From positions 2,304,001 to 2,368,000 of the forward strand of contig CBDBZU010000004.1 in NCBI GenBank assembly GCA_965213625.1: a stretch of DNA of 64,000 nt. Direction: 5' to 3'. The stretch is from a bacterium. GTDB lineage: Bacteria > UBA8248. The translations under genes were made by a program, and so were the position numbers. The notes beneath the pieces are model-generated. The model was not told the origin of the DNA. It saw only the letters and a program-made list of their open reading frames with translations, and made no database searches. This document shows positions 1 through 64,000 of this stretch, in pieces (the first letter of the stretch is position 1; each line of letters begins with the position of its first letter).

Positions 1-322
1 GGCCGTCTACGAGGCGACGGCCGAGGCCGTGCGCAGGGCGCGCGAGGGCGGCGGCCCGAGCCTCATCGAGGCGAAGACCTACCGCTTCTTCGGACATTCG
101 CGGGGCGACCCCCAGTTCGGCCCCTACCGCACGAAGGAAGAGGTGGACGAGTGGAGGAAGCGCGATCCGCTTACCATCGCGGCGAAGATGCTCAAAATGA
201 CGGAAGCGCAGAAAAAGGCGCACTTAAAAGCCGTGGACGATGAGTTGAACGGGGCCATCGACTTTGCGGAGCAAAGCCCCGAAGCGACGCTCGAATCCGC
301 ACTCGAGGACGTATACGCGTAG
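1..322 (+). CDS. TPP-dependent 2-oxoacid/acetoin dehydrogenase E1 alpha subunit, C-terminal part (5' truncated by the window)
   Basis: GGGPSLIEAKTYRFFGHS..D...YRTKEEVDEW..RDP is the typical E1-alpha C-terminus; an E1-beta gene follows the IS. Confidence 0.9.
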   Translation, partial: AVYEATAEAVRRAREGGGPSLIEAKTYRFFGHSRGDPQFGPYRTKEEVDEWRKRDPLTIAAKMLKMTEAQKKAHLKAVDDELNGAIDFAEQSPEATLESALEDVYA

Positions 323-353
323 CAAAGGGAATGGTGGAATCACTCCCCCTCAA

Positions 354-1874
354 GGGGCTGTTGAAAAAGCCCCGGCATTGTGATTGGGTGTAATGACACT
401 ATCTCGCCCGAGATGGGAGTTCCCTCGATGATAGGCAGCAAGGGGCGCGAGCAGATGGATTTGTTCGTGGCCGGTTCGCTGGAACGGCTGATCCCCGAGG
501 ATCACGTCCTGATGCGCGTGGACCACGTACTGGATTTGAGCTGGCTACGGGAGGAGGTGGCGGATTGCTATTGCGCGGATAACGGTCGTCCGGGGATCGA
601 CCCGGAGGTGGCGCTCCGCTTGATGCTGGCGGGTATGTTGCTGGGCTACGTTCACGACCGTCGCCTGCTTCGCGAGGCGCGTGCGCACCTGGCGATCCGG
701 TGGTTCATCGGGTACGGGCTGCACGAGGAGTTGCCGCATCATTCGAGCCTGACGCGGATACGTCAGCGCTGGGGGGAGGCACGGTTCAAGGAGATATTCC
801 GTCGCACGGTGCAGGCTTGCCTGGAGGCGAATGTGGCGAAGGGGGAAGTGGTGCACGTGGACGCCTCGTTGATACGCGCGGACGTGAGCTGGGAGAGCCT
901 GGCGGCGCACCACGCGGAGAAGGTGATTCAGGAGAATCCCGTCGATGATGAGGTCGGGAAGAAGGGAGGAGGCCGCGGTGGCGGGGGTCCGGTGAGCCGG
1001 ACGGACCCGGACGCGCGGCTTGCGCGCAAGAGCGCGCGGGCGGGGTTCGAGCCGAGCTACAAGCAGCACGCGGCGGTGGACGATGAGCGGGGTGTTGTTC
1101 TCGACGTGTCGGTGACGGAGGGGACGCGGAACGAGCGTGAGATGATGGCGTCCCATATAGAGGCGGTAAGCGAGTTGTCGGGCCGCACGCCGGAGATGGT
1201 GACGGCGGATTCGGGGTACGCGTACTCGAAGGTTTATGGCGAATTGGAGCGGCGGGGCGTGGAAGCGCTGATACCAGCGAAGAAGGAACCCAGCCAGAGC
1301 CGTGTTCCGCTGCAGTTGTTCCACTACGACGCGCGCAACGAGGTGGTGAAGTGTCCGGGAGGCAAGACGCTGCGCCCCCGGCAGGCGACGGAGCGGGGGC
1401 GCTCCTATGTATCGAAGACGCGGGATTGCGCGGGCTGCGCGCTCAGGCCCGATTGTCTGTCGAAGTCGCGCACGAGCAGGACGGTGTTGATTCCGCACGC
1501 GTATCCGGCGCTGTTGCGCGCGCGTCGGTGGCATGCGCGCTGGGGGCAGGAGGAGAAGCGTCTCTATGGCCGCCACCGTTGGCGCTCGGAGGGCTACCAC
1601 GGCGAGGCGAAGAGCCGGCACGGACTGGGGCGGGCGGTGCGCCGGGGCCTTGCGAACATGCGGATCCAGTCCTACCTGACGGCGATAGCGGTGAACCTCA
1701 AGCGGCTGGCCGCCGCTTTTGCGGCGCGTATATTCGCCTTGTGGACGGCCTGTGCCGCCCGGAGACGCCGGCTGCGCGCACATGGCGCCCTCACGCGCCG
1801 ATTGGGCTGCCTCCCCGCCGCCGCGTGAGCCGCCAAAACGCCCGCTTCCAACACCGGGTTTTTCAACAGACCCC
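354..1874 (+). mobile_element. IS1182-family insertion sequence
   Basis: Terminal IRs GGGGCTGTTGAAAAAG (354) and TTTTTCAACAGACCCC (ending 1874). TCAA (or CTCAA) is duplicated at 350-353 and 1875-1878. Encodes a DDE transposase. Confidence 0.9.
380..1828 (+). CDS. IS1182-family DDE transposase (true start may be ATG at 428)
   Basis: LIPEDH, GRPGIDP, PHHSSLTRIR, VDAS, TDPDA, ADSGY and final LTAIAVNLKR motifs typical of IS1182/IS5-clan transposases. Confidence 0.9.
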   Translation: MIGCNDTISPEMGVPSMIGSKGREQMDLFVAGSLERLIPEDHVLMRVDHVLDLSWLREEVADCYCADNGRPGIDPEVALRLMLAGMLLGYVHDRRLLREARAHLAIRWFIGYGLHEELPHHSSLTRIRQRWGEARFKEIFRRTVQACLEANVAKGEVVHVDASLIRADVSWESLAAHHAEKVIQENPVDDEVGKKGGGRGGGGPVSRTDPDARLARKSARAGFEPSYKQHAAVDDERGVVLDVSVTEGTRNEREMMASHIEAVSELSGRTPEMVTADSGYAYSKVYGELERRGVEALIPAKKEPSQSRVPLQLFHYDARNEVVKCPGGKTLRPRQATERGRSYVSKTRDCAGCALRPDCLSKSRTSRTVLIPHAYPALLRARRWHARWGQEEKRLYGRHRWRSEGYHGEAKSRHGLGRAVRRGLANMRIQSYLTAIAVNLKRLAAAFAARIFALWTACAARRRRLRAHGALTRRLGCLPAAA

Positions 1875-1916
1875 TCAAGGGGGGAGTGAAAAAAGCCCAA
1901 GCAGGAGAGAAATGAC

Positions 1917-2897
1917 ATGCGAGAGATTACTTTTGTGGATGCGTTGACCGAGGCCCATCACGAGGAGATGGAGCGCGATGAGCGCGTGATCGTCATGGGC
2001 GAGGACGTGGAGCTTGCCTACGTTTTCGGCGTGACGAAGGGGCTGGCCGAGAAATTCGGGCGGGACCGCGTGCGCGATACGCCCATCAGCGAACTCGGCA
2101 TCGTGGGCGCGGGCGTGGGCGCGGCCATGGCGGGATACCGGCCCATCGTCGAGATCATGTTCATGGACTTCATCATGCTGGCGATGGACCCGCTCATCAA
2201 CCAGGCGGCGAAGCTGCGCTACATGCTGGGCGGGCAGTTGAGCGTGCCGCTCGTGGTGCGCACCCCCGGCGGCGGCGGCGTGCAGTACGGCCCCACGCAC
2301 AGCCAGTGCCTGGAAGCCTGGTTCATGCAGATACCGGGCATCAAGGTGGCGGCGCCGAGCGACCCCGCGGACGCCAAGGGTCTTATGTGCGCCGCGATCC
2401 GCGACGACAACCCCGTGCTCATGGTGGAGCACAAGATGCTCTACAAGATGAAGGGCCCCGTGCCCGAGGGCGAGCACGTCACCCCCTTCGGTCAGGCCGC
2501 CGTGAAGCGCGAGGGCACGGACATCACCCTCATCGGCGTGGGCTACCAGGTGCACAACTGCCTGGCGGCGGCGGATGAACTCGCGAAAGAGGGGGTCAGC
2601 GCCGAAGTGGTCGACCCCAGGACGCTGGCCCCGCTCGATACCGGGACGCTCGCCGAATCGGTCCGCAAGACGAACCGCTGCATCATCGTCGAGGAAGGGC
2701 ACCTGAGGAGCGGCGTGGGTTCGGAGATTTCCGCGGCCGTTCAGGAAGAGGCCTTCGATTACCTCGACGCCCCCATCGGCCGCGTGGCCGCCCTCGATGC
2801 GCCCATCCCCTTCGAGCCCCGCCTCGAGGATTTCGTGCTCCCCAACACGGCGAACGTCGTCGACGCCGCGAAGAAGGCGCTGGGGGTTAGTGTGTAA
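1917..2897 (+). CDS. 2-oxoacid/acetoin dehydrogenase E1 beta subunit
   Basis: MGEDV, RVRDTPISE, EIMFMDF, HSQCLEAWF motifs; RBS AGGAGA upstream. Confidence 0.92.
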   Translation: MREITFVDALTEAHHEEMERDERVIVMGEDVELAYVFGVTKGLAEKFGRDRVRDTPISELGIVGAGVGAAMAGYRPIVEIMFMDFIMLAMDPLINQAAKLRYMLGGQLSVPLVVRTPGGGGVQYGPTHSQCLEAWFMQIPGIKVAAPSDPADAKGLMCAAIRDDNPVLMVEHKMLYKMKGPVPEGEHVTPFGQAAVKREGTDITLIGVGYQVHNCLAAADELAKEGVSAEVVDPRTLAPLDTGTLAESVRKTNRCIIVEEGHLRSGVGSEISAAVQEEAFDYLDAPIGRVAALDAPIPFEPRLEDFVLPNTANVVDAAKKALGVSV

Positions 2898-3093
2898 AAG
2901 GGCTTCGTCCGAGAAATTTGTGGAAAGCTCTGAAGTCTGTGGTGGGTTCATTTCTTTTCAACGGACTCAAACGCTTTTGAGAGAAATGGCGCGCCCGTAG
3001 GAATACCAGCCAGATGAATACCAACCTCGAATCATCGGTAAAGACTCACTCCAAAGTCATGGCCGAAGCGTAAGAATCTGAGTTTCTGGAAGG

Positions 3094-3153
3094 GTAGGGA
3101 CAGGTCGAGACCTGTCCTTTTGCAGGACAACCACTGGTGGGGGGTATCCCTAC
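3094..3153. repeat. GTAG-type REP doublet (REPIN-like)
   Basis: GTAG+GGACAGGTC-GA-GACCTGTCC palindrome, then an inverted degenerate unit ending CCCTAC; related to the 33230 copy. Confidence 0.65.
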
Positions 3154-3263
3154 GAAGGCGAGGGAGCCGGGCAGTTGCCGGAATGGGTCGTTTTGACTTT
3201 TCAAGCGCCTTGAGTGACATTGAAAAGCAAGCTGCTCCACGAGGACAGACAGGAGAGAACCGA

Positions 3264-3596
3264 ATGACGGAATACGAAGCCGCAAGCCTCGCCGTGCAAC
3301 ATTCTGCCCTCGCCTTGCAACAAGCCGCCATATGGGTTGCCGCCGCAGTCGGGGCCGCGCAATGCAGCCTCATCGGAATTGGCCTCTACATCATGCGGCA
3401 GGCCTCGAAGCAACGCGACGCCCTGCACAGGGAAACCATGGCGTCGCTGAACGCTCAGCGAGAGGCGCAAAGCGAACAGCACCGGGAAACCATGAAGGCG
3501 CTGGAAGGCCAACACAAGGCGCTGGAAAACCAGAGCGAAGCGCTCCGGGAACTCATCCGGCGTACGTCTGCGCCATCCGCGCAGGAGGACGGGTGA
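3264..3596 (+). CDS. Hypothetical protein with N-terminal TM helix and Q/E/H-rich coiled coil
   Basis: RBS AGGAGA before ATG 3264; hydrophobic AIWVAAAVGAAQCSLIGIGLYIM; repeated HRETM motif. Confidence 0.6.
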   Translation: MTEYEAASLAVQHSALALQQAAIWVAAAVGAAQCSLIGIGLYIMRQASKQRDALHRETMASLNAQREAQSEQHRETMKALEGQHKALENQSEALRELIRRTSAPSAQEDG

Positions 3597-3897
3597 AGTG
3601 AGAATCACCGCCTCCTCCGTCTTTTCTCTTTCATTACCCTAGCTTCCCAGAGCGCGTGCATTTTTTTATGCAAAATGAAGAACTGCTCTGCGCGCTCACG
3701 TGCGGAGGCGAAGCCGGTGCGGTGGTAGAGGATGTGTCAAAGGGAGCGGTTTTCGAGATGTTTGTTTCTGGTCTTGAAGTCATGTATAATTTTCTCATCA
3801 TCGGCAATTCATAAGGTATTGTGGGTTTTGCGGCTCCTGCCGTGGACCGACAATTCAAGCCAGCGGGAATGCCCAATCTACAGAGGAGATTGGAGCA

Positions 3898-5667
3898 ATG
3901 TCCTCACGCCGAGCCCTGATCGATGTCGCCCTAGGCAATGAACCTGCGGAACTCGCCATCACGAATGGCCGCGTCGTCAATGTACATACCCGTGAAATCT
4001 ATAGCGCCGGGGTTGCGATCAAGGGTGACCGGATAGCGGCGGTCGGCGACATCGATTACGCGATCGGTGAGAACACGGAAGTGATCGACGCTGAGAACCG
4101 CTATGTAACACCCGGCCTGGTCGACGGCCACCTCCACATGTATCACTCCTACCTGGGCGTGAACGAGTTCGTCGAGGGGATGCTGCGGCATGGCGTCACC
4201 GCCTACGCAGACGGCTTCTATGGCCAGGGGATCGTCGGTGGTCGGGAAGCGATCCGGTTTTTCAAGGATGCGTTAGAAGCCACCCCGCTCAGGCTTATAT
4301 TCCTGGTCCCTACTCTCGCGCACCTGCAGAACCGCGAACTCGGCCTCGAGCCCACACCAGGCATCAGCATCGAAGAGATGAACGAGATGCTCGACTGGGA
4401 AAACTGCGTGGGTCTGGAGGAGCCGCCGTTCCTGCCGGTCTGTGAGAAGTGGGAAGATTACCTGGACCTCTTCGACCGGTGCCTGGAGCAGCGCAAAACG
4501 ATTACGGGGCATGCCGCCGGCGCCAGTTGGCGCCAGATGCAGGCATACGCCGCGGTCGGGACCAGTACCGACCACGAGTCCATTGCGACCGACGAGGCGG
4601 TCGACAAGACCCGGGCCGGCTTTCGCCTGCTCATGCGTCTCGGGTCAGGCGCGATTGACGTGCCCGAACTCGTCAAGGCGTATCTTGAGCACAAGGTCGA
4701 CCCGAGAGCGCTTGCCATGTGCGCCGATCTCGCTTCGCCGGAGAAACTGCTGCGCGAAGGCGGAGTCGATGCAAATATCCGCGTGGCCGTTCGAAATGGC
4801 GTGCCGCCTGTAATCGCGGTTCAGATGGCGACCATCAATGTCGCCGAGGCCTTCTATTTGCAGAGGGACATGGGGGCGGTCGCTCCAGGCCGCTACGCCG
4901 ACATCCTGCTCGTCGACGACCTGGTCACATTTGATATCTCCCGCGTATTCGTCGGCGGGGAGACCGTAGTCCGGGACGGCGAGTTCCTGGCGGACCTGAC
5001 CCCCATCGAGTATCCAGGCAACTTCCGCGGGACGGTCAGGATCGAGCGTGAGATCGCCCCTGTTGCTCTCGAACCTCGGACCGATGAGGAGGGCCCGGTG
5101 ACCGTTCGGGTGATCGGCGTGACGGACGGCAGCCTCGTAACCGATGACGGAAGGGCGGTCCTCGACGTTAAAGATGGCGTGATTCAGCCGGATCTCGACA
5201 ACGACGTCCTGCCGCTGACGATGGCCGATCGGTTCGGCAAGGGAGGGGGGCGCATCGGCAACGGCTTCGTGCGCGGCTTCGGGCTGAAGCGCGGGGCGAT
5301 TGCGTCGACCGTCAACGCCGTCTGCGAGAATCTGGTTGCGGTCGGTGCGAGCACGTCCGATATGGCGTTCGCCATGAACAAGCTCGCCGAGATCGGCGGC
5401 GGAAAGATAGTCGTTGCCGATGGCGAGATCCTCGCGCTGGTGGAGTTGCCCCTTCTCGGGCTTTTGTCCGAAGAACCGACGCAGACGGTTACTGCGAAGT
5501 TCGATAAGGCGTTCGACGCCATACGTGAACTCGGGTGCGATCTCGCGAGTCCGTTCTCGCAGCTTGAGTTCAGCTTCGCCTGCGGCGAAATCGGCGACCT
5601 GCGGCTTTCCGACGAAGGGTTGTTGCGGGTTGACCCGCCGGAGATGGTGTCGTTGGTCGTAGATTGA
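3898..5667 (+). CDS. Adenine deaminase-like amidohydrolase
   Basis: PGLVDGHLH, ITGHA, TDHE, AVQMATINVAE, GAVAPGRYADI motifs and an Ade C-terminal domain; 589 aa; RBS GGAG. Confidence 0.85.
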   Translation: MSSRRALIDVALGNEPAELAITNGRVVNVHTREIYSAGVAIKGDRIAAVGDIDYAIGENTEVIDAENRYVTPGLVDGHLHMYHSYLGVNEFVEGMLRHGVTAYADGFYGQGIVGGREAIRFFKDALEATPLRLIFLVPTLAHLQNRELGLEPTPGISIEEMNEMLDWENCVGLEEPPFLPVCEKWEDYLDLFDRCLEQRKTITGHAAGASWRQMQAYAAVGTSTDHESIATDEAVDKTRAGFRLLMRLGSGAIDVPELVKAYLEHKVDPRALAMCADLASPEKLLREGGVDANIRVAVRNGVPPVIAVQMATINVAEAFYLQRDMGAVAPGRYADILLVDDLVTFDISRVFVGGETVVRDGEFLADLTPIEYPGNFRGTVRIEREIAPVALEPRTDEEGPVTVRVIGVTDGSLVTDDGRAVLDVKDGVIQPDLDNDVLPLTMADRFGKGGGRIGNGFVRGFGLKRGAIASTVNAVCENLVAVGASTSDMAFAMNKLAEIGGGKIVVADGEILALVELPLLGLLSEEPTQTVTAKFDKAFDAIRELGCDLASPFSQLEFSFACGEIGDLRLSDEGLLRVDPPEMVSLVVD

Positions 5668-5695
5668 CGCAAACCGGAAACAAGAGGGAGAGATC

Positions 5696-6457
5696 ATGAG
5701 TGACGGAAAGCTGGCGGGCCGCGTTGCAATCGTGACCGGTGGATCGCGGGGGCTTGGACAGGCGATTGCGTGGGAATTCGCGAATGAGGGCGCCGACGTG
5801 GCCGTGGTCGGCCGAGACGAAGACGCCCTCTCTGAAACGATTGACGGCATCGAGCAGCGCGGCGGAAAGGCCGTCGCCATTGCGGCGGAACTCCGTGAAG
5901 TCGCCTCGATTCCAGGGGTCTTCGACAAAGCCGAGAGCGAACTCGGCGAGTCGACGATCCTTGTCAACAGTGCGGGCGTACAGGAGGATCGTCCTGCGCT
6001 CGATGTCACCGAGGAGCAGTATGACGAAGTAGCCGACACAAACATGAAGGCGCTGTTCTTCTGCTGCCAGGAGGCCGGCAAGCGGTGGATCGATCGCAAG
6101 AGCGGCGGACGCATCATCAACCTCGGCTCTATTTTCGCCGTCGTCGGGATGCCCAATTTCTCGGTCTATTGTTCAACAAAAGGGGGCGTGCTGCTGCTGT
6201 CCAAAGCGCTCGCGATCGAGTGGGGGCCACACGGAATCAACGTCAACCTGATCGGCCCCTGCGCCACGATGACAGACATGGTAAGGCCGCTGTTCGACGA
6301 CCCCGATTTCAAGGCGGCTTACATGCCGCGGGTGCCCGCAGGCGCCCTTCCAGATCCCCTGGACATCGGCAGGGCAGCCGTCTTCCTGGCCTCGGACGAC
6401 GCTCGGATGATCCATGGACACCATCTACTCGTCGACTCCGGCTATACGACCAACTAA
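5696..6457 (+). CDS. SDR-family NAD(P)-dependent oxidoreductase
   Basis: TGGSRGLG, VNSAG and YCSTK catalytic motif. Confidence 0.93.
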   Translation: MSDGKLAGRVAIVTGGSRGLGQAIAWEFANEGADVAVVGRDEDALSETIDGIEQRGGKAVAIAAELREVASIPGVFDKAESELGESTILVNSAGVQEDRPALDVTEEQYDEVADTNMKALFFCCQEAGKRWIDRKSGGRIINLGSIFAVVGMPNFSVYCSTKGGVLLLSKALAIEWGPHGINVNLIGPCATMTDMVRPLFDDPDFKAAYMPRVPAGALPDPLDIGRAAVFLASDDARMIHGHHLLVDSGYTTN

Positions 6458-6476
6458 TCGAGGTTCGGGGGGGGCT

Positions 6477-7580
6477 GTGACCCTGGTGACTGACCAAAGC
6501 GATACACCAGGCGGTCCTATAGCAGTCGACCAACCCGGGAACGGTCCCGAACAGGTAACGACCTGGGCCGTCGGCGCTTTGGAGCGTACGCGTGGTCTGC
6601 TGCGTCACGAGGTGCAGCTGCTGCTCGCCCTCGTCCTCCTCTACCTCGGGTTTTCGATCATAGAACCCGACATCTTTATCTCTATCAGGACCATCGAGAA
6701 TCTCGCCAGACAGGCGGGCGTCCTGCTGGTCGCCAGCGTCGGGCAGATGCTGGTGCTCGTCGTGGGCGGGTTCGACATCTCGGTCGGAGCTACCGCGGGA
6801 CTCGCATCCACGGCGCTCGCACTGCTCGTTGACGATTTCGGGTTGTACGGGGCCGTTACGGCGGCGTTGGCGCTCGGAGCCCTTGTCGGCTCCGTCAACG
6901 GTCTTGTGATCGCGTACTTGAGGGTCAATCCCTTCGTGGCTACATTGGCGATGCTGACATTCCTGACCGGGTTGTCAAACGAACTGAGCAGCGGCGCTTC
7001 GGTTCCGATTACCGACCGGGGTGTGAGCGCGTTCGGGGCGGACGAGTGGGGGCCGCTGCCGGGGACAATGGGTGTTGGACTGGTAGTCGTATTCATTGCA
7101 TACCTGCTTCTCAACCGCCTCAGGGCGGGTCTCTACATCTATGCGATCGGGGGGGGGCGCGAGACGGCGCGTCTGTCGGGGATTTCGGTCGCCCGTTACG
7201 AAGTTCTCGCCTATGCGATGTGCGGCTTTTTTGCGGCCGTCGCCGGGGTCATGCTCGCATCCAGGGTCACGCTGGGACAGGCAAGCCTCGGGGCTGGCCT
7301 GGAGCTTGAATCCATCGCCGCGGCGGTGATCGGGGGCGCCGCGATCGGCGGCGGAGTCGGCCGGCTGCTTGGCGCTGCGATGGGGGTGGGGATCCTGACG
7401 GTTCTCACCAGCGGTCTCGAGATCGTCGGTGTTTCGGAGTTCGCGCGCCAGATGGTTACCGGCGTCGTGCTGGTTGTAGCGGTCGCCTTCAACCAACGAG
7501 GACGGCTGGGTGAATGGGCGATCTTCAAGCAAGCGAAATTACTGCTCCGCGGCCGCGGCGTACGGCCCCGCGGTCCTTGA
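6477..7580 (+). CDS. Sugar/nucleoside ABC transporter permease (RbsC-like)
   Basis: GGFDISVG, NPFVATL, ELESIAAAVIGG motifs; start uncertain (GTG 6477 follows the SDR stop). Confidence 0.88.
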   Translation: MTLVTDQSDTPGGPIAVDQPGNGPEQVTTWAVGALERTRGLLRHEVQLLLALVLLYLGFSIIEPDIFISIRTIENLARQAGVLLVASVGQMLVLVVGGFDISVGATAGLASTALALLVDDFGLYGAVTAALALGALVGSVNGLVIAYLRVNPFVATLAMLTFLTGLSNELSSGASVPITDRGVSAFGADEWGPLPGTMGVGLVVVFIAYLLLNRLRAGLYIYAIGGGRETARLSGISVARYEVLAYAMCGFFAAVAGVMLASRVTLGQASLGAGLELESIAAAVIGGAAIGGGVGRLLGAAMGVGILTVLTSGLEIVGVSEFARQMVTGVVLVVAVAFNQRGRLGEWAIFKQAKLLLRGRGVRPRGP

Positions 7581-7616
7581 CGCAACATATCGTTTCCACT
7601 GCCAAAGGAGAACACC

Positions 7617-8738
7617 ATGCGTATGAAATATTTGATTGCCATGCTGAGTCTCGTCACGTTGATGCTTATGTTCTGGGGAGGGAGCGAGGTGAGCGCCCAG
7701 GCCATCAAGATCAGCCCAAAAGATGCGGCCTATGCGAAGTATCAGGCGCTTTCGACGGCGAAGAAGTTGCATTCGAATCTTCCCTGCACGGTTTCTCCTA
7801 CCCCGAAGGAAGCCGCTGCGTACCGCGCGCCAAAGGCGAAGCGCAGGTACACGATCGGCTTCATGGAGCCCACGCTGGCGGGACACTATTACCAGGCAGG
7901 CTCCAGCGGCGCGGTCAAGGCCGCCAAAGAGGCGGGCGTGAAGCTCGAGTTCGTTTCGGCGGGCACCGGATACGCGTCGCCCGAGCAGCAGTTCAAACAG
8001 GCCGAGCGTCTCCTGCTGAAAGGCGTGGACGCAGTCGCCGTCATCCCGACCGATATCCAAGGCGGTGTCGCAATCACCAACCTTTTCCTCCGCGAGAAAA
8101 TTCCGGTCGTGATCGTGGCCACCGAGTCCAGCTCGCCGGATGCATACATGGTGATGCAGGACGACTACCAGATGGGCCGAGATTCGGCTGACCTGCTGGT
8201 GAAAGAGACCGGCCCGAATGCCGGGAAGGGCATCGTGATCGCCGGGCCGGCCAACGCCACCTGGTCGGCCAAGCGGGCGGCTGGTTTCGCGGATCGGGTG
8301 AAAGAAAAATACCCGGGCGTCAAGATCGCCGTCTCGGCGACGCAGAATGTCGATCCCGCCCAAGGGCTGAAATCATTCGAGAACGCGGTTCAGGCCCATC
8401 CTGATATCAAATGGGTGTATTCGGTCTTTAACCTGCTGCTCGATCCCGACTCGCTGCCGGCGCGGTACAAGAAGGTGGCTTTCGTCACGAATGGCCTGGA
8501 CCCTGCCTCCATTCAGGATTTGAAAGAGGGTCAATACTCGACGATCATCGGCATCACACCGACTCCGATGGGTTACCAGGGGGTCGGTCACGCCGTGTCG
8601 ATCCTGAATGGCGATCAGAACGTGCCCGCCCTGGTGTGCATCCCGCTGACGCGGTACACCGCAAAAGACATGCCGCCCGACAAAACGGCGGTGACGCTGG
8701 AGCTTATCCAGAAAGGGTTTGAGGTCTCGGCTAAATAA
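7617..8738 (+). CDS. Sugar ABC transporter substrate-binding protein
   Basis: Signal peptide; Peripla_BP-type motifs (GVDAVAVIP, IPVV, DDYQMG, RAAGF); RBS AAGGAG. Confidence 0.88.
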   Translation: MRMKYLIAMLSLVTLMLMFWGGSEVSAQAIKISPKDAAYAKYQALSTAKKLHSNLPCTVSPTPKEAAAYRAPKAKRRYTIGFMEPTLAGHYYQAGSSGAVKAAKEAGVKLEFVSAGTGYASPEQQFKQAERLLLKGVDAVAVIPTDIQGGVAITNLFLREKIPVVIVATESSSPDAYMVMQDDYQMGRDSADLLVKETGPNAGKGIVIAGPANATWSAKRAAGFADRVKEKYPGVKIAVSATQNVDPAQGLKSFENAVQAHPDIKWVYSVFNLLLDPDSLPARYKKVAFVTNGLDPASIQDLKEGQYSTIIGITPTPMGYQGVGHAVSILNGDQNVPALVCIPLTRYTAKDMPPDKTAVTLELIQKGFEVSAK

Positions 8739-10323
8739 TGACCAACCAGCAGCGCTTCGCTCGCGAGCCTGGTGGTCGCAGAGGATGGAATTGCTGAATT
8801 CCCCGGTCGAAAAACGTCGCGTTCCCGCCATCGGGATGCAGAACGTCACCAAAACGTTCCCCGGCGTAAGGGCTCTGGACCGCGTCAGTTTTGATGTCGA
8901 CCACGGTGAGATACACGCGCTTGTCGGGGAGAACGGGTCGGGAAAGTCCACACTTTTGAAGCTGATGGTGGGCGCTTTCCCGATGGATTCCGGGCAGATC
9001 CGCATCAACGGGGATGAGGTGCGGCTGCGCTCACCGCGTGAAGCCAGGAAACGATACGGCATCAAGTTGATGCCGCAGGATGTCGAACTGTGCGGGCAAC
9101 TGATTACCGGCCGCAACATCATGCTGGGCCTCGAGGGGGCGCTGGTCGACCGGAACAGGCTGTCGCGCCGCGAGCGATCCATGACGACGGAAGTCCTCCG
9201 CCTGATCGGCGCTCACGTGGATCCCCTGGTCTTGGGGGAGGATTTAAGCACACCGGAGGCTCGGTTTATCCAGATCGCCCACGCGCTCTTGCCTCCGGTG
9301 AACGTGGTCCTTTGCGACGAGCCGACGGCGGTGCTCTCCGCAGTGGATGCCGAGGCGCTACTGGCCACCCTGACCCGGATTCGGAGCGAGGCGGGTACGG
9401 CCATTGTGTATGTCAGCCACCGGATCGGTGAGGTCCTCCAGATAGCCGACCGCATCACTATACTGCGCGATGGCCTCAGCGTCGGTACGTTTCGACGCGA
9501 CGAGATCGACCGGCAACAAATCATTGAACTGATGACCAAGTCCGCGCGCGCCGGCAAGCAAGGGGCGCCGGCTCAAGACGCTGCCCGGAGCGCAGCGAAA
9601 GGAGGCAAGCTGGCGGTTAAGTCGCTCAGGCTCGGTCGAAGCTTTTCAGACGTTTCGTTCGAAGTAGAGGCGGGACAAATTGTGGGAATCGCCGGAGCCC
9701 AGGGTGCGGGATTCGGCCCGCTGCTCGCTACAATCGCGGGCCGTACTAAATACGACGCCGGCTCAATCGAACTGGATGGGGTCTCCATTCCGCCCGGATC
9801 GACCACGAATGCGTACAGACATGGGGTCGCGCTGGTCCCTGCCGACCGGCGGAAAGCGGGCATCGTTCCATCACTCACGGTTCGGGAGAACATCGCCTTG
9901 CCTGTTTCAGGCTCGCTGGGGCGATACGGTTTCCGGCTTCGACGGACCGAGCGAGAGACGAGCCGAAAGAGCGCTGAGATATTCGATATCAGGGGAGCCG
10001 GGTTGAACACCCTGGCCGGGAACCTGAGCGGCGGCAACCAGCAGAAACTGGCGATTGCCCGATCCCTTCAGGGGGCTCCCAAGTTTCTTCTCCTCGAAGA
10101 ACCCACGCAAGGCATCGATATCGGTGCCAAGTCCGAGATCCGCCATTACATCAGCAGGCTCGTCCGTGACGAAGGAATGGGCGCGTTGGTTGCAAGCTCC
10201 GAGTTTGAAGATCTCATCGGCTTTTCGGACGTCCTCCATGTGATGCGCCTGGGCCGGGTCGTCGCGACGTTCGACGGGAAGACGGCGACCTACTCGGATA
10301 TCCTTCACGCAGCGCTCCCGTAG
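8719..10323 (+). CDS. Sugar ABC transporter ATP-binding protein with two ABC domains (start probably ATG 8785)
   Basis: GENGSGKST, DEPT, SH, LSGGNQQK, EEPTQGIDIGAK. Confidence 0.93.
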   Translation: MRSRLNNDQPAALRSRAWWSQRMELLNSPVEKRRVPAIGMQNVTKTFPGVRALDRVSFDVDHGEIHALVGENGSGKSTLLKLMVGAFPMDSGQIRINGDEVRLRSPREARKRYGIKLMPQDVELCGQLITGRNIMLGLEGALVDRNRLSRRERSMTTEVLRLIGAHVDPLVLGEDLSTPEARFIQIAHALLPPVNVVLCDEPTAVLSAVDAEALLATLTRIRSEAGTAIVYVSHRIGEVLQIADRITILRDGLSVGTFRRDEIDRQQIIELMTKSARAGKQGAPAQDAARSAAKGGKLAVKSLRLGRSFSDVSFEVEAGQIVGIAGAQGAGFGPLLATIAGRTKYDAGSIELDGVSIPPGSTTNAYRHGVALVPADRRKAGIVPSLTVRENIALPVSGSLGRYGFRLRRTERETSRKSAEIFDIRGAGLNTLAGNLSGGNQQKLAIARSLQGAPKFLLLEEPTQGIDIGAKSEIRHYISRLVRDEGMGALVASSEFEDLIGFSDVLHVMRLGRVVATFDGKTATYSDILHAALP

Positions 10324-10722
10324 GCGTCGTCACTGAGGTTGCAGCGAACGGCGCCGGATTGGCGCGCAACCTCGCCGGGGCATCCTGTTCATGGAGCGAC
10401 CGCAATCCCTCGTGTCTGATCTTCATCGTGCGATTGCAACGCGCAGCGCCTTGCGCCACATGCGGCCTGTTTTTATGTAGCTCAGTCTTCTTCATCGAAA
10501 GACGGCATCCGCATTTCCCCGCATTTGCTGTGTCCAAGTTTCCGCCCGGATGGAGCACAATCCCGCGCGGGAAAGAAAGCGTTTCCGGCGACTTAAGGAG
10601 GAGAGGAGATGGAAAAGGCGATTCGGCATCCTTCGGGATTGTTCTTCTCTCCGGTCGGAATCGAGCCGGGCGCTCCCCGGAATCGAAGGGTAGGGAATAA
10701 CCGAAAAAAGCAGAAAACAAAT

Positions 10723-10761
10723 CGATAAAATTAGATAAATTCACGGGGTTTTTCGATAAAT
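10723..10761. repeat. 39-bp AT-rich element; inverted copy at 28358-28396
   Basis: Its reverse complement matches 28358-28396 at 36/39 positions by manual alignment. Confidence 0.75.
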
Positions 10762-10866
10762 AGCCGAAAATTAAAAGCGGCGATATGCCATAATTGCGCT
10801 TGGAAAAACCGGCGGAAAAACGGGGGGCGTACGCCCCCGAACCGATGGCGCAAGAGGAGGCGCAAG

Positions 10867-11310
10867 ATGGGTCTGGTGAGCATCAACCATACGAGTTTCA
10901 CGGTGTCGGATGCCGAGGCGATAGCCGCGTGGTACTGCGAAATGCTTGATTTTACTATCGTTTCGGTCGATACCCGGCCCCAGGACTACAGCGAGGAGGT
11001 GACGGGCATCGCAGGCGCCGACCTGCGCATCGTCTACATCAAAGGCGGGGGCTACCACATCGAGCTGGTGGAGTACGTGGGCGCGCCGGGTGTGAAGATA
11101 GACACGGCAACGAACAACGTGGGCAGCGCGCACATCGCCTATAACGTCAATGATCTCAATGGGATGTACGAGGCGTTGGCACCAAAGGGAGTGAGGTTCG
11201 TCTCCGAACCCGTGCCCGTCACGCAAGGCCCCAACACGGGGGGATTCGTCGTATACATCGAGGACCCGGACGGCAACACGCTCGAACTCATCGAGAGGCC
11301 GGGCACGTAA
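10867..11310 (+). CDS. VOC/glyoxalase-family protein
   Basis: NHTSFTVSD, IELVEY, HIAYNVND, IEDPDGNTLELIE; RBS GAGGAGG. Confidence 0.9.
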   Translation: MGLVSINHTSFTVSDAEAIAAWYCEMLDFTIVSVDTRPQDYSEEVTGIAGADLRIVYIKGGGYHIELVEYVGAPGVKIDTATNNVGSAHIAYNVNDLNGMYEALAPKGVRFVSEPVPVTQGPNTGGFVVYIEDPDGNTLELIERPGT

Positions 11311-11321
11311 GGTAAGCCAAA

Positions 11322-12029
11322 TCAGAGCGTTACGCTCTCCCCCGGCTCCAGGACGATGACTTCCGTATCCAGGCCGCGCTTGCGCACCTCTTGGGTGAAG
11401 GCCTCGGGCGTTCCCGTCAAGTGGGGCAGGCTCGAGTGGTGGATGGGCACGACGCGCTTCGCTCCCAGCAGCTCGCACGCCAGCGCCGCCTGGCGCGCGC
11501 CCATGGTGGCCCTGTCGCCTATGGGCAGGCAGCACAGGTCGGGCGCGTAGAGTTCGGCGATGATGCGCATATCGCCGAAAACGGCCGTATCCCCCGCGTG
11601 GTAAAGGCGTTTGCCGTCCTCGAAGGTGAGAATCAGACCGCAGGGCTCGCCCGTATACTTGAGTTCCGGGCCGTAGGCGCCGCCATGAAAGGCGTGGGTG
11701 AGGGTGAGCTGAACGCCGCCGAAATCGACCGTGCCGTCCTTTCCCATGGGGGTGGCGTGAGAGCCCAAATCGTGTTCGGCGCCGATGGTACGGATGAGGT
11801 CCATATGGCCCGCCACGGGGCATGGATTCGCCTCGAAAACGGGGATGACGTCGCCCGTATGGTCGAAATGGCCGTGCGTGAGGCAGATCAAGTCCGCTTT
11901 TTGCGGTGTTTTGAGTTCAGGCGGGCAAACGGGGTTTTTCTCGAGCCAGGGGTCGATGTAGATGCGCTTGCCGCCGTCTGTTTTGATGAAAAACGTCGAT
12001 TGCCCATGAAATATCAGCGTTGCGCCCAT
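11322..12029 (-). CDS. Metallo-beta-lactamase-fold metal-dependent hydrolase (UPF0173-like)
   Basis: IDPWL, THGHFDH, YHAGDT, LPIG, VVPIHH. Confidence 0.9.
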   Translation of the reverse strand: MGATLIFHGQSTFFIKTDGGKRIYIDPWLEKNPVCPPELKTPQKADLICLTHGHFDHTGDVIPVFEANPCPVAGHMDLIRTIGAEHDLGSHATPMGKDGTVDFGGVQLTLTHAFHGGAYGPELKYTGEPCGLILTFEDGKRLYHAGDTAVFGDMRIIAELYAPDLCCLPIGDRATMGARQAALACELLGAKRVVPIHHSSLPHLTGTPEAFTQEVRKRGLDTEVIVLEPGESVTL

Positions 12030-12070
12030 GTTTCGAATCACCTCCTAAGTTGTTGATGTATTGGGGGAAT

Positions 12071-12961
12071 CTATAGATGCTCGTCAAACCAGGCCTTCGT
12101 TTCCTTCAAGGCCGTCTCGAAGAGTTCCGGGTTGTTCACCTGGTAGACGTCGTTGTGGCGGCCCTTGGGAAGCATGACGATCTTTTTCGGCTCTCCGCAG
12201 GCCGCATAGCAGGCGTGCGCTTCTGAGGGAGGAACCATGACGTCTTCTTCCCCGTAGATGAACAGGACGGGCCTGGGCGAGATTTTGCCGGCCACCCATT
12301 CGGGGCGATAGCGAAAACACGCCTCCACGCTTTCGAGATCGAGTTCGAGCACCTCTTCGGAGCCGTGTTCCTCCAGTGTCATCGGGGGTTTGGGATTATC
12401 CGGGTCGTCGCTGTAAATGTCATGGCGGATGATGGTTTCCCGCTCGTTGGTGGTGACGCGCCTCCGGGCGGCTTCCCGTATCCGGGACTGGAAGGCGAGC
12501 CATTCATACGGCCTTCTCAATGTTTTCAGCCAGCGTTCGCCGTCGTGCACCCCCACGGTGGAAACGGTCGCCTTCACCCGGTCATCGAAAGCCGCGGCCC
12601 AGATAGCGTGAGCGCCCCCAAAACTCGTGCCGTACAGGCCGATTCGCTCACTGTCCACGCCTTCTACGGTTTGCAGAAAGGTGATTCCGTCGTAGGTGTC
12701 CTGGGCCTGCTCAAGCGGGCGGTGACGTCCGCGAGCACCCTCGCTCACGCCGTAGCCGCGATAATCGGGCGCCAGGGTGAAAAACCCCGCTTTGCTCAAG
12801 TGGATGGGCATGTCGATTGTGGCCAGGTTCTTTCGGCCGCTGTATCCCGTAACGCAGACGACCCCTGGCCGAGGCGGGTCGCCGGGTTTCCAGTCGTCCG
12901 GGCGATACAGATGCGCGGCGATTTTGTGGCCATCACTGAAATAGGCGATGTCTTCGTGCAT
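12071..12961 (-). CDS. Alpha/beta hydrolase
   Basis: DYRGYGVSEG, GTSFGG nucleophile elbow, D..V and GRH completing the triad. Confidence 0.9.
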   Translation of the reverse strand: MHEDIAYFSDGHKIAAHLYRPDDWKPGDPPRPGVVCVTGYSGRKNLATIDMPIHLSKAGFFTLAPDYRGYGVSEGARGRHRPLEQAQDTYDGITFLQTVEGVDSERIGLYGTSFGGAHAIWAAAFDDRVKATVSTVGVHDGERWLKTLRRPYEWLAFQSRIREAARRRVTTNERETIIRHDIYSDDPDNPKPPMTLEEHGSEEVLELDLESVEACFRYRPEWVAGKISPRPVLFIYGEEDVMVPPSEAHACYAACGEPKKIVMLPKGRHNDVYQVNNPELFETALKETKAWFDEHL

Positions 12962-13171
12962 TTGAGTTTCCTTTTTAATGTATTAAATTACAATTGATTA
13001 GAGAATACCGGGTTTTTGACACCCAGGGCTACTGCTGATAGGAGTAAGAAGGCATACAATACACGGTCTTTCTCGAATTTCCGAGAAACTGGTGCCCCTG
13101 GAAAAGCCGCATGGGAAGTGTGTCACGGATAGTTTGGCGCCGCTGCTTGTAGAGGAGATACTGATTCAATC

Positions 13172-14497
13172 ATGTCTCGTCAAAAAGTTTTCATCATCCT
13201 GGCCGTTCTGGTTCTTATAGTAGGCTTAGCGATCACGAAGTTGCTGATCGAGAATCGACCAGAACCCGAGACAGTGACTCCCACCGCACCACGCAGATTC
13301 GTCAGAACCATGCTTTTGAAAAAACAGGACAAAACCTTCTGGGTCAAGGGGTTCGGAACAGTCCGTCCCAAAACGGAGATTTCCATCGTGCCTGAAGTGT
13401 CCGGGAAAGTGGTCAAGCGTTCACCTGGGTTCAGGACCGGCGGCTTCATCAAGAAAGGGGATGTGCTTTTCCGAATCGACCCTGCGGATTACAAACTCGC
13501 CATCGAGCGGCGAAAAGCGGAAATCGCGCAACTCAGAGCCGATATCGCTAGGTTGAGACAGGAGGAGCAGAACCACCAGGCCGATCTGAATATCACTGAA
13601 CGCCATATGGAGTTAGTTGCTCAGGAAATGGAACGCAACGAAAGATTGCGTAGACAAGGCGTTATTTCTTCCGGTCAATATGATCAGTCTCAACAGAGTT
13701 TTCTCAGGCAGGAGAGAACTGTTCAGTCGATTAGGAACATGCTGGCGCTATTGCCCGTTCAGTTGAGACAGAAACGCGCGGCTTTGAGTGCGAACCAATC
13801 GGAACTGAAAAGAGCTACCCTGCAATTGTCTCGCACCAAAATATTGGCTCCTTTCGATTCTCGCGTGCGAGAGACGAGTTTGGACGTGGGGGATTTCGCC
13901 AGTGCGGGTAAATCAGTCGGAAAAATTTATGATGTTTCCGTGCTCGAAGTTCCTGTTTCCCTGCCGGTGGAGGATGCGCGCTGGGCGTTTCGCCGTATTC
14001 GGGAAGTATCCTTTCCCCGTAGCCAGGAAGAGGTAAAGCCTTTTTTCCCCGCTGCCAGGGTATCCTGGAGTCAGTTCGGCAAAAAGTTTGAATGGAGAGG
14101 ACGGGTGTCTCTCGTGGATTCCGGGCTGGATGAGTCCACGCGCGCGCTCACACTTGTAGTTGAAATTTCTGAACCCATGAAAAATTGGGAATCTGGAGAG
14201 CATCCTCCCCTTTTTGTGGGGATGTTCGTTGAAGTGAAAATCGAAGGTGTCACGATGCCAGGCGTGTTCGTCATTCCGCGCACCGCATTGCGTGAACGGG
14301 ACCACGTTTATTTGTTGGACGAGGGGAAATTAAGGATTCAAAAAGTGGAAGTCATTCGAAAAGCTCAGGATGGCGTCGTGATCAGAAATGGAGTGAGTGA
14401 AAACGCCCGTATCATTCTTTCCGCAGTCCCCGAGCCCGTTTCCGGCATGATACTCAACGAACAAAACGGGATTCCTGGCGGGGCATCCACGCAATGA
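13172..14497 (+). CDS. RND efflux periplasmic adaptor (membrane fusion protein)
   Basis: N-terminal anchor, PEVSGKV, KKGDVLFRID, long coiled coil, ILAPFD, GMFVEV; overlaps the RND gene (ATGA). Confidence 0.92.
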   Translation: MSRQKVFIILAVLVLIVGLAITKLLIENRPEPETVTPTAPRRFVRTMLLKKQDKTFWVKGFGTVRPKTEISIVPEVSGKVVKRSPGFRTGGFIKKGDVLFRIDPADYKLAIERRKAEIAQLRADIARLRQEEQNHQADLNITERHMELVAQEMERNERLRRQGVISSGQYDQSQQSFLRQERTVQSIRNMLALLPVQLRQKRAALSANQSELKRATLQLSRTKILAPFDSRVRETSLDVGDFASAGKSVGKIYDVSVLEVPVSLPVEDARWAFRRIREVSFPRSQEEVKPFFPAARVSWSQFGKKFEWRGRVSLVDSGLDESTRALTLVVEISEPMKNWESGEHPPLFVGMFVEVKIEGVTMPGVFVIPRTALRERDHVYLLDEGKLRIQKVEVIRKAQDGVVIRNGVSENARIILSAVPEPVSGMILNEQNGIPGGASTQ

Positions 14498-17400
14498 AGC
14501 AAATTCTGGCTTGGTCTGCACGCCATACCGTTTTCGCCAATCTTTTGATGGTGATAATGATAATCATCGGCGTTTTCGCCGTTTTTCAAATCCGCAGCGA
14601 ACTGATCCCTCAATTCGCCCTAGATCGGGTTAGCGTCAAAGTAACGTGGGAGGGCGCGAGTCCTATGGAGGTGGAAGAGGGAGTTTGCATCAAAATCGAA
14701 GAAGCCTTGACCGGTGTCGAGGGGGTAAAAAAAATCACTTCGGTTGCCTATGAAGGGCGATGTGAAATTGCAGCGGAACTGCATGCTTGGATCAAGAGTT
14801 CCAGGGATTTGATGGAAGATATTAGAAGCGAAATCGACCGCATCAAGACATTGCCAGAGGATATAGAAAGGCCAATCGTTTCGGAAGTGAAGCGGATACT
14901 TCAGGTAATTGACATCTCTTTGTTTGGCAATGTTTCGGAAGAAGTCCTGAAACGAAAAGCCACGGAGATCAAAGATGAATTGCTGGAAATACCCAACATT
15001 TCCAAGGTGGTTTTGAGCGGCTTGAGAGATTGGGAAATTTCAATCGAAGTTTCAGAAGAGATGTTGCGCCGCTTTGGGCTCACTTTTGAGCGAGTTGGAA
15101 ATATCATTCGCAAGAATGTGCTGGAACTCTCGGGTGGGGATATCCGTTCAGCGGAGCGAAGAATCAGAATCAGGACATTGGGGAAGCGTTACACGGGCCT
15201 GGAATTCGAGCGGCTTGAAATACTCACCCAAAAAGACGGCACCATTTTGAGGCTGGGTGATATTGCTCGAGTGGTCGACGCTTTTGAAGAAAGCGATAGA
15301 ACGGGCCGGTTTGATGGGAAGCCGGCTGCGCTCATCACGGTGTATAGAACCGATGAGGAAGATTCGCTTTCGATTTCTAAAGCAGCAGTTGGATACGTTA
15401 AGAAAAAGCGCGAGGTATTACCTGAAGGGTTGGATTTGGTCCATTGGGCGGATACCTCGCGTTTGATACAGGACCGGCTCGATCTTTTAATGAGAAACGG
15501 GCGCGTCGGACTCGTTTTGGTTTTCTTCTCCATGTGGTTGTTTTTGAACATCCGTCTTTCATTTTGGGTGGCCATGGGAATTCCCGTATCCCTGTTGACG
15601 GCACTCGGTTTTTTGAATTTCACCGGTGGTACTCTCAACATGCTTTCGATGTTCGCCTTCATCATGGTTTTGGGGATACTGGTCGACGATGCAATTGTAG
15701 TGGCTGAAAATATCTATTCTCATATGGAAAGAGGGAAGAATCGCGTCCAGGCCGCTATTGACGGTTGTTATGAAGTAGTTCTGCCGGTTATCGCCACTGT
15801 CGTGACATCTATTGTGGCTTTCGCTCCCTTGCTTATGGTGGAAGGAACTGTCGGGAAATTCATGGCGGTGCTTCCGGCGGCAATCATCGCAGCCTTAATT
15901 GCTTCTCTTATCGAGTCATTATTCATTCTGCCGGCTCATTTGGGACATTGGGTGAGGTCGCCCAGGTCGGGTGGAATATCAGCGCGCGTGAGGAAAGCCA
16001 TCGATAGTGCAATCAACTGGCTTATCTATCGATTTTATGCGCCGATTCTGAGATTTTGCCTCAACGCCAGATATCTGGTCATCTCACTGGCTATGGTGGT
16101 TTTTATGGTGACGGTAGGTTTGGCCGTGGGTGGGCATGTGAGATTTTTGTTTTTCCCAAAACTCGATTCCGATTGGGTGGAAGCCAGAATTCTGTTCCCT
16201 CCAGGAACCCCGATTCGGCAAACGCGAAACGCTGCGCAAAGGATTGAGCAGGCAGCCGTTGCTCTTGATGAGGTTTTTCGTTCGAAAACGGGTGAGCCGA
16301 TCGTGAATCATATATTCACGACACTGGGCGAGCAATTTGGCCAAAACCGCGAGCGTGTCGCGGGGGGCAGCCATATGGCGCATCTGATTGTGGAGTTGCT
16401 GCCCTCGGAGGCCAGAGGAATCAGTGGGGAGGAAATTACAAATCGCTGGCGCGAAAATACAGGAAAAATTCCGGATGTATTGAGCCTAACTTTCGGTTCC
16501 GGGAGAGCCGGCCCGCCTGGCGGTAAACCTATCGATGTGCAGTTCTATGGTGATGACATCGAGACATTGAGAAGTGTATCCACGGAATTCAAGCGGGAGT
16601 TAACAAAATATCCTGGTATATATGACATTCAAGATGACTTCAGGCCCGGAAAGCTTGAATTCAGAACATCATTGAAGCCACAGGCGCGGGTGCTTGGCGT
16701 GAGCCTCGATGACTTGGGGCGTCAGTTGCGCGCGCGCTTTTTCGGGCTGCAAGTCATGCGTCTGCAACGCGGTCGGGATGATGTGAAGGTCAAACTTCGT
16801 TATCCGCCCGAGGAGAGGCGATCTGTCGAAGACATCAGGAAAATGAGGGTCAGGACGGCATCAGGGGCCGAAATCCCTTTCCATGAGGTGGCGGAAGTCG
16901 AGATGGTTCAAGGGCTTGATGAAATCAGGCGTGTGTCCAGAGCAAGGGCGATCAACGTAACGGCCGAAATCGACCAAAACCGCGCCAATCCCACCGAGGT
17001 TCTGAACGACTTGAATGCGAATTTCTTCCCGAAGTTCCTGAACCGCCATAACGGAGTAGGGGTTAGATTCGAAGGTCAGGCAAAAGAAACGCAAGAGTCA
17101 TTCAACAGTCTGTTTCGCGCCTTTGCGCTTGCGATTGCCGTTATTTTTGCGATTCTGGCCACTCTGTTCAGAAGCTATTTCCAGCCCTTGATAGTCATGA
17201 GCGCGATTCCGTTTGGGATTGTTGGCGCAATTTGGGGGCATATAATCCTAGGGTACGATATCTCCATATTGAGTATGTTTGGAATCTTGGCGCTTACCGG
17301 GGTTGTGGTGAATGACTCTTTGGTTCTTTTGGATTTCGCAAATCGGAGTATCAAAGACGGAATGCCGATAGAAGATGCGCTACAGCAGGCTGGTGTCGCA

Positions 17401-17682
17401 AGATGGAGAGCGATTGTTCTAACGACTTTGACGACCGCCGCAGGGTTGGGGCCGATGTTGTTCGAGAAAAGTTTTCAGGCGCAATTCTTGATTCCCATGG
17501 CGATTAGTCTGTGTTTCGGGCTGCTTTTCTCCACGGTGATAACGCTTATTCTGGTTCCTGTAATTTCTTTGATAGGCAACGATGTGGGGCGATTCTGGTG
17601 GCGGATATGGACGGGAAAATGGGTTACGAGAGAAGAAGTGGATGTACATTCTCCGCAGAAAGAAAGAGAAATCCACGCCTGA
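14494..17682 (+). CDS. RND efflux permease (AcrB/AcrD/AcrF family)
   Basis: 1062 aa; GILVDDAIVVAEN, GVVVNDSLVL, RWRAIVLTTLTT. Confidence 0.95.
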   Translation: MKQILAWSARHTVFANLLMVIMIIIGVFAVFQIRSELIPQFALDRVSVKVTWEGASPMEVEEGVCIKIEEALTGVEGVKKITSVAYEGRCEIAAELHAWIKSSRDLMEDIRSEIDRIKTLPEDIERPIVSEVKRILQVIDISLFGNVSEEVLKRKATEIKDELLEIPNISKVVLSGLRDWEISIEVSEEMLRRFGLTFERVGNIIRKNVLELSGGDIRSAERRIRIRTLGKRYTGLEFERLEILTQKDGTILRLGDIARVVDAFEESDRTGRFDGKPAALITVYRTDEEDSLSISKAAVGYVKKKREVLPEGLDLVHWADTSRLIQDRLDLLMRNGRVGLVLVFFSMWLFLNIRLSFWVAMGIPVSLLTALGFLNFTGGTLNMLSMFAFIMVLGILVDDAIVVAENIYSHMERGKNRVQAAIDGCYEVVLPVIATVVTSIVAFAPLLMVEGTVGKFMAVLPAAIIAALIASLIESLFILPAHLGHWVRSPRSGGISARVRKAIDSAINWLIYRFYAPILRFCLNARYLVISLAMVVFMVTVGLAVGGHVRFLFFPKLDSDWVEARILFPPGTPIRQTRNAAQRIEQAAVALDEVFRSKTGEPIVNHIFTTLGEQFGQNRERVAGGSHMAHLIVELLPSEARGISGEEITNRWRENTGKIPDVLSLTFGSGRAGPPGGKPIDVQFYGDDIETLRSVSTEFKRELTKYPGIYDIQDDFRPGKLEFRTSLKPQARVLGVSLDDLGRQLRARFFGLQVMRLQRGRDDVKVKLRYPPEERRSVEDIRKMRVRTASGAEIPFHEVAEVEMVQGLDEIRRVSRARAINVTAEIDQNRANPTEVLNDLNANFFPKFLNRHNGVGVRFEGQAKETQESFNSLFRAFALAIAVIFAILATLFRSYFQPLIVMSAIPFGIVGAIWGHIILGYDISILSMFGILALTGVVVNDSLVLLDFANRSIKDGMPIEDALQQAGVARWRAIVLTTLTTAAGLGPMLFEKSFQAQFLIPMAISLCFGLLFSTVITLILVPVISLIGNDVGRFWWRIWTGKWVTREEVDVHSPQKEREIHA

Positions 17683-17786
17683 TATTATGCTTCATAGTTT
17701 TATCGAATTGAACTACTTGCGGGAATGTATTTATTCAATTCCCCCAAAAGTTTGCTTTCTATTATTGATTGTAATCTCGAATACGA

Positions 17787-18911
17787 ATGAGTTTAGGAGA
17801 ACAAGATTTTATGTCCTCAGAAATTGATGTGCGCTACGGTGAAGAGGTAGGAGACAAGATGGAAGCGGTCGTGATGACCGCACCTGAAAATTTGGAAATA
17901 CAGTCCGTTCCCGTTCCGGAACCGGGCATCGGGGAAGTGCTCGTAAAAGTGGAATGCACCACGATTTGTGGTACAGACATAGAGATCATCAAAGGCGGTC
18001 ACCTCCCCAACTGGCCGCCCCGGTTTCCGGCCATCCTGGGGCATGAATGGTCGGGCAGAATCGTTGCGATGGGCCCGATGACTGAGGGTTTCGGTCTCGG
18101 TATGGGTGATGCCGTGGCTGGGACGAGCCATGCTGGATGCGGCGCCTGTCGCATGTGCCTCATAGGCCGTTATAATCTCTGTTATAATTACGGGAATACA
18201 GTCACTGGACACAGGCAGTACGGGCATATCACGCAAGGCTCGTATGCGGAGTATGTCGTCAACAACATACGTGCGTTGCACAAAATGCCCGAGGGAATGT
18301 CGCTTGAGTATGGGTCGGCCGTGGACCCTGCTGCTTGCGGGCTCTGGACGGCGAAGCGTGCTGGGATCAATCCTGGCGATACGGTCGTGATATTGGGTTC
18401 CGGACCCATCGGTGTTTTTGCATATGAATCCGTCAAGGCGATGGGCGCAGGACGCATAATCGTTGTGGGCGGTGGCAGGAGGCTCGAGATTCTAGAGGAA
18501 CAAGGCGCCGAAGTTGTCAGTTACCGAGATGGCGGTGTGCCGGAACGGATAGATGAGATGACCCGCGGGAAAAAAGCCAACGTCGTGCTGGAGACGGCTG
18601 GAACCACGGATAGCTTCAAATGGAGTGTGGATTGCGGCGGCAAAGGCGCGCGAGTCGCCATTACCGGCATACCGGACAACATTCCTGATATGGCATGGAA
18701 GCGCGTCGTGCTCGAGGAAATGGATATTTTTGGTGTTCGGGCAAATCCCAACTGTGGAGATGAAGTATTATCACTCATTCAAGCCGGCAGGATGAATGTG
18801 GACCCATATATTACTCATCGGTTCCCCCTCAGAGAATACCAAGAAGCGCACGATACGTTTGTGGCTCGAAAAGATGGCGCTTTGTTGGTGAACCTGACTC
18901 CTGGAGCATAA
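17787..18911 (+). CDS. Zn-dependent medium-chain alcohol dehydrogenase (start uncertain: 17811 or 17859)
   Basis: ICGTD, LGHEWSG, CGACRMC..GRYNLC, GSGPIG. Confidence 0.92.
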   Translation: MSLGEQDFMSSEIDVRYGEEVGDKMEAVVMTAPENLEIQSVPVPEPGIGEVLVKVECTTICGTDIEIIKGGHLPNWPPRFPAILGHEWSGRIVAMGPMTEGFGLGMGDAVAGTSHAGCGACRMCLIGRYNLCYNYGNTVTGHRQYGHITQGSYAEYVVNNIRALHKMPEGMSLEYGSAVDPAACGLWTAKRAGINPGDTVVILGSGPIGVFAYESVKAMGAGRIIVVGGGRRLEILEEQGAEVVSYRDGGVPERIDEMTRGKKANVVLETAGTTDSFKWSVDCGGKGARVAITGIPDNIPDMAWKRVVLEEMDIFGVRANPNCGDEVLSLIQAGRMNVDPYITHRFPLREYQEAHDTFVARKDGALLVNLTPGA

Positions 18912-18916
18912 CGACA

Positions 18917-19318
18917 ATGTCTCAAGGCGAGATGAAATATGGCGCGAAGATGATTGCGGAGGCGAAGCTCGAAACCGTTCCGAATCCATCAATGCAGCGC
19001 GATTACGTTGTAGATTTCACCATTCCCGAATTCACTTGTCTTTGCCCGCTCAGTAATTTTCCCGACTTCGCCACAATTCGCATCAAATACGTTCCTGGTG
19101 AAATGATAGTGGAGTTGAAATCCTTAAAACTCTACATCAATAATTACAGGGACCGGGAAATATTTCATGAACAGGTGGTCAGCACCATCCTTGACGACTT
19201 GGTTGAGGTTTGCGCGCCGAAATGGGTGTGGATTGAAGGTGATTTTAACGTTAGAGGAAATATCAAAACGAAAATTCGAGCCACGCATGGTGTGAGACCA
19301 CCAGATATTCCGGAATAG
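18917..19318 (+). CDS. queF: NADPH-dependent preQ0 reductase, type I
   Basis: PEFTCLCP..FPDFA, VELKSLKLY, FHEQ, FNVRGNI. Confidence 0.93.
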   Translation: MSQGEMKYGAKMIAEAKLETVPNPSMQRDYVVDFTIPEFTCLCPLSNFPDFATIRIKYVPGEMIVELKSLKLYINNYRDREIFHEQVVSTILDDLVEVCAPKWVWIEGDFNVRGNIKTKIRATHGVRPPDIPE

Positions 19319-19417
19319 ACGAATCGCTGATCAAATTGTAACGTTGCTCGGTGCAAAACAACTAACTTATAGTACTTAACATTAAACCCGATGAATTAAG
19401 CCATATTTCTCAATGAG

Positions 19418-21673
19418 GTGGAAATGACAGACTATAAAGTCGCGGGCATGGGCCTTACACGAATCGATGCACCTGACAAAGTAGCTGGCAGTGCAAAATA
19501 TGCGGCTGACGTTCCATCGAGCCGTTCACTCATCGGTCTAGTCTTGGGTAGTCCGCATCCGTATGCGAAGGTACTGAGCGTAGATGCAAGTGAGGCGCGC
19601 AAGGTGCCTGGCGTCCGGGCAGTCGTGACGCGAGATGACGCCCCCCGCATTCGATTCGGCGCCAACATCAAAGATCAGAGTTGGTTTGCGCAGGATGGCT
19701 TTGTTCGATATGGCGGAGAACCTGTGGCTGCTGTGGCCGCCGAAGATATGGATGCCGCTCAAGCGGCAATTGAATCGATTCAGGTGGACTATGAAGTTTT
19801 AGAGCCAGTGGTAAACGGCTTGGACAGCCGGGCAGGCGAGGGTCTTGCCGTCCACGAAGATTGGCAAGATTTGGGGCTTGGCCCGAATGCAGACAAAAAC
19901 ATTATCGCCCGATTTGAAAAAGAAATTGGAAATGTCGACGCCGGATACAAAGACGCAGATCGCATTTTTGAGCACACATTTTCTACACCATTCGTACATG
20001 CCGGCTATATTGAGCCTCACGCTTGCGTTGCCGAGGCAGGTGCAGACGGAAAAGTCACAATCTGGACAACCACGCAGGATGCATGGTCCATCCGGGCGGA
20101 CGTGGCTGAGGCGCTTGGCCTCCCGGCAACTCATGTTCGAGTCATTCCTACTGAAATCGGCGGTGGGTTTGGCGCTAAGCTAAAGAGTACTTATGAGCAC
20201 CTAGCCGCTCTTTTGGCTTTGAAAACTGACCAGTCCGTGCGCATGGAGATGACGCGCGAAGAAGATCATATCGGGGTGAATCCGAGACACCCGCATTTCA
20301 TTACGATACGCACAGCGGTGAAGAATGACGGTACGTTTGTCGCTCGGGAGCTTGATGTCACGATGGATCATGGCGCCTATGGCCGAGGCGCACCGTTTCA
20401 ATGCAGTAGCAAGATGCTGATGGGTTCATGCTCGTATCGTATCCCCAACGTTAGGATTCGTGCTTGTACGGTATATACCAATGGCCCCGTTTGTGGTCCC
20501 GTGCGTGCTCCCAGCGGTCCCCAGTACCACTTTGCCACTGAAGTGCAGATGGACATCATCGCGCGCGAGATGGGGATTGACCCACTCGAGATAAGGAGAA
20601 TAAATTCCCTTCGGCCCGGAGATGAGACGCTGGCTGGGAAGGAGCCGGCTCCATCCATGCGTAGTGTGCTTGACTCAACAGCCGTGGAAGGCATGTGGGG
20701 AAAGAAAATTGAGGCTAACGGAGAGCTTGAGGGAGATGGCTGGAAGCTCGGCCGCGGCATTGCTTGCGGATATTGGCCCGGGCCCGGGGAGGCGTCTAGT
20801 TGCACGGTCCGCCTGAATCAAGACGGCACCGTACAAGTGGTAGCGGGAACGGTGAACCTTACGGGTATGAGCACTTCCATATGCCAACTTGCCGCAGAGG
20901 AATTGGGCGTTAGTTTGGATGAAGTGCGGTACACGAACGGAGATACGGATTCGGTTCCCGAATCATCGGCGGCGTCAGGCAGTAAGGCGACGCGCGCGGT
21001 TGGAATGGCAACTTTGAGTGCCGCCCGTGATTTGCGGAACAAAATCTTGAATGTGGCGAGTATAAAACTCGAAGCCGCTGCGGATGATCTGGTTTTGGAA
21101 GATGGACAAGTCAAAGTGGCTTCAGCGCCCGACCGAGCTATGTCTCTTGCACAGGTGGCCAAGGCGGCGCCTGAAATTCAGGGATTTTTAATCGGACAAG
21201 GTGAAAGCGCAAAGCCTCCCCCATGTCCGATACATACCGGACAGGTGGCGGATGTAGCCGTGAATCCGGAGCTTGGTGAGGTCAGGGTTTTGCGCCTTAC
21301 ATGCGTGCAGGACGTGGGATTTGCCATAAACCCATTGTCCGTGGTGGGACAAATTGAAGGCGCCATGCTCCAGGGACTCGGATTGGCCCTCATGGAAGAG
21401 CAGCCCAGGCGCCCGGATGGTAATTTGCACGGCGATACCTTCCATGAATATCTGATACCTACCAGCATGGATATGCCTGAATTGAATGCCGTTTTGTATG
21501 ATAACCCGGCCGAGGGTACGCCCTATGGGATGCGAGGCGTGGGTGAACCGCCCATTGTGGCGACTGCGGCGGCGATTGTGAATGCCATTCAAGACGCTGT
21601 TGGTACACCAGTTTTCTCATTACCTGTTGGCCCGCATCATATTCGAGAGGCTCTGGCTACGAACAGCGTATAA
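19418..21673 (+). CDS. Xanthine dehydrogenase/aldehyde oxidoreductase-family molybdopterin-binding subunit
   Basis: KVAGSAKYAAD, HAGYIEPH, IGGGFGAK, GQIEG, RGVGEPP. Confidence 0.92.
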   Translation: MEMTDYKVAGMGLTRIDAPDKVAGSAKYAADVPSSRSLIGLVLGSPHPYAKVLSVDASEARKVPGVRAVVTRDDAPRIRFGANIKDQSWFAQDGFVRYGGEPVAAVAAEDMDAAQAAIESIQVDYEVLEPVVNGLDSRAGEGLAVHEDWQDLGLGPNADKNIIARFEKEIGNVDAGYKDADRIFEHTFSTPFVHAGYIEPHACVAEAGADGKVTIWTTTQDAWSIRADVAEALGLPATHVRVIPTEIGGGFGAKLKSTYEHLAALLALKTDQSVRMEMTREEDHIGVNPRHPHFITIRTAVKNDGTFVARELDVTMDHGAYGRGAPFQCSSKMLMGSCSYRIPNVRIRACTVYTNGPVCGPVRAPSGPQYHFATEVQMDIIAREMGIDPLEIRRINSLRPGDETLAGKEPAPSMRSVLDSTAVEGMWGKKIEANGELEGDGWKLGRGIACGYWPGPGEASSCTVRLNQDGTVQVVAGTVNLTGMSTSICQLAAEELGVSLDEVRYTNGDTDSVPESSAASGSKATRAVGMATLSAARDLRNKILNVASIKLEAAADDLVLEDGQVKVASAPDRAMSLAQVAKAAPEIQGFLIGQGESAKPPPCPIHTGQVADVAVNPELGEVRVLRLTCVQDVGFAINPLSVVGQIEGAMLQGLGLALMEEQPRRPDGNLHGDTFHEYLIPTSMDMPELNAVLYDNPAEGTPYGMRGVGEPPIVATAAAIVNAIQDAVGTPVFSLPVGPHHIREALATNSV

Positions 21674-21704
21674 ATCACACCCGACACTTTTCAAGGAGAA
21701 TCCA

Positions 21705-22370
21705 ATGCCTGTGGACGAAGGAACAAGTTTGCCGGATAGTTTGGGCGTGACCGATGAGATGATGGCATGTCCTTTACCAAGGTTGCCTTTCGTCGATCCT
21801 GACAATGTTCCCGACGAACTCAAGGAAGAACTCGCTCCGCTCTACGATTGGTCGAAACGGATGTGGGGCACTGTCCCACGCTTTTTACAGCTTTTGGGAA
21901 ATTCACCCCCTACTGTGGAAGGATGGATGTTGCTCGACCAGAAGCTCCGTACGAATCGATTAAAAACGGAGTCCGATTACATTCGACTCATGGAACTGGT
22001 CATCGTCAAAACGGCCATTTTGACAGAGTGCAACAACTGAATCGGGCACAATGTGGAGCTCGGTCGAGCTCTGGGTCTTACGCAGGATCAAATCAACATG
22101 TTGGAAGGCGATGATTGGAATGAAAGTGATTTGTTCGATGACAAGGAGAAAGCCGTTATCCGTTGGGCGGATGAAGTATCGAAGTTCAGGGCGAAGAATA
22201 ATGACTTCGCATTCAATGAGATGAAAAAATATTTCTCCAATCGGCAGATCGTGGAACTCACTTTTATTTGTGGGATGTGGCATCTTTCGGGAAGACTGGC
22301 CGAGGCGCTCCACCTGGTTGTGGAACCACCGGGAGGGCGCATCGAATTTCAGGCAGAAGACATGGCGTAA
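21705..22370 (+). CDS. AhpD/carboxymuconolactone decarboxylase-like selenoprotein (CxxU), 221 aa with UGA read-through
   Basis: RBS AAGGAG before ATG 21705. In-frame TGA at 22038-22040 in ELVIVKTAILTE-C-N-N-U-IGH. The frame continues with a CMD-like C-terminus (EKAVIRWADEV, QIVELT). Hairpin follows the TGA. Confidence 0.85.
22056..22071 (+). promoter_or_regulatory. Putative bacterial SECIS hairpin
   Basis: GAGCTC-GGTC-GAGCTC; the G-starting loop is 21 nt after the TGA. Confidence 0.7.
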
Positions 22371-22605
22371 ACACAAGCTTCATCGCCAAATACATTTGTT
22401 GAGCGATCCTTGCGTTGTGTCGTTTTGGCTTAATGTACGCGTGCGCATACAAATCATGTCCAACATTTGCTCATCTGAAATTCATCTTTCCGGCTTCCAT
22501 TTTCGTTTTTTCGACTAACTATTTCATCCGCCCATGATATGAAACATGTTTTGAACAATGCATTTTTATCGGTTGAAAAATAAGGATATATACATAAAAA
22601 AAGAA

Positions 22606-22633
22606 TTGCTTTTTTTGAAGATTTTTGTATACT
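22606..22633 (+). promoter_or_regulatory. Putative sigma70 promoter
   Basis: TTGCTT-16nt-TATACT with an A-rich UP-like tract upstream. Confidence 0.55.
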
Positions 22634-22691
22634 CCCCCGCTTTGTGATGTCGCCTGAATCAAACCCAGGCTAATTCGTTTCGAGCCGCCCA

Positions 22692-22874
22692 ATGAATGAG
22701 GAAGAAATGCTCGAGTTCAATGAAAGTGTTGCTGTCTTGGATCAAGAGTTTTTCGCTGAGTCTGGCGATGTTTTGCCAACGGATGTGGACTATGATGTGT
22801 CTGATGACGGTGCAAGTGACGATTTCTCCTTTTTAAGTGACGGCGAAGGAGGCAATGCTCCTGCTGCTTATTAG
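22692..22874 (+). CDS. Small, very acidic peptide (60 aa, or 55 aa from ATG 22707)
   Basis: 18 D/E and no K/R/H in 60 aa; GAGG precedes ATG 22707; flanked by a promoter and a terminator. Confidence 0.55.
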   Translation: MNEEEMLEFNESVAVLDQEFFAESGDVLPTDVDYDVSDDGASDDFSFLSDGEGGNAPAAY

Positions 22875-22898
22875 CATCCAACAGGAGAAAATGATTCA

Positions 22899-22931
22899 GC
22901 GCCCGGTAGAGATTTCAGCCGGGCGTTTTTT
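22899..22931 (+). terminator. Rho-independent terminator
   Basis: GCGCCCGG...CCGGGCGT followed by a T-run. Confidence 0.75.
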
Positions 22932-22986
22932 GTCCTGAAATATCTGTAATATGGAATTTACTTCATAACTATTGGAAGAAATTGTG

Positions 22987-23832
22987 ATGGCGACAGACGA
23001 ACTGACGATTCATCATGAAGACTTGCGTGGCCGCATTCTCTCAGCGGATTCGATGACCTATTTTGACGAAAGGGTTGGAGAATGGGACGTTCTCATTGGA
23101 GGCTCTTACGCCGCACGCATGACGATGGCGTGGGCAATGCGCCTGGGTGCGAGGGCAATCATTGCCCATGCGGCAGGAGTAGGGAAGGATGATGCAGGGA
23201 TAAGCGGTCTCCGGTTGGCCCAGGAATATCATGTCCCTGCATTGGCATGTGAGACAATGTCCGCAAGACTCGCCGTTGGAGTATCCGTTTATGAAGGCGA
23301 AGTCGGCCATGCGAATCAAGTGGCCCAAAGTCTCGGTGTTGAAATCGGTCAATCCATTGCTGAAGCTTCGAAAATTTTGCTCGATGCCGATGTGGGCCGG
23401 GAAGTGATTGTGGAGGAAAGCCTGGATGATAGAATTTATGAGCTAGAGCATTTGCCTGATGGTAATATACGCGCTTCATGGGGAATTCCCGTCCTGCGTT
23501 CTATCCAGGAACCAAGGCCCCAAGATGTTTTTATCCAAGCCTCGCATTGCGGACTCACTCTCGTACCGCATGTCATGAAGCTTAATTTAAAGGGTGTTAT
23601 TGCCAATGATGCAGGACGGGGGAAAGATGACTCCGGCACCGCATCTTTCCCCTACCTGGCGCGGGAGGGGATTGCGGTGGCGGCGGTCGGAGCCATGAGC
23701 GCGCGCATAGGTGATGTGATGAGCACCTGGCAGGAAGGCGTTATTTCATGCATGAACGAAGTAGCCGAAAAGCGTGGAGTGCGAGGAGGCATGAAGACGC
23801 GAGAGGCTGCTCTCGTCATGCTAAATGGTTAG
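22987..23832 (+). CDS. Conserved hypothetical protein with two similar domains
   Basis: Internal duplication: HAAGVGKDDAGI..MSARLA..NQVAQSLGV vs NDAGRGKDDSGT..MSARIGD..NEVAEKRGV. Confidence 0.75.
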   Translation: MATDELTIHHEDLRGRILSADSMTYFDERVGEWDVLIGGSYAARMTMAWAMRLGARAIIAHAAGVGKDDAGISGLRLAQEYHVPALACETMSARLAVGVSVYEGEVGHANQVAQSLGVEIGQSIAEASKILLDADVGREVIVEESLDDRIYELEHLPDGNIRASWGIPVLRSIQEPRPQDVFIQASHCGLTLVPHVMKLNLKGVIANDAGRGKDDSGTASFPYLAREGIAVAAVGAMSARIGDVMSTWQEGVISCMNEVAEKRGVRGGMKTREAALVMLNG

Positions 23833-23852
23833 GGTTTTATTCGAAATTGTCC

Positions 23853-23928
23853 TGGTGGAGGTGAGGGGATTCGAACCCCTGACCTCGTGGGTGCGATCCA
23901 CGCGCTCTCCCATCTGAGCTACACCCCC
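23853..23928 (-). tRNA. tRNA-Ala (anticodon CGC)
   Basis: 76-nt cloverleaf GGGGGTGTAGCTCAGATGGGAGAGCG-CGTGG-ATCGCAC-CCACG-AGGTCAGGGGTTCGAATCCCCTCACCTCCACCA; G3:U70 pair; encoded CCA. Confidence 0.97.
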
Positions 23929-23941
23929 ACAAAGGAACTTG

Positions 23942-23970
23942 AAGGTAGGCGAAGGAGCTTCGGGTGTCAA
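23942..23970 (-). promoter_or_regulatory. Putative sigma70 promoter of tRNA-Ala
   Basis: Minus strand TTGACA-17nt-TACCTT just upstream of the tRNA. Confidence 0.7.
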
Positions 23971-23980
23971 GTGAAATAGG

Positions 23981-24375
23981 GAGAGCCGGTGAAGTGCTCC
24001 CCCTAGGAGACTTCACCGGCTCTCGACCTGCCGCAGAGTCCGCCCGTTTCCCCCGCAGCAGGGAATCATATTCGAATTAGTGGGAGCCAAGGACTCAACC
24101 ACCGAGGTGTATTGTCCCCGGCTCCCGATCCTGCTGCAGAGTCCGCCCGTTTCCCCCGCAGCAGGGAATCATATTCGAATTAGTGGGAGCCAAGGACTCA
24201 ACCACCGAGGTGTATTGTCCCCGGCTCCCGATCCTGCTGCAGAGTCCGCCCGTTTCCCCCGCAGCAAGAGAATCTATTAAAAATCCGTTTTGGTGAGAGT
24301 CGGGGGACAACCCTCCGAGGATTCTCCCCCGACTCTCGTCCCGTCGCAGAGTCCGCCCGTTTCCCCCACGACGGG
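23981..24375 (-). ncRNA. Tandem array of four two-hairpin structured units (candidate ncRNA array)
   Basis: Invariant core GCAGAGTCCGCCCGTTTCCCCC (+) at 24033, 24136, 24239 and 24346 (spacing 103/103/107). Flanking stems covary; G-U pairs favour the minus strand. Confidence 0.7.
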
Positions 24376-24384
24376 TAAATTAGT

Positions 24385-27300
24385 TCAAGAACATCCACTC
24401 GTCGCGCCACATGTCATACATTTGAGGCACGTGCCGTTTCGCACTAAAGTGAACAAACCACAATCGCTGCATGCTTCACCCTCATACCCTTTTGCCCGCG
24501 CTTCTTCGATACGTGAATCGAGGGTGGAACTTGCTTCTGTTAAGGGTGTCATCGAAGTTTGGGTGGATTCTTTTTCATAATTCAAACTTATACGGTCGCT
24601 GCGCGGTGCGCTCGCATCCGGTCCCGGGAATACGGTTTGAATTTCATCTTTTTCCTCAGTGTCGAATTCCGGGATCTCATCTTGGGGACGCCCAATGGTG
24701 TCACTTCTCAAATCCTCCGACACGACTTGCGCAAGGTCGTGGCGTCCGAGATATGAAACTGCCAGTTCACGGAAGATGTAATCGATGATGGATGTGCTCA
24801 TCTTGATGTGGGGGTTACCGGAGACCATTCCCCCGGGCTCGAAGCGTGTGAAGACGAAGGCATCCACGAATTCGTCCAACGGAACGCCGTGCTGGAGCCC
24901 CAGCGAAATCGCGATGGCGAAACAGTTCATGAGGCTTCTGAAGGCAGCGCCTTCTTTGTGCATATCTATGAAAATTTCGCCGATAGAGCCGTCCTCGTAC
25001 TCACCGGTTCTAAGATACACTTTGTGTCCACCGATAACGGCTTTTTGCGTGTATCCGCCACGGCGGGTAGGTAACTTGCGTCTTCTGGATTGGTAAATGA
25101 TCCGGCGCACAATCTGCTGAGCAACGTGCACGGGAGCACTTTGGGAAGCTGGTTCTTCTTCACCGATATCACTGAAGAGTTCCGCTTCACTTTGCGCGGA
25201 AAGTGGTTGGCTTAGTTTCGAGCCATCGCGGTAAATCGCAATTGCTTTGGTCATTCGCAGCCATGACTCATGGTAGATGTCCAAAATGTCTTGAATTGTT
25301 GATTCCGCAGGCATGTTGATGGTTTTGCTGATGGCGCCTGATATGAAAGGCTGCGCCGCCGCCATCATGCGAACGTGCGCCATCGGGCTGATGAAGCGCT
25401 TGCCTTCTCGCCCGCATTTGCTCGCGCAATCAAAAACGGCTAGATGCTCTTCTTTCAGGTGGGGGGCGCCCTCAAGCGTCATTTTCCCGCAAACATAATC
25501 ATTCGCTTCGCTGATTTGCTCTGGAGTGAAACCAATGGCTTCGAGCAAATTCAGGTTCCAGTCGGCTATTTGCGCTTCATTAAGATTCAATTGTTCACGA
25601 CAGAAGTCTTCACCAAGGGAGTATTTGTTAAATGCGAACTGGATTTCAAACGCCCCTTCAAGTGCGGCTTCCACCTTTTCGAGGGCTTTGCTGGTAAACC
25701 CTTTTGCATGTAGAGATTCTGGATTGATATGAGGCGCATTCGTGAGGGTGCCCCGCCCTCTGCAATAGGCGACGATTTCGCGGATTTCTTCATCGTCATA
25801 GCCCAGGTGCCGCAAGGCAAGAGGAACGGACTGGTTGATGATCTTGAAATAACCGCCTCCGGCCAGTTTTTTGAATTTCACCAATGCAAAATCTGGCTCG
25901 ATTCCCGTTGTGTCGCAATCCATTACCAGGCCAATAGTGCCTGTTGGCGCGATGACAGTGGCTTGCGCATTCCGGTAGCCGTTTCGATAGCCAATGGCCA
26001 ACGCGTCATCCCACGCTTCACGCGCCGCTTGGAGAAGATAATCGGGGCAGATTTCCCCAGCAATTCCTTTAGGCGCCTTCGAGAGCATTTCGTATTCTGT
26101 TTCAGGCACTGAATAAGCTGCGCGGCGATGGTTTCTCAATACCCGCAGCATATGTTCCTGGTTGTCCTGATACCTGACGAAAGCTCCCAGTTCTCCTGCC
26201 ATTTCGGCACTTGTAGCGTACGAGCAGCCCGTCATGATAGACGTGAGAGCGCCGCACCACGCTTCCGCTTCCGGAGAATCGTAAGGGATGCCGAGAACCA
26301 TGAGCGCAGTGCCGAGATTGGCGTATCCAATTCCCAAGGTACGATACTCAAATGAGCGTTTGGCTATTTCGGGGCTGGGGAATTGCGCCATGAGCACCGA
26401 AATTTCAAGGACAACCGTCAGCAGGCGAATCACATGGCGATAGTCTTCTATCTGGAAATGATTCTGTTCTGTATCCAGGAATTTCATGAGATTCATCGAC
26501 GCCAGATTGCATGCGGTGTCATCCAGGAACATGTATTCCGAGCAGGGATTAGAACCATTGATACGTCCATCAGTGGAGCACGTGTGCCAATCGTTGATGG
26601 TCGTGTCGAATTGAAGGCCAGGGTCTGCGCAACACCACGCCGCATATCCAATCTGATCCCAAAGTTCTTTCGAACTGACGGAGTCGGCGATTTCACCATC
26701 GGTGCGTCGAATCAAGTTCCAATCCGTATTTTTTTCGGTGGCATTCATGAAATCATCTGAAATACGTATCGAATTGTTCGAGTTTTGCCCGGACACCGAA
26801 GTGTAGGCCTCGCCTTCCCAATTCGTGTCGAATTCCTCGAACTCGATCTCGGTGATGCCTTGCTGCGCGAGTTGAAGGGTTCGATGAATGTAATTATCCG
26901 GAACACCGGCGAGCCTTGCGGCGCGTATTGCTTTGACGAGCGATGGGTTCTTGTCCGGCTGATGGAGGTTGCCGTTGAGGCCTAGGTTCTTTCCTTCCAG
27001 GCAAGCCGCGAGAATGGCGTTCATGTGCCGGCTGCACATCTTGCTGCCCGATACCAGGGCGGCCACTTTCTGTTCTTCATGCACCTTCCAGTTAATGAAT
27101 TCCTCGATGTCGGGATGATCGATGTTTAACGTGACCATTTTCGCCGCGCGTCGCGTCGTGCCGCCCGACTTGATGGCGCCCGCTGCGCGGTCCCCAATCT
27201 TAAGGAAACTCATCAGGCCGGAACTTCTTCCGCCACCCGAAAGCGACTCCCCTTCCGCCCTCAAGCTCGCGAAATTCGTACCGGTACCTGAGCCGTATTT

Positions 27301-27975
27301 GAAGATGCGCGCCTCGCGCGTCCATAAATCCATGATCCCGCCCTCGTTGACGAGATCATCTTTTACAGATTGGATGAAGCACGCGTGCGGCTGGGGACGT
27401 TCATAGGCGTTGGTGGAGCGGAGGATTTCTCCGGTTTCCGGGTCGCAATAGAAATGGCCCTGAGCGGGACGCGTAATGCCGTAAGCCCAGTGGAGGCCGG
27501 TATTGAACCACTGCGGCGAGTTGGGAGCCGCCATCTGGCTCGCAAGAATGTATAGAAGCTCATCATAGAACGCCTTGGCGTCCTCTTCCGAATGAAAATA
27601 GCCGTGCTTCCAGCCCCAATACGTCCAGCATCCCGCCAGGCGATGGAAAACGTCCCGTGCGTCTCGCTCGCTGCCGTATTTCTCGTCCTCTGGGAGGGAT
27701 TCGAGTTTTTCCGTGTCCGGCTCCGAACATTGCAGCCACTCGGGTACGCCTTCTTCGGGAATTTTTTTCAGATGGGTGGGGACGCCGGCTTTACGAAAAT
27801 ATTTTTGCGCCAGAATGTCGACGGCCACCTGAGACCAGTTCTCCGGCGCCATGATATCCTTCGCTTCGAAGACGACCGAGCCGTCCGGGTTGACGATGCG
27901 AGAGGTGCGCGGCGCGAAACCGACCTCGCCGTACGTGTCATCTCCGGCCCGGGTGAAACGCCTCGTAAACTCCAC
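24385..27975 (-). CDS. nrdJ: Class II (adenosylcobalamin-dependent) ribonucleotide reductase
   Basis: [39 protein letters not shown]-type C-domain and terminal CxxC..CxxC..GCS; RBS AAGGAG. Confidence 0.96.
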
Positions 27976-28012
27976 TCCCTGTCTCCTTCGTTCTGGGCGT
28001 CCCGCTGTGCCG

Positions 28013-28061
28013 GGGACATATTTAGTATGCCGAAATCAAACCGCAACACTAAATGTAGTAT
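28013..28061. promoter_or_regulatory. Tandem NrdR boxes upstream of nrdJ
   Basis: GGGACATATTTAGTAT (28013) and ACACTAAATGTAGTAT (28046) resemble the acaCwAtATaTwGtgt consensus, 33 bp apart; minus-strand TTGACA at 28076-28081. Confidence 0.75.
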
Positions 28062-28357
28062 GCTTTGTCCCCGTCTGTCAATACTTTAAAATCGGATATA
28101 CACAAAATATATGAACTTACCCACACCTTATCCCCAAATGTTGTGCTTTCATGTGGATAAGCGGCGCAAGGAGGATAATGAGGGCCGAAACACCGCCCCG
28201 ATCCGCACCTGCAGCCTCGTTATCCGGGGCGGCGGCGCGCCCGAAGGGGTGCGCGGGAGCACCCGAATCACGGTAACGTGGCCGACATTCAGGGGTGTCT
28301 CCATCGCGAAAAATCACCCGCAAACATGCCCCGGATGTGCCCGGAAAAACACAGGAA

Positions 28358-28396
28358 ATTTATCGAATAACCCCGTGAATTTATCTATATTTATCG
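28358..28396. repeat. Second (inverted) copy of the 39-bp element at 10723-10761
   Basis: ATTTATCGAATAACCCCGTGAATTTATCTATATTTATCG. Confidence 0.75.
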
Positions 28397-28639
28397 TATT
28401 TTTCAGAATTGATTGGCTCTGGTTCGCCGTCCCGATTCCGCGCTGATGACTCCACACTCCCGGATATTCTGATTGCGCGAAAAGAGATTCTTCAAACGAG
28501 CCGACCTCCCTGTCGCGCGACCCGCGGTTTCAAGAGCGAAGACAGCGCGTCGAGCAGGGGTATGGTGCACCACCGCAGAATCCGCACTTGCGGGGAAATG
28601 CGCGCTTCCCGGCTGAGGCGGGTCTCATCGGCTCGCTCA

Positions 28640-28713
28640 ACGAAGGGCAGCCTGCGCTCATCCACCGCGCGCATCGACAGTCGGCGAATCACGTCGCAGA
28701 CGGAGTGGCCCAT
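28640..28713 (-). pseudogene. Degenerate fragment of a dinJ/relB antitoxin gene
   Basis: MGHSVCDVIRRLSMRAVDERRLPFV aligns with MGLSVSDAIRLLMMRVAEERRLPFV of the antitoxin at 36125-36382; the DNA is also similar. Confidence 0.7.
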
Positions 28714-28719
28714 GCCCCC

Positions 28720-32184
<3,465 letters not shown>

Positions 32185-32424
32185 AACGCTCCCTTGGCTA
32201 TCTTGCGGAACTCTCGTCCGCCTGTGTTAGAGGTTATGTCGTCGATGCGTCTCATCATTCATCATATGGGCGCGGGCGCCCCAGATTCCAATGCCGGTCT
32301 GCGTCGGTTCTTCCCGTCAATTTCGAGGAATCTGCAGATAACGAATTTTCGCATGTTGCCGCGTAATCGGCCAGAGCAATCGGCGCGATCCACACGGGAG
32401 GACTTTCATAGGAGAGCGGCTTGC

Positions 32425-32790
32425 TCAGTCCTGCTCCAGGAGGACGGCCAGCTTTTCGAGCACCTCGCCCACCACGCGCGGTGGCGCCTTGGATGCCAAG
32501 CGAGCCTTTCGTGCCCGCCAGTCGAGGCTTTTCACCTGATCGGCGAGCACCACCCCCGATACGGGGCCATCGGGTGGGAGCGTCACCTCGAATGGATAGC
32601 CCTTGACTCTGGAGGTGATGGGGCACAAGAGCGCCAGGCTGCTTTTCTCGTTGTAGCTTCGGGGGCTGACGACCAGCGCGGGGCGGCGGCCCGCCTGCTC
32701 ATGCCCCGCCTGGGGGGTGAAGGAGAGCCAGACGACCTCGCCCCTGCCCGGAACGTAGTCCGCGCCGGAAGCTACCCGCCTCGCTACCAT
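32425..32790 (-). CDS. mazF: MazF/PemK endoribonuclease toxin
   Basis: YVPGRGEVVW..F.PQAGHEQAGRRPALVVSP..YN, DQVKSLDWRAR. Confidence 0.93.
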   Translation of the reverse strand: MVARRVASGADYVPGRGEVVWLSFTPQAGHEQAGRRPALVVSPRSYNEKSSLALLCPITSRVKGYPFEVTLPPDGPVSGVVLADQVKSLDWRARKARLASKAPPRVVGEVLEKLAVLLEQD

Positions 32791-33023
32791 GCCTCGGCGC
32801 CCTGCGCGGGTCCGGCATCTTGCTCGGTGTGTAGGTTATCGGGACTGATCTCGGATAGCATGTCAGCCAGCCGGTAGCCTCTTTTGCGCATCACCACCCG
32901 GTCGCCGCGCGCGCTCATCTCGATGGCCGAACCCTCCCGGACGCCCCATTGCTCGGCGACGGGCTTCGGGATGCGGACGGCCAGGCTGTCTCCCCACTTT
33001 GCGATGTGCGATTTCGCACCCAT
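32784..33023 (-). CDS. mazE: MazE (AbrB-fold) antitoxin
   Basis: KWGDSLAVRIPK, ISPDNLH.E, GAEAW; overlaps mazF. Confidence 0.9.
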   Translation of the reverse strand: MGAKSHIAKWGDSLAVRIPKPVAEQWGVREGSAIEMSARGDRVVMRKRGYRLADMLSEISPDNLHTEQDAGPAQGAEAW

Positions 33024-33185
33024 GCGGATTTCCTCCTCTCAAGATATCATATCTATAATATATATCTATTTAGAGATGGTGTCGAGGGGAGGGGATTTCT
33101 TAATGCTCACACCAGGCATGTTTGCAATTACTCCCCCCTTGATAAGCATCGACGACCGATATAATAGGTTTACGTTTATGTACGG

Positions 33186-33365
33186 CATTCCGGCGCATGC
33201 CGGAATGAAGGTGAAGAACCGCGTCCGCCGTAGGGACAGGCCCCTGTGCCTGTCCTAGGTTCCCGTCATTGTTTCCTTACCGATTGGATTTGGTTGTAGG
33301 GGCCGCATATATGCGGCCCGTGGTGGGAAGGCGAAAAGGGAGGGTCGCATATATGCGACCCCTAC
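33186..33365. repeat. Cluster of REP-like palindromes (GTAG family)
   Basis: CATTCCGGCGCATGCCGGAATG (33186); GTAGGGACAGGC..GCCTGTCC (33230); GTAGGGGCCGCATATATGCGGCCC (33296) with inverted GGGTCGCATATATGCGACCCCTAC (33342). Confidence 0.8.
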
Positions 33366-33467
33366 AATCGGTGTGGATTTTTAATTCCCCGCCTCGAGAA
33401 TGAACTCTGGTGTCGGTCGACCCCATCGGCTCGTGCTGAATTAACCGAATGTTTCGTCCATGCGGAA

Positions 33468-34181
33468 TCACACCGACTCCGGCATTTCGTCCCAAGTCCT
33501 GTCGTCCAGCGTTCGGCCTGTCTTTTTCTTGAACACGCCGCCCCATTGCTTAAAGAAAAAGGGCGTGCCGCTGTTCACGCAGTTGTCGCGAATCTCCCGC
33601 ACCCAGTCCGGCTCCATAAGCCTGGCGCCCGGCCCGGATTCACCGCCGACGATCACCCAGTCGACGCCCGTCAGGTCCAGGCCCGGCAAAGGGCCGAGCA
33701 GGGGTTCGAGAGAGAGAAACTTCGTCCGCGCGCCGGTCACCCTGAGCGGCGCCAGACGCCCGAGCCATTTTTCGGATTCGATGCTCGCGCCGAGCCAGAT
33801 GTTGGGCGACCAGTTCAACTTTCTGCTAAGTAGAGCGGCGCGGCCCGGCCGCTTGGTGAGCACCTGAAACGTGTGCCTACTCGCGCGGTTCATCACGTCG
33901 AAAACGGACTCGATGAAATCAGTCGGCACAGATTGATGAAACAGATCGGACATGGAATTGACGAAGACGAGGCGCGGTTTCTTCCACTTCAAAGGTTCAT
34001 CGAGCGAAGATTCGTGAGTGGCGAGGGAGAACCCGTTCTTGTACTTTTTCATTCCCATGGCCTGTAGCCGTTTCGACATCCTCTCGGCGTAGCAATGCTT
34101 GCATCCCGGACTGATCTTCGTGCAGCCGGTAACCGGGTTCCAGGTCATCTCGGTCCATTCGATTCTCGAAATCGTCGACAT
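33468..34181 (-). CDS. DUF5131 / phage Gp37-Gp68 family (radical-SAM-like three-Cys) protein
   Basis: [64 protein letters not shown]. Confidence 0.93.
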
Positions 34182-34491
34182 GGCTATATGTGCTCCAGGA
34201 TGTGTTCTGCAATAATCGTGGCAAGTGAAACTTTCCGCATTCGCCCACGCATCCTCACCCGATCTTGAATCGCCACCGCGCCGCGAGGCAGCACAGGAGC
34301 TTGTTTCGTTGATTTTATGAATACTAGGCGAAAAAATTATCTTGATGTTTGATTTCTGTTGAGTATGATGCTTGCTCTTGTTTCTCGAAAATCAAATCCC
34401 GCCCGCTTTTCTGAAACCAATTGACCCACAGACTCCAACATACAAGTTGTTGTTTGAAACTGTATCTTCTCTCAGAGGATTGAAAAAGAAT

Positions 34492-35961
34492 ATGGCAATC
34501 TATTTTTCTGAACACTTTGAGGTAGACCGAGAATATCTGAATGACTATGGAGCATTTGACATTTCTTTGGCGTCAGACCTCCCTTTGTTTATTGATCCAT
34601 TTTTACTGTTTAACAGTAAAAAAGAGAAATATCGAAATCTCCATGAGGAGATTATTAAATATTTGCGTTTTCTTCGGGACAAAGTAAAAGGCGGTCAGAC
34701 GCCTCCTGTACTCTTGCAGAGCTGGTGTAAGTTTCCTGAAGTAAAACAGACCTGGTTAGGATTTGCTATAACCGGGAATGATGGAAGAGGCCTAGGAAAT
34801 AAATTCGCAATAGCGCTTCACGATAGCTTAGATAAAATATTTAGTGATTTTGGTGAAGAACAACTCACACGAGGTAGCCATTTAGAGAAGCTGTGTCTAA
34901 TTCGTAATGGTGTCGGGCGTGATTGCATAAGTGATTTCACTACGAACCTGATCAAGGGTTTTCTTTGTGCTTTCACCCAAGAGTTTGCCCGAGAGCATAT
35001 TTCAGAAGGAAAAAGAAACGTAAGAAATGTTAGCCACGTTAGATTTAATTTTAAAACCGAAATTTGGGAATCATCGGAATTTGACCTCCCTTGGGTTAAT
35101 GGTGATTTTGCATTGTTGACACCAAAAGAACTTCTTACGAGGGATGATACATGGATAAATAAGACGGATCTTGTGAGTGATTTTGAGCGCCTTCCAGAGG
35201 CTCTTCCAAACGAACAATTGCGTTTTCAGGTCAATAATTATTTCTTAAAACAACTTAATCTCCAAGATGATAAAGAACCAGCTAGGGAAGAACGCGAATC
35301 GGCCGCCAAAAGTACGATATTGCAATTCCCCCAGCTAATTGATGCATATATTAAACATAAGGAAGACAGGGGAGAAGAGGCTGAAAACATTAGTAGTGCT
35401 AAGGTCAAATTTTCAGAACTTATTTTTAACGAACGAATTAAGCTGCTTCGATCAATACTGAAGAAGGAAACGGAGTTTTATGAGTTAAACAGAGGCACAT
35501 TTGAAGAGGCGCACAAGAGAGTCACCTACCTAAAAGACTGCATAGAAAACAAAGGGGGATTTAAGTTATTTTACAATGATGGTCAACCAATCAAGAAAGA
35601 AAAAGACCTCCAAATTATGTATAGACTTTGTTGGTATGACACTTCTTATGACGTGAGTCGTGAAGTAAACGATGGTAGAGGTCCAGCGGATTTCAAGATA
35701 TCAATGGGTCAAACTGATAAAACGATAGTGGAATTTAAGTTAGCAAGTAATAGTCATTTAAAGCGAAATTTACAGAATCAGGCTGAAATTTATCAAAAAG
35801 CGAGTGATGCAAAGAACGCCATTAAAGTAATAGTTTATTTTACTGAGAGTGAACTGAAAAAAGTGGATAAAATAATGAATGATTTAAATCTTTCGAACGA
35901 ACAAGATGTCATTCTTATAGACGCACGAATGGATAATAAGCCATCAGCTTCTAAAGCCTAG
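34492..35961 (+). CDS. AT-rich hypothetical protein with a C-terminal PD-(D/E)xK-like nuclease motif
   Basis: N-terminal DLPLFIDPFLL; C-terminal SREVNDGRGPADF...VEFK; markedly AT-rich relative to neighbours; ATG 34492 preferred. Confidence 0.75.
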   Translation: MAIYFSEHFEVDREYLNDYGAFDISLASDLPLFIDPFLLFNSKKEKYRNLHEEIIKYLRFLRDKVKGGQTPPVLLQSWCKFPEVKQTWLGFAITGNDGRGLGNKFAIALHDSLDKIFSDFGEEQLTRGSHLEKLCLIRNGVGRDCISDFTTNLIKGFLCAFTQEFAREHISEGKRNVRNVSHVRFNFKTEIWESSEFDLPWVNGDFALLTPKELLTRDDTWINKTDLVSDFERLPEALPNEQLRFQVNNYFLKQLNLQDDKEPAREERESAAKSTILQFPQLIDAYIKHKEDRGEEAENISSAKVKFSELIFNERIKLLRSILKKETEFYELNRGTFEEAHKRVTYLKDCIENKGGFKLFYNDGQPIKKEKDLQIMYRLCWYDTSYDVSREVNDGRGPADFKISMGQTDKTIVEFKLASNSHLKRNLQNQAEIYQKASDAKNAIKVIVYFTESELKKVDKIMNDLNLSNEQDVILIDARMDNKPSASKA

Positions 35962-36052
35962 AGATAGTTTCTAATTTTTGATTTACCGAAAATGGGAGCT
36001 TGAAGTTTGGCAAGGTATTTCCACACTCAACAGTCTTAATTTCTTCAAGTAA

Positions 36053-36124
36053 TAGGTCTTTCCCTCGACTACCAGCTCTTTTCACGTCGCGCTTGAATTG
36101 CGACTAACGAACGGGGGTCAGCAC
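36053..36124 (-). pseudogene. YafQ-type toxin remnant
   Basis: Directly after dinJ: GTG-L-T-P-V-R-TAG-S-Q-F-K-R-D-V-K-R-A-G-S-R-G-K-D-L, with an in-frame stop, then runs into AT-rich DNA. Confidence 0.7.
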
Positions 36125-36382
36125 CTACAAACCCATCTCCTCGAACAACTCCCCGGCGCTCTCGAAGCGCTCCCCCTTGCCCTCATCCAGTTCTTCCATC
36201 GCCTTGCGGGTGGCGGGGTTCGGCGCGCGGACGACGAAGGGCAGCCTCCGCTCCTCCGCCACGCGCATCATGAGCAGGCGAATCGCATCCGAAACCGAAA
36301 GGCCCATGGCGTTCAGCGCCTCGGTGGCGCGGGCCTTTGTCTCGCTGTCGATTCGGGCGCGTACGACCGTATCTGTCGGCAT
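36125..36382 (-). CDS. dinJ: DinJ/RelB-family antitoxin
   Basis: VRARID..K.RA...L..MGLSVSDAIRL...LPF....PN..T.KAM; RBS GAGGAGG; upstream TGTAGC..GCTACA palindrome. Confidence 0.88.
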   Translation of the reverse strand: MPTDTVVRARIDSETKARATEALNAMGLSVSDAIRLLMMRVAEERRLPFVVRAPNPATRKAMEELDEGKGERFESAGELFEEMGL

Positions 36383-36556
36383 GTGGCGTCCTCCTCTTGT
36401 GTAGCCTCATTGTAGCTACAACACCTCGTGCTCCCTGTCAAGCCCGCTTTTCGTGTGGTTTTAGTATGAATCCCTCCCCCCGTTTGGCATGAGCGCGGAA
36501 CCTTGGTCTAATGGGCGCGGTTTTTTTCGTTGAGCGCCTTACCCGAAGGAGGCAGC

Positions 36557-37960
36557 ATGGCGGCATATGACGTGGCGGTTATCGGCGGGGGACCTGCGGG
36601 CTATGTGGCGGGCGTGCGTGTGGCCCAGAGCGGGGGAAGCTGCGTGGTCATCGAACGAGACGAGCTGGGCGGCACCTGCCTGAACTGGGGCTGCATCCCG
36701 AGCAAGAGCCTGATCGCCGCCGCGGAAGTTTTGAGGAACATCAGGAACGCGGACGCCTACGGCATCGAGGTCACGGGCGAGGTGCGCGCCGATCTCGCTG
36801 CCATGGTCGAGCGCAAGGACAAGATAGTCGCAGGCCTGGTAAAGGGAATCGGCGGGCTGTTCAAGGCCCACGGGGTGGATCACATGGCGGGTGACGCCGA
36901 GATACTGGAGATGGGTAAAATCTCGGTGCGCGGAAAAGAAGGGGAACACGAGATAGTCGAGGCCGATAAGATCATCATCTGCACCGGTTCCCGGCCTGCG
37001 CAGATTTCCGCCTTTCCCATCGACGGTAATAAAATCATCTCCTCCGAACAGGCGGTGCATCTCAAAACTTTGCCCAAGAGGGTGCTCATCGTCGGCGCGG
37101 GCGTCATCGGCTGTGAGTTTGCGTGTCTGTATAGAGAACTGGGCGCCGAAGTCGTCATGGTGGAGTTGCTCGACCGCGTCCTGCCGCTGGGGGACGAGGA
37201 CGTCTCGAAACTCATGGCGCGCGAATTAAGAAAACAGAAGATTAAGGTGCGCCTGAATGAGAAGTTAACGGGCGTCTCGCGCAAGGGCAGGGCGATGGTC
37301 GCCGAATTCGAGGGTTCGGATGAGGAGGAACGCGCCGACCTCGTACTCGTCTCCGTGGGCCGGACGATGAACACCGACGGGCTGGGGCTCGAGCGAATCG
37401 GGGTGGAGCTCGGTCCGCGCGGCGAAATCAGGGTGAACGATATGATGGAGACGAACGTCGCGGGCGTTTATGCGGCGGGGGACGTGGTGGGCGAGCCCAT
37501 GCTCGCGCACGTGGCCTCGGCGGAAGGAGTCGCCGCTGCGGAAAACGCCATGGGCGCGGAGATTCGCATGGATTACCGGGCGATTCCGGCGGGTATCTTC
37601 ACGCATCCCGAGATCGGCGTCGTCGGCATGGCCGAGCACGAGGCGGAGAAGGCCGGTCACGCAGTGCGCGTGGGCAAGTTCTCGGTGCGCTCTCTGGGCA
37701 AGGCGCAGGCCGAACGCGCGCTGGAGGGCGAGGTGAAGGTCATCGCCGACGCGGGAGATGACGCCATTTTGGGCGTTCACATCGTAGGCGCCCACGCCGC
37801 TGACATCGTGCACGAGGCCGCCGTCGCCATGCAGCACCGCGTCACCGCCTCGGACCTGGCCGGCACCATCCACTCCCACCCCACGCTCTCGGAAGCCGTG
37901 ATGGAAGCGGCATTGGACGTCCACGGCGAAGCCATCCACGCGCCGCCGAAGAGACAGTAG
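36557..37960 (+). CDS. lpdA: Dihydrolipoamide dehydrogenase
   Basis: GGGPAGY, GGTCLNWGCIPSK, GAGVIGCE, HSHPTLSE; RBS AAGGAGG. Confidence 0.95.
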   Translation: MAAYDVAVIGGGPAGYVAGVRVAQSGGSCVVIERDELGGTCLNWGCIPSKSLIAAAEVLRNIRNADAYGIEVTGEVRADLAAMVERKDKIVAGLVKGIGGLFKAHGVDHMAGDAEILEMGKISVRGKEGEHEIVEADKIIICTGSRPAQISAFPIDGNKIISSEQAVHLKTLPKRVLIVGAGVIGCEFACLYRELGAEVVMVELLDRVLPLGDEDVSKLMARELRKQKIKVRLNEKLTGVSRKGRAMVAEFEGSDEEERADLVLVSVGRTMNTDGLGLERIGVELGPRGEIRVNDMMETNVAGVYAAGDVVGEPMLAHVASAEGVAAAENAMGAEIRMDYRAIPAGIFTHPEIGVVGMAEHEAEKAGHAVRVGKFSVRSLGKAQAERALEGEVKVIADAGDDAILGVHIVGAHAADIVHEAAVAMQHRVTASDLAGTIHSHPTLSEAVMEAALDVHGEAIHAPPKRQ

Positions 37961-38068
37961 GCTTGCGCTCTGCGGGCTCGATTCTGGCTTTCTCTGGATT
38001 GTTGAATAAAGCCTTAATTTCTTGATTCGGCGTATAGGGCCGACTGGGGAGGGAGGGTTGTGGTTTTT

Positions 38069-38092
38069 GTAGGTCGGACATATATGTCTGAC
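38069..38092 (+). repeat. GTAG REP (left unit of the REPIN hosting the IS1111 element)
   Basis: GTAG+GTCGGACATATATGTCTGAC. Confidence 0.7.
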
Positions 38093-38116
38093 ATACATGC
38101 GTACATGGACGCCCCC

Positions 38117-38378
38117 CTGGAATGCAAGCGGTTTTTTGGGAGGGTTCGGCGCAAAGCGGTTCGACTCAGTCGTACATTCGGCCTCTTCGTTGCGGCGCTT
38201 CGTAACGGCCGCGGGCCCGTATGGAGATGCGCGGGTCGGGTCCGAATCGGCCCGGCGAGCTCGATGGTTCGCTCGTCGCATGTAACTGGTTGCCCCGACC
38301 CCGTCTCGATGACCGTTTGCCCTTACTCCTCCTGTGGCCTGCCCACATTCCTCCCGGCTCTATCCGCGCGCCCGCCGC
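38117..38378 (-). ncRNA. Putative seekRNA/bridge RNA region of the IS1111 element
   Basis: Exact matches to both target flanks (38248-38254, 38277-38284) around a hairpin, and to the donor junction (38171-38177). Confidence 0.7.
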
Positions 38379-39059
38379 TCAGGCGAGGGGCGCCGGTTCC
38401 CTGTAGTCGTCCTTGTTCCGCATCAGCGCCCACGCGATGCGCGCCATTTTGTTGGCCAGCGCCACCGCGACGAGCATCCTCGGCTTGCGCGCCAGCATCC
38501 GGGCCAGCCACGAACCCGGCGGCGCGCCGCGCCGGAGCGCCTGGCGAATCACCGACATCGCGCCCGTGACCAACAGCCGCCTCACGTCGCGCTGGCCCAT
38601 CTTCGATACCCGGCCCAGGCGGGGCTTGCCCCCCGTCGAGTGTTGCCGGGGCACCAGTCCCAGCCAGGCCGAGAAGTCCCGGCCCCGCCGGAAGTTCTCC
38701 ATCGGCGGCGCGAAGGCACGGATCGCAGACGCCGTAACCGGACCCACCCCCGGGATACGCATCAGACGCCGCGCCTCCGCGTCCGCCGCGTCGTTCTTGT
38801 GGCGCTTCACGTACGGCTTCACGTAGGCCGGCGGCGCGAGCCGAACCTCGTGGCCGAGCTTCGCAATCTCACGGCCCCAGCGGTGCGCCCCCGCGCACGC
38901 CTCCATCGCCACCACGCAGCGCGGCTGTTTGGCCAGGAAGTTCAGCAGACCCGCCCGACCGAGCTTCTTGCGGAACGCTACCGAACCGTCCGCGCGCGCC
39001 CCGTGGAGTTGAAAACTGTTTTTCGCCAAGTCGATGCCGATGATGTAGACTCCTTCCAT
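38379..39059 (-). pseudogene. IS110-family DEDD recombinase with an in-frame internal deletion (226 aa)
   Basis: IGIDLAK, MEAC, KNDAADAEA fused directly to RRLMRIPGVG; WLGLVPRQHSTGG; the coiled-coil middle is missing; RBS AGGAGG. Confidence 0.85.
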
Positions 39060-39158
39060 GGATGCCTCCTTCCGGGCGGTGTGTGACGTTGCCTCGCCAC
39101 ATTCTAAACTGCCGGAAGGGGGCGTCCACCCCATCGGCCCGACCGGTTCGTGGCTTGC

Positions 39159-39182
39159 GGGTCGCATTTATGCGACCCCTAC
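39159..39182 (-). repeat. GTAG REP (right, inverted unit)
   Basis: GGGTCGCATTTATGCGACCCCTAC, one mismatch from 33342-33365. Confidence 0.8.
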
Positions 39183-39284
39183 ACCCCGAATAAGGAATGA
39201 CGGCAGTGGTCAATTCTGGGCGAAGAGGATTTTTCCAACAGCCCCCACAAGGCTCTCGAAACAGCCTTGCGGATTCCGTAATGC

Positions 39285-40265
39285 TTAATACGGCACGTCG
39301 ATGAGCATACCCTCACCCGATCGCATGTCTTCTTCCAGAAGCTCGCGCATCGCTTTCGTCACCGGGCCGGGCTTTCCGTCCCCGATGATTTGGTCATCCC
39401 ACTGCACCACGGGGGCGACGTATATCGAGCTTCCGATGAGCATCATCTCCGCGGACGCCTTGGCCTCGGCCACGGGAATGTCGTCCACCACCACGTCGGC
39501 GATGACCTCTTGCTCCACGAGGCGGCTTGCGAGTTCGAGCAGGCGCTTCACCGTGCAGCCCGAGAGGATGTTCTCGAATTTCGGGTGCCGCAGCACGCGC
39601 TCGTTCGTCACGAAGGCGCAGTTCATGTTCGAGCCCTCGCCCACGTTCCCGGCCTCATCCACGAAAATCCCGTTGTCCAAGCCCTGTTCTTTCGCCTCCA
39701 TCTGCATCAGCGTGTTGGGCAGGTAGTTCGTGCTCTTGGTGACGGCGTAGAGCGGCGGCTTGATGGGGTAGGTCGTCGTCATCACCCGCATTCCCTCGGC
39801 GTAGTAGCGCTCGGGATAATCCAGGCCGCCAAAGATCATCACGAAAAATGCAGGCTTGGCGTCGCCTGCAGGGATGAGCCCCAGGTTGCCTGTCCCGGAA
39901 GATGCCCAGTAGCGGATTGAACCCTCGCGGCGGCCCGAGAGCGCGCTCGTGCGGATGACGATATCGCGCATCTCCTCGCGGCTCGGCAGTTCGAGTTTCG
40001 ATGCCTCCGCTGAGCGGATGAAGCGGTCCAGATGGTTTTCCAGGTCGTAGATCTTCCCCTCGATGATGGCCGCCGTGTCGAAGATGCCGTGTCCCCGGTG
40101 CACCATGTGGTCGTCGAAGGGGATGACCATCAGGTCGGGGTCCGTCACCACGCCGCCCAGGTGGCTCGAATAAAACGCCGAATAATCGACCTCCTGCGTC
40201 TCGCGCAGGTTCTTGAGACTATCGAGGACGTCCTCTCTCGTGAGGACGCCGATGTTTTCCGCCAT
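39285..40265 (-). CDS. PLP-dependent aminotransferase class IV (D-amino acid aminotransferase/ADC lyase-like)
   Basis: DHMVHRGHGIFDT, HLDRF, KSTNY, EGSNMN, ILSGCT, GDGKPGP; RBS AAGGAG. Confidence 0.92.
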   Translation of the reverse strand: MAENIGVLTREDVLDSLKNLRETQEVDYSAFYSSHLGGVVTDPDLMVIPFDDHMVHRGHGIFDTAAIIEGKIYDLENHLDRFIRSAEASKLELPSREEMRDIVIRTSALSGRREGSIRYWASSGTGNLGLIPAGDAKPAFFVMIFGGLDYPERYYAEGMRVMTTTYPIKPPLYAVTKSTNYLPNTLMQMEAKEQGLDNGIFVDEAGNVGEGSNMNCAFVTNERVLRHPKFENILSGCTVKRLLELASRLVEQEVIADVVVDDIPVAEAKASAEMMLIGSSIYVAPVVQWDDQIIGDGKPGPVTKAMRELLEEDMRSGEGMLIDVPY

Positions 40266-40443
40266 GGCCTTCTCCTTGTGCGTCGAATCGAATCCCTGAA
40301 ATTTCAGGGAAGCATACCGGTGGATGAAACCGCATTTTTTCGATTTCTGCCGCATGATGCCGCTTGGGTGATTTTCGGGCAAGGGCCTGCTACATTATCG
40401 CCCGGATGGCTTGGGTCTATGAAGTGAACCGGAGGCATGGTCG

Positions 40444-41586
40444 ATGCAGGACGATGTTTATTTGAACGACGAGCAGACGATGGTGCGGCAGATGACGCGC
40501 GATTTCTGCGAGCGCGAGATCGCCCCCCGGGCGTCGGAGATAGACGAGGGCCGCTTCCCGGCGGAGGTCGTGAAGAGCATGGGCGAACTCGGGCTGATGG
40601 GCCTTACGGTGCCGGATTCCTACGGCGGAGGGGGGGCGGACCCCGTCTCGATGGCGCTGGCGACCGAAGAAGTCGCCGCCGCGTGTCCTTCGACGAGCGC
40701 CATTTTCGCCGCGCACAACTCCCTGGTCTGTGAACCTGTCTACCGCTTCGGCAGCAAGGGACAGAAGGAAAAGTATTTACACGGCCTGGCGAGCGGCGCG
40801 AGCATCGGCGCATTCGCCCTGACGGAGCCGGGCGCGGGTTCGGACGCCGCCTCGCTCACCACCAGCGCGGTGCGCGAGGGAAATGCCTACCGCATCAACG
40901 GCGTGAAGCGCTTCATCACCAGCGGCAAGCAGTCGGGCCTGTGCCTTCTCTTCGCCGTGACCGATCGCGCTATGCGCCACAAGGGGCTGAGCGCCTTCCT
41001 GGTGCCGACGGATGCCGAGGGCTTTGAGGTCGTGCGCAGCGAAGACAAGATGGGGATGCACGGCTGCTCGATATCGGAGCTTCGCTTCGACGCCGTGGAA
41101 CTGCCCGAAGAGAACCGCATGGGGGAGGAGGGGCAGGGCTTCGAGCTTGCGATGCGCATCCTGGATTCGGGGCGCATTATCGTCGCGGCCCAGGGCCTGG
41201 GCTTCGCGCGGGCGTGTCTCGACGCCTCGGTGGCCTATGCGCGCGAGCGCGAGACGTTCGGCGTGCCGATAAAGGATCACCAGCCCGTTGCGTGGAAGCT
41301 CGCCGACATGGCCACCCGCGTCCACGGCGCTCGGCTGCTCACCCTGAAGGCCGCGCGGCTCAAGGCGGCGGGTGAGCCCTATTCGTCCGTGGCCGCCATC
41401 GCCAAGGTATTCGCAACCGACGCCGCCCAGCGGAATGCCGAAGAGGGCGTTCAACTCCACGGGGGGAACGGCTACATGCGCGAGTATCCCGTGGAGCGCT
41501 TCTACCGGGCGTCCAAGGTGACGCAAATTTACGAGGGGACGAACGAGATACTCCGCCAGGTCATCGCCAAGCACCTGCTCAACTGA
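40444..41586 (+). CDS. Acyl-CoA dehydrogenase (short/branched-chain type)
   Basis: FALTEPGAGSD, NGVKRFIT, QLHGGNGY, IYEGTNEI. Confidence 0.95.
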   Translation: MQDDVYLNDEQTMVRQMTRDFCEREIAPRASEIDEGRFPAEVVKSMGELGLMGLTVPDSYGGGGADPVSMALATEEVAAACPSTSAIFAAHNSLVCEPVYRFGSKGQKEKYLHGLASGASIGAFALTEPGAGSDAASLTTSAVREGNAYRINGVKRFITSGKQSGLCLLFAVTDRAMRHKGLSAFLVPTDAEGFEVVRSEDKMGMHGCSISELRFDAVELPEENRMGEEGQGFELAMRILDSGRIIVAAQGLGFARACLDASVAYARERETFGVPIKDHQPVAWKLADMATRVHGARLLTLKAARLKAAGEPYSSVAAIAKVFATDAAQRNAEEGVQLHGGNGYMREYPVERFYRASKVTQIYEGTNEILRQVIAKHLLN

Positions 41587-41768
41587 AAAGAAAGCCGCCC
41601 ACCGCCCATAATCGAGTAACATTGAAGAAAGAAACTGTTTTGTCGCTCACGTATTTACCACAAAGCCGTTTGTCGCTCACTTTTGGGCGAAAATGATTGA
41701 CAAAACCATTAGCTGAGCATTTATTAACTGCAAACGCGCCCCCGCCCGTAAATGGAGATGATGAGCCG

Positions 41769-42446
41769 ATGTCGGTCCCAGGGGTTCGCTCACGCTATCT
41801 ATTCTGGAAACGGGCGTCTCGCGCGCGCCGGCGACGCCATTTTTTGCTCGCTTTCGCCCTCGTATTTCTCGTGAGCGGCTGCGTCACGCCCACGCCGAGG
41901 CGGCAGGGGAATATCTGTTCGGTTTTCGATCAGAAGCCCGACTGGTACGACTACGCCCGCGCGTCCGAGAAGAGTTGGGGCACGCCGGTGCACGTGCTCA
42001 TGGCGTTCGTGTGGAAGGAGTCGAGCTTCCGGAGCCACGCGAGGCCGCCCATGCGGTGGTTCCTGTTCATCCCGCTCGGCCGCCCCTCCACGGCGCTGGG
42101 CTATGCGCAGCCACTGAACCAGACCTGGCGGGACTACAAGAAGGAGCGCGGCCACATATTGAGCAGCCGCACGCGCATGAAGGACGCGCTCGATTTCATC
42201 GGCTGGTACAACGCCAAGTCACGTCGCGAACTGGGCATTTCCCTGAACGACGCCCACAGGCTCTACCTCGCTTATCACGAGGGAAGGGGTGGCTACCGGC
42301 GCGGCACCTGGAAGAAAAAACCGAAATTGCGTCGCGCGGCGCAGCGGGTGGCCGAGACCGCCCGTCGCTACAAGGCGCAGCTTGCGCGTTGCGAGTCGAA
42401 GTACCGCTGTGATTCCTGGTATCAAATCTGGCCATTTTGCCGCTGA
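41769..42446 (+). CDS. SLT-like transglycosylase-domain lipoprotein (start uncertain)
   Basis: Lipobox VSGC; KESSF, ALGYAQ, YLAYHEG.GGY. Confidence 0.8.
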   Translation: MSVPGVRSRYLFWKRASRARRRRHFLLAFALVFLVSGCVTPTPRRQGNICSVFDQKPDWYDYARASEKSWGTPVHVLMAFVWKESSFRSHARPPMRWFLFIPLGRPSTALGYAQPLNQTWRDYKKERGHILSSRTRMKDALDFIGWYNAKSRRELGISLNDAHRLYLAYHEGRGGYRRGTWKKKPKLRRAAQRVAETARRYKAQLARCESKYRCDSWYQIWPFCR

Positions 42447-42456
42447 GGGTTTCAGA

Positions 42457-43137
42457 ATGTTTCCGTACCGTTTTATTAAATGTCCTGCGATTGTCATCTG
42501 CGTTCTGACCGCTCTTCTCGCCCTCGCTCCCGGCGCTCTCCAGGCGGAGGAGGTCGTGCTCGGCCGCTTCTCGGCGGGCGATCTCACGGGCTGGGAGCCC
42601 AAGAGCTTCGAGGGAGAAACCAGGTACCGCCTGATCAAGGAGAAGGGCGGCGAAACCGTGCTCGAAGCGGTGAGCAAGGCGACTGCGTCCGGCCTCGTGC
42701 TCAAGCGCAAGATCGACGTCACCAAAACGCCTGTCCTCATCTGGCGCTGGCGGATAGAACACCCCGTCAACCCACCGGATGAACTGTCGAAAGAGGGAGA
42801 CGACTTCGCCGTCCGTGTCTATTTCCTGGCGCCCGGCGCCGGCTGGCTCTCTTTTCCGGATTCGGTCGTTTACGTCTGGGCCAGCAGCCAGCCCGCAGGC
42901 TCCGCCTGGCCGAACCCCTATACGAAAAAGGCCCACATGGTCGCCGTCGATTCCGGCATGAAGCACGCCGGGCAGTGGCGCACCCATCGCCGGAACATGC
43001 GCGAAGATTTCAAGCGCTACTTCGGCCGCGACATCACCGAGATCACCCACATCGCCATCATGACCGACACCGACAACAGCAAGCTCTCGGCCCGGGGCTG
43101 GTACGGCGACATCCGCGTCGCCCCCGCCGGGCCATAG
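42457..43137 (+). CDS. DUF3047-domain exported protein
   Basis: Signal peptide; ASGL, L.WRW, GDDFAVRVY, YVW, MTDTDNS. Confidence 0.85.
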   Translation: MFPYRFIKCPAIVICVLTALLALAPGALQAEEVVLGRFSAGDLTGWEPKSFEGETRYRLIKEKGGETVLEAVSKATASGLVLKRKIDVTKTPVLIWRWRIEHPVNPPDELSKEGDDFAVRVYFLAPGAGWLSFPDSVVYVWASSQPAGSAWPNPYTKKAHMVAVDSGMKHAGQWRTHRRNMREDFKRYFGRDITEITHIAIMTDTDNSKLSARGWYGDIRVAPAGP

Positions 43138-43168
43138 AACGCGACCCGCTGACGGGTGGCTTCACGCC

Positions 43169-44008
43169 CTAGGAGCTCTTTTCCGATTTGTACTTTTCGA
43201 TGGCGGCCAGCGCCTGGCTGTGATCCTCGGGGTCTTCCACGCGGCGCACGGTATCCATCGCGTCGTCGATTTGCCCCGCCACTGCCTGCGCAACGGCGAT
43301 ATCCCTGTAGGCCCAGGAGCGGTACAGCGCCTTGCTGATGCCGCTTGCGGAGTTGAGTGCGGCGGGAAAATCTCCCGCTTGCGCCTGAGCCGTGGCGATT
43401 TCCTGCAGGGCCCAGGAGCGCCAGGAAGAGTCGCCGATTTCGCGGGCGCTTTGAACGGCGGCGGTGAAATCTCCCGCCTCGGCCAGGTCCATGACGCTTC
43501 GCCACGCTTCTTTGGAAAGGTTTTTTTCGTCGCGGATCTCCTCGATCGCTTCGAGAGCGGCGTTCAACGTATGGGAGGCGATTGTAGCGGCGGGACCACT
43601 CTGAATGGCGGAGAAGTGCTTGAGCGCCTCCATTTGATCATCGGGGTCGTCGATGCGGCGTATCGTCTCAATGGCTTCACTGATATGTCCCGCCCTTGCC
43701 TGTGCGATGGCGATTTCCCTTAAGGCGGAGGCGTAAAAAAGAGCGCTTCCGATGCCCCGCGCGGTCTCGATGGCGCCTTCGATATTCCCTGCCTTTGCCT
43801 GTGAGTTGGCGAGCTGACTCAGATGAATGGAACGGTTCACGATTTCGCTGAGGTATCGGGCGCTTTCGGTCTCGGGGGTGAGCTTTCGCCCGTCAAGCGC
43901 GTCATCCCGGATTTCCTCGCTTTCCGGCAAGAAAGATGGCGGAGCCGGCTTCTCGACTTCGCGCGAATCCCCCAGAAATCGCATGAAACTCCGGATTATT
44001 CTTTTCAT
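43169..44008 (-). CDS. Helical (TPR-like) repeat protein
   Basis: Repeats of AL.EIA.AQA.AG...A...A..I; RBS GGAGGA before ATG 44008. Confidence 0.75.
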   Translation of the reverse strand: MKRIIRSFMRFLGDSREVEKPAPPSFLPESEEIRDDALDGRKLTPETESARYLSEIVNRSIHLSQLANSQAKAGNIEGAIETARGIGSALFYASALREIAIAQARAGHISEAIETIRRIDDPDDQMEALKHFSAIQSGPAATIASHTLNAALEAIEEIRDEKNLSKEAWRSVMDLAEAGDFTAAVQSAREIGDSSWRSWALQEIATAQAQAGDFPAALNSASGISKALYRSWAYRDIAVAQAVAGQIDDAMDTVRRVEDPEDHSQALAAIEKYKSEKSS

Positions 44009-44258
44009 TCGGCTCCTCCCATATCCTGCACGGGAGCATTGGTCTTTCTCAGGTTTATCCCTATTAGATTGATAGTATTTGTGTTGTTTTACCTGGTTCA
44101 TTCTCTTCAAATTCGTTTTGTCATGCAATAAAAAAAAGAGCCGAAAGTCCTGATTCGCAGATTCTCGCAATGTATACGATATAAATACATGCGATGAACC
44201 AATAAAATACAAAATTTACTGGCGCTACGTTGGGTAGGATGGGGCAAGTTCTGCGGTT

Positions 44259-46295
44259 TTACTCCTCGATCGCCTCGGCGACGAGTTCGGCGATGTCGGC
44301 GGCGCGGATGTTCTTATCGGGGTCGAGCGCCTTAAGAGCGTCATCGAACATCTGCATGCAGAAGGGACACGACACGGCGGCGGTTTCGGCCCCGCAGGCC
44401 TTCACATCCGCGAGCCGCTCGTGGTTGATGCGCTTTTGCGGGTCATCGTCCATCCAGGCGTAGCCGCCTCCCGCGCCGCAACACAGCGAACGCGAACGGT
44501 TGCGTTCCAGTTCCGTAAAGCCGCCGTCAGAAATCTGGTGCAGCACCTCGCGCGGGGCGTCGTATACGCCGTTGTGGCGGCCCAGGTAGCAGGGGTCGTG
44601 GTAAGTGAGGGAGCCGAGCGATTTCTTGAGTTTGAGCTTTCCAGATTTTATCAGTTCCGCGATGAGCTGCGTGTGGTGTACCACCTCGTAGTTCCCCCCG
44701 AAGTCGGGGTATTCGTTCTTGTACGTGTTGAAGCAATGCGGGCAGGTGGTGATGATTTTCTTCACCTCGTAGCCGTTCAGCGTCTCGATGTTCTGCTTCG
44801 CGCACATCTGGAAGGTGAATTCACCCCCGACCCGTCGGGCCGGGTCGCCCGTGCAGACCTCCTCCGCACCCAGGATGGCGAAGTCCACGCCCGCCGCGTC
44901 CAGAATTTTCACCATCGCCCGCGACACCTCGATGTTGCGGTCGATCATCGAACCCGTACAGCCCACCCAGTAGAGGTATTCCGCCTTCCCGCCGCTTGCG
45001 AGGACTTTTACGTCGAGCCCCTCGTACCATTCCTCGCGGTTGTGCTGCGCGCCCACCCAGGGGTGGAGCCGCTCGTCCATCGACTTCAGGAACTGGCGCG
45101 CGTCCTCGCTCGTTTTCGATTCCATCATCACCAGGTAGCGGCGCATGTCCACCATTTTTGGAATATGCTCGATAAATACGGGGCACTCCTGCTGGCAGGC
45201 CCCGCAGGTGCGGCAGCCCCAGAGTTCTTCCTCGAGTACGGCGGGTTCATCCCCGGGCTCGCCGAACAGGGGCGCTCTCTCGCCCGCTTCTCCGTTTTCC
45301 GCAAGCGCCGCCGGGCCCGCCTCGCTCAAGTGCGCCTTCATGTCCTGGATCAGCTTTTTGGGGCTGAGCGGCACGCCGCTCATGTAGGCGGGGCAGACGT
45401 CCTGGCAGCGGCCGCAGTTGGTGCACGCGTCCAGGTCCAGCAGGTTTTTCCAGGTGTACCCTTCGATTTTCTCGACGCCCAGGGTTTCGATGGCCTCGGG
45501 GTCCGCTTCCATCGTCGCCTCGATGTCGATGAAGGTCAGCTTGCCGCTCGATTCCAGATTTCTGCAGAACATGTTCAACAGGCCGTACCAGATGTGGTTG
45601 AATTTCCCGAAACCCATGTAGCCGAGCAGCACGAATGCGGTGACCGCGTGGAACCACCAGTTGATGCGGTGGAGGAACCGGAGCGTCTCGATGCTCAGAC
45701 CCTGGAGGGTGAGGGCGACCGCGTAGCCGCCCGGCGACCACGGCGCCAGGGCCGGGTTGTGTATAAGTTCGGTCGCCGCGATGCGAAGCCCCTCCACGAC
45801 GAAGCCCTGGACGAATACGAGCAGCAGCAGCCAGAGCGCGAGGTAGTCGTCCAGCACGGAGTTCATGCGCTCGGGCTTCATCACCAGGCGCCGCCAAAGC
45901 GCCATCAATATGCCGACGATACCCAACAGTCCGAAGCCGTCGCTGAGCAGCGAGTAGCCCAGGTAGAGGTTTCCCTTCAGGTAGTGGATTCCCGTCCATT
46001 CCTGAACGGCAATCATCGAGGTAGCGATGAGTTCGGCGAAAAAGCCGTAAAAGATGAACAGGTGCATGAGGCCGGGGTAGGGGTCCCGCAGCATACGGCG
46101 GTGGACCACCAGTTCATCCACCACGCCCCAGAGGCGTTTCACCGGATTGTCGGTTCTCAGTTCCCCGCCGCCCAGGCGCCACAGGCGCACGCGCTGGTAG
46201 ATACCGTATGACATCACGCCGATAGCCGCCGCGGCGAAGAGGTAGACCAAGGGGCCGAAAACGATGTTCCAGTAAATTTCCCGCGTGGGTGTCAT
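44259..46295 (-). CDS. FadF-like membrane Fe-S oxidoreductase (cytochrome b-like TM + 2x[4Fe-4S] + CCG domains)
   Basis: CTNCGRCQDVCP, CRTCGACQQECP, CPHC, YHDPCYLGR, CCGAGGG, CPFC. Confidence 0.92.
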   Translation of the reverse strand: MTPTREIYWNIVFGPLVYLFAAAAIGVMSYGIYQRVRLWRLGGGELRTDNPVKRLWGVVDELVVHRRMLRDPYPGLMHLFIFYGFFAELIATSMIAVQEWTGIHYLKGNLYLGYSLLSDGFGLLGIVGILMALWRRLVMKPERMNSVLDDYLALWLLLLVFVQGFVVEGLRIAATELIHNPALAPWSPGGYAVALTLQGLSIETLRFLHRINWWFHAVTAFVLLGYMGFGKFNHIWYGLLNMFCRNLESSGKLTFIDIEATMEADPEAIETLGVEKIEGYTWKNLLDLDACTNCGRCQDVCPAYMSGVPLSPKKLIQDMKAHLSEAGPAALAENGEAGERAPLFGEPGDEPAVLEEELWGCRTCGACQQECPVFIEHIPKMVDMRRYLVMMESKTSEDARQFLKSMDERLHPWVGAQHNREEWYEGLDVKVLASGGKAEYLYWVGCTGSMIDRNIEVSRAMVKILDAAGVDFAILGAEEVCTGDPARRVGGEFTFQMCAKQNIETLNGYEVKKIITTCPHCFNTYKNEYPDFGGNYEVVHHTQLIAELIKSGKLKLKKSLGSLTYHDPCYLGRHNGVYDAPREVLHQISDGGFTELERNRSRSLCCGAGGGYAWMDDDPQKRINHERLADVKACGAETAAVSCPFCMQMFDDALKALDPDKNIRAADIAELVAEAIEE

Positions 46296-46467
46296 GTGAA
46301 ATTCCTGTGGGGCGATTCATTGCGTTGTCGTTTATTTCTGATTCACCGAGGTTACGAAAACTGGGGGCAAAAGTCGACACGTCTTTTCGTTCATTTGAAA
46401 CACGGCTTTCTTTACAGGATAATCGGGCTGGAACCTTCCATAGTATTTCGAAACGCGGAGATGGCCG

Positions 46468-46881
46468 ATGAACGAGAGAAAAATACGCGTACTGGTGGGA
46501 AAGCCCGGCCTCGACGGCCACGACAGGGGGGCGAAGGTGGTCGCGCGCGCGCTCCGGGACGCCGGTATGGAGGTAATTTACACCGGCATCCGCCAGACGC
46601 CCGAGCAAATCGCCTCGACAGCCATGCAGGAAGACGTCGACTGCGTGGGCCTCTCGATACTATCGGGCGCACACAACCACCTGTTCCCCAGAATCCGTGA
46701 ATTGCTCGATGGGCACGGCATGGAGGACGTTTTGCTCTTCGGGGGCGGCATTGTGCCGGATGAGGATATTCCCTCACTCAAGGAAAAGGGGGTGGACGAG
46801 ATTTTCACCCCGGGCGCGACGATGGAGGACATCGTCGCCTATGTGCGCGAAACGGTGGCCCGGCGCAGGGAAAACGCCTGA
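46468..46881 (+). CDS. Cobalamin-binding subunit of an acyl-CoA (methylmalonyl-CoA-type) mutase
   Basis: [25 protein letters not shown]. Confidence 0.93.
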
Positions 46882-46983
46882 GGGCGTGGCTTCGTTGCGG
46901 TGCGAAGGCGCAGTTCGTATACTGCGCGCTCATGAGCAGGACGGGGCGCAAGATTCGGGATGAAAATTTCTTGGAGCGGCAAG

Positions 46984-47460
46984 ATGAAGAATTCATGGAT
47001 CATGATATTGGCGGTCTGCTTGCTGCTCGTTTCCGCCTGTCAGCGCAAGCCCATCGAAAGGGCCGTACGCGGTTCTCTTCCCAAGGTGGAGGAGAATGTG
47101 GTCGTAACGTCCTACTGCCAAAGCTGTCATCTTCATGCAAGTTTTCAGGCAGCCCCGCACGTCGAGAAGCAACAGCTTCGCTATGAAGAGAAAAGCCCGC
47201 TGCGCACGGCCACACAATGCCTCGCATGCCACCTGGTCCGCCCCGAGTCGTTTTTCAAAGTAGAGCAGCGCAGCACCAAGTTCCCGCACGGCGCATTGGT
47301 TGAGATGGCCAATATACCCAAGCCTAAACCGCCCAAGGCCGCCCCTCGTCTGAAAAGAGAGAAAGGGCCGGGGCCTGCGCCCGAACAGGAAACTCCTGTT
47401 CCCGCCGTCAAAGAACAAAAGAAGAAAAAACGGCGCTGGTATTTCCTCTATCTCTTCTGA
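46984..47460 (+). CDS. Putative diheme c-type cytochrome lipoprotein
   Basis: Lipobox VSAC; CQSCH and CLACH; Pro/Lys-rich tail ending KKKKRRWYFLYLF. Confidence 0.7.
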   Translation: MKNSWIMILAVCLLLVSACQRKPIERAVRGSLPKVEENVVVTSYCQSCHLHASFQAAPHVEKQQLRYEEKSPLRTATQCLACHLVRPESFFKVEQRSTKFPHGALVEMANIPKPKPPKAAPRLKREKGPGPAPEQETPVPAVKEQKKKKRRWYFLYLF

Positions 47461-48257
47461 GTCGGGTCGAGCAGGTCTCTCAGCCCGTCGCCCAGGATGT
47501 TCAGGCCCATAACGGTGAGGGCGATGGCGATTCCCGGATAAATCGTCAGGTGCGGGGCGACGAGCAGGAAATCGCGCCCCTCGGCCAGCATCGCTCCCCA
47601 GCTCGGCTCGGGCGGCTGGATCCCCAGTCCCAGGAACGATAGTCCCGATTCGGCAAGAATCGCTCCCGCCATGCCGATGCTTGCCTCCACGATGACCGGC
47701 GAAATGACGTTCGTGAATAGATGGAAAGTGAGGATCCGCGCGGGTTTGGCGCCTGCGGCGTGGGCGGCGATAACGAATTCGCGCTCGCGCAATGCCAGCA
47801 CCTGCGCGCGGACGAGGCGCGCGTAGCCCACCCATCCGAACACCGAAAGCGATATGACGATGTTCCACAGACTCGGCGCGAGCACCGACATGAGCGCGAT
47901 GGCGAGCAGAATGCCGGGAAAGGCCAGGAACACGTCGGTGACGCGCATGATCGTCTCATCCCAAACGCCGCCGAGATAGCCCGCGATTCCCCCGATGATG
48001 ACGCCCAGAAGTACGGATACCGACACGGCGGCGAAGCCCACGGTGAGCGAGATTCTCCCGCCGTGCAAGACGCGGCTCAGGATGTCGCGGCCGAGTTTGT
48101 CCCGCCCGAAGGGGTGCGCCGTCTCGGGCGCCGCAAGTCCCTGGGCCAACTCCATCTCATAGGGGTTTTGGGGCGCGAGGAGCGGAGCGGCCAAGGTGGC
48201 GATGAGTAAAAGGGCGATGATGCCCCCGCCCAGGTATATGGAAAGCCTGCGCTTCAT
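47448..48257 (-). CDS. Peptide/nickel ABC permease (DppC/OppC type)
   Basis: HPFGRDKLGRDI, EAA-like REFVIAAHAAGA, LSFLGLG.QPP..SWG; real start MKRRLS at 48257. Confidence 0.92.
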   Translation of the reverse strand: MKRRLSIYLGGGIIALLLIATLAAPLLAPQNPYEMELAQGLAAPETAHPFGRDKLGRDILSRVLHGGRISLTVGFAAVSVSVLLGVIIGGIAGYLGGVWDETIMRVTDVFLAFPGILLAIALMSVLAPSLWNIVISLSVFGWVGYARLVRAQVLALREREFVIAAHAAGAKPARILTFHLFTNVISPVIVEASIGMAGAILAESGLSFLGLGIQPPEPSWGAMLAEGRDFLLVAPHLTIYPGIAIALTVMGLNILGDGLRDLLDPTQKR

Positions 48258-49174
48258 GTGAGCCTCACGCGCGGGTCGAGCCAGGCGTACGCGATGTCGG
48301 CCAGAAAGTTCGCGCTCACGTAGACGGCGGCGATGAACAGCACACAGCCCTGCACGAGGGGGTAGTCGCGTGAGGCGATGGCCTGAATCACCAGGCGGCC
48401 CACGCCGGGCCAGGCGAAGACGGTCTCGGTGATGATGGCGCCCGAGAGCAGGGCGCCGAGCTGGAGGCTCAGTATCGTGATGAGCGGCAGGCACGCGTTC
48501 TTGAGCGCATGGAGCCAGAGCACCTTTTTCTCCGAAATGCCCTTCGCGCGCGCCGTGCTTATGTAGTCTTGCGGCAGCACTTCCAGCAGGCTCGATCGCG
48601 TCATTCGCATTATTATCGGAGAGAGTGCGGTGCCGAGCGACACGGCGGGGAGGATGAGGCTGAATGCGCCCTCCCGGCCCGAGACGGGGAGCCACCCCAG
48701 CCCGATGGAGAAGACGATGATAAGCAGCGGCCCGAGCCAGAAGACGGGCATGCTCGCGCCCGCCACGGCGAGAAAACCGGCCCCGACGTCGAGCAACGTG
48801 CCCTGTCTTCGAGCCGCCGCGATTCCCAGCGGAAGCGAGATGAGCAGGGCCACCGCCATCGAGGCGAGCGTGAGTTCCGCCGAAGCATAGGTGCGTTCGA
48901 AGATGATGGTCGAGACCGCTCTTTTCTGGTGGAGCGATGTGCCTAAATCTCCCCGCAGGAGACCTCCCATGTAATCGGCGTATTGAACGCCCAGGGGCCT
49001 GTCCAGCCCCAGCGTCTTGCGCAGTAGTTCGCGCTGGGCGGGCCGGGCGGTTTCGCCCAGCATCAGGTCTACCGGGTCGCCCGGCAGCACCTGTGTGACG
49101 ACGAAAACGAGCGTCGTCACCCCCCACAGGACGGGGATGAGGAGCAGAATGCGTCTTAAGAGAAATTTTCTCAT
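48254..49174 (-). CDS. Peptide/nickel ABC permease (DppB/OppB type)
   Basis: LPGDP, GDLGTS, DYISTARAKG, ETVFAWPGVG, RDYPLVQG. Confidence 0.94.
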   Translation of the reverse strand: MRKFLLRRILLLIPVLWGVTTLVFVVTQVLPGDPVDLMLGETARPAQRELLRKTLGLDRPLGVQYADYMGGLLRGDLGTSLHQKRAVSTIIFERTYASAELTLASMAVALLISLPLGIAAARRQGTLLDVGAGFLAVAGASMPVFWLGPLLIIVFSIGLGWLPVSGREGAFSLILPAVSLGTALSPIIMRMTRSSLLEVLPQDYISTARAKGISEKKVLWLHALKNACLPLITILSLQLGALLSGAIITETVFAWPGVGRLVIQAIASRDYPLVQGCVLFIAAVYVSANFLADIAYAWLDPRVRLT

Positions 49175-50725
49175 CTATCGCTCCGCCGCCGGGGAGAGGT
49201 TAGCCCTCGCCAGCGAGATGAAGTCCGCGTCCGGGAACACCCGGTATCCCGAAATGCGCCTGTCGAAGACGGCCACGTTCACGCTGTGCCACAGGTTGAT
49301 GTAGGGAAGCTCACGGCCCAGGATGCGCTGCACTTCGCCGTAGATGCGGGCGCGCGCCTTTGGCGCGATGGGTTGGCGAGCATCTTCCAGGAGCGTGTCC
49401 ACCCGTGCGTTCTTGTATAAGCCCCGGTTGAGACCGGCCGGCGGCATGAAGTGGCTGTGAAAGATGTAGCGGTAGATGTCGGGGTCCGATATGCCGACCC
49501 ACGTCAGGCTGTAGAGCTGGAAGTTCCCGTTTCTGATGTCGCCGAAAAACGTGCCCCACTCATAGGAGCGGATTTTCATCTTTATCCCCACCTGGGCGAG
49601 TTGATGACCGAACACGGTGGCGATTCGGCGGCCAAGCTCGTTTTGCGAGGTTTTGTAGACGAGTGTGAAGCGCGGCTCGGGCCCCGGCCCGTCGGGGTCG
49701 GGAAATCCAGCCTCGTCGAGTAGTTTTTTCGCCAACTCCGGGCGGTGCGCGTAGCTTGGAAGACCTTTTTGGTGCGCCCAGTGATCCGGCGGCAGCAGGC
49801 TGTCCGCCTCCTGGACGAGGCCCTTGTGGATGAAGCGCACGATGGGCCGCCTGTCGATGGCGTGGGCGATTGCGCGCCGCACCTCGAGTTTCGAGAGGAT
49901 CGGGTCGCTCAGGTTGAAGCCGATGTAGCTGAAGTTCGTACCCAGCCGCTTGCGTATCTTGAGCCGCTTATTCTTGATGAAGCGCGGCAGAATATCGGGC
50001 GAAAAGGCGTTCTGGAGAAAGTCGACCCCCCCGCTTTCGAGTTCCAGGACGCGGATGGTCTCCTCCGGCAGTATCCGGAAGATGAGGCGCTCATAAGCGG
50101 GCTTTCCCGCGAAATGTCCGGGAAACGCCTTAAGCGCGATCCGCTCGTCCGGCGTGAATTCCACGAACTCGAACGGGCCGGTACCGACGGGTTTTTGGGC
50201 GAATCGCTTTCCCGTTTCGCGCGCGCTTTTGGGGAGGATGCCGACCATGAGGGATTCCGCGAACGAGGCGGAGGGTTCAGAGAGGTGAAAGACGACACTG
50301 TGCGGGGTTGGCGTTTCGATGCGCTCGAGTTCCTTGAGTCCCGCCGCCTTGGGCGAGGCGAGGGAGGGGTCGCGAATGGAGTCGAAGGTGTACTTCACGT
50401 CGGATGAGGTGAGGGCTTCGCCGTTGTGGAACCGCACCCCGCGCCTGAGTAAGAAACGGTGGACGAGAGGCGTGGGCCGCTCCCATTTCTCGGCGAGCTC
50501 CAGGACAATTCGGCCCTCGTGGTCATGCGATATCAGACGGCTGAAGATGAAGCGCTGCACCTTGGAGGAGATAGCGTCTTGCGAAAGCCTCGGGTCGAGT
50601 TGTGTGGGGTTGGTGCCGATTCCGACGACGATGGCGTCGTTTTTTTGCGAACGCTCCTCCCCGCAGGCGGATAAAAACGCGCACGCGAGGATGAGGGCCA
50701 CAAGAGCGAGCGATTTGTTTCTCAC
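49175..50725 (-). CDS. Peptide ABC substrate-binding lipoprotein (family 5)
   Basis: Lipobox LSAC; LDP, LRRGVRFHNG, PVGTGPF, VRRAIAHAIDR. Confidence 0.93.
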   Translation of the reverse strand: MRNKSLALVALILACAFLSACGEERSQKNDAIVVGIGTNPTQLDPRLSQDAISSKVQRFIFSRLISHDHEGRIVLELAEKWERPTPLVHRFLLRRGVRFHNGEALTSSDVKYTFDSIRDPSLASPKAAGLKELERIETPTPHSVVFHLSEPSASFAESLMVGILPKSARETGKRFAQKPVGTGPFEFVEFTPDERIALKAFPGHFAGKPAYERLIFRILPEETIRVLELESGGVDFLQNAFSPDILPRFIKNKRLKIRKRLGTNFSYIGFNLSDPILSKLEVRRAIAHAIDRRPIVRFIHKGLVQEADSLLPPDHWAHQKGLPSYAHRPELAKKLLDEAGFPDPDGPGPEPRFTLVYKTSQNELGRRIATVFGHQLAQVGIKMKIRSYEWGTFFGDIRNGNFQLYSLTWVGISDPDIYRYIFHSHFMPPAGLNRGLYKNARVDTLLEDARQPIAPKARARIYGEVQRILGRELPYINLWHSVNVAVFDRRISGYRVFPDADFISLARANLSPAAER

Positions 50726-50913
50726 CAGAGCGTACCGGAGGGCGGGAGACGCTTGGAGATTCGCATACGCCGCGACTCATCGTCAATCCGGCTCGTCCAC
50801 AAGGTTTACAGCCCGTTCCGGGCGGATTAAGATTCGCCCCGGCAATTGTTTTTGACTCGATGACTTGGAGGCTTTCCCCGATGAGATGGTGCAAGTGTCA
50901 GTGTAAGGGAACT

Positions 50914-51429
50914 TTGCGTATAGCGGCGATTGTGCTCGCTTTCCTCTGTATGAGCGTGAACATGGCGGCGGCCGCGCCATTTGATGAGAATCGCCCCAAG
51001 GTGGGGGATAAGGCGCATGAGTTCGAGATACAGGGCTTCAAGCTGTCCGGCCTCAAGGGCAAGAAAAACCTCGTGATGATTTTCTACCGGGGGCACTTCT
51101 GAGTGATTTGCCAACGGCAACTCGTCGAGTTCCAGCGAAATTCCGATAGAATTCATCGACTTCAGACCGAGATCATCGCCATCAGCGCGGATAATGCGCT
51201 TGAGATGAACAAGACGACACGCGAGTTGGGAATCCGGTATCTGCTGATATCGGACGCGAAGAAGCGAATCATTCAAAGCTTCGGGGTGCTTCACCCGAGA
51301 GAGGGGATCGCCCGGCCCGCCACCTTCATCATCGACAAGAACGGTGTGGTTCGCTACGTTCATGTGGGCAATTATCCCAGCGACCGCCCGACGGTTCAGC
51401 AGGTGATGCAGGCCCTCGCATTTATGTGA
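50914..51429 (+). CDS. Exported peroxiredoxin-like (AhpC/TSA) selenoprotein, UxxC, with UGA read-through (start TTG 50914 inferred)
   Basis: Signal peptide, PKVGDKAHEF, MIFYRGHF-U(TGA 51100-51102)-VIC-QRQL, IIAISAD, PATFIIDKNGVVRY all in one frame. Confidence 0.88.
51118..51132 (+). promoter_or_regulatory. Putative bacterial SECIS hairpin
   Basis: AACTC-GTC-GAGTT; the G-starting loop is 21 nt after the TGA. Confidence 0.65.
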
Positions 51430-51480
51430 GAAAGCGAATCGGTATTCCCGCCCCCGCCCGGCGCGTTACGGACACCGAAT

Positions 51481-53277
51481 ATGAGAATCATGGGACAGGA
51501 ATCAACGGGCCGGTTTTTGAGATTTCCCCTATGGGCGATGGTTTTGTGCCTCATCGCCATGTGCGCGTCTGACACCTTCGCCGCAGGAAAAAGGCGCGCT
51601 CCGAAAAAAAGAGTCGCTTCCAAAAAAGGCGTCGTCTCGAAGGCCGCCTTCCAGGCCAGGGTAAAACGCGCCATAAAAAGGCAGTGCGCCCGCCCCGGAC
51701 GCCTGGGACTTTACATTCGTTCTGTTTCCACCGCGCAGACGCTCTATTCCCATAACGCCGCCACGAGGCGGATACCTGCGTCGAACGTCAAGATATTCAC
51801 TGCCGCCGCCGCGCTCGCACGCCTGGGGCCGGACTACCGCTTCGCCACCGATTTTTACGCGAAGGGCAAGGTTCGAGGCGGCGTCCTCCGGGGAGACCTG
51901 TACCTCAAGGGCTATGGCGATCCGCTTTTCGTGCATGAAAAGATGCGCGACCTCGTGCGCCGCCTCAAACTGCGGGGCGTAAGGCGTATCGAGGGCGATC
52001 TGGTGGCGGACGACACCTTTTTTGACGATAAGAAACATGGGCGCGGCTGGCGCGTGGGCCGCTCCATCCGGCCCTATCTGGCGCCGCATGGGGCATTGTC
52101 CATGAATTTTGGTCAGGCGAACGTACTCGTGGCTCCGGGTGATAGGGTCGGCGTCCCGGCTTTGGTGAATCTCGAGCCGCCCTCTCGCGCGCTTCGCCTC
52201 AAGGCGAGAGTGAAGACCTCGCGCAGGAGCTTGAATATCCGGCTCGGACGCATGCGCTCCAAGGGAAAAGATGTCGTTATTGTAAATGGTTTGTTTCCGG
52301 CCGGAAACAGGATGAAGAAGTACCGGGTACCCGTTACGGACCCCGCCGGCTTCACCGCCGGCGCGGTCGCCGTCGAGTTCGAGAGGCAGGGTATCGCCTT
52401 GATGGGCAAGATACGGCGGGCCGCCACGCCGTCCGATGCGAAACTCCTGGCGAGAAACCTCTCGCCGCAGTTGAGCGAAGTGGTTCGGGGGCTCAACAAG
52501 TTCAGCAACAATTTCGTGGCCGAGCAAGTTCTCAAGACAATGGGCGCCGATACGCACGGCGCGCCGGGCACGGCGGAAAAAGGCCTTCGCGTCGTGCGGG
52601 ATTTCTTAATCTCCACCGGCGTTTCGGCGAAAGAGATCGCCCTTGCCGACGGTTCGGGCTTGAGCAGGATGAACCGCTCCTCGCCGCGCGCTCTGGCGAC
52701 TCTCCTCGAGGCGGCGCACAACGATTTCAGGCTACGGCCCGAGTTCATGTCATCTCTCGCCGTCTTCGGCGTCGACGGAACGGTGAAGAAAAGACGCCGC
52801 CGGGGAGTCGATTCGCGCCGGGTGCGGGTGAAGACGGGCGTGTTGAACGGCGTGCGCGCTTTTAGTGGATATGCGGCCGCCGGAAACGGAGAAATCCTCG
52901 CTTTCTCTGTTCTCATGAATGGGAATGCCTGCCGGCCCAAAGGCTTCACGGGCGAGTTGGTGCGCTCGATGGTTTCATTGAACCGGAATTTTTCAAAACC
53001 CGTGAACACCCACTTCAAAGGGGCGCGCGATATGATGTCGCGCTCCATGCCGAAGCCTTCCATCAGAGACGGATGGCGCAGGCGCTCCTCTCCCCGCACA
53101 GGTCCGGCCGAAGAGGGTGAATTTGAATATCTAGGGCCGGGAATCGTCCCGTTCGCCGAATCGCCTCTGGATGGTTCCACCGGCGACTCGTCTGCGGAGA
53201 ATTCTGCCGAAGCGGCTCAGGCGGAAGGAAGCGCTGCATGGCCCTCGAAAAACACCCCGGGCAGGCGTAGCCGTTAG
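51481..53277 (+). CDS. dacB: D-Ala-D-Ala carboxypeptidase/endopeptidase PBP4 (peptidase S13)
   Basis: PASNVK (SxxK), SNN, DGSGLSR, KTG; low-complexity C-terminal extension. Confidence 0.92.
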   Translation: MRIMGQESTGRFLRFPLWAMVLCLIAMCASDTFAAGKRRAPKKRVASKKGVVSKAAFQARVKRAIKRQCARPGRLGLYIRSVSTAQTLYSHNAATRRIPASNVKIFTAAAALARLGPDYRFATDFYAKGKVRGGVLRGDLYLKGYGDPLFVHEKMRDLVRRLKLRGVRRIEGDLVADDTFFDDKKHGRGWRVGRSIRPYLAPHGALSMNFGQANVLVAPGDRVGVPALVNLEPPSRALRLKARVKTSRRSLNIRLGRMRSKGKDVVIVNGLFPAGNRMKKYRVPVTDPAGFTAGAVAVEFERQGIALMGKIRRAATPSDAKLLARNLSPQLSEVVRGLNKFSNNFVAEQVLKTMGADTHGAPGTAEKGLRVVRDFLISTGVSAKEIALADGSGLSRMNRSSPRALATLLEAAHNDFRLRPEFMSSLAVFGVDGTVKKRRRRGVDSRRVRVKTGVLNGVRAFSGYAAAGNGEILAFSVLMNGNACRPKGFTGELVRSMVSLNRNFSKPVNTHFKGARDMMSRSMPKPSIRDGWRRRSSPRTGPAEEGEFEYLGPGIVPFAESPLDGSTGDSSAENSAEAAQAEGSAAWPSKNTPGRRSR

Positions 53278-53359
53278 TGATGGATGAGCGCGGCGCTTGC
53301 CCGGAACCGACTCTCCCGGCGCGGTCGCTGCGGACGGAGACGGGGAGCATGAAGAGCCG

Positions 53360-55150
53360 ATGAGCAAGTCCACCGGCCCGCTCGCCTTTTCCAGCAAGTG
53401 GACCCTGCGTCCCGTCGATAAAGAAGCTGCGGAGAAACTTTCCCGGGAATTGAACGTACCCCTTCTCATGGGGAGGCTCCTCACGCAAAGGGGCATTCAA
53501 GACCCCGGCGAGGCGCGTAAATTCCTGGACGCCCCCCTGTCGGGACTGCACGATCCGTTTCTCATGAAAGGGATGGAAGAGGCCGTCTCCCACCTCATGG
53601 AGCAGGTAAGAAACCGCCGCCCCATCGGCGTTTATGGAGATTACGACGTGGACGGCATCTCCGCCACGGCGCTCCTGTGCCGGTTTCTCTCCCAGGTGGG
53701 CGTCAGGGTTCCCTACTACATTCCGAATAGACTGAATGAGGGGTACGGCCTGCACCGCAAAGGTCTGGAAAAGCTGAAAGAAGCAGGCTGCGGCACAGTG
53801 GTGACGGTCGATTGCGGAATCAGCGCGCACGCCGCCGCAAAAGAAGCCGAGCAGATGGGCTTGCGCCTCATCATCACCGATCATCATCGCCCGCCCGATG
53901 AGTTGCCGCCCTCCGTGGCCGTCCTGAACCCCCGCCAGCGAGGCTGTGAATATCCTTTTCGTGGACTCAGCGGAGTCGGGGTCGCGTTCAAGCTCATCAC
54001 CGCCGTGAGAAGGCGCTTGCATGAGGGCGGGTTCGCGGCGCCGCTGCCGAACCTCAAACAGCACCTGGACCTGGTGGCGCTGGGCACTGTGGCCGACGTG
54101 GTTCCCCTGCGGGATGAGAATCATATTTTCGTGCGCCACGGGCTCGAGATTCTCTCGCCCCCCGAAGTGGCCCAGGGCGGGTTCGAGACCCTGGATCGGC
54201 GAAAGGCGGGAATACGCGCCTTGCAAGCGTCGGCGAATCTGAAAGCCGAAGCGCTCAACGTCGGGCACGTGTCCTTCACCCTCGCGCCGAGGCTCAACGC
54301 GGCGGGACGGGTGGGAGAAGCTTCCTTCGGCGTCGAGCTTCTCACCGCAGACGACGAGGGCGAGGCGCGCTCCCGGGCGGAAGTACTCGAAGAATGGAAC
54401 CGTCAGCGCCAGAATTTGCAGCAGCAAGCCTGGGAGGAGGCGATGGCCTTCATGGAGTCATCGGGAGTCGAAGCCCGCGATGAGGCCATCGTTCTCGCGA
54501 GCGACAAATGGCACCCCGGCGTCGTGGGCATCGTGGCCTCTAAACTCGTGGAGGAGTATCACCAGCCCTCGGTCCTCATCCACTTGAAGGACGGGGTGGG
54601 CAAGGGCTCCGTTCGCTCGGCCATGGGTCTTCACGTGTACGAGGCGCTCGAGCGCTGTTCTGATTTATTGATTCAGTTCGGCGGACACAAGGGCGCCGCG
54701 GGCCTCAAGGTGGCGGAAGAGAAGATAGACGCTTTTAGGGGACGCTTCCGGGAGGTGATTCGCGGGATGAGAAAATCCGGAGCGGATGAGCGTGAACTCA
54801 TGCTCGACGCCCGCGTCGATTTTTCCGAGATGGACGCGCCGCTCCTGGAGCAACTCGAGGGCATGGCGCCTTTCGGGGAGGAGAACCCGCGGCCCGTGTT
54901 TGTTGCTTCCCGAGTCGAGGTGGCCGGAAGTCCCGGGGCGGTGGGCCGCGAGAGGGAGCACTTGAAGCTGAACCTGCGCCAGTTACGCGAGGAGAGAGAG
55001 GCCATCGGCTTCGGCATGGGGGCGCTGCTCAAGGAGCCGGAGCGTTTGAAGGGCAAGCTCGACGTCGCGTTCTCCCCCGGCCTGAACCGCTGGCGAGGCA
55101 ACACCAGGATACAACTCGAACTCCGCGCCATCCGTCCGGCGGGCGGCTAG
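53360..55150 (+). CDS. recJ: Single-stranded-DNA exonuclease RecJ
   Basis: YGDYDVDG, PNRLNEGYG, TVDCG, TDHH, APRLNAAGR, FGGH, PFGEENP. Confidence 0.96.
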   Translation: MSKSTGPLAFSSKWTLRPVDKEAAEKLSRELNVPLLMGRLLTQRGIQDPGEARKFLDAPLSGLHDPFLMKGMEEAVSHLMEQVRNRRPIGVYGDYDVDGISATALLCRFLSQVGVRVPYYIPNRLNEGYGLHRKGLEKLKEAGCGTVVTVDCGISAHAAAKEAEQMGLRLIITDHHRPPDELPPSVAVLNPRQRGCEYPFRGLSGVGVAFKLITAVRRRLHEGGFAAPLPNLKQHLDLVALGTVADVVPLRDENHIFVRHGLEILSPPEVAQGGFETLDRRKAGIRALQASANLKAEALNVGHVSFTLAPRLNAAGRVGEASFGVELLTADDEGEARSRAEVLEEWNRQRQNLQQQAWEEAMAFMESSGVEARDEAIVLASDKWHPGVVGIVASKLVEEYHQPSVLIHLKDGVGKGSVRSAMGLHVYEALERCSDLLIQFGGHKGAAGLKVAEEKIDAFRGRFREVIRGMRKSGADERELMLDARVDFSEMDAPLLEQLEGMAPFGEENPRPVFVASRVEVAGSPGAVGREREHLKLNLRQLREEREAIGFGMGALLKEPERLKGKLDVAFSPGLNRWRGNTRIQLELRAIRPAGG

Positions 55151-56307
55151 CCGAAGAGGGTTTCGAGCGACTCCCTGTCGTCGGGCTTCATCGAGAACTC
55201 GCTCAAATTGCCTAGATCCAGGTTTTTGGACAACAACATCACCTTGATGGCCCCGCCCAGACCGGTGGGGTCCATGATTCCCATGATGGATTGGCGCTCG
55301 CGCCTCGCTTTTTCTTTATCCTCGGCCTTCCAGTTCTCCACCGCTTGCGGAAGCCCGGCGCCCAGAAGAAAGCGCGTCTGATCCGTGAAGCCCGCGAGTT
55401 CCATGCCGTGCGAGGTGGCCGCCCGCAGGATGGAGGTGAAGTCGACATGGGTCGTGAGGTCGGTTTCACCGGGAAGGGAGAGCACGTCGCTAACGAGGGT
55501 GTGATCTCTGTAGCCGCGAAGCGCGCCCTCGTGGCGGGTGGGGCCGTAGAGGACGCGCGCGGAGAAGCCGTAGTCGAAGATAAGAATGGCGCCCCGCTCC
55601 ATCCGGCGCGCCACTTTGTTCACCCAGTCGAAGGCGCGCAGGTTCACCTCCGCCATCTGTCCCCTGGAGAGCCGCACACCCAAATCGGGGAACCAGCCGC
55701 TCAAGCGCGCATCAGATAGCGCGCCCTCGCAGAATTGAAGCCTCTGGCCGCTCTGAGCCACATATCTCTCTTTAATGTCCTGTTCTTTCTGGATGAGGGC
55801 GTGGACGGGCAGGGCGTCCAGGAACTCATGGGCGAGCACGACGCCCTCGAAGCCCGGTGGCGGGTATTGTGATGCGTCAGCGAATCGAACCTCGTCCGAA
55901 TCCTGGAATTTTTCTCCAATCCGCGCTTGGGCCTGCGCGCTTTGCTCGGCGAACGTATACTTGATGGTCTTTTTGAGGGCAGACTGAGATGTGCGAGCCG
56001 ATTCCAGGATGTCGAAGGCGAGCCATCCCTCTCCCGGTCCGTACTCCCAGACGTTTAGCAAGGGCGGCTCGTCCATGCGGAGCCGGATTTTCTCGAGAAG
56101 CGGCGCAATCATCCGCCCGAGCCATGGGCTCTGATGAGGCGAGGTGTAGAAATCGCCACCTGGGCCGATTCGCGAGTCTTCCCGGCAATAATAGCCACCT
56201 TGGGGATGATAGAGGGCGAGTTCCATGAATCGGCGAAAGGGGATGGGGCCTTTTTCGAGCGCATCCGCAAGGGCTTTGGAGAGTTCGGGATGAGAGGCGA
56301 TTTTCAT
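55147..56307 (-). CDS. MidA/NDUFAF7-family SAM-dependent methyltransferase
   Basis: FMELALYHP..GYY, GDFYTSP, EYGPGEG, HEFLDALP, DYG, DLTTHVDF. Confidence 0.92.
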   Translation of the reverse strand: MKIASHPELSKALADALEKGPIPFRRFMELALYHPQGGYYCREDSRIGPGGDFYTSPHQSPWLGRMIAPLLEKIRLRMDEPPLLNVWEYGPGEGWLAFDILESARTSQSALKKTIKYTFAEQSAQAQARIGEKFQDSDEVRFADASQYPPPGFEGVVLAHEFLDALPVHALIQKEQDIKERYVAQSGQRLQFCEGALSDARLSGWFPDLGVRLSRGQMAEVNLRAFDWVNKVARRMERGAILIFDYGFSARVLYGPTRHEGALRGYRDHTLVSDVLSLPGETDLTTHVDFTSILRAATSHGMELAGFTDQTRFLLGAGLPQAVENWKAEDKEKARRERQSIMGIMDPTGLGGAIKVMLLSKNLDLGNLSEFSMKPDDRESLETLFG

Positions 56308-56440
56308 GGCGCGGAGTATACACCCGCTAAAGATGGACAAGAAGAGCGAGTCGCGGGAACATCTCCTTGATTCCGGTGGTAGGAATAACTATCATCCCGA
56401 GGTGAGAGAACTAATTACAGCATCACGAGTGAGGTACCAC

Positions 56441-56692
56441 ATGATTGTTCGCGTCAAATGTTTCGCCTGGGCCAAAGAGGTGACGGGCGAGGAGGAAATA
56501 GACCTGGAAGTGCCCGATGGCGCCACGGTGGCCGATTTGAGGGATAGCCTCGCCGAGCGGTTTCCGGTTTTTTCGGGGCGCATGGAGTCCATCGCCGTTT
56601 CCGTCAACCAGGAGTTCGCGGGCGAGGGCACGCCCGTGGATGCGGGCGATGAACTGGCGCTCATCCCGCCCATCAGCGGAGGTTGCGCATGA
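56441..56692 (+). CDS. moaD: Molybdopterin synthase sulfur-carrier subunit
   Basis: VKCFA, TVADL, AVSVNQEF, GDELALIPPISGG followed by CA. Confidence 0.9.
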   Translation: MIVRVKCFAWAKEVTGEEEIDLEVPDGATVADLRDSLAERFPVFSGRMESIAVSVNQEFAGEGTPVDAGDELALIPPISGGCA

Positions 56693-57150
56693 TTTGCCGC
56701 ATCACGGATACCGCCATCGACATGGACGAGTTGACCGACAGCTTGGATTCCCCCGAATTGGGCGGGCTCTGCACGTTCGTGGGCAAAGTCAGGAACCACA
56801 GCGCGGGGCAGGGGGTGACGCATCTCGAATACCACGCCTATCCAGAGATGGCGGAGAAGAAGATGCGCCAGGTCGCCGGGGAGATCGAGGAGCGCTACGG
56901 CGTCACCCACCTGGCGATGGCCCACCGGGTGGGTACCCTCGCCATAGGAGATATCGCGGTGGGCATCGCGGCGGCCTCCGCCCACCGGGACGCTGCCTTC
57001 AAGGCGTGCCGCTACGCGATCGACCGCATCAAGCAGATCGTTCCGATATGGAAAAAGGAATTCGGCGAAGACGGCGTGGCCTGGGTCGAGGGCTGCGCGG
57101 TGGACGCGGAGACGGCGGAGCCTCAAAAAGCGCAAAATCAGCGCGTTTGA
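56689..57150 (+). CDS. moaE: Molybdopterin synthase catalytic subunit
   Basis: FVGKVRNH, LEYHAYPEMA, HRVG, SAHR, VPIWKKE; ATGA coupling with moaD. Confidence 0.93.
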   Translation: MICRITDTAIDMDELTDSLDSPELGGLCTFVGKVRNHSAGQGVTHLEYHAYPEMAEKKMRQVAGEIEERYGVTHLAMAHRVGTLAIGDIAVGIAAASAHRDAAFKACRYAIDRIKQIVPIWKKEFGEDGVAWVEGCAVDAETAEPQKAQNQRV

Positions 57151-57362
57151 CTTTTTTCCCCTTCCAGCTAAAATTTATCTATACCAACAGAGAATTGCGC
57201 CTGGAGATGGCGTTTGATGTCTATGACGTATTTTTCGTTCCATAGTTATTGATTACGCACATATAGAGCTTCGTTTCATCCTGCTTTGGAAACATTTGAA
57301 GAAAGGGCGGATTTACCGCTGCGAGATTCAATGTTTTTCCCACCTAGCAAGGAGGATAGAAA

Positions 57363-58556
57363 ATGAAAATGGCTCGCATCTTCATTACAATCGCATTTTT
57401 GGTGACGACGGCGTTCTTCGCCAGCCCGGTACTGGCTGCGAACGAAATCCACTTCGGCGGAGCCATCTCCCAGACGGGCCGTTATGCGGAGCCTGCCGGC
57501 AGGTTCGTCAACGCCTACAAGCTGTACATCGATCAGGTAAACGCCAAGGGCGGTCTGCTGGGTAAGAAGATTAAAGTCACTCTCCTGGACGACAAATCGG
57601 ACAAGCAGACAAGCATCAAGCTCTACGAGAAGCTCATCACGCAGGATAAGGTCGCCATCACGCTCGGCCCCTACTCGAGCGGCATCACCGACGCGGTGGC
57701 CAACGTGCTGGAACGGTACAAGTACCCCACGCTGGCGCCGGGCGCCTCCTCGGGCATCATCTGGAAAAAAGGCAGAAAATATCTTTTCAACCAGAACGCC
57801 ATCGCCCAGAACTATCAAAGGGGCGCCGTTTTCATGGCGAAAGATATCGGCGTGAAGCGAATCGCCATCGTCGGCGAGGACAGCCTCTTCCCGCGCCAGT
57901 CGGCCGAGGGCGCCGTGGAGTGGGCGAAGAAACTCGGCATCGAGGTCGTGCTGAACGAGAACTACACGCGCAAGCAGACCGACTTCACCGCGCTGCTGCA
58001 GAAAATCAAGGCGCGCCGCGCTGAGGCGCTCATTTCGAACAGCTACTTCGCGGATGCCGTGGCCCAGATTCGCCAGCTCAGGGAACTCAACATCAACCTC
58101 AAGATTTTCGCCGGAACCGTCGGCCCCGGCCTGCCCAAGTTTGCGAAACAACTCGGCAACACGGCGGAGTACGTTCTGGGCTTCAGCCAGTGGGAGCCGC
58201 GGCCCGAAATTCTGAAGTTCCCGGGCATGAAGCATTTCATCGACTCGTACGTGAAGCGTCACAAAGTAAAGCCGAACTACCACGCCGGAATCGCCTGGGT
58301 GTCGATGCAGATTATGACCCAGGCCATCGAAAAGGCGGGTTCTTATGATCGCCAGAAGGTCTGGAAGACGCTGCGCACCTCACAGTTCCAGACCGTTATG
58401 GGGAAATGGAAGGTGGATGAGAACAACCTGAACGATCATGACGGCCTGACCTTCCAGATTCTCGACGGCCAGCGCAAGATCGTCTGGCCGAAGAAGATCG
58501 CGGAAGTCCCCTACAAGCTGCCGATGCCCAAGTGGAAGGACAGGGCCAAGAACTAG
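57363..58556 (+). CDS. Branched-chain amino-acid-type ABC substrate-binding protein, paralog 1
   Basis: Signal peptide, SQTGRYA, NAKGGLLGKKI, LGPYSSG, TDFTALLQKIK. Confidence 0.92.
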   Translation: MKMARIFITIAFLVTTAFFASPVLAANEIHFGGAISQTGRYAEPAGRFVNAYKLYIDQVNAKGGLLGKKIKVTLLDDKSDKQTSIKLYEKLITQDKVAITLGPYSSGITDAVANVLERYKYPTLAPGASSGIIWKKGRKYLFNQNAIAQNYQRGAVFMAKDIGVKRIAIVGEDSLFPRQSAEGAVEWAKKLGIEVVLNENYTRKQTDFTALLQKIKARRAEALISNSYFADAVAQIRQLRELNINLKIFAGTVGPGLPKFAKQLGNTAEYVLGFSQWEPRPEILKFPGMKHFIDSYVKRHKVKPNYHAGIAWVSMQIMTQAIEKAGSYDRQKVWKTLRTSQFQTVMGKWKVDENNLNDHDGLTFQILDGQRKIVWPKKIAEVPYKLPMPKWKDRAKN

Positions 58557-58659
58557 GAAGGCGGCGTGTATGGAGTAGGTTTTTAACCTTGGCGCGCCGT
58601 ATTGTGATTGCGGCGCTATGGTTGAGCTTCCATAAGAATCCATAAGAGGAGGATCGGAA

Positions 58660-59856
58660 ATGAGGAAAAGCCTTGTTTTGGTTCTCGGCTTTGTTCTCGC
58701 GCTAACGGCTGCTCCCTTCGTGGAGAAAAGCCACGCGAAGGACAAAGTCACCCTGGGAATCGCCATTTCGCAGACGGGCCGCTACGCCGAGCCCGCCGGA
58801 CGTATGGTGAACTCCTACAATCTGTACGTGGACCAGATGAACGCCAAGGGTGGTTGGATCGGCAAGAAAATCGATATGATCATCCTGGACGACAAATCGG
58901 ACAAGCAGACCAGCATCAAGCTCTATGAGAAGCTGATCACGCAGGACAAGGTCGACCTGACCATGGGCCCCTACTCCAGCGGCATCACCGACGCCGTGGC
59001 CAACGTGCTCGAAAGGTACAAGTACCCCACGCTGGCGCCGGGCGCCGCCTCGGGCATCATCTGGAAGAAGGGCCGTAAGTATCTCTTCGACATCATCGCC
59101 GTCGCCCAGGACTACCAGAAGGGCGCGCTCCACATCGCCAAGGACATCGGCGTGAAACGCATCGCCATCATCGGCGAGGACAGCCTCTTCCCGCGCCAGT
59201 CGGCGGAAGGCGCCGTGGACTGGGCGAAGAAGCTCGGCCTCAAAGTGGTGCTGAACGAGAACTATCCGCGCAAGCAGACCGACTTCACCGCGCTGCTCCA
59301 GAAGATCAAGGCGCGCCGCGCGGAGGCGCTCATCTCGAACAGCTACTTCGCGGACGCCGCGGCGCAGATTCGCCAGCTTAGAGAGCTGAACATCAACCTC
59401 AAGATTTTCGCCGGAACCGTCGGCCCGGGTCTGCCCAAGTTCGCCAAGCAGCTTGGTAACACGGCGGAGTACGTGCTGGGTTTCAGCCAATGGGAACCGA
59501 AGCCGGAAATTCTCAAGAGGCCCGGCATGAGGGCTTTCATCGCTGCGTATAAAAAGCGCTATGGCGTGAACCCGAACTACCACGCTGGTCAGTCTTATGC
59601 GTCCATGCAGGTTTTCGGCGAAGCGGTGAAACGAGCCGGCTCCATCGACAGGGACAAGGTATGGAGGACGATGCGCACCATGAGCACTACGACCATCATC
59701 GGTCCCTGGAAAGTGGATGACACCAACATGAACAATCACGAGGGCTTGACCTTCCAGATATTGAATGGCGAACGCAAGATCGTGTGGCCCAAGAAGATTT
59801 CGGAAGTCAACTACAAGCTGCCGATGCCCAAGTGGAAGGACAGGGCCAAAAACTAG
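58660..59856 (+). CDS. Branched-chain amino-acid-type ABC substrate-binding protein, paralog 2
   Basis: Same motifs; long identical stretches with paralogs 1 and 3. Confidence 0.92.
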   Translation: MRKSLVLVLGFVLALTAAPFVEKSHAKDKVTLGIAISQTGRYAEPAGRMVNSYNLYVDQMNAKGGWIGKKIDMIILDDKSDKQTSIKLYEKLITQDKVDLTMGPYSSGITDAVANVLERYKYPTLAPGAASGIIWKKGRKYLFDIIAVAQDYQKGALHIAKDIGVKRIAIIGEDSLFPRQSAEGAVDWAKKLGLKVVLNENYPRKQTDFTALLQKIKARRAEALISNSYFADAAAQIRQLRELNINLKIFAGTVGPGLPKFAKQLGNTAEYVLGFSQWEPKPEILKRPGMRAFIAAYKKRYGVNPNYHAGQSYASMQVFGEAVKRAGSIDRDKVWRTMRTMSTTTIIGPWKVDDTNMNNHEGLTFQILNGERKIVWPKKISEVNYKLPMPKWKDRAKN

Positions 59857-59903
59857 GAAGGCAAAGGAGATAGGCAAAGGTCGTAATAGCTTAGCAAGTC
59901 GAC

Positions 59904-59942
59904 TCCCGCCCCGCGCGTGGTATTGCGTGGGGCGGGATTTTT
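59904..59942 (+). terminator. Rho-independent terminator after paralog 2
   Basis: TCCCGCCCCGCGC...GCGTGGGGCGGGA followed by a T-run. Confidence 0.7.
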
Positions 59943-59995
59943 GCCGGTGCAATAAATTTTTGAGGGTTGTTCATAAATTCTTTATAAAACACCCT

Positions 59996-60023
59996 TTGAC
60001 ATATAAAACAATATGCGTATCAT
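59996..60023 (+). promoter_or_regulatory. Putative sigma70 promoter for paralog 3 and the permease operon
   Basis: TTGACA-16nt-TATCAT in an AT-rich intergenic region. Confidence 0.6.
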
Positions 60024-60195
60024 ACCGCACCTATTAAAGGCAAAAATGTGCATTCAGAACTACGAGAAGTTGATTATTTCACGAAGAAATAGTCTGAATT
60101 ACTGCAATGTAGCCGTTCATTTATGAGTAGTAATTCAAACTTGTTTTTCTGTTGTTAGGCAGTATTATTTGTTTCCATCAAAGGAGTGTAAAGAA

Positions 60196-61392
60196 ATGAA
60201 GAAAAGCTTTTTATTGATTCTCGGCTTTGTTATCGCCCTCACGGCTGCTCCCTTCGTGGAGAAAAGCCACGCGATGGACAAGGTCACACTGGGTATCGCC
60301 ATCTCGCAGACGGGCCGCTACGCCGAGCCCGCCGGACGTATGGTGAACTCCTATAAGCTGTATGTGGACCAGGTGAACGCCGGAAAAGGGTGGAACGGCA
60401 AGAAAATTGACTTCAACATTCTGGACGACAAATCGGACAAGCAGACCAGCCTCAAGCTTTACGAGAAGCTGATCACGCAGGACAAGGTGAACCTGACCAT
60501 CGGCCCCTATTCCAGCGGCATCACCGACGCCGTCGCCAACGTGTTCGAAAGGTACAAGTACCCCACGATGGCGCCGGGCGCCTCCTCAGGAATTATCTGG
60601 AAGAAAGGCCGCAAGTATCTGTTCAACATCATCGCCGTCGCCCAGGACTACCAGAAGGGCGCGATTCACATCGCCAAGGACATTGGCGTAAAAAGAATCG
60701 CCATCGTCGGCGAGGACAGCCTCTTCCCGCGCCAGTCGGCGGAAGGCGCCGTGGAGTGGGCGAAGAGGCTCGGGATCAAGGTGGTGTTGAACGAGAACTA
60801 CCCGCGCAAGCAGACCGACTTCACCGCGCTGCTGCAGAAGATCAAGGCGCGCCGCGCTGAGGCGCTCATTTCGAACAGCTACTTCGCCGACGCCGCAGCG
60901 CAGATTCGCCAGCTTAGAGAGCTCAACATCAACCTCAAGATTTTCGCCGGAACCGTCGGCCCGGGTCTTCCCAAGTTCGCCAAGCAGCTCGGCGACACCG
61001 CGGAATACGTTTTGGGCTTCAGCCAGTGGGAGCCGAAGCCGGCCATCCTCAAGCGGCCCGGCATGAAGAAGTTCATCGCGGCGTATGAAAAGCGCTACGG
61101 CGTGAAGCCGAACTACCACGCGGGCCAGTCCTACGCGTCCCTGCAGATTTTCGGTGACGCGGTGGCGAAAGCCGGTTCCGCGGATCGTGACAAGGTGTGG
61201 AAAGCGTTGCGCTCCATGAAGACAACGACCGTCATCGGCCCCTGGAAGGTGGACGACGCCAACCTGAACCAGCATGAGGGCTTGACCTTCCAGATTCTCG
61301 ACGGCCAGCGCAAAATCGTGTGGCCCAAGAATATCTCGGAAGTCCCCTACAAGCTGCCGATGCCCAATTGGAAGGAAAGAAGCAAGAACTAG
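60196..61392 (+). CDS. Branched-chain amino-acid-type ABC substrate-binding protein, paralog 3
   Basis: RBS AAGGAG, ATG 60196; same motifs. Confidence 0.92.
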   Translation: MKKSFLLILGFVIALTAAPFVEKSHAMDKVTLGIAISQTGRYAEPAGRMVNSYKLYVDQVNAGKGWNGKKIDFNILDDKSDKQTSLKLYEKLITQDKVNLTIGPYSSGITDAVANVFERYKYPTMAPGASSGIIWKKGRKYLFNIIAVAQDYQKGAIHIAKDIGVKRIAIVGEDSLFPRQSAEGAVEWAKRLGIKVVLNENYPRKQTDFTALLQKIKARRAEALISNSYFADAAAQIRQLRELNINLKIFAGTVGPGLPKFAKQLGDTAEYVLGFSQWEPKPAILKRPGMKKFIAAYEKRYGVKPNYHAGQSYASLQIFGDAVAKAGSADRDKVWKALRSMKTTTVIGPWKVDDANLNQHEGLTFQILDGQRKIVWPKNISEVPYKLPMPNWKERSKN

Positions 61393-61432
61393 GGGTTGCA
61401 TTAAACGCGAAAATGCAATAAACATTTGAACT

Positions 61433-61469
61433 TTCGCGCCGGGGCTGTTAAAGGCGGCCCCGGCGCGAA
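61433..61469 (+). other. Strong intercistronic hairpin between binding-protein and permease genes
   Basis: TTCGCGCCGGGGCTG...CGGCCCCGGCGCGAA. Confidence 0.6.
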
Positions 61470-61519
61470 GGCGAAAGTATCCGGTTTTTTTGCGTAGTAT
61501 TCCGAGGACATGATTTCTC

Positions 61520-62509
61520 ATGCAGGAAAAAGCGGAAATCCGTAGTAAATACTGGTTGGCGTTGTTTTTGGTTGCGGCGTACACCATTCCTTTCGGCATC
61601 GGTATTTATACGGATAACGTCTTCTTCGATCTTCAGTGGCTGGCGGATCTGACCACCGTCATCCTGAACGGCATTATGCAGGGTGGCGTATACGCCATGT
61701 TCGCTGTAGGGCTCACGCTCATCTTCGGCGTCATGCGCATCATCAACGTGGCGCACGGCGAGCTGGTGATGCTGGGCGCCTACCTGACCTGGATGTTCTT
61801 CTTCTACGTTGGATTCGACCCGCTCCTCGCCTTGTTCATCACGCTCCCCATCGCTTTCGTCATCGGGCTCCTTATCCAGAAGCTGCTGTTGAACGCCGTG
61901 GTGGGTGGGCCGGAACTCACGCCTTTGCTGATAACTTTCGGTATGGGCCTCACGATCATCCATATCGTGGAAGCCATCTTCACCACGGATTACCGCACTA
62001 TTCCATACGCTCCCGACGCGTTCCAGCTCACCGAGACTATCGCGGTGAGCAGGAGCAAGATCATCAGTTTCGTGATGGCCGCCTTTATTTCCATCAGCGT
62101 CTTTGTTTTTCTGAAAATCCACCGCATCGGCAAGGCGATACGCGCGACGGCGCAAAACGCGGACGTCGCTATGGTCTGCGGCATCAACATTTTCCATATT
62201 TACATGATCACCTCGGGACTGGCGGCGGCGCTTGCGGTGGCGGGCGGCGCACTTGTGTCGATTCAGTTCGGCTTCAACCCGGAAACGGGTGTTTTGTATA
62301 CGCTGCAGGCCTTCGCCATCATCGTGCTCGGAGGCAGGGGCCACTATATCGGTGCGCTCATCGGAGGGGTGATGCTCGCGGTCATCGAGAGCCTCATCTC
62401 CTTCATGATCCCCAACGGCACCGCCATGGTGGAAATTGCGTCCTACGGGATGATGGTTTTCGTGCTGCTGATCAGGCCTCGCGGCCTGATGGGGCCGAAA
62501 GAAAACTAG
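61520..62509 (+). CDS. livH: Branched-chain amino-acid ABC permease (LivH type)
   Basis: GLTLIFGVMRIINVAHGE, GKAIRATAQN, IIVLGG.G. Confidence 0.9.
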   Translation: MQEKAEIRSKYWLALFLVAAYTIPFGIGIYTDNVFFDLQWLADLTTVILNGIMQGGVYAMFAVGLTLIFGVMRIINVAHGELVMLGAYLTWMFFFYVGFDPLLALFITLPIAFVIGLLIQKLLLNAVVGGPELTPLLITFGMGLTIIHIVEAIFTTDYRTIPYAPDAFQLTETIAVSRSKIISFVMAAFISISVFVFLKIHRIGKAIRATAQNADVAMVCGINIFHIYMITSGLAAALAVAGGALVSIQFGFNPETGVLYTLQAFAIIVLGGRGHYIGALIGGVMLAVIESLISFMIPNGTAMVEIASYGMMVFVLLIRPRGLMGPKEN

Positions 62510-62520
62510 GAGAGATCTGA

Positions 62521-63459
62521 ATGGGCCAAAAAGAACACCTCCGCAATTTCGGAATGCTGGCCATACTCATCATCATCCTGTGTGCGTTGCCATCGAATAT
62601 CAACCTGTACCAGCGCTCCGTCATCATGTTCACGATGATGTACGTCGTTCTCTCCTTGAGCTGGAACATCATCAGCGGCTATACGGGCTACGTGTCTTTC
62701 GGCCATGTGATGTTCTACGGCATCGGCGCATACGCCACGGGCATTCTGGTGGTGGACTACGGCTGGCACTGGGTTCCGACCCTCTTCATGGGCGTGTTCG
62801 TCTCCTTCGTGGTCTCATTGATAATCGGATTTCCGGTTTTGCGCCTCAAGGGCCCTTATTTCGCTATCGCCATGCTCGGCGCCGCGGAGGGCACGCGCGT
62901 GGTGGCCACGGTGTGGGAAGACCTCACCCACGGTGGCGAGGGAATTGGACTGCCCAACATCGAAAACTCCTTTGAAACGTATTTCGCCATGCTGGTGGTC
63001 ATGCTGGTCACCATTGTCGTTTCCTACTGGGTAGGGCATTCGAGGTTCGGGATCCGCCTGAACGCCATACGTGAGGACGAGATCGCCGCGGAGAGCCTGG
63101 GCATCAACACCACGTTCTATAAACTCTCCGCCTTCGCGCTCTCCGCCATCTTCCCGGCGGCGGCAGGCGGCATTCAGGCGTACAAGGTTCTCTACATCGA
63201 CCCCGAAACCGAGTTCTTCATCCTCGTCACCATCTACATGAAGCTCTTCGCCATGTTCGGCGGCAAGGGCACGGTGATCGGGCCTATTCTGGGCACGTTC
63301 GTCTTGTATATCGTTCAGGAAATCACCTGGGTGAAATTCCCGACGGCTCACCTCATCGCCTTCGGCGTCTTTATCGTCCTCGTGGCCCGGTTCATGCCGC
63401 GCGGATTGATGGGATACGCCATCGATAAGGGTTGGGCGCGCAAGGGAATGGTTCACTAA
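62521..63459 (+). CDS. livM: Branched-chain amino-acid ABC permease (LivM type)
   Basis: SWNIISGYTGYVSFGH, LRLKGPYFAI, AIREDEIAAESLGIN. Confidence 0.9.
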   Translation: MGQKEHLRNFGMLAILIIILCALPSNINLYQRSVIMFTMMYVVLSLSWNIISGYTGYVSFGHVMFYGIGAYATGILVVDYGWHWVPTLFMGVFVSFVVSLIIGFPVLRLKGPYFAIAMLGAAEGTRVVATVWEDLTHGGEGIGLPNIENSFETYFAMLVVMLVTIVVSYWVGHSRFGIRLNAIREDEIAAESLGINTTFYKLSAFALSAIFPAAAGGIQAYKVLYIDPETEFFILVTIYMKLFAMFGGKGTVIGPILGTFVLYIVQEITWVKFPTAHLIAFGVFIVLVARFMPRGLMGYAIDKGWARKGMVH

Positions 63460-63480
63460 GAAACGGAGCAGCGCAAGAAA

Positions 63481-64000
63481 ATGGCCGAAACGGAAATTGC
63501 TCTCGATATTCAGAACCTGAAGAAGTATTTTGGGGGCATCAAGGCGGTGGACGGGTGCACGTTTCAGGTGCCCAAAGGCCAGATATCGGGCCTGATCGGA
63601 CCGAACGGCTCCGGCAAGACCACCACGTTCAACCTGCTCACGGGCGTTCTCGCGGCGGACAGCGGTGAGGTGCTCTATAACGGAGAGAACATCGTCGGCT
63701 TGAGGCCCTATGAAATTTTCAACAGGGGCATAAGCCGTACGTTCCAGATTACGCGCATTTATCGCGAAATGACGGTGTTCGAGAACATGCTTTCCGCATC
63801 GAGCATGAAAATGCCCTTGCGCGAGGCTCGTGCCCGGGCGGAACAGTTGATGGAATTCGTCACGCTCACGAAGCTTCGAGGCGAGTATGGCGGAAACCTC
63901 TCCTACGGACAGCAGAAACTTCTCGAATTCGCCCGCGCCCTGATGACGGACCCCGACCTCATCCTCCTCGATGAACCCGCGGCCGGCGTCAACAGAACCC
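63481..64000 (+). CDS. livG: Branched-chain amino-acid ABC ATPase (LivG type), 3' truncated by the window
   Basis: Translated by eye: [41 protein letters not shown]. Confidence 0.9.

Follow-up and report, generated by a model that had tools for sequence, protein, structure and literature searches.

Tandem two-hairpin RNA units behind nrdJ and a separately encoded hairpin RNA with a complementary bulge: a candidate two-RNA docking system in one bacterial family

The general background to the locus described here includes the iron-responsive elements of the transferrin-receptor 3' untranslated region (UTR), which are eukaryotic, protein-bound hairpins that occur several to a message and may set mRNA stability, and sponges of the SroC-GcvB and 3'ETS-leuZ type, which are Hfq-dependent. 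The CcsR1-4 ("cuckoo") RNAs of Rhodobacter sphaeroides are tandem two-hairpin units in a 3' UTR with AU-rich linkers between them, and, in the available text of PMC8034643, they carry a C-rich anti-Shine-Dalgarno motif in the loops of both hairpins and lie adjacent to a DUF1127 gene. The available text of PMC8383071 presents SroC-GcvB and 3'ETS-leuZ as cases in which a 3' UTR-derived RNA pairs with a separately encoded sRNA, and RNAIII-rot/coa and OxyS-fhlA as kissing complexes in which a C-rich sRNA segment lies on a G-rich loop of the mRNA. Examples of the branched kissing loop (bKL) in the accessible part of PMC8457670 include phi29 pRNA assembly and the T-box-tRNA complex.

The window analyzed here (a stretch of 64,000 nucleotides) contains, on the minus strand, the gene nrdJ (24385..27975), assigned by NCBIfam and PF02867 to a class II (vitamin B12-dependent) ribonucleotide reductase of 1196 amino acids, and directly downstream of it an array of four RNA units. 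An earlier note on this DNA had identified the upstream gene as a B12-dependent reductase, which is borne out by a score of 1994.5 bits for NF005736 against a cut-off of 1737; its account of four minus-strand units at spacings of 107, 103, and 103 nt, starting 9 nt past the nrdJ stop, was also correct, the stem of unit 1 beginning at 24375 and the stop codon ending at 24385. Unit 1 (24295..24375, minus strand) has a first hairpin with a 12-bp stem, P1 (24375-24340), and a loop, L1 (24363-24352), within which lies a 7-nt pairing core (24359-24353), and a second hairpin, P2 (24337-24295), with a UNGGN pentaloop and the sequence ACCAAAA after it. Units 2 (24185..24268), 3 (24082..24165), and 4 (23981..24062) follow on the same strand, with L1 at 24256-24245, 24153-24142, and 24050-24039, respectively, and with P2 of unit 4 at 24024-23981. 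What had been described as an invariant core of hairpin 1 is more exactly the top 4 bp of the stem together with a 12-nt loop, NNNA-CGGGCGG-A, and the apex of hairpin 2 is not the reported CCUNGG but a UNGGN pentaloop closed by CC/GG pairs. The fold energies of the units are −53.5 to −58.7 kcal/mol (z −5.9 to −6.8), none of 200 shuffles being equally stable, and the minus-strand fold is better than that of the plus strand by 9.8 to 20 kcal/mol.

A U-rich tail past the last hairpin (23971..23980, minus strand) is likely to be the 3' end of the nrdJ transcript; a formal terminator scan gave none at these positions. Next to it is a promoter-like site for a tRNA gene (23942..23970, minus strand), read from the sequence as TTGACA, 17 nt, and TACCTT; sites resembling it are seen in relatives too, and a consensus promoter scan made no call there. 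The tRNA, tRNA-Ala(CGC) (23853..23928, minus strand), had been overlooked in the earlier note and is a neighbor that lies outside the system. The DNA past the tRNA differs among relatives, as at an integration site, and in the window it includes a low-GC stretch (21582-23832) with a weak impB/mucB-like fragment that scores below cut-off. Small open reading frames of about 85 amino acids, mutually related as judged by eye, lie just before or after the array at four loci of one genus (L024, L025, L125, and L136). In the tRNA set that ARAGORN calls in the source genome, tRNA-Arg(ACG) and tRNA-Arg(TCG) are both present, together with tRNA-Sec.

The two middle units had been described as nearly identical through a recent duplication; units 2 and 3 are indeed 99% identical over 103 nt, but the duplicated copy itself is doubtful. 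Contigs from three public sequencing runs, all of one study, cross the locus with a 103-nt skip that corresponds to three units, none of them has four, and the arrays in the other genomes of the source genus have at most three units each. The fourth unit in the source genome may therefore be a strain variant or an assembly artifact, or it may have collapsed in the contigs.

nrdJ is the sole PF02867 gene in the source genome. One ribonucleotide reductase large-subunit gene was found in each of five genomes tested, and no class I small subunit in 51 genomes, so that, as judged from sequence searches covering classes I and II, NrdJ is the only reductase of these classes found in the family. Upstream of the gene is a promoter-like site (28013..28081, minus strand) with TTGACA at 28081 and two 16-mers 33 nt apart, which, as judged by eye, resemble NrdR boxes; an nrdR gene is present in five of five genomes tested. 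The GC3 of nrdJ drops along the gene (24385-27975) from 0.70 to 0.44, that of the upstream pyruvate carboxylase gene being 0.86. A similar slope is seen in some close relatives, but it is flat in high-GC ones that keep the array, and the fall is therefore unrelated to the array. A MazE/MazF-like toxin-antitoxin pair lies upstream of the pyruvate carboxylase gene (window 32255-33023).

A covariance model built from 49 units detects the array in 36 of the 41 family relatives, at a single locus per genome and with one to four units, in none of 79 genomes outside the family, and at no credible score among nine further genomes of the phylum. The five relatives that lack it are drafts: in two the contig breaks off at the first unit or within it, and in the other three no C terminus of nrdJ was found. 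The stem covariation that had been claimed from the four copies holds across the family, 22 of 28 pairs being altered on both sides, a level reached in none of 500 shuffles, and 97.9% of the stem cells are paired as compared with 47-53% in slid controls. The suggestion that this is no known family also stands, the best non-tRNA match to Rfam in positions 20000-30000 of the window being 20.8 bits against a threshold of 80. These results support an undescribed, covarying RNA family that is tied to nrdJ.

Among 83 different units belonging to 39 different nrdJ-linked arrays (6, 13, 15, and 5 arrays with one, two, three, and four units, respectively), the loop positions CGGGCGGA are constant in all 83, in a survey that tolerated one substitution and that more divergent loops would escape, and at position −1, just before the core, 81 units have A and the other 2 have U. 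The first stem begins 6-27 nt past the nrdJ stop in 31 of the 39 arrays. A run of at least four U in the next 10 nt is found after 22 of 27 last units but after only 1 of 30 first units. The linker word GAUUC, seen in the four copies, is not a constant of the family; the enriched word is RNWUU, which occurs in 47 of 82 units as compared with a shuffle mean of 24.6 and a maximum of 40, the related genomes being non-independent, and which is presumably of the RNase E type. A separate feature is that hairpin 2 ends in ACCA in 20 of 30 first units and 1 of 27 last units (24295-24290 in the window); this end resembles a tRNA acceptor end and could be an RNase P-type site.

The association with nrdJ extends to records outside the genome set. 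A unit lies behind a 74% identical NrdJ in a record named "uncultured Nitrospinaceae bacterium" (L158), but none lies behind the more distant nrdJ of seven genomes of the same class or near 56 viral nrdJ loci that were examined. In a pattern scan of species genomes, 2 of 118 loci among the matches listed are true units, both of them behind nrdJ; in a metagenome scan 17 of 74 loci are true units, two of these being one contig, and nrdJ is upstream in 16 of the 17, the remaining one having no upstream DNA. Three viral pattern scans gave 0, 7, and 0 matches, and none of the 7 has a stem of at least 10 pairs. In the 4.15-Mb source genome the array core occurs four times only, even with up to two mismatches allowed, and the covariance-model search gives the same result.

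These data bear on the reading that the units have no specific partner, being plain hairpins for stabilization or termination or else a selfish repeat. The stems are very stable, the last units carry the U-rich tail, and copy number shifts through duplication, all of which such elements might display. However, the question posed in the earlier note, whether the units lie behind nrdJ or are dispersed, is answered by one nrdJ-linked locus per genome, which excludes a REP or MITE element; searches of 72,556 plasmid and 50,697 phage records gave no match; and a constant G+C-rich loop is retained even in low-GC genomes. The reading is consequently considered very improbable.

The array resembles the CcsR RNAs in consisting of tandem two-hairpin units with AU-rich linkers in the 3' UTR of one gene, and this precedent (PMC8034643, in its available text), together with the presence of RNase E/G, gives some substance to the idea that RNase E frees the units to act as independent CcsR-like sRNAs on G-complementary mRNAs, with no special partner. 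In comparison with the CcsR RNAs as described in that text, however, the loop is G-rich (83 of 83 units) and present in one hairpin only, the neighbors are nrdJ and tRNA-Ala with no DUF1127 gene as in the CIN1 subgroup, and a separate complementary RNA exists. At 21 loci no conserved complement was found when the nrdJ coding region and the 400 nt preceding it were searched, and in G026, 11 of the 16 CCGCCCG sites on both strands lie within long open frames; the other five are in the array, the partner RNA described below, a third RNA also described below, and two tRNA stems. This idea is thus regarded as improbable. A processed sRNA of the Hfq type is unlikely, since Hfq was found in none of five genomes (control, 5 of 14 reference genomes). 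Pairing of the loop with a site in cis, within nrdJ itself or on its 5' side, was also rejected, the best 7-mer site being common to only 2 of 21 loci.

The best lead now lies outside the three options of the earlier note (a protein sponge, a processed sRNA, or a sensor): it is a partner RNA whose sequence complements the invariant loop. A second undescribed hairpin RNA, new here, is predicted from its sequence to present a bulge, CCGCCCGA, that complements the core CGGGCGG. In the source genome (G000) this partner ends in a 58-nt hairpin on the plus strand at G000:C4:3048541-3048598, outside the window and 720 kb from nrdJ, with its 8-nt bulge at G000:C4:3048551-3048558 (plus strand) and a sigma70-type promoter-like site with an extended −10 at G000:C4:3048447-3048476. 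It was sought in four low-GC relatives, chosen because G+C-rich words are rare there. When 47 complementary sites in these genomes were compared, the sole cluster common to all four was the partner, whose G+C-rich hairpin lies within an A+T-rich spacer, leaves the complement unpaired in a bulge, and has a promoter-like site upstream; the sites of the array itself clustered in three of the four genomes, that of the fourth being outside the comparison. In one set of sites 30 of 54 loci were examined and in the other 35 of 36, the remaining one being the array unit of G032 itself.

A structural scan of the source genome ranked the partner homologue first, and only 1 of 513 TCCGCCCG sites in that genome, the partner, is unpaired within a stable fold. 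A two-strand scan that was blind to sequence yielded 39 bulged hairpins, the partner being the most stable of them (−45.2 as compared with −37.1 kcal/mol for the next). By our own arithmetic the chance of the exact 7-mer is about 1.5% in any of the 39 hairpins and about 0.04% in the top one, but it should be noted that the geometry filters were shaped after the low-GC homologues had been seen, so that the scan is not fully independent.

With a model built from two genera, the partner is found in 39 of the 41 relatives, from eight genera, at E values of 2e-6 or better, and in none of 79 other genomes; it has no match near any Rfam family threshold. It is not 6S RNA, because a normal 6S RNA sits elsewhere in five of five genomes. 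The partner is single copy except in G004, where there are two copies with different bulges (L479 and L509) in an assembly with 9% contamination, probably reflecting a mixture of strains. The stems comprise 543 Watson-Crick, 68 G-U, and 1 A-C cells, and the CCGCCCG strand is therefore the folded one; 6 of 15 modeled pairs are altered on both sides, as compared with none of 500 shuffles. The apical loop is free to vary, and the bulge is the sole conserved unpaired part, being CCGCCCGA in 32 of 41 copies, UCGCCCGA in 7, UCGCCCGG in 1, and CCGACCGA in 1.

A promoter scan near the partner found two sites, one per strand, where 0.4 would be expected, and one of these is aimed at the partner. A similar promoter-like site, by a hand-fitted pattern, lies 28-74 nt upstream of all 41 copies, a distance from which an RNA of about 90-130 nt is estimated. 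On one side the partner is flanked by a divergent PEP-hydrolase-like or dehydrogenase gene and on the other by a convergent gene (NYN, BatA-like, or antiporter-like) that varies with genus, and the partner thus behaves as a gene of its own. In the source genome the tmRNA is followed directly by an NYN-domain gene (G000:C4:106435-107636), whose homologue abuts the partner in most other genera; a linkage of the partner with tmRNA was rejected, there being no tRNA or tmRNA at 16 partner loci. The partner leader contains a short inverted repeat (L447:3985-4005), kept in most genomes of the genus, which is possibly an operator or a small leader hairpin.

The loop L1 and the partner bulge are both predicted to be open, and the seven loop-bulge pairs are possible in 35 of the 36 genomes that have both RNAs, a conserved complementarity of two predicted-accessible segments; this count was reached after spurious pattern matches in G062, G064, and G065 had been removed by eye, the scripted count being 32 of 36. 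In the exception, G029, the bulge CCGACCGA mismatches centrally against all three loops of the genome. All eight changes at the first position of the bulge are C to U, so that a G-U pair is preserved, and the only two changes at position −1 of the loop are A to U, each adding a pair to the last A of the bulge. No two-sided compensatory change was seen, as the loop never varies; the variation consists of a one-sided wobble in 8 of 41 copies and one mismatch. It should also be recognized that the match is short (7 bp) and G+C-rich, and that the co-distribution of array and partner is weak evidence, since both are simply restricted to the family. Nothing in the pairing accounts for the second hairpin with its UNGGN loop, or for the G-U pairs below L1 that never vary.

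The loop is also complementary to 16S rRNA over 8 nt, and this suggests another role, in which L1 would pair with a conserved stretch of the decoding region when 30S subunits are free or still immature, and the partner, its bulge repeating 7 nt of that stretch, would be a neutralizing decoy; if so, dNTP synthesis would be coupled to ribosome availability through an RNA-only switch on the ribosome. The 16S rRNA of the source genome contains CCGCCCGU once, complementing loop positions −1 to +6, the first of which is the nearly constant A (81 of 83 units), the predicted duplex energies are equal (−17.5 for 16S as against −17.2 for the partner), and when the 8-mer is permuted, just 4 of 168 versions find a complement in this 16S rRNA. 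However, with the whole rRNA operon as the target 15 of the 168 do so, and the 16S complementarity was noticed post hoc. Both of the −1 changes forfeit a pair with 16S rRNA while gaining one with the partner. The complementary stretch lies paired in helix 44 of mature subunits, which counts against such a contact. Also, RsmI is present in five of five genomes, so that no methylation guide is needed. A role of this kind is thus given a very small chance.

In a different explanation, the units are cis docking sites for a protein or metabolite in the nrdJ 3' UTR, in the manner of iron-responsive elements, and the RNA complementarity is a coincidence. The G-C/G-U/G-C pairs below L1 and the last A of L1, all of them invariant, have the look of a recognition surface together with the UNGGN loop, which is conserved, and a bulge mismatch is tolerated in one genome. 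The L1 loop is also repeated in a third, unrelated structured RNA that lies upstream of hflC-hflK-like genes. On the other hand, a family-wide RNA whose sole conserved open segment is the exact complement of the loop would stay unexplained, no candidate protein co-travels with the array, 34 of 41 relatives gave no CsrA, and Hfq was not found in the five genomes searched. The locus is like the iron-responsive elements in having several 3' UTR hairpins, but the analysis gave no candidate protein and an RNA as the best partner. This explanation is considered rather unlikely.

A sponge of the CsrA type (CsrB/RsmY) was rejected on similar grounds, CsrA being present in 7 of 41 relatives and not found in the source genome, and to that extent the protein-sponge option of the earlier note fails. 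A T-box-like sensor of tRNA-Ala(CGC), suggested by the GCG codon in the loop, was rejected because the tRNA arm pattern is found in none of four low-GC genomes that keep the unit, and SECIS or stop-codon recoding because the nrdJ frame is open and the stop varies among TGA, TAA, and TAG in the relatives.

The third RNA is a multibranch RNA of about 150 nt with a hairpin whose loop, AACGGGCGG, has the same core as L1; it is found in three low-GC relatives (L524:1440-1640, L529, and L384) with a promoter-like site of its own; it has no Rfam match and no BLAST homologue beyond these three genomes. The partner may have this RNA as a further target, so that the loop-bulge pairing may not be one-to-one, or else the shared loop may point to a motif bound by a protein. 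In the source genome (L555; G000:C4 about 680650-680900) a hairpin-rich leader with no Rfam match has GGGCGG in one hairpin loop, and the gene downstream of it encodes a protein 29% identical to the HflC-like protein next to the third RNA.

The reading favored here, on grounds of sequence and predicted structure and with a probability of about 55%, is a dedicated two-RNA docking system in which the loop and the bulge form a kissing pair that would tune turnover of the nrdJ mRNA, titrate the partner, or scaffold a protein. Transcription of nrdJ would pass through the array and stop at the U-rich tail, and each L1 loop would then dock one partner RNA through a 7-bp loop-bulge kissing helix with no need for Hfq, the valency being set by the one to four unit copies. 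Docking could alter cleavage by RNase E/G in the AU-rich linkers or later attack by RNase III or exonucleases, and the level of NrdJ would be set by the ratio of partner to message; RNase E/G is present in five of five genomes and RNase III also in five genomes tested. Such an altered turnover is probably the most likely effect, taking about half of the probability given to the docking system. Release into monomers appears plausible given the AU-rich linkers and RNase E/G, and the next-ranked effect is that released units would act as a sponge drawing the partner away from other targets; a unit-partner pair that serves as a structural scaffold for a protein is ranked least likely.

The proposed docking system shares features with each of the pairing systems described previously. 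As in SroC-GcvB and 3'ETS-leuZ, a 3' UTR RNA is complementary to a separately encoded sRNA, but those pairs have single sites within enterobacterial Hfq networks, whereas here there are one to four identical loops, a predicted loop-bulge contact that is pre-folded, and no Hfq found in five genomes. The short G+C-rich contact and the presence of RNase III are in common with the RNAIII and OxyS kissing pairs as presented in the available text of PMC8383071. Those mostly block a ribosome-binding site, however, whereas the repeated G-rich loops here lie past the stop codon, and the partner offers a one-sided bulge for the predicted contact. A pairing core that is flanked by A and meets a one-sided bulge fits the bKL definition given in the accessible part of PMC8457670, the contact being a predicted one in the present case, but none of the 14 natural examples there is a bacterial sRNA docked on an array in an mRNA 3' UTR.

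No description of this riboregulatory layout was found in the full-text literature searched, which covers few subscription journals. The term nrdJ does not occur in the main text of PMC5737381, a search that a motif given only in its supplements and not in Rfam could escape. The finding concerns one bacterial family, and its function is inferred. If the pairing holds, these bacteria would have a repeated landing pad past the stop codon of an essential gene together with a dedicated, pre-folded partner RNA, which would represent a natural intermolecular branched kissing loop and would add an RNA layer to the control of dNTP synthesis in a lineage in which the search for Hfq found none in five genomes.

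Follow-up and report, generated by a model that had tools for sequence, protein, structure and literature searches.

The stretch of DNA analysed here, 64,000 nucleotides long and referred to as the window, carries on its minus strand at 38102-39136 an IS1111-group insertion sequence, of which this genome has five near-identical copies. The window copy is internally deleted, the full-length copies being 345 bp longer, and its parts are listed below.

38102-39136, minus strand: internally deleted IS1111-group copy, 1033 nt plus one CG core
38100-38101, minus strand: CG core at the right-end junction, read from the sequence; CG stands also at 39135-39136
38106-38116, minus strand: right subterminal inverted repeat GGGGGCGTCCA, 4 nt inside the core
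39118-39128, minus strand: left subterminal inverted repeat TGGACGCCCCC, 6 nt inside the core, the reverse complement of 38106-38116
38379-39059, minus strand: transposase remnant of 226 aa, with the N-terminal DEDD part and PF02371 kept and the 115 residues between them missing
38772-38786, minus strand: deletion junction, at which one copy of a 15-bp imperfect direct repeat survives, from the five-copy alignment
39101-39128, minus strand: promoter-like site upstream of the transposase gene (TGGACG, 16-nt spacer, TAGAAT), a consensus match only
38122-38127, minus strand: conserved TTGCAT, a possible -35 box, with CTTGC conserved in the 43-sequence alignment

We set the ends of the element by the point at which the flanks of the five copies diverge. 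Metagenome contigs carrying the element break at 38092-38100 and 39136-39140, and in a 7417-nt contig of a relative 54 other letters replace 38072-39155, which gives the locus without the element in a related strain. Published systems are compared here and below as described in excerpts of the papers cited. The inverted repeats measure 11 bp, inside the range of about 7-17 bp given for subterminal inverted repeats of the IS1111 group (PMC11208160), and the position of the left one is conserved in the homolog alignment. The non-coding stretch downstream of the transposase gene is 277 nt long (38378-38102) versus 75 nt upstream (39134-39060), and a longer downstream non-coding region is described for the group (PMC11187229). 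One promoter-like site was found upstream of the gene, against a shuffle mean of 0.2. Among the 44 homolog representatives introduced below, 39 have the same two-base core at both ends (TG in 24, CG in 12, AG in 1, CA in 1 and one other in 1).

The full-length copies, present at three other loci, encode a 341-aa DEDD transposase that matches PF01548 (2.3e-12) and PF02371 (5.5e-23) and scores 316.5 bits against NF033542, 'IS110 family RNA-guided transposase', for which the cut-off is 140 bits. It is about 41% identical over 98% of its length to transposases annotated as IS5075/IS4321 family, members of the IS1111 family whose subterminal inverted repeats were reportedly described by Partridge and Hall in 2003; IS5075/IS4321 target Tn21-type inverted repeats, a target different from that of the element here, and stand on a distant branch. 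The nearest plasmid-borne relatives are 'IS110 family transposase' genes of Alphaproteobacteria at 63-67% identity. IS1111-group transposases are 330-350 aa long and bear a GL-P----S(t)G motif (PMC11187229); GLVPRQHSTG is readable in the full-length protein (P0001), and the motif is retained in the 226-aa window product, in which PF02371 is still matched at 6.7e-23 and PF01548 reaches 16.6 bits, below its 29-bit cut-off. An IS1111-type identity had been proposed in an earlier note on this DNA, and it is upheld by the domains, the similarity to IS5075/IS4321, the 11-bp inverted repeats and the downstream non-coding region of the full-length copies.

All five copies lie in palindromic repeats, the flanking parts of which in the window are as follows.

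38092-38099, minus strand: right target half CATGTATG (transposase strand), identical in 5/5 copies
39137-39141, minus strand: left target half CGGGC (transposase strand), GGGC in 5/5 copies
38069-38092, unstranded: second-class REP GTAGGTCGGACATATATGTCTGAC, adjoining the target half
39142-39182, unstranded: spacer (39142-39158) and first REP of the doublet (39159-39182), identical in the window copy (W) and in copies B and E

Every copy stands at GGGC-CG-CATGTATG inside a REP doublet with CG at both junctions, and in all five cases insertion is site-specific and without target duplication beyond the shared CG core, which bears out the expectation that the other copies would also occupy the CG of a REP target. 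Removal of 38102-39136 restores, as the earlier note had read it, CATACATG-CG-GCCCG, one mismatch away from the REP that starts at 33296 and reads GTAGGGGCCGCATATATGCGGCCCG. The same note had placed the site between two GTAG REPs; GTAG REPs are indeed found at 38069-38092 and 39159-39182, and more exactly the insertion lies inside the second REP of the doublet.

The right target half belongs to the 14-mer GGGCCGCATGTATG, which is uninterrupted at nine other places, all of them in REP contexts, so that nine exact sites are still empty in the genome; several of these show the matching layout GGGCCGCATGTATG-TCGGACATATATGTCCGACCTAC. The fifth base of the left target half is C in four of the five occupied sites versus two of the nine empty ones. 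The variant GGGCCGCATATATG is far commoner than GGGCCGCATGTATG and is never occupied in this genome. A search for 14-mers of the GGGCCGCATGTATG type with up to two mismatches gave 166 hits, a large share of which sit in GTAG...CTAC palindromes arranged as inverted pairs, and a single match to PF01797 (27.5 bits with neighbours) lies within a 177-aa open reading frame with REPs on both sides. With palindromic GTAG repeats and a Y1 gene amid REPs, the target repeats fit the description of REPs and REP doublets with a RAYT transposase. A second-class REP reads GTAGGTCGGACATATAT. A longer element with TG cores beside GTAG was also tried as a delimitation and was rejected, as the empty sites that it implied were half-REPs.

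Copies W, B and E share a flank of 45 nt. Carriage of this flank along with the element is disfavoured, as relatives lacking the element have a REP at the same place: the REP at the position of 39159-39182 is present in the relative's contig (for W) and in genome G002 (for B). Gene conversion was considered. It is plausible that the shared flank marks a REP-doublet subfamily matching the full 7-nt guide described below, because of the excess of C at the fifth position in occupied over empty sites.

The non-coding region downstream of the transposase gene contains short words that match both target halves and both element ends, together with the stems that surround them.

38277-38284, minus strand: UACAUGCG, the 5' target guide; complements CG-CATGTA of the transposase strand
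38248-38254, minus strand: CGGGCCG, the 3' target guide; same letters as the left target arm and the core, so would pair with the other strand
38171-38177, minus strand: AUGUACG, the donor guide; same letters as the final five right-end bases and the core
38221-38226, minus strand: CUCCAU, candidate second donor arm; can pair with ATGGGG of the left end, one of the pairs being G-U
38233-38301, minus strand: target-binding module, from the consensus structure of 44 homologs
38180-38217, minus strand: stem P3 (GGCC 38217-38214 with GGCC 38183-38180) enclosing hairpin P4 (38212-38192), between the two donor arms

Three of these guides had been located in the earlier note at 38284-38277, 38254-38248 and 38177-38171 on the minus strand, and all three were confirmed at these positions. 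The two target matches overlap at CG; going 5' to 3', the one complementary to the top strand comes first and the one to the bottom strand second. For the partial second donor arm suspected near 38218-38224 the outcome was divided: a candidate arm is best read as CUCCAU (38226-38221), but the proposed gapped match of CCAUACG to the core is not supported, the AC at 38220-38219 hardly varying and failing to follow the core.

We then examined whether the guides follow their targets among homologous elements. Of 66 loci, 53 were usable and yielded 44 distinct guide pairs. Cognate pairs of 3' target guide and left flank agree at 4.20 of 5 positions, against 1.39 for non-cognate pairs. Between the 5' guide and the core plus right flank of its element the longest exact match is 5.82 versus 3.27, and cognate pairs of donor guide and right end agree at 4.91 of 5 positions versus 3.81. 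For each of the three guides, none of 5000 permutations reached the observed value. The donor guide equals the right end of its element at 5 of 5 positions in 42 of the 44 representatives, with 13 different end sequences, and a relative in the same genome (F) carries ATACACG both as donor guide and at its right end. The second donor arm is weakly supported: its CCAT is invariant in the alignment, and beyond CCAT it agrees at 2.03 of 4 positions versus 1.89, a value as high being found in 197 of 5000 permutations. The agreement with the target is incomplete in part of the set, with left-flank matches of 3 or fewer of 5 positions in 11 of the 44 representatives, longest right-flank matches of 4 or less in 12, and relative F matching its own target at only 5 of 7 positions and 5 nt. 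Three of ten close congeneric copies (L101, L114 and L120) have no right-side match in the register read. When the predicted and actual targets of relative F were sought in the genome with up to two mismatches, a long list of scattered hits resulted.

The homologs, which are 57-80% identical in protein, insert in unrelated and mostly non-REP sequences, and their loops change with the sites while their stems are kept, so that homologs in other targets do carry changed guides, as a guide reading needs. The covariation over the 44 guide pairs supports, at the level of sequence, the RNA-guided programme aimed at the REPs of this genome that had been put forward. Siblings within the same genus show guide changes that match other REP variants. 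In genome G008 the guides are UAUAUGCG and GGGUCG and the element stands at GGGT-CG-CATATATG. The copies in genome G002 carry CGGGACG and are sited at GGGA-CG, both sites having one mismatch to the 5' guide. Genome G011 has AUAUAUGUCC and AGGUCG, with its element at GTAGGT-CG-GACATATAT of the second REP class. Variants of the same kind occur in contigs of sequencing runs, namely G>A at 38282 (UAUAUGCG) in three runs and G>T at 38250 (CGGGACG) in two.

The structure of the RNA was approached comparatively because the lone fold of the non-coding region gave no signal (z = 0.77, with 158 of 200 shuffles folding at least as well). In the consensus, stem P1 (38301-38294 with 38240-38233) and stem P1b (CC 38289-38288 with GG 38243-38242) enclose a large internal loop and hairpin P2 (38275-38256). 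Both target guides fall in unpaired columns of this one internal loop between the covarying stems P1, P1b and P2, the position that the guide reading calls for, and are not buried in stems. Two-sided changes are found in six of eight P1 pairs, one of two P1b pairs and all four P2 pairs, and 97.1% of cells are paired versus at most 43% when the partners are slid. P3 is invariant in 44/44 sequences and is uninformative in this respect; P4 has two-sided changes in three of five pairs, and the whole structure in 14 of 23. In the 43-sequence alignment that reaches the right end no stem closing a donor loop was found, and a weak long-range helix offered by RNAalifold for this role was not accepted, being without compensatory support. 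Rfam (evalue mode, 37000-40500) gave no match, which shows only that no curated family fits. Searching the genome with a covariance model of the 44 sequences gave eight places, namely the five copies, relatives F and G and a remnant at C4:4124872-4125019, and no further orphan RNA genes. Contigs from the RNA-library run X18, a metatranscriptome, cover 38092-38417, 38772-38848 and 38895-39067 at a depth of 3-4 and leave the rest of the element uncovered, which is not proof of transcription.

Words of only 7-8 nt, sought with several degrees of freedom in a GC-rich region whose overall fold is not significant, might be thought to match by chance. We shuffled the 277-nt non-coding region 20,000 times with dinucleotide composition preserved; CGGGCCG recurred in 3428 shuffles, TACATGCG in 32 and ATGTACG in 124, whereas both target matches occurred together in 4 and all three guides in none. 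The guide matches in the window copy are beyond chance, and, as the same alignment columns predict the flanks of independent elements, the covariation contradicts an origin of the matches in the search itself, to which we give practically no weight. A different account is that the recombinase protein itself reads the REP hairpin, as DNA sequence or structure, and that the non-coding matches are by-products, for example of acquired REP-like sequence. REPs form structures, and that insertion sequences target them is long established, Tobes and Pareja being said to have described it in 2006; CGGGCCG by itself is frequent in shuffles, and there is a likeness between CATGTA, the right target arm, and CCATGTA, the right end of the element itself. 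Recognition by protein is nevertheless hard to reconcile with homologs whose loops track unrelated sites on conserved stems, or with congeneric siblings in which single guide-base differences match single-base REP variants, and we consider it very improbable.

The best explanation, to which we assign a probability of about 0.9, is an IS1111-group (IS110-family) copy whose downstream seekRNA/bridge RNA guides a DEDD recombinase to one REP variant. The sequences show the anatomy, the site specificity, the covariation of guides with targets and ends, and the covarying stems; we infer that the RNA is made, is bound by the enzyme and directs recombination. The full-length copies would supply the 341-aa recombinase, with the RNA encoded downstream of its gene, and one internal loop would bear two guides, UACAUGCG pairing with one strand of CG-CATGTA and CGGGCCG with the other strand of CGGGC-CG. 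Jointly, these would specify CGGGC-CG-CATGTA, found only in one variant of the genome's REPs. In a second part of the RNA, AUGUACG (right end plus core) and CUCCAU (complement of the left end) would read the end-to-end junction of the excised circle, and exchange at the CG core would give insertion without duplication. The donor part may be dispensable in this group, because an 82-nt seekRNA is enough for ISEc11 (PMC11187229).

The deletion raises a separate question, that of the activity of the window copy. It takes out 345 bp between imperfect direct repeats of 15 bp, leaves the reading frame intact and is carried by W and by copy B (C4:592778-593810); contigs from other runs break at 38772-38786, with loose ends running on into the full-length sequence. 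The five copies have no internal difference except the deletion, and the ends, inverted repeats and RNA region of the deleted copies are letter for letter those of the full-length copies. Because of this in-frame deletion in the transposase gene, the window copy is probably non-autonomous. It retains both ends and the RNA gene and would be mobile only if the three full-length copies provide recombinase, a mobilisation in trans that we infer.

The window copy could instead be an inert relic, with no working RNA and no mobilisation, its programme readable but dead at this locus, and the identical deletion in copy B produced by gene conversion or a second slippage at the 15-bp repeats without transposition. 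The loss of 115 residues speaks for such a relic. So does the fact that fixed direct repeats can give rise to the identical deletion more than once, and a conversion tract that spans the deletion and reaches the adjacent REP would account for the flank shared by W and B. Against it stand the full identity of ends, inverted repeats and RNA region to the full-length copies, the three intact recombinase genes in the same genome, and the ISEc11 mini-element, which works with enzyme and RNA in trans (PMC11187229); on balance we regard the relic as rather unlikely. A more speculative extension of mobilisation in trans, and one that we hold less probable still, joins several observations: the deleted copies would be guide-carrying mini-elements moved by the full-length copies, perhaps making an interfering short protein, and the REP repertoire of the genus would be an evolving set of landing pads for siblings with guides retuned base by base.

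Earlier publications describe REP targeting by a seekRNA or bridge RNA for ISPa11 and IS621, and the mechanism proposed here is a known one. ISPa11, an IS1111-family element of Pseudomonas aeruginosa, targets Pseudomonas REPs and co-purifies with its seekRNA, and in IS1111 seekRNAs the top-strand-complementary match lies 5' of the bottom-strand match with an overlap at the core (PMC11187229). The present element resembles ISPa11 in being of IS1111 type, in its fixed place within host REPs, in its putative downstream RNA and in the order of the matches (PMC11187229); host, REP family and target differ, and the likeness comes from description and sequence reading, whereas the ISPa11 work is experimental. 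Unlike ISPa11 as described in the excerpt, the donor-end guide here covaries clearly with the right end (PMC11187229). IS621, of the IS110 group, targets E. coli REPs via a bridge RNA that tolerates one mismatch; it has a DEDD recombinase, as our element does, and for each DNA partner a pair of guides that read one strand each and share a two-base core (PMC11208160), an arrangement to which the putative guides here correspond, less clearly on the donor side. The IS621 RNA comes from a long left end, upstream of the gene, in an element whose inverted repeats measure 2-3 bp (PMC11208160), whereas the putative RNA here follows the gene and the repeats measure 11 bp; a closed donor-binding loop was not found in the 43-sequence alignment. 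ISPpu9 and ISPpu10 of Pseudomonas putida are IS110-family elements that likewise occupy REPs, in clusters where REP orientation alternates, and insert at a fixed dinucleotide (PMC12288879), and in comparison with them it is a downstream RNA module that carries the putative guides in the present element.

The value of the locus lies in a clean and unusually readable natural example, with no new mechanism. One genome displays the element, occupied sites and still-empty sites, and close relatives display single-base guide changes paired with single-base REP variants as well as retargeting to a second REP class. This sibling series could help to define the mismatch tolerance and minimal guide length of IS1111-type recombinases, the natural guide/target pairs forming a ready test panel, and the deletion derivative offers a test case for natural mobilisation in trans.

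Among the joints listed for contigs of four runs, none links both ends of the element, which is uninformative on the absence of a circle. Judged from spacing, the conserved TTGCAT at 38122-38127 and a -10 element across TA-CG-AT of the joined ends could possibly form a promoter that exists in the circle only; junction promoters have been reported for the IS110 family (PMC12288879).

The IS1111-group element of the window (W) carries a transposase gene followed downstream by a putative seekRNA/bridge RNA region, with the following features.

38102-39136, minus strand: the element
38379-39059, minus strand: transposase ORF, 226 aa, with a clear PF02371 domain and a sub-threshold DEDD domain
38100-38101 and 39135-39136, minus strand: flanking CG dinucleotides, read in the sequence
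38116-38106 and 39128-39118, minus strand: 11-bp inverted repeats, set in 4 and 6 nt from the element ends, read in the sequence
38284-38277 and 38254-38248 (CGGGCCG), minus strand: 5' and 3' target words
38177-38171 (AUGUACG) and 38226-38221 (CUCCAU), minus strand: donor words for the right end plus core and for the left-end arm

The boundaries are supported by a related strain's 7417-nt contig, which spans both flanks of the locus and, where the window has 38072-39155, reads 54 different letters, as well as by element contigs from three runs that break at both element ends and at the junction of an internal deletion, where their loose ends run on into full-length sequence. The words named in the earlier note are present at their coordinates. 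When the 277-nt region was dinucleotide-shuffled 20000 times, 4 shuffles contained the two target matches and 0 contained all three words together. Folded as a single sequence the non-coding region was no better than shuffles, and Rfam gave no match for the region, therefore a comparative test was needed.

BLAST of 38000-39300 against the whole source genome (G000, in which the window is C4:2304001-2368000) identified five near-identical copies, which in a five-way alignment vary only in their flanks and at the deletion.

W (window) and B (contig C4:592729-593820): short copies
C (C4:2211879-2213298), D (C4:521650-523063) and E (C4:1822301-1823739): copies 345 bp longer

The 345-bp deletion is in frame and is bounded by two 15-bp imperfect direct repeats. 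The protein of the long form has 341 aa and contains PF01548 and PF02371; it scores 316.5 bits against NF033542 ('IS110 family RNA-guided transposase') and is 41% identical to IS5075/IS4321 transposases over 98% of its length; its closest plasmid-borne relatives are unnamed alphaproteobacterial genes (63-67% identity). The deleted copy may be able to move.

The idea that other copies also insert at the CG of short palindromic repeats (REPs) held for all five, each of which reads GGGC-CG-[element]-CG-CATGTATG on the transposase strand. The uninterrupted target 14-mer occurs at nine other places in G000, in 9/9 cases within the second member of an inverted GTAG-type REP pair. The variant GGGCCGCATATATG, which includes the REP at 33296 cited in the earlier note, is much commoner and has 0 occupied sites in G000. 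C is found at the fifth base leftward in 4/5 occupied versus 2/9 empty sites, and this base completes the match to all 7 nt of the guide.

W and B share not only the deletion but also 45 nt of flank. This flank lies on the left-end side, consists of GCCC, a spacer of 18 nt and a REP, and is identical in W, B and E (window 39137-39182, C4:592729-592775 and C4:1823695-1823739). The opposite flanks diverge immediately past CATGTATG; BLAST found no further copy of the spacer in the genome. Relatives without the element have a REP at the corresponding place, so the element did not simply bring the flank with it. The features common to W and B may have arisen by transposition in trans into REP doublets that resemble each other, by a single gene-conversion tract or by recurrent slippage.

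Genome-wide, the REP half GGGCCGCAT(G/A)TATG has three alternative endings: it runs on into its own palindrome arm (CGGCCCCTAC), into a REP of the second class (TCGGACATATATGTCCGACCTAC) or into a third hairpin (TAGCGC...GCGCTAC), with examples at C4:554803, 1979346, 2164462, 2135639 and 3407729; the REP classes thus look nested or chimeric. The sole PF01797 (Y1 transposase) match of the genome lies in a 177-aa minus-strand ORF (L087 1453-1986, i.e., G000:C4:1978566-1979099) that is flanked by REPs, the arrangement expected of a REP-associated transposase. Within this ORF, C4:1978812-1978850 resembles a REP and leaves the frame unbroken.

For the comparative test, homologs were sought in one genome per species; of the 544 relatives that this gave, 80 loci (57-80% protein identity) were kept. 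With in-genome loci added, 84 had a near-full-length match and 66 of these enough flank; 53 had recognisable ends at aligned places, giving 44 distinct guide pairs, and 13 with unrecognisable ends were left out (L011, L012, L015, L018, L019, L039, L042, L045, L052, L068, L069, L085, L086).

3' loop word against own left flank (positions of 5): cognate 4.20, non-cognate 1.39
5' loop word against own core + right flank (longest exact complementary run): cognate 5.82, non-cognate 3.27
Word after GGCC stem against own right end (positions of 5): cognate 4.91, non-cognate 3.81

For each of these three guides, 0 of 5000 permutations over the 44 guide pairs equalled the observed mean. The 3' loop word matched at 5 of 5 positions in 25/44 representatives, and the right-end word was perfect in 42/44, across 13 different end sequences. 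Misfits were seen at the left flank in 11/44 (three matches or fewer) and at the right flank in 12/44 (run of four or less). In the left-end arm, tested in 36/44 representatives (8 left out for short extraction), CCAU is invariant and faces an invariant ATGG; the four positions beyond it scored 2.03 versus 1.89 (197/5000 permutations as high), or 2.69 versus 2.51 with wobble pairs allowed (10/5000).

Five elements make up the consensus structure derived from the 44 sequences.

P1: 8-bp stem
P1b: 2-bp stem
Large internal loop: contains both target words, in line with the folding check proposed in the earlier note
P2: hairpin
GGCC/GGCC stem around a GCGGC hairpin: one donor word on each side

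On the alignment 97.1% of cells were paired, versus at most 43% with partners slid by one to three columns, and 14/23 pairs had changes on both sides; 0/500 shuffles were as high on every measure. The GGCC stem has zero variation and is hence uninformative, and the alignment of homologs gave no stem that would close the donor part. An RNA is presumably made from this non-coding region.

Within the genus, 14/23 genomes searched matched the non-coding region. G004 retains UACAUGCG with the site CG-CATGTATG, G008 has guides UAUAUGCG and GGGUCG at GGGT-CG-CATATATG, and two copies in G002 have CGGGACG at GGGA-CG-CATATATG, one mismatch from their 5' guide. The G011 copies (guides AUAUAUGUCC and AGGUCG) occupy GTAGGT-CG-GACATATATGTCC, a second REP class to which the REP abutting the window copy also belongs. 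In metagenome contigs from other runs, the two target guides are altered by G>T at 38250 and G>A at 38282; these are the same single-base changes as in the genus siblings and redirect the specified site to other REP variants found in G000 (GGGACG..., ...CATATATG). A right-side misfit in the register read was seen in 3/10 close copies (L101, L114, L120), and L102 is one base short at the core. The right flanks of L101, L114 and L120 (genomes G012 and G011) fit the 5' guide of another subfamily and not their own, which could stem from post-insertion recombination between element copies or from specificity that becomes loose after the first 4-5 bases. L007, from the same genome as G011, has, past its right end (2226 onward), a second copy of the stretch of roughly 90 nt after the internal donor-guide word, which looks like a tandem duplication via recombination of guide-coding DNA with the identical right end.

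We class the element with known systems on its agreement with three papers. IS1111 seekRNAs have their matches in the same order, overlapping at the insertion point, and are also encoded downstream of the gene, and ISPa11, which targets Pseudomonas REPs, has a transposase that co-purifies with RNA of the seekRNA kind (PMC11187229); the putative RNA would bind the recombinase. For 93% of IS1111 elements a bridge RNA was predicted in the right end, ISPa11 is one of six elements with predicted binding patterns, and REP targets are given for IS621 (PMC11208160). REP-occupying ISPpu9/ISPpu10 and junction promoters have also been described (PMC12288879). The excised element would form a circle. RNA-guided REP targeting by such elements is already known, and the window element is probably a further example of this mechanism.

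A second element subfamily in G000 (about 72% protein identity) exists as an intact copy, an interrupted copy and an orphan right-end fragment. In the intact copy (F, C4:927666-928960; 72% protein identity), both the right end and the RNA region contain ATACACG, and the target words match the flanks only in part. The interrupted copy (G, C4:4129761-4132490) has GUAUGCG and is located at GTATG-CG; its interruption is about 1.3 kb, and the copy also has a run of about 15 G past its stop codon. The orphan fragment (C4:4124872-4125019) begins within the P2 hairpin.
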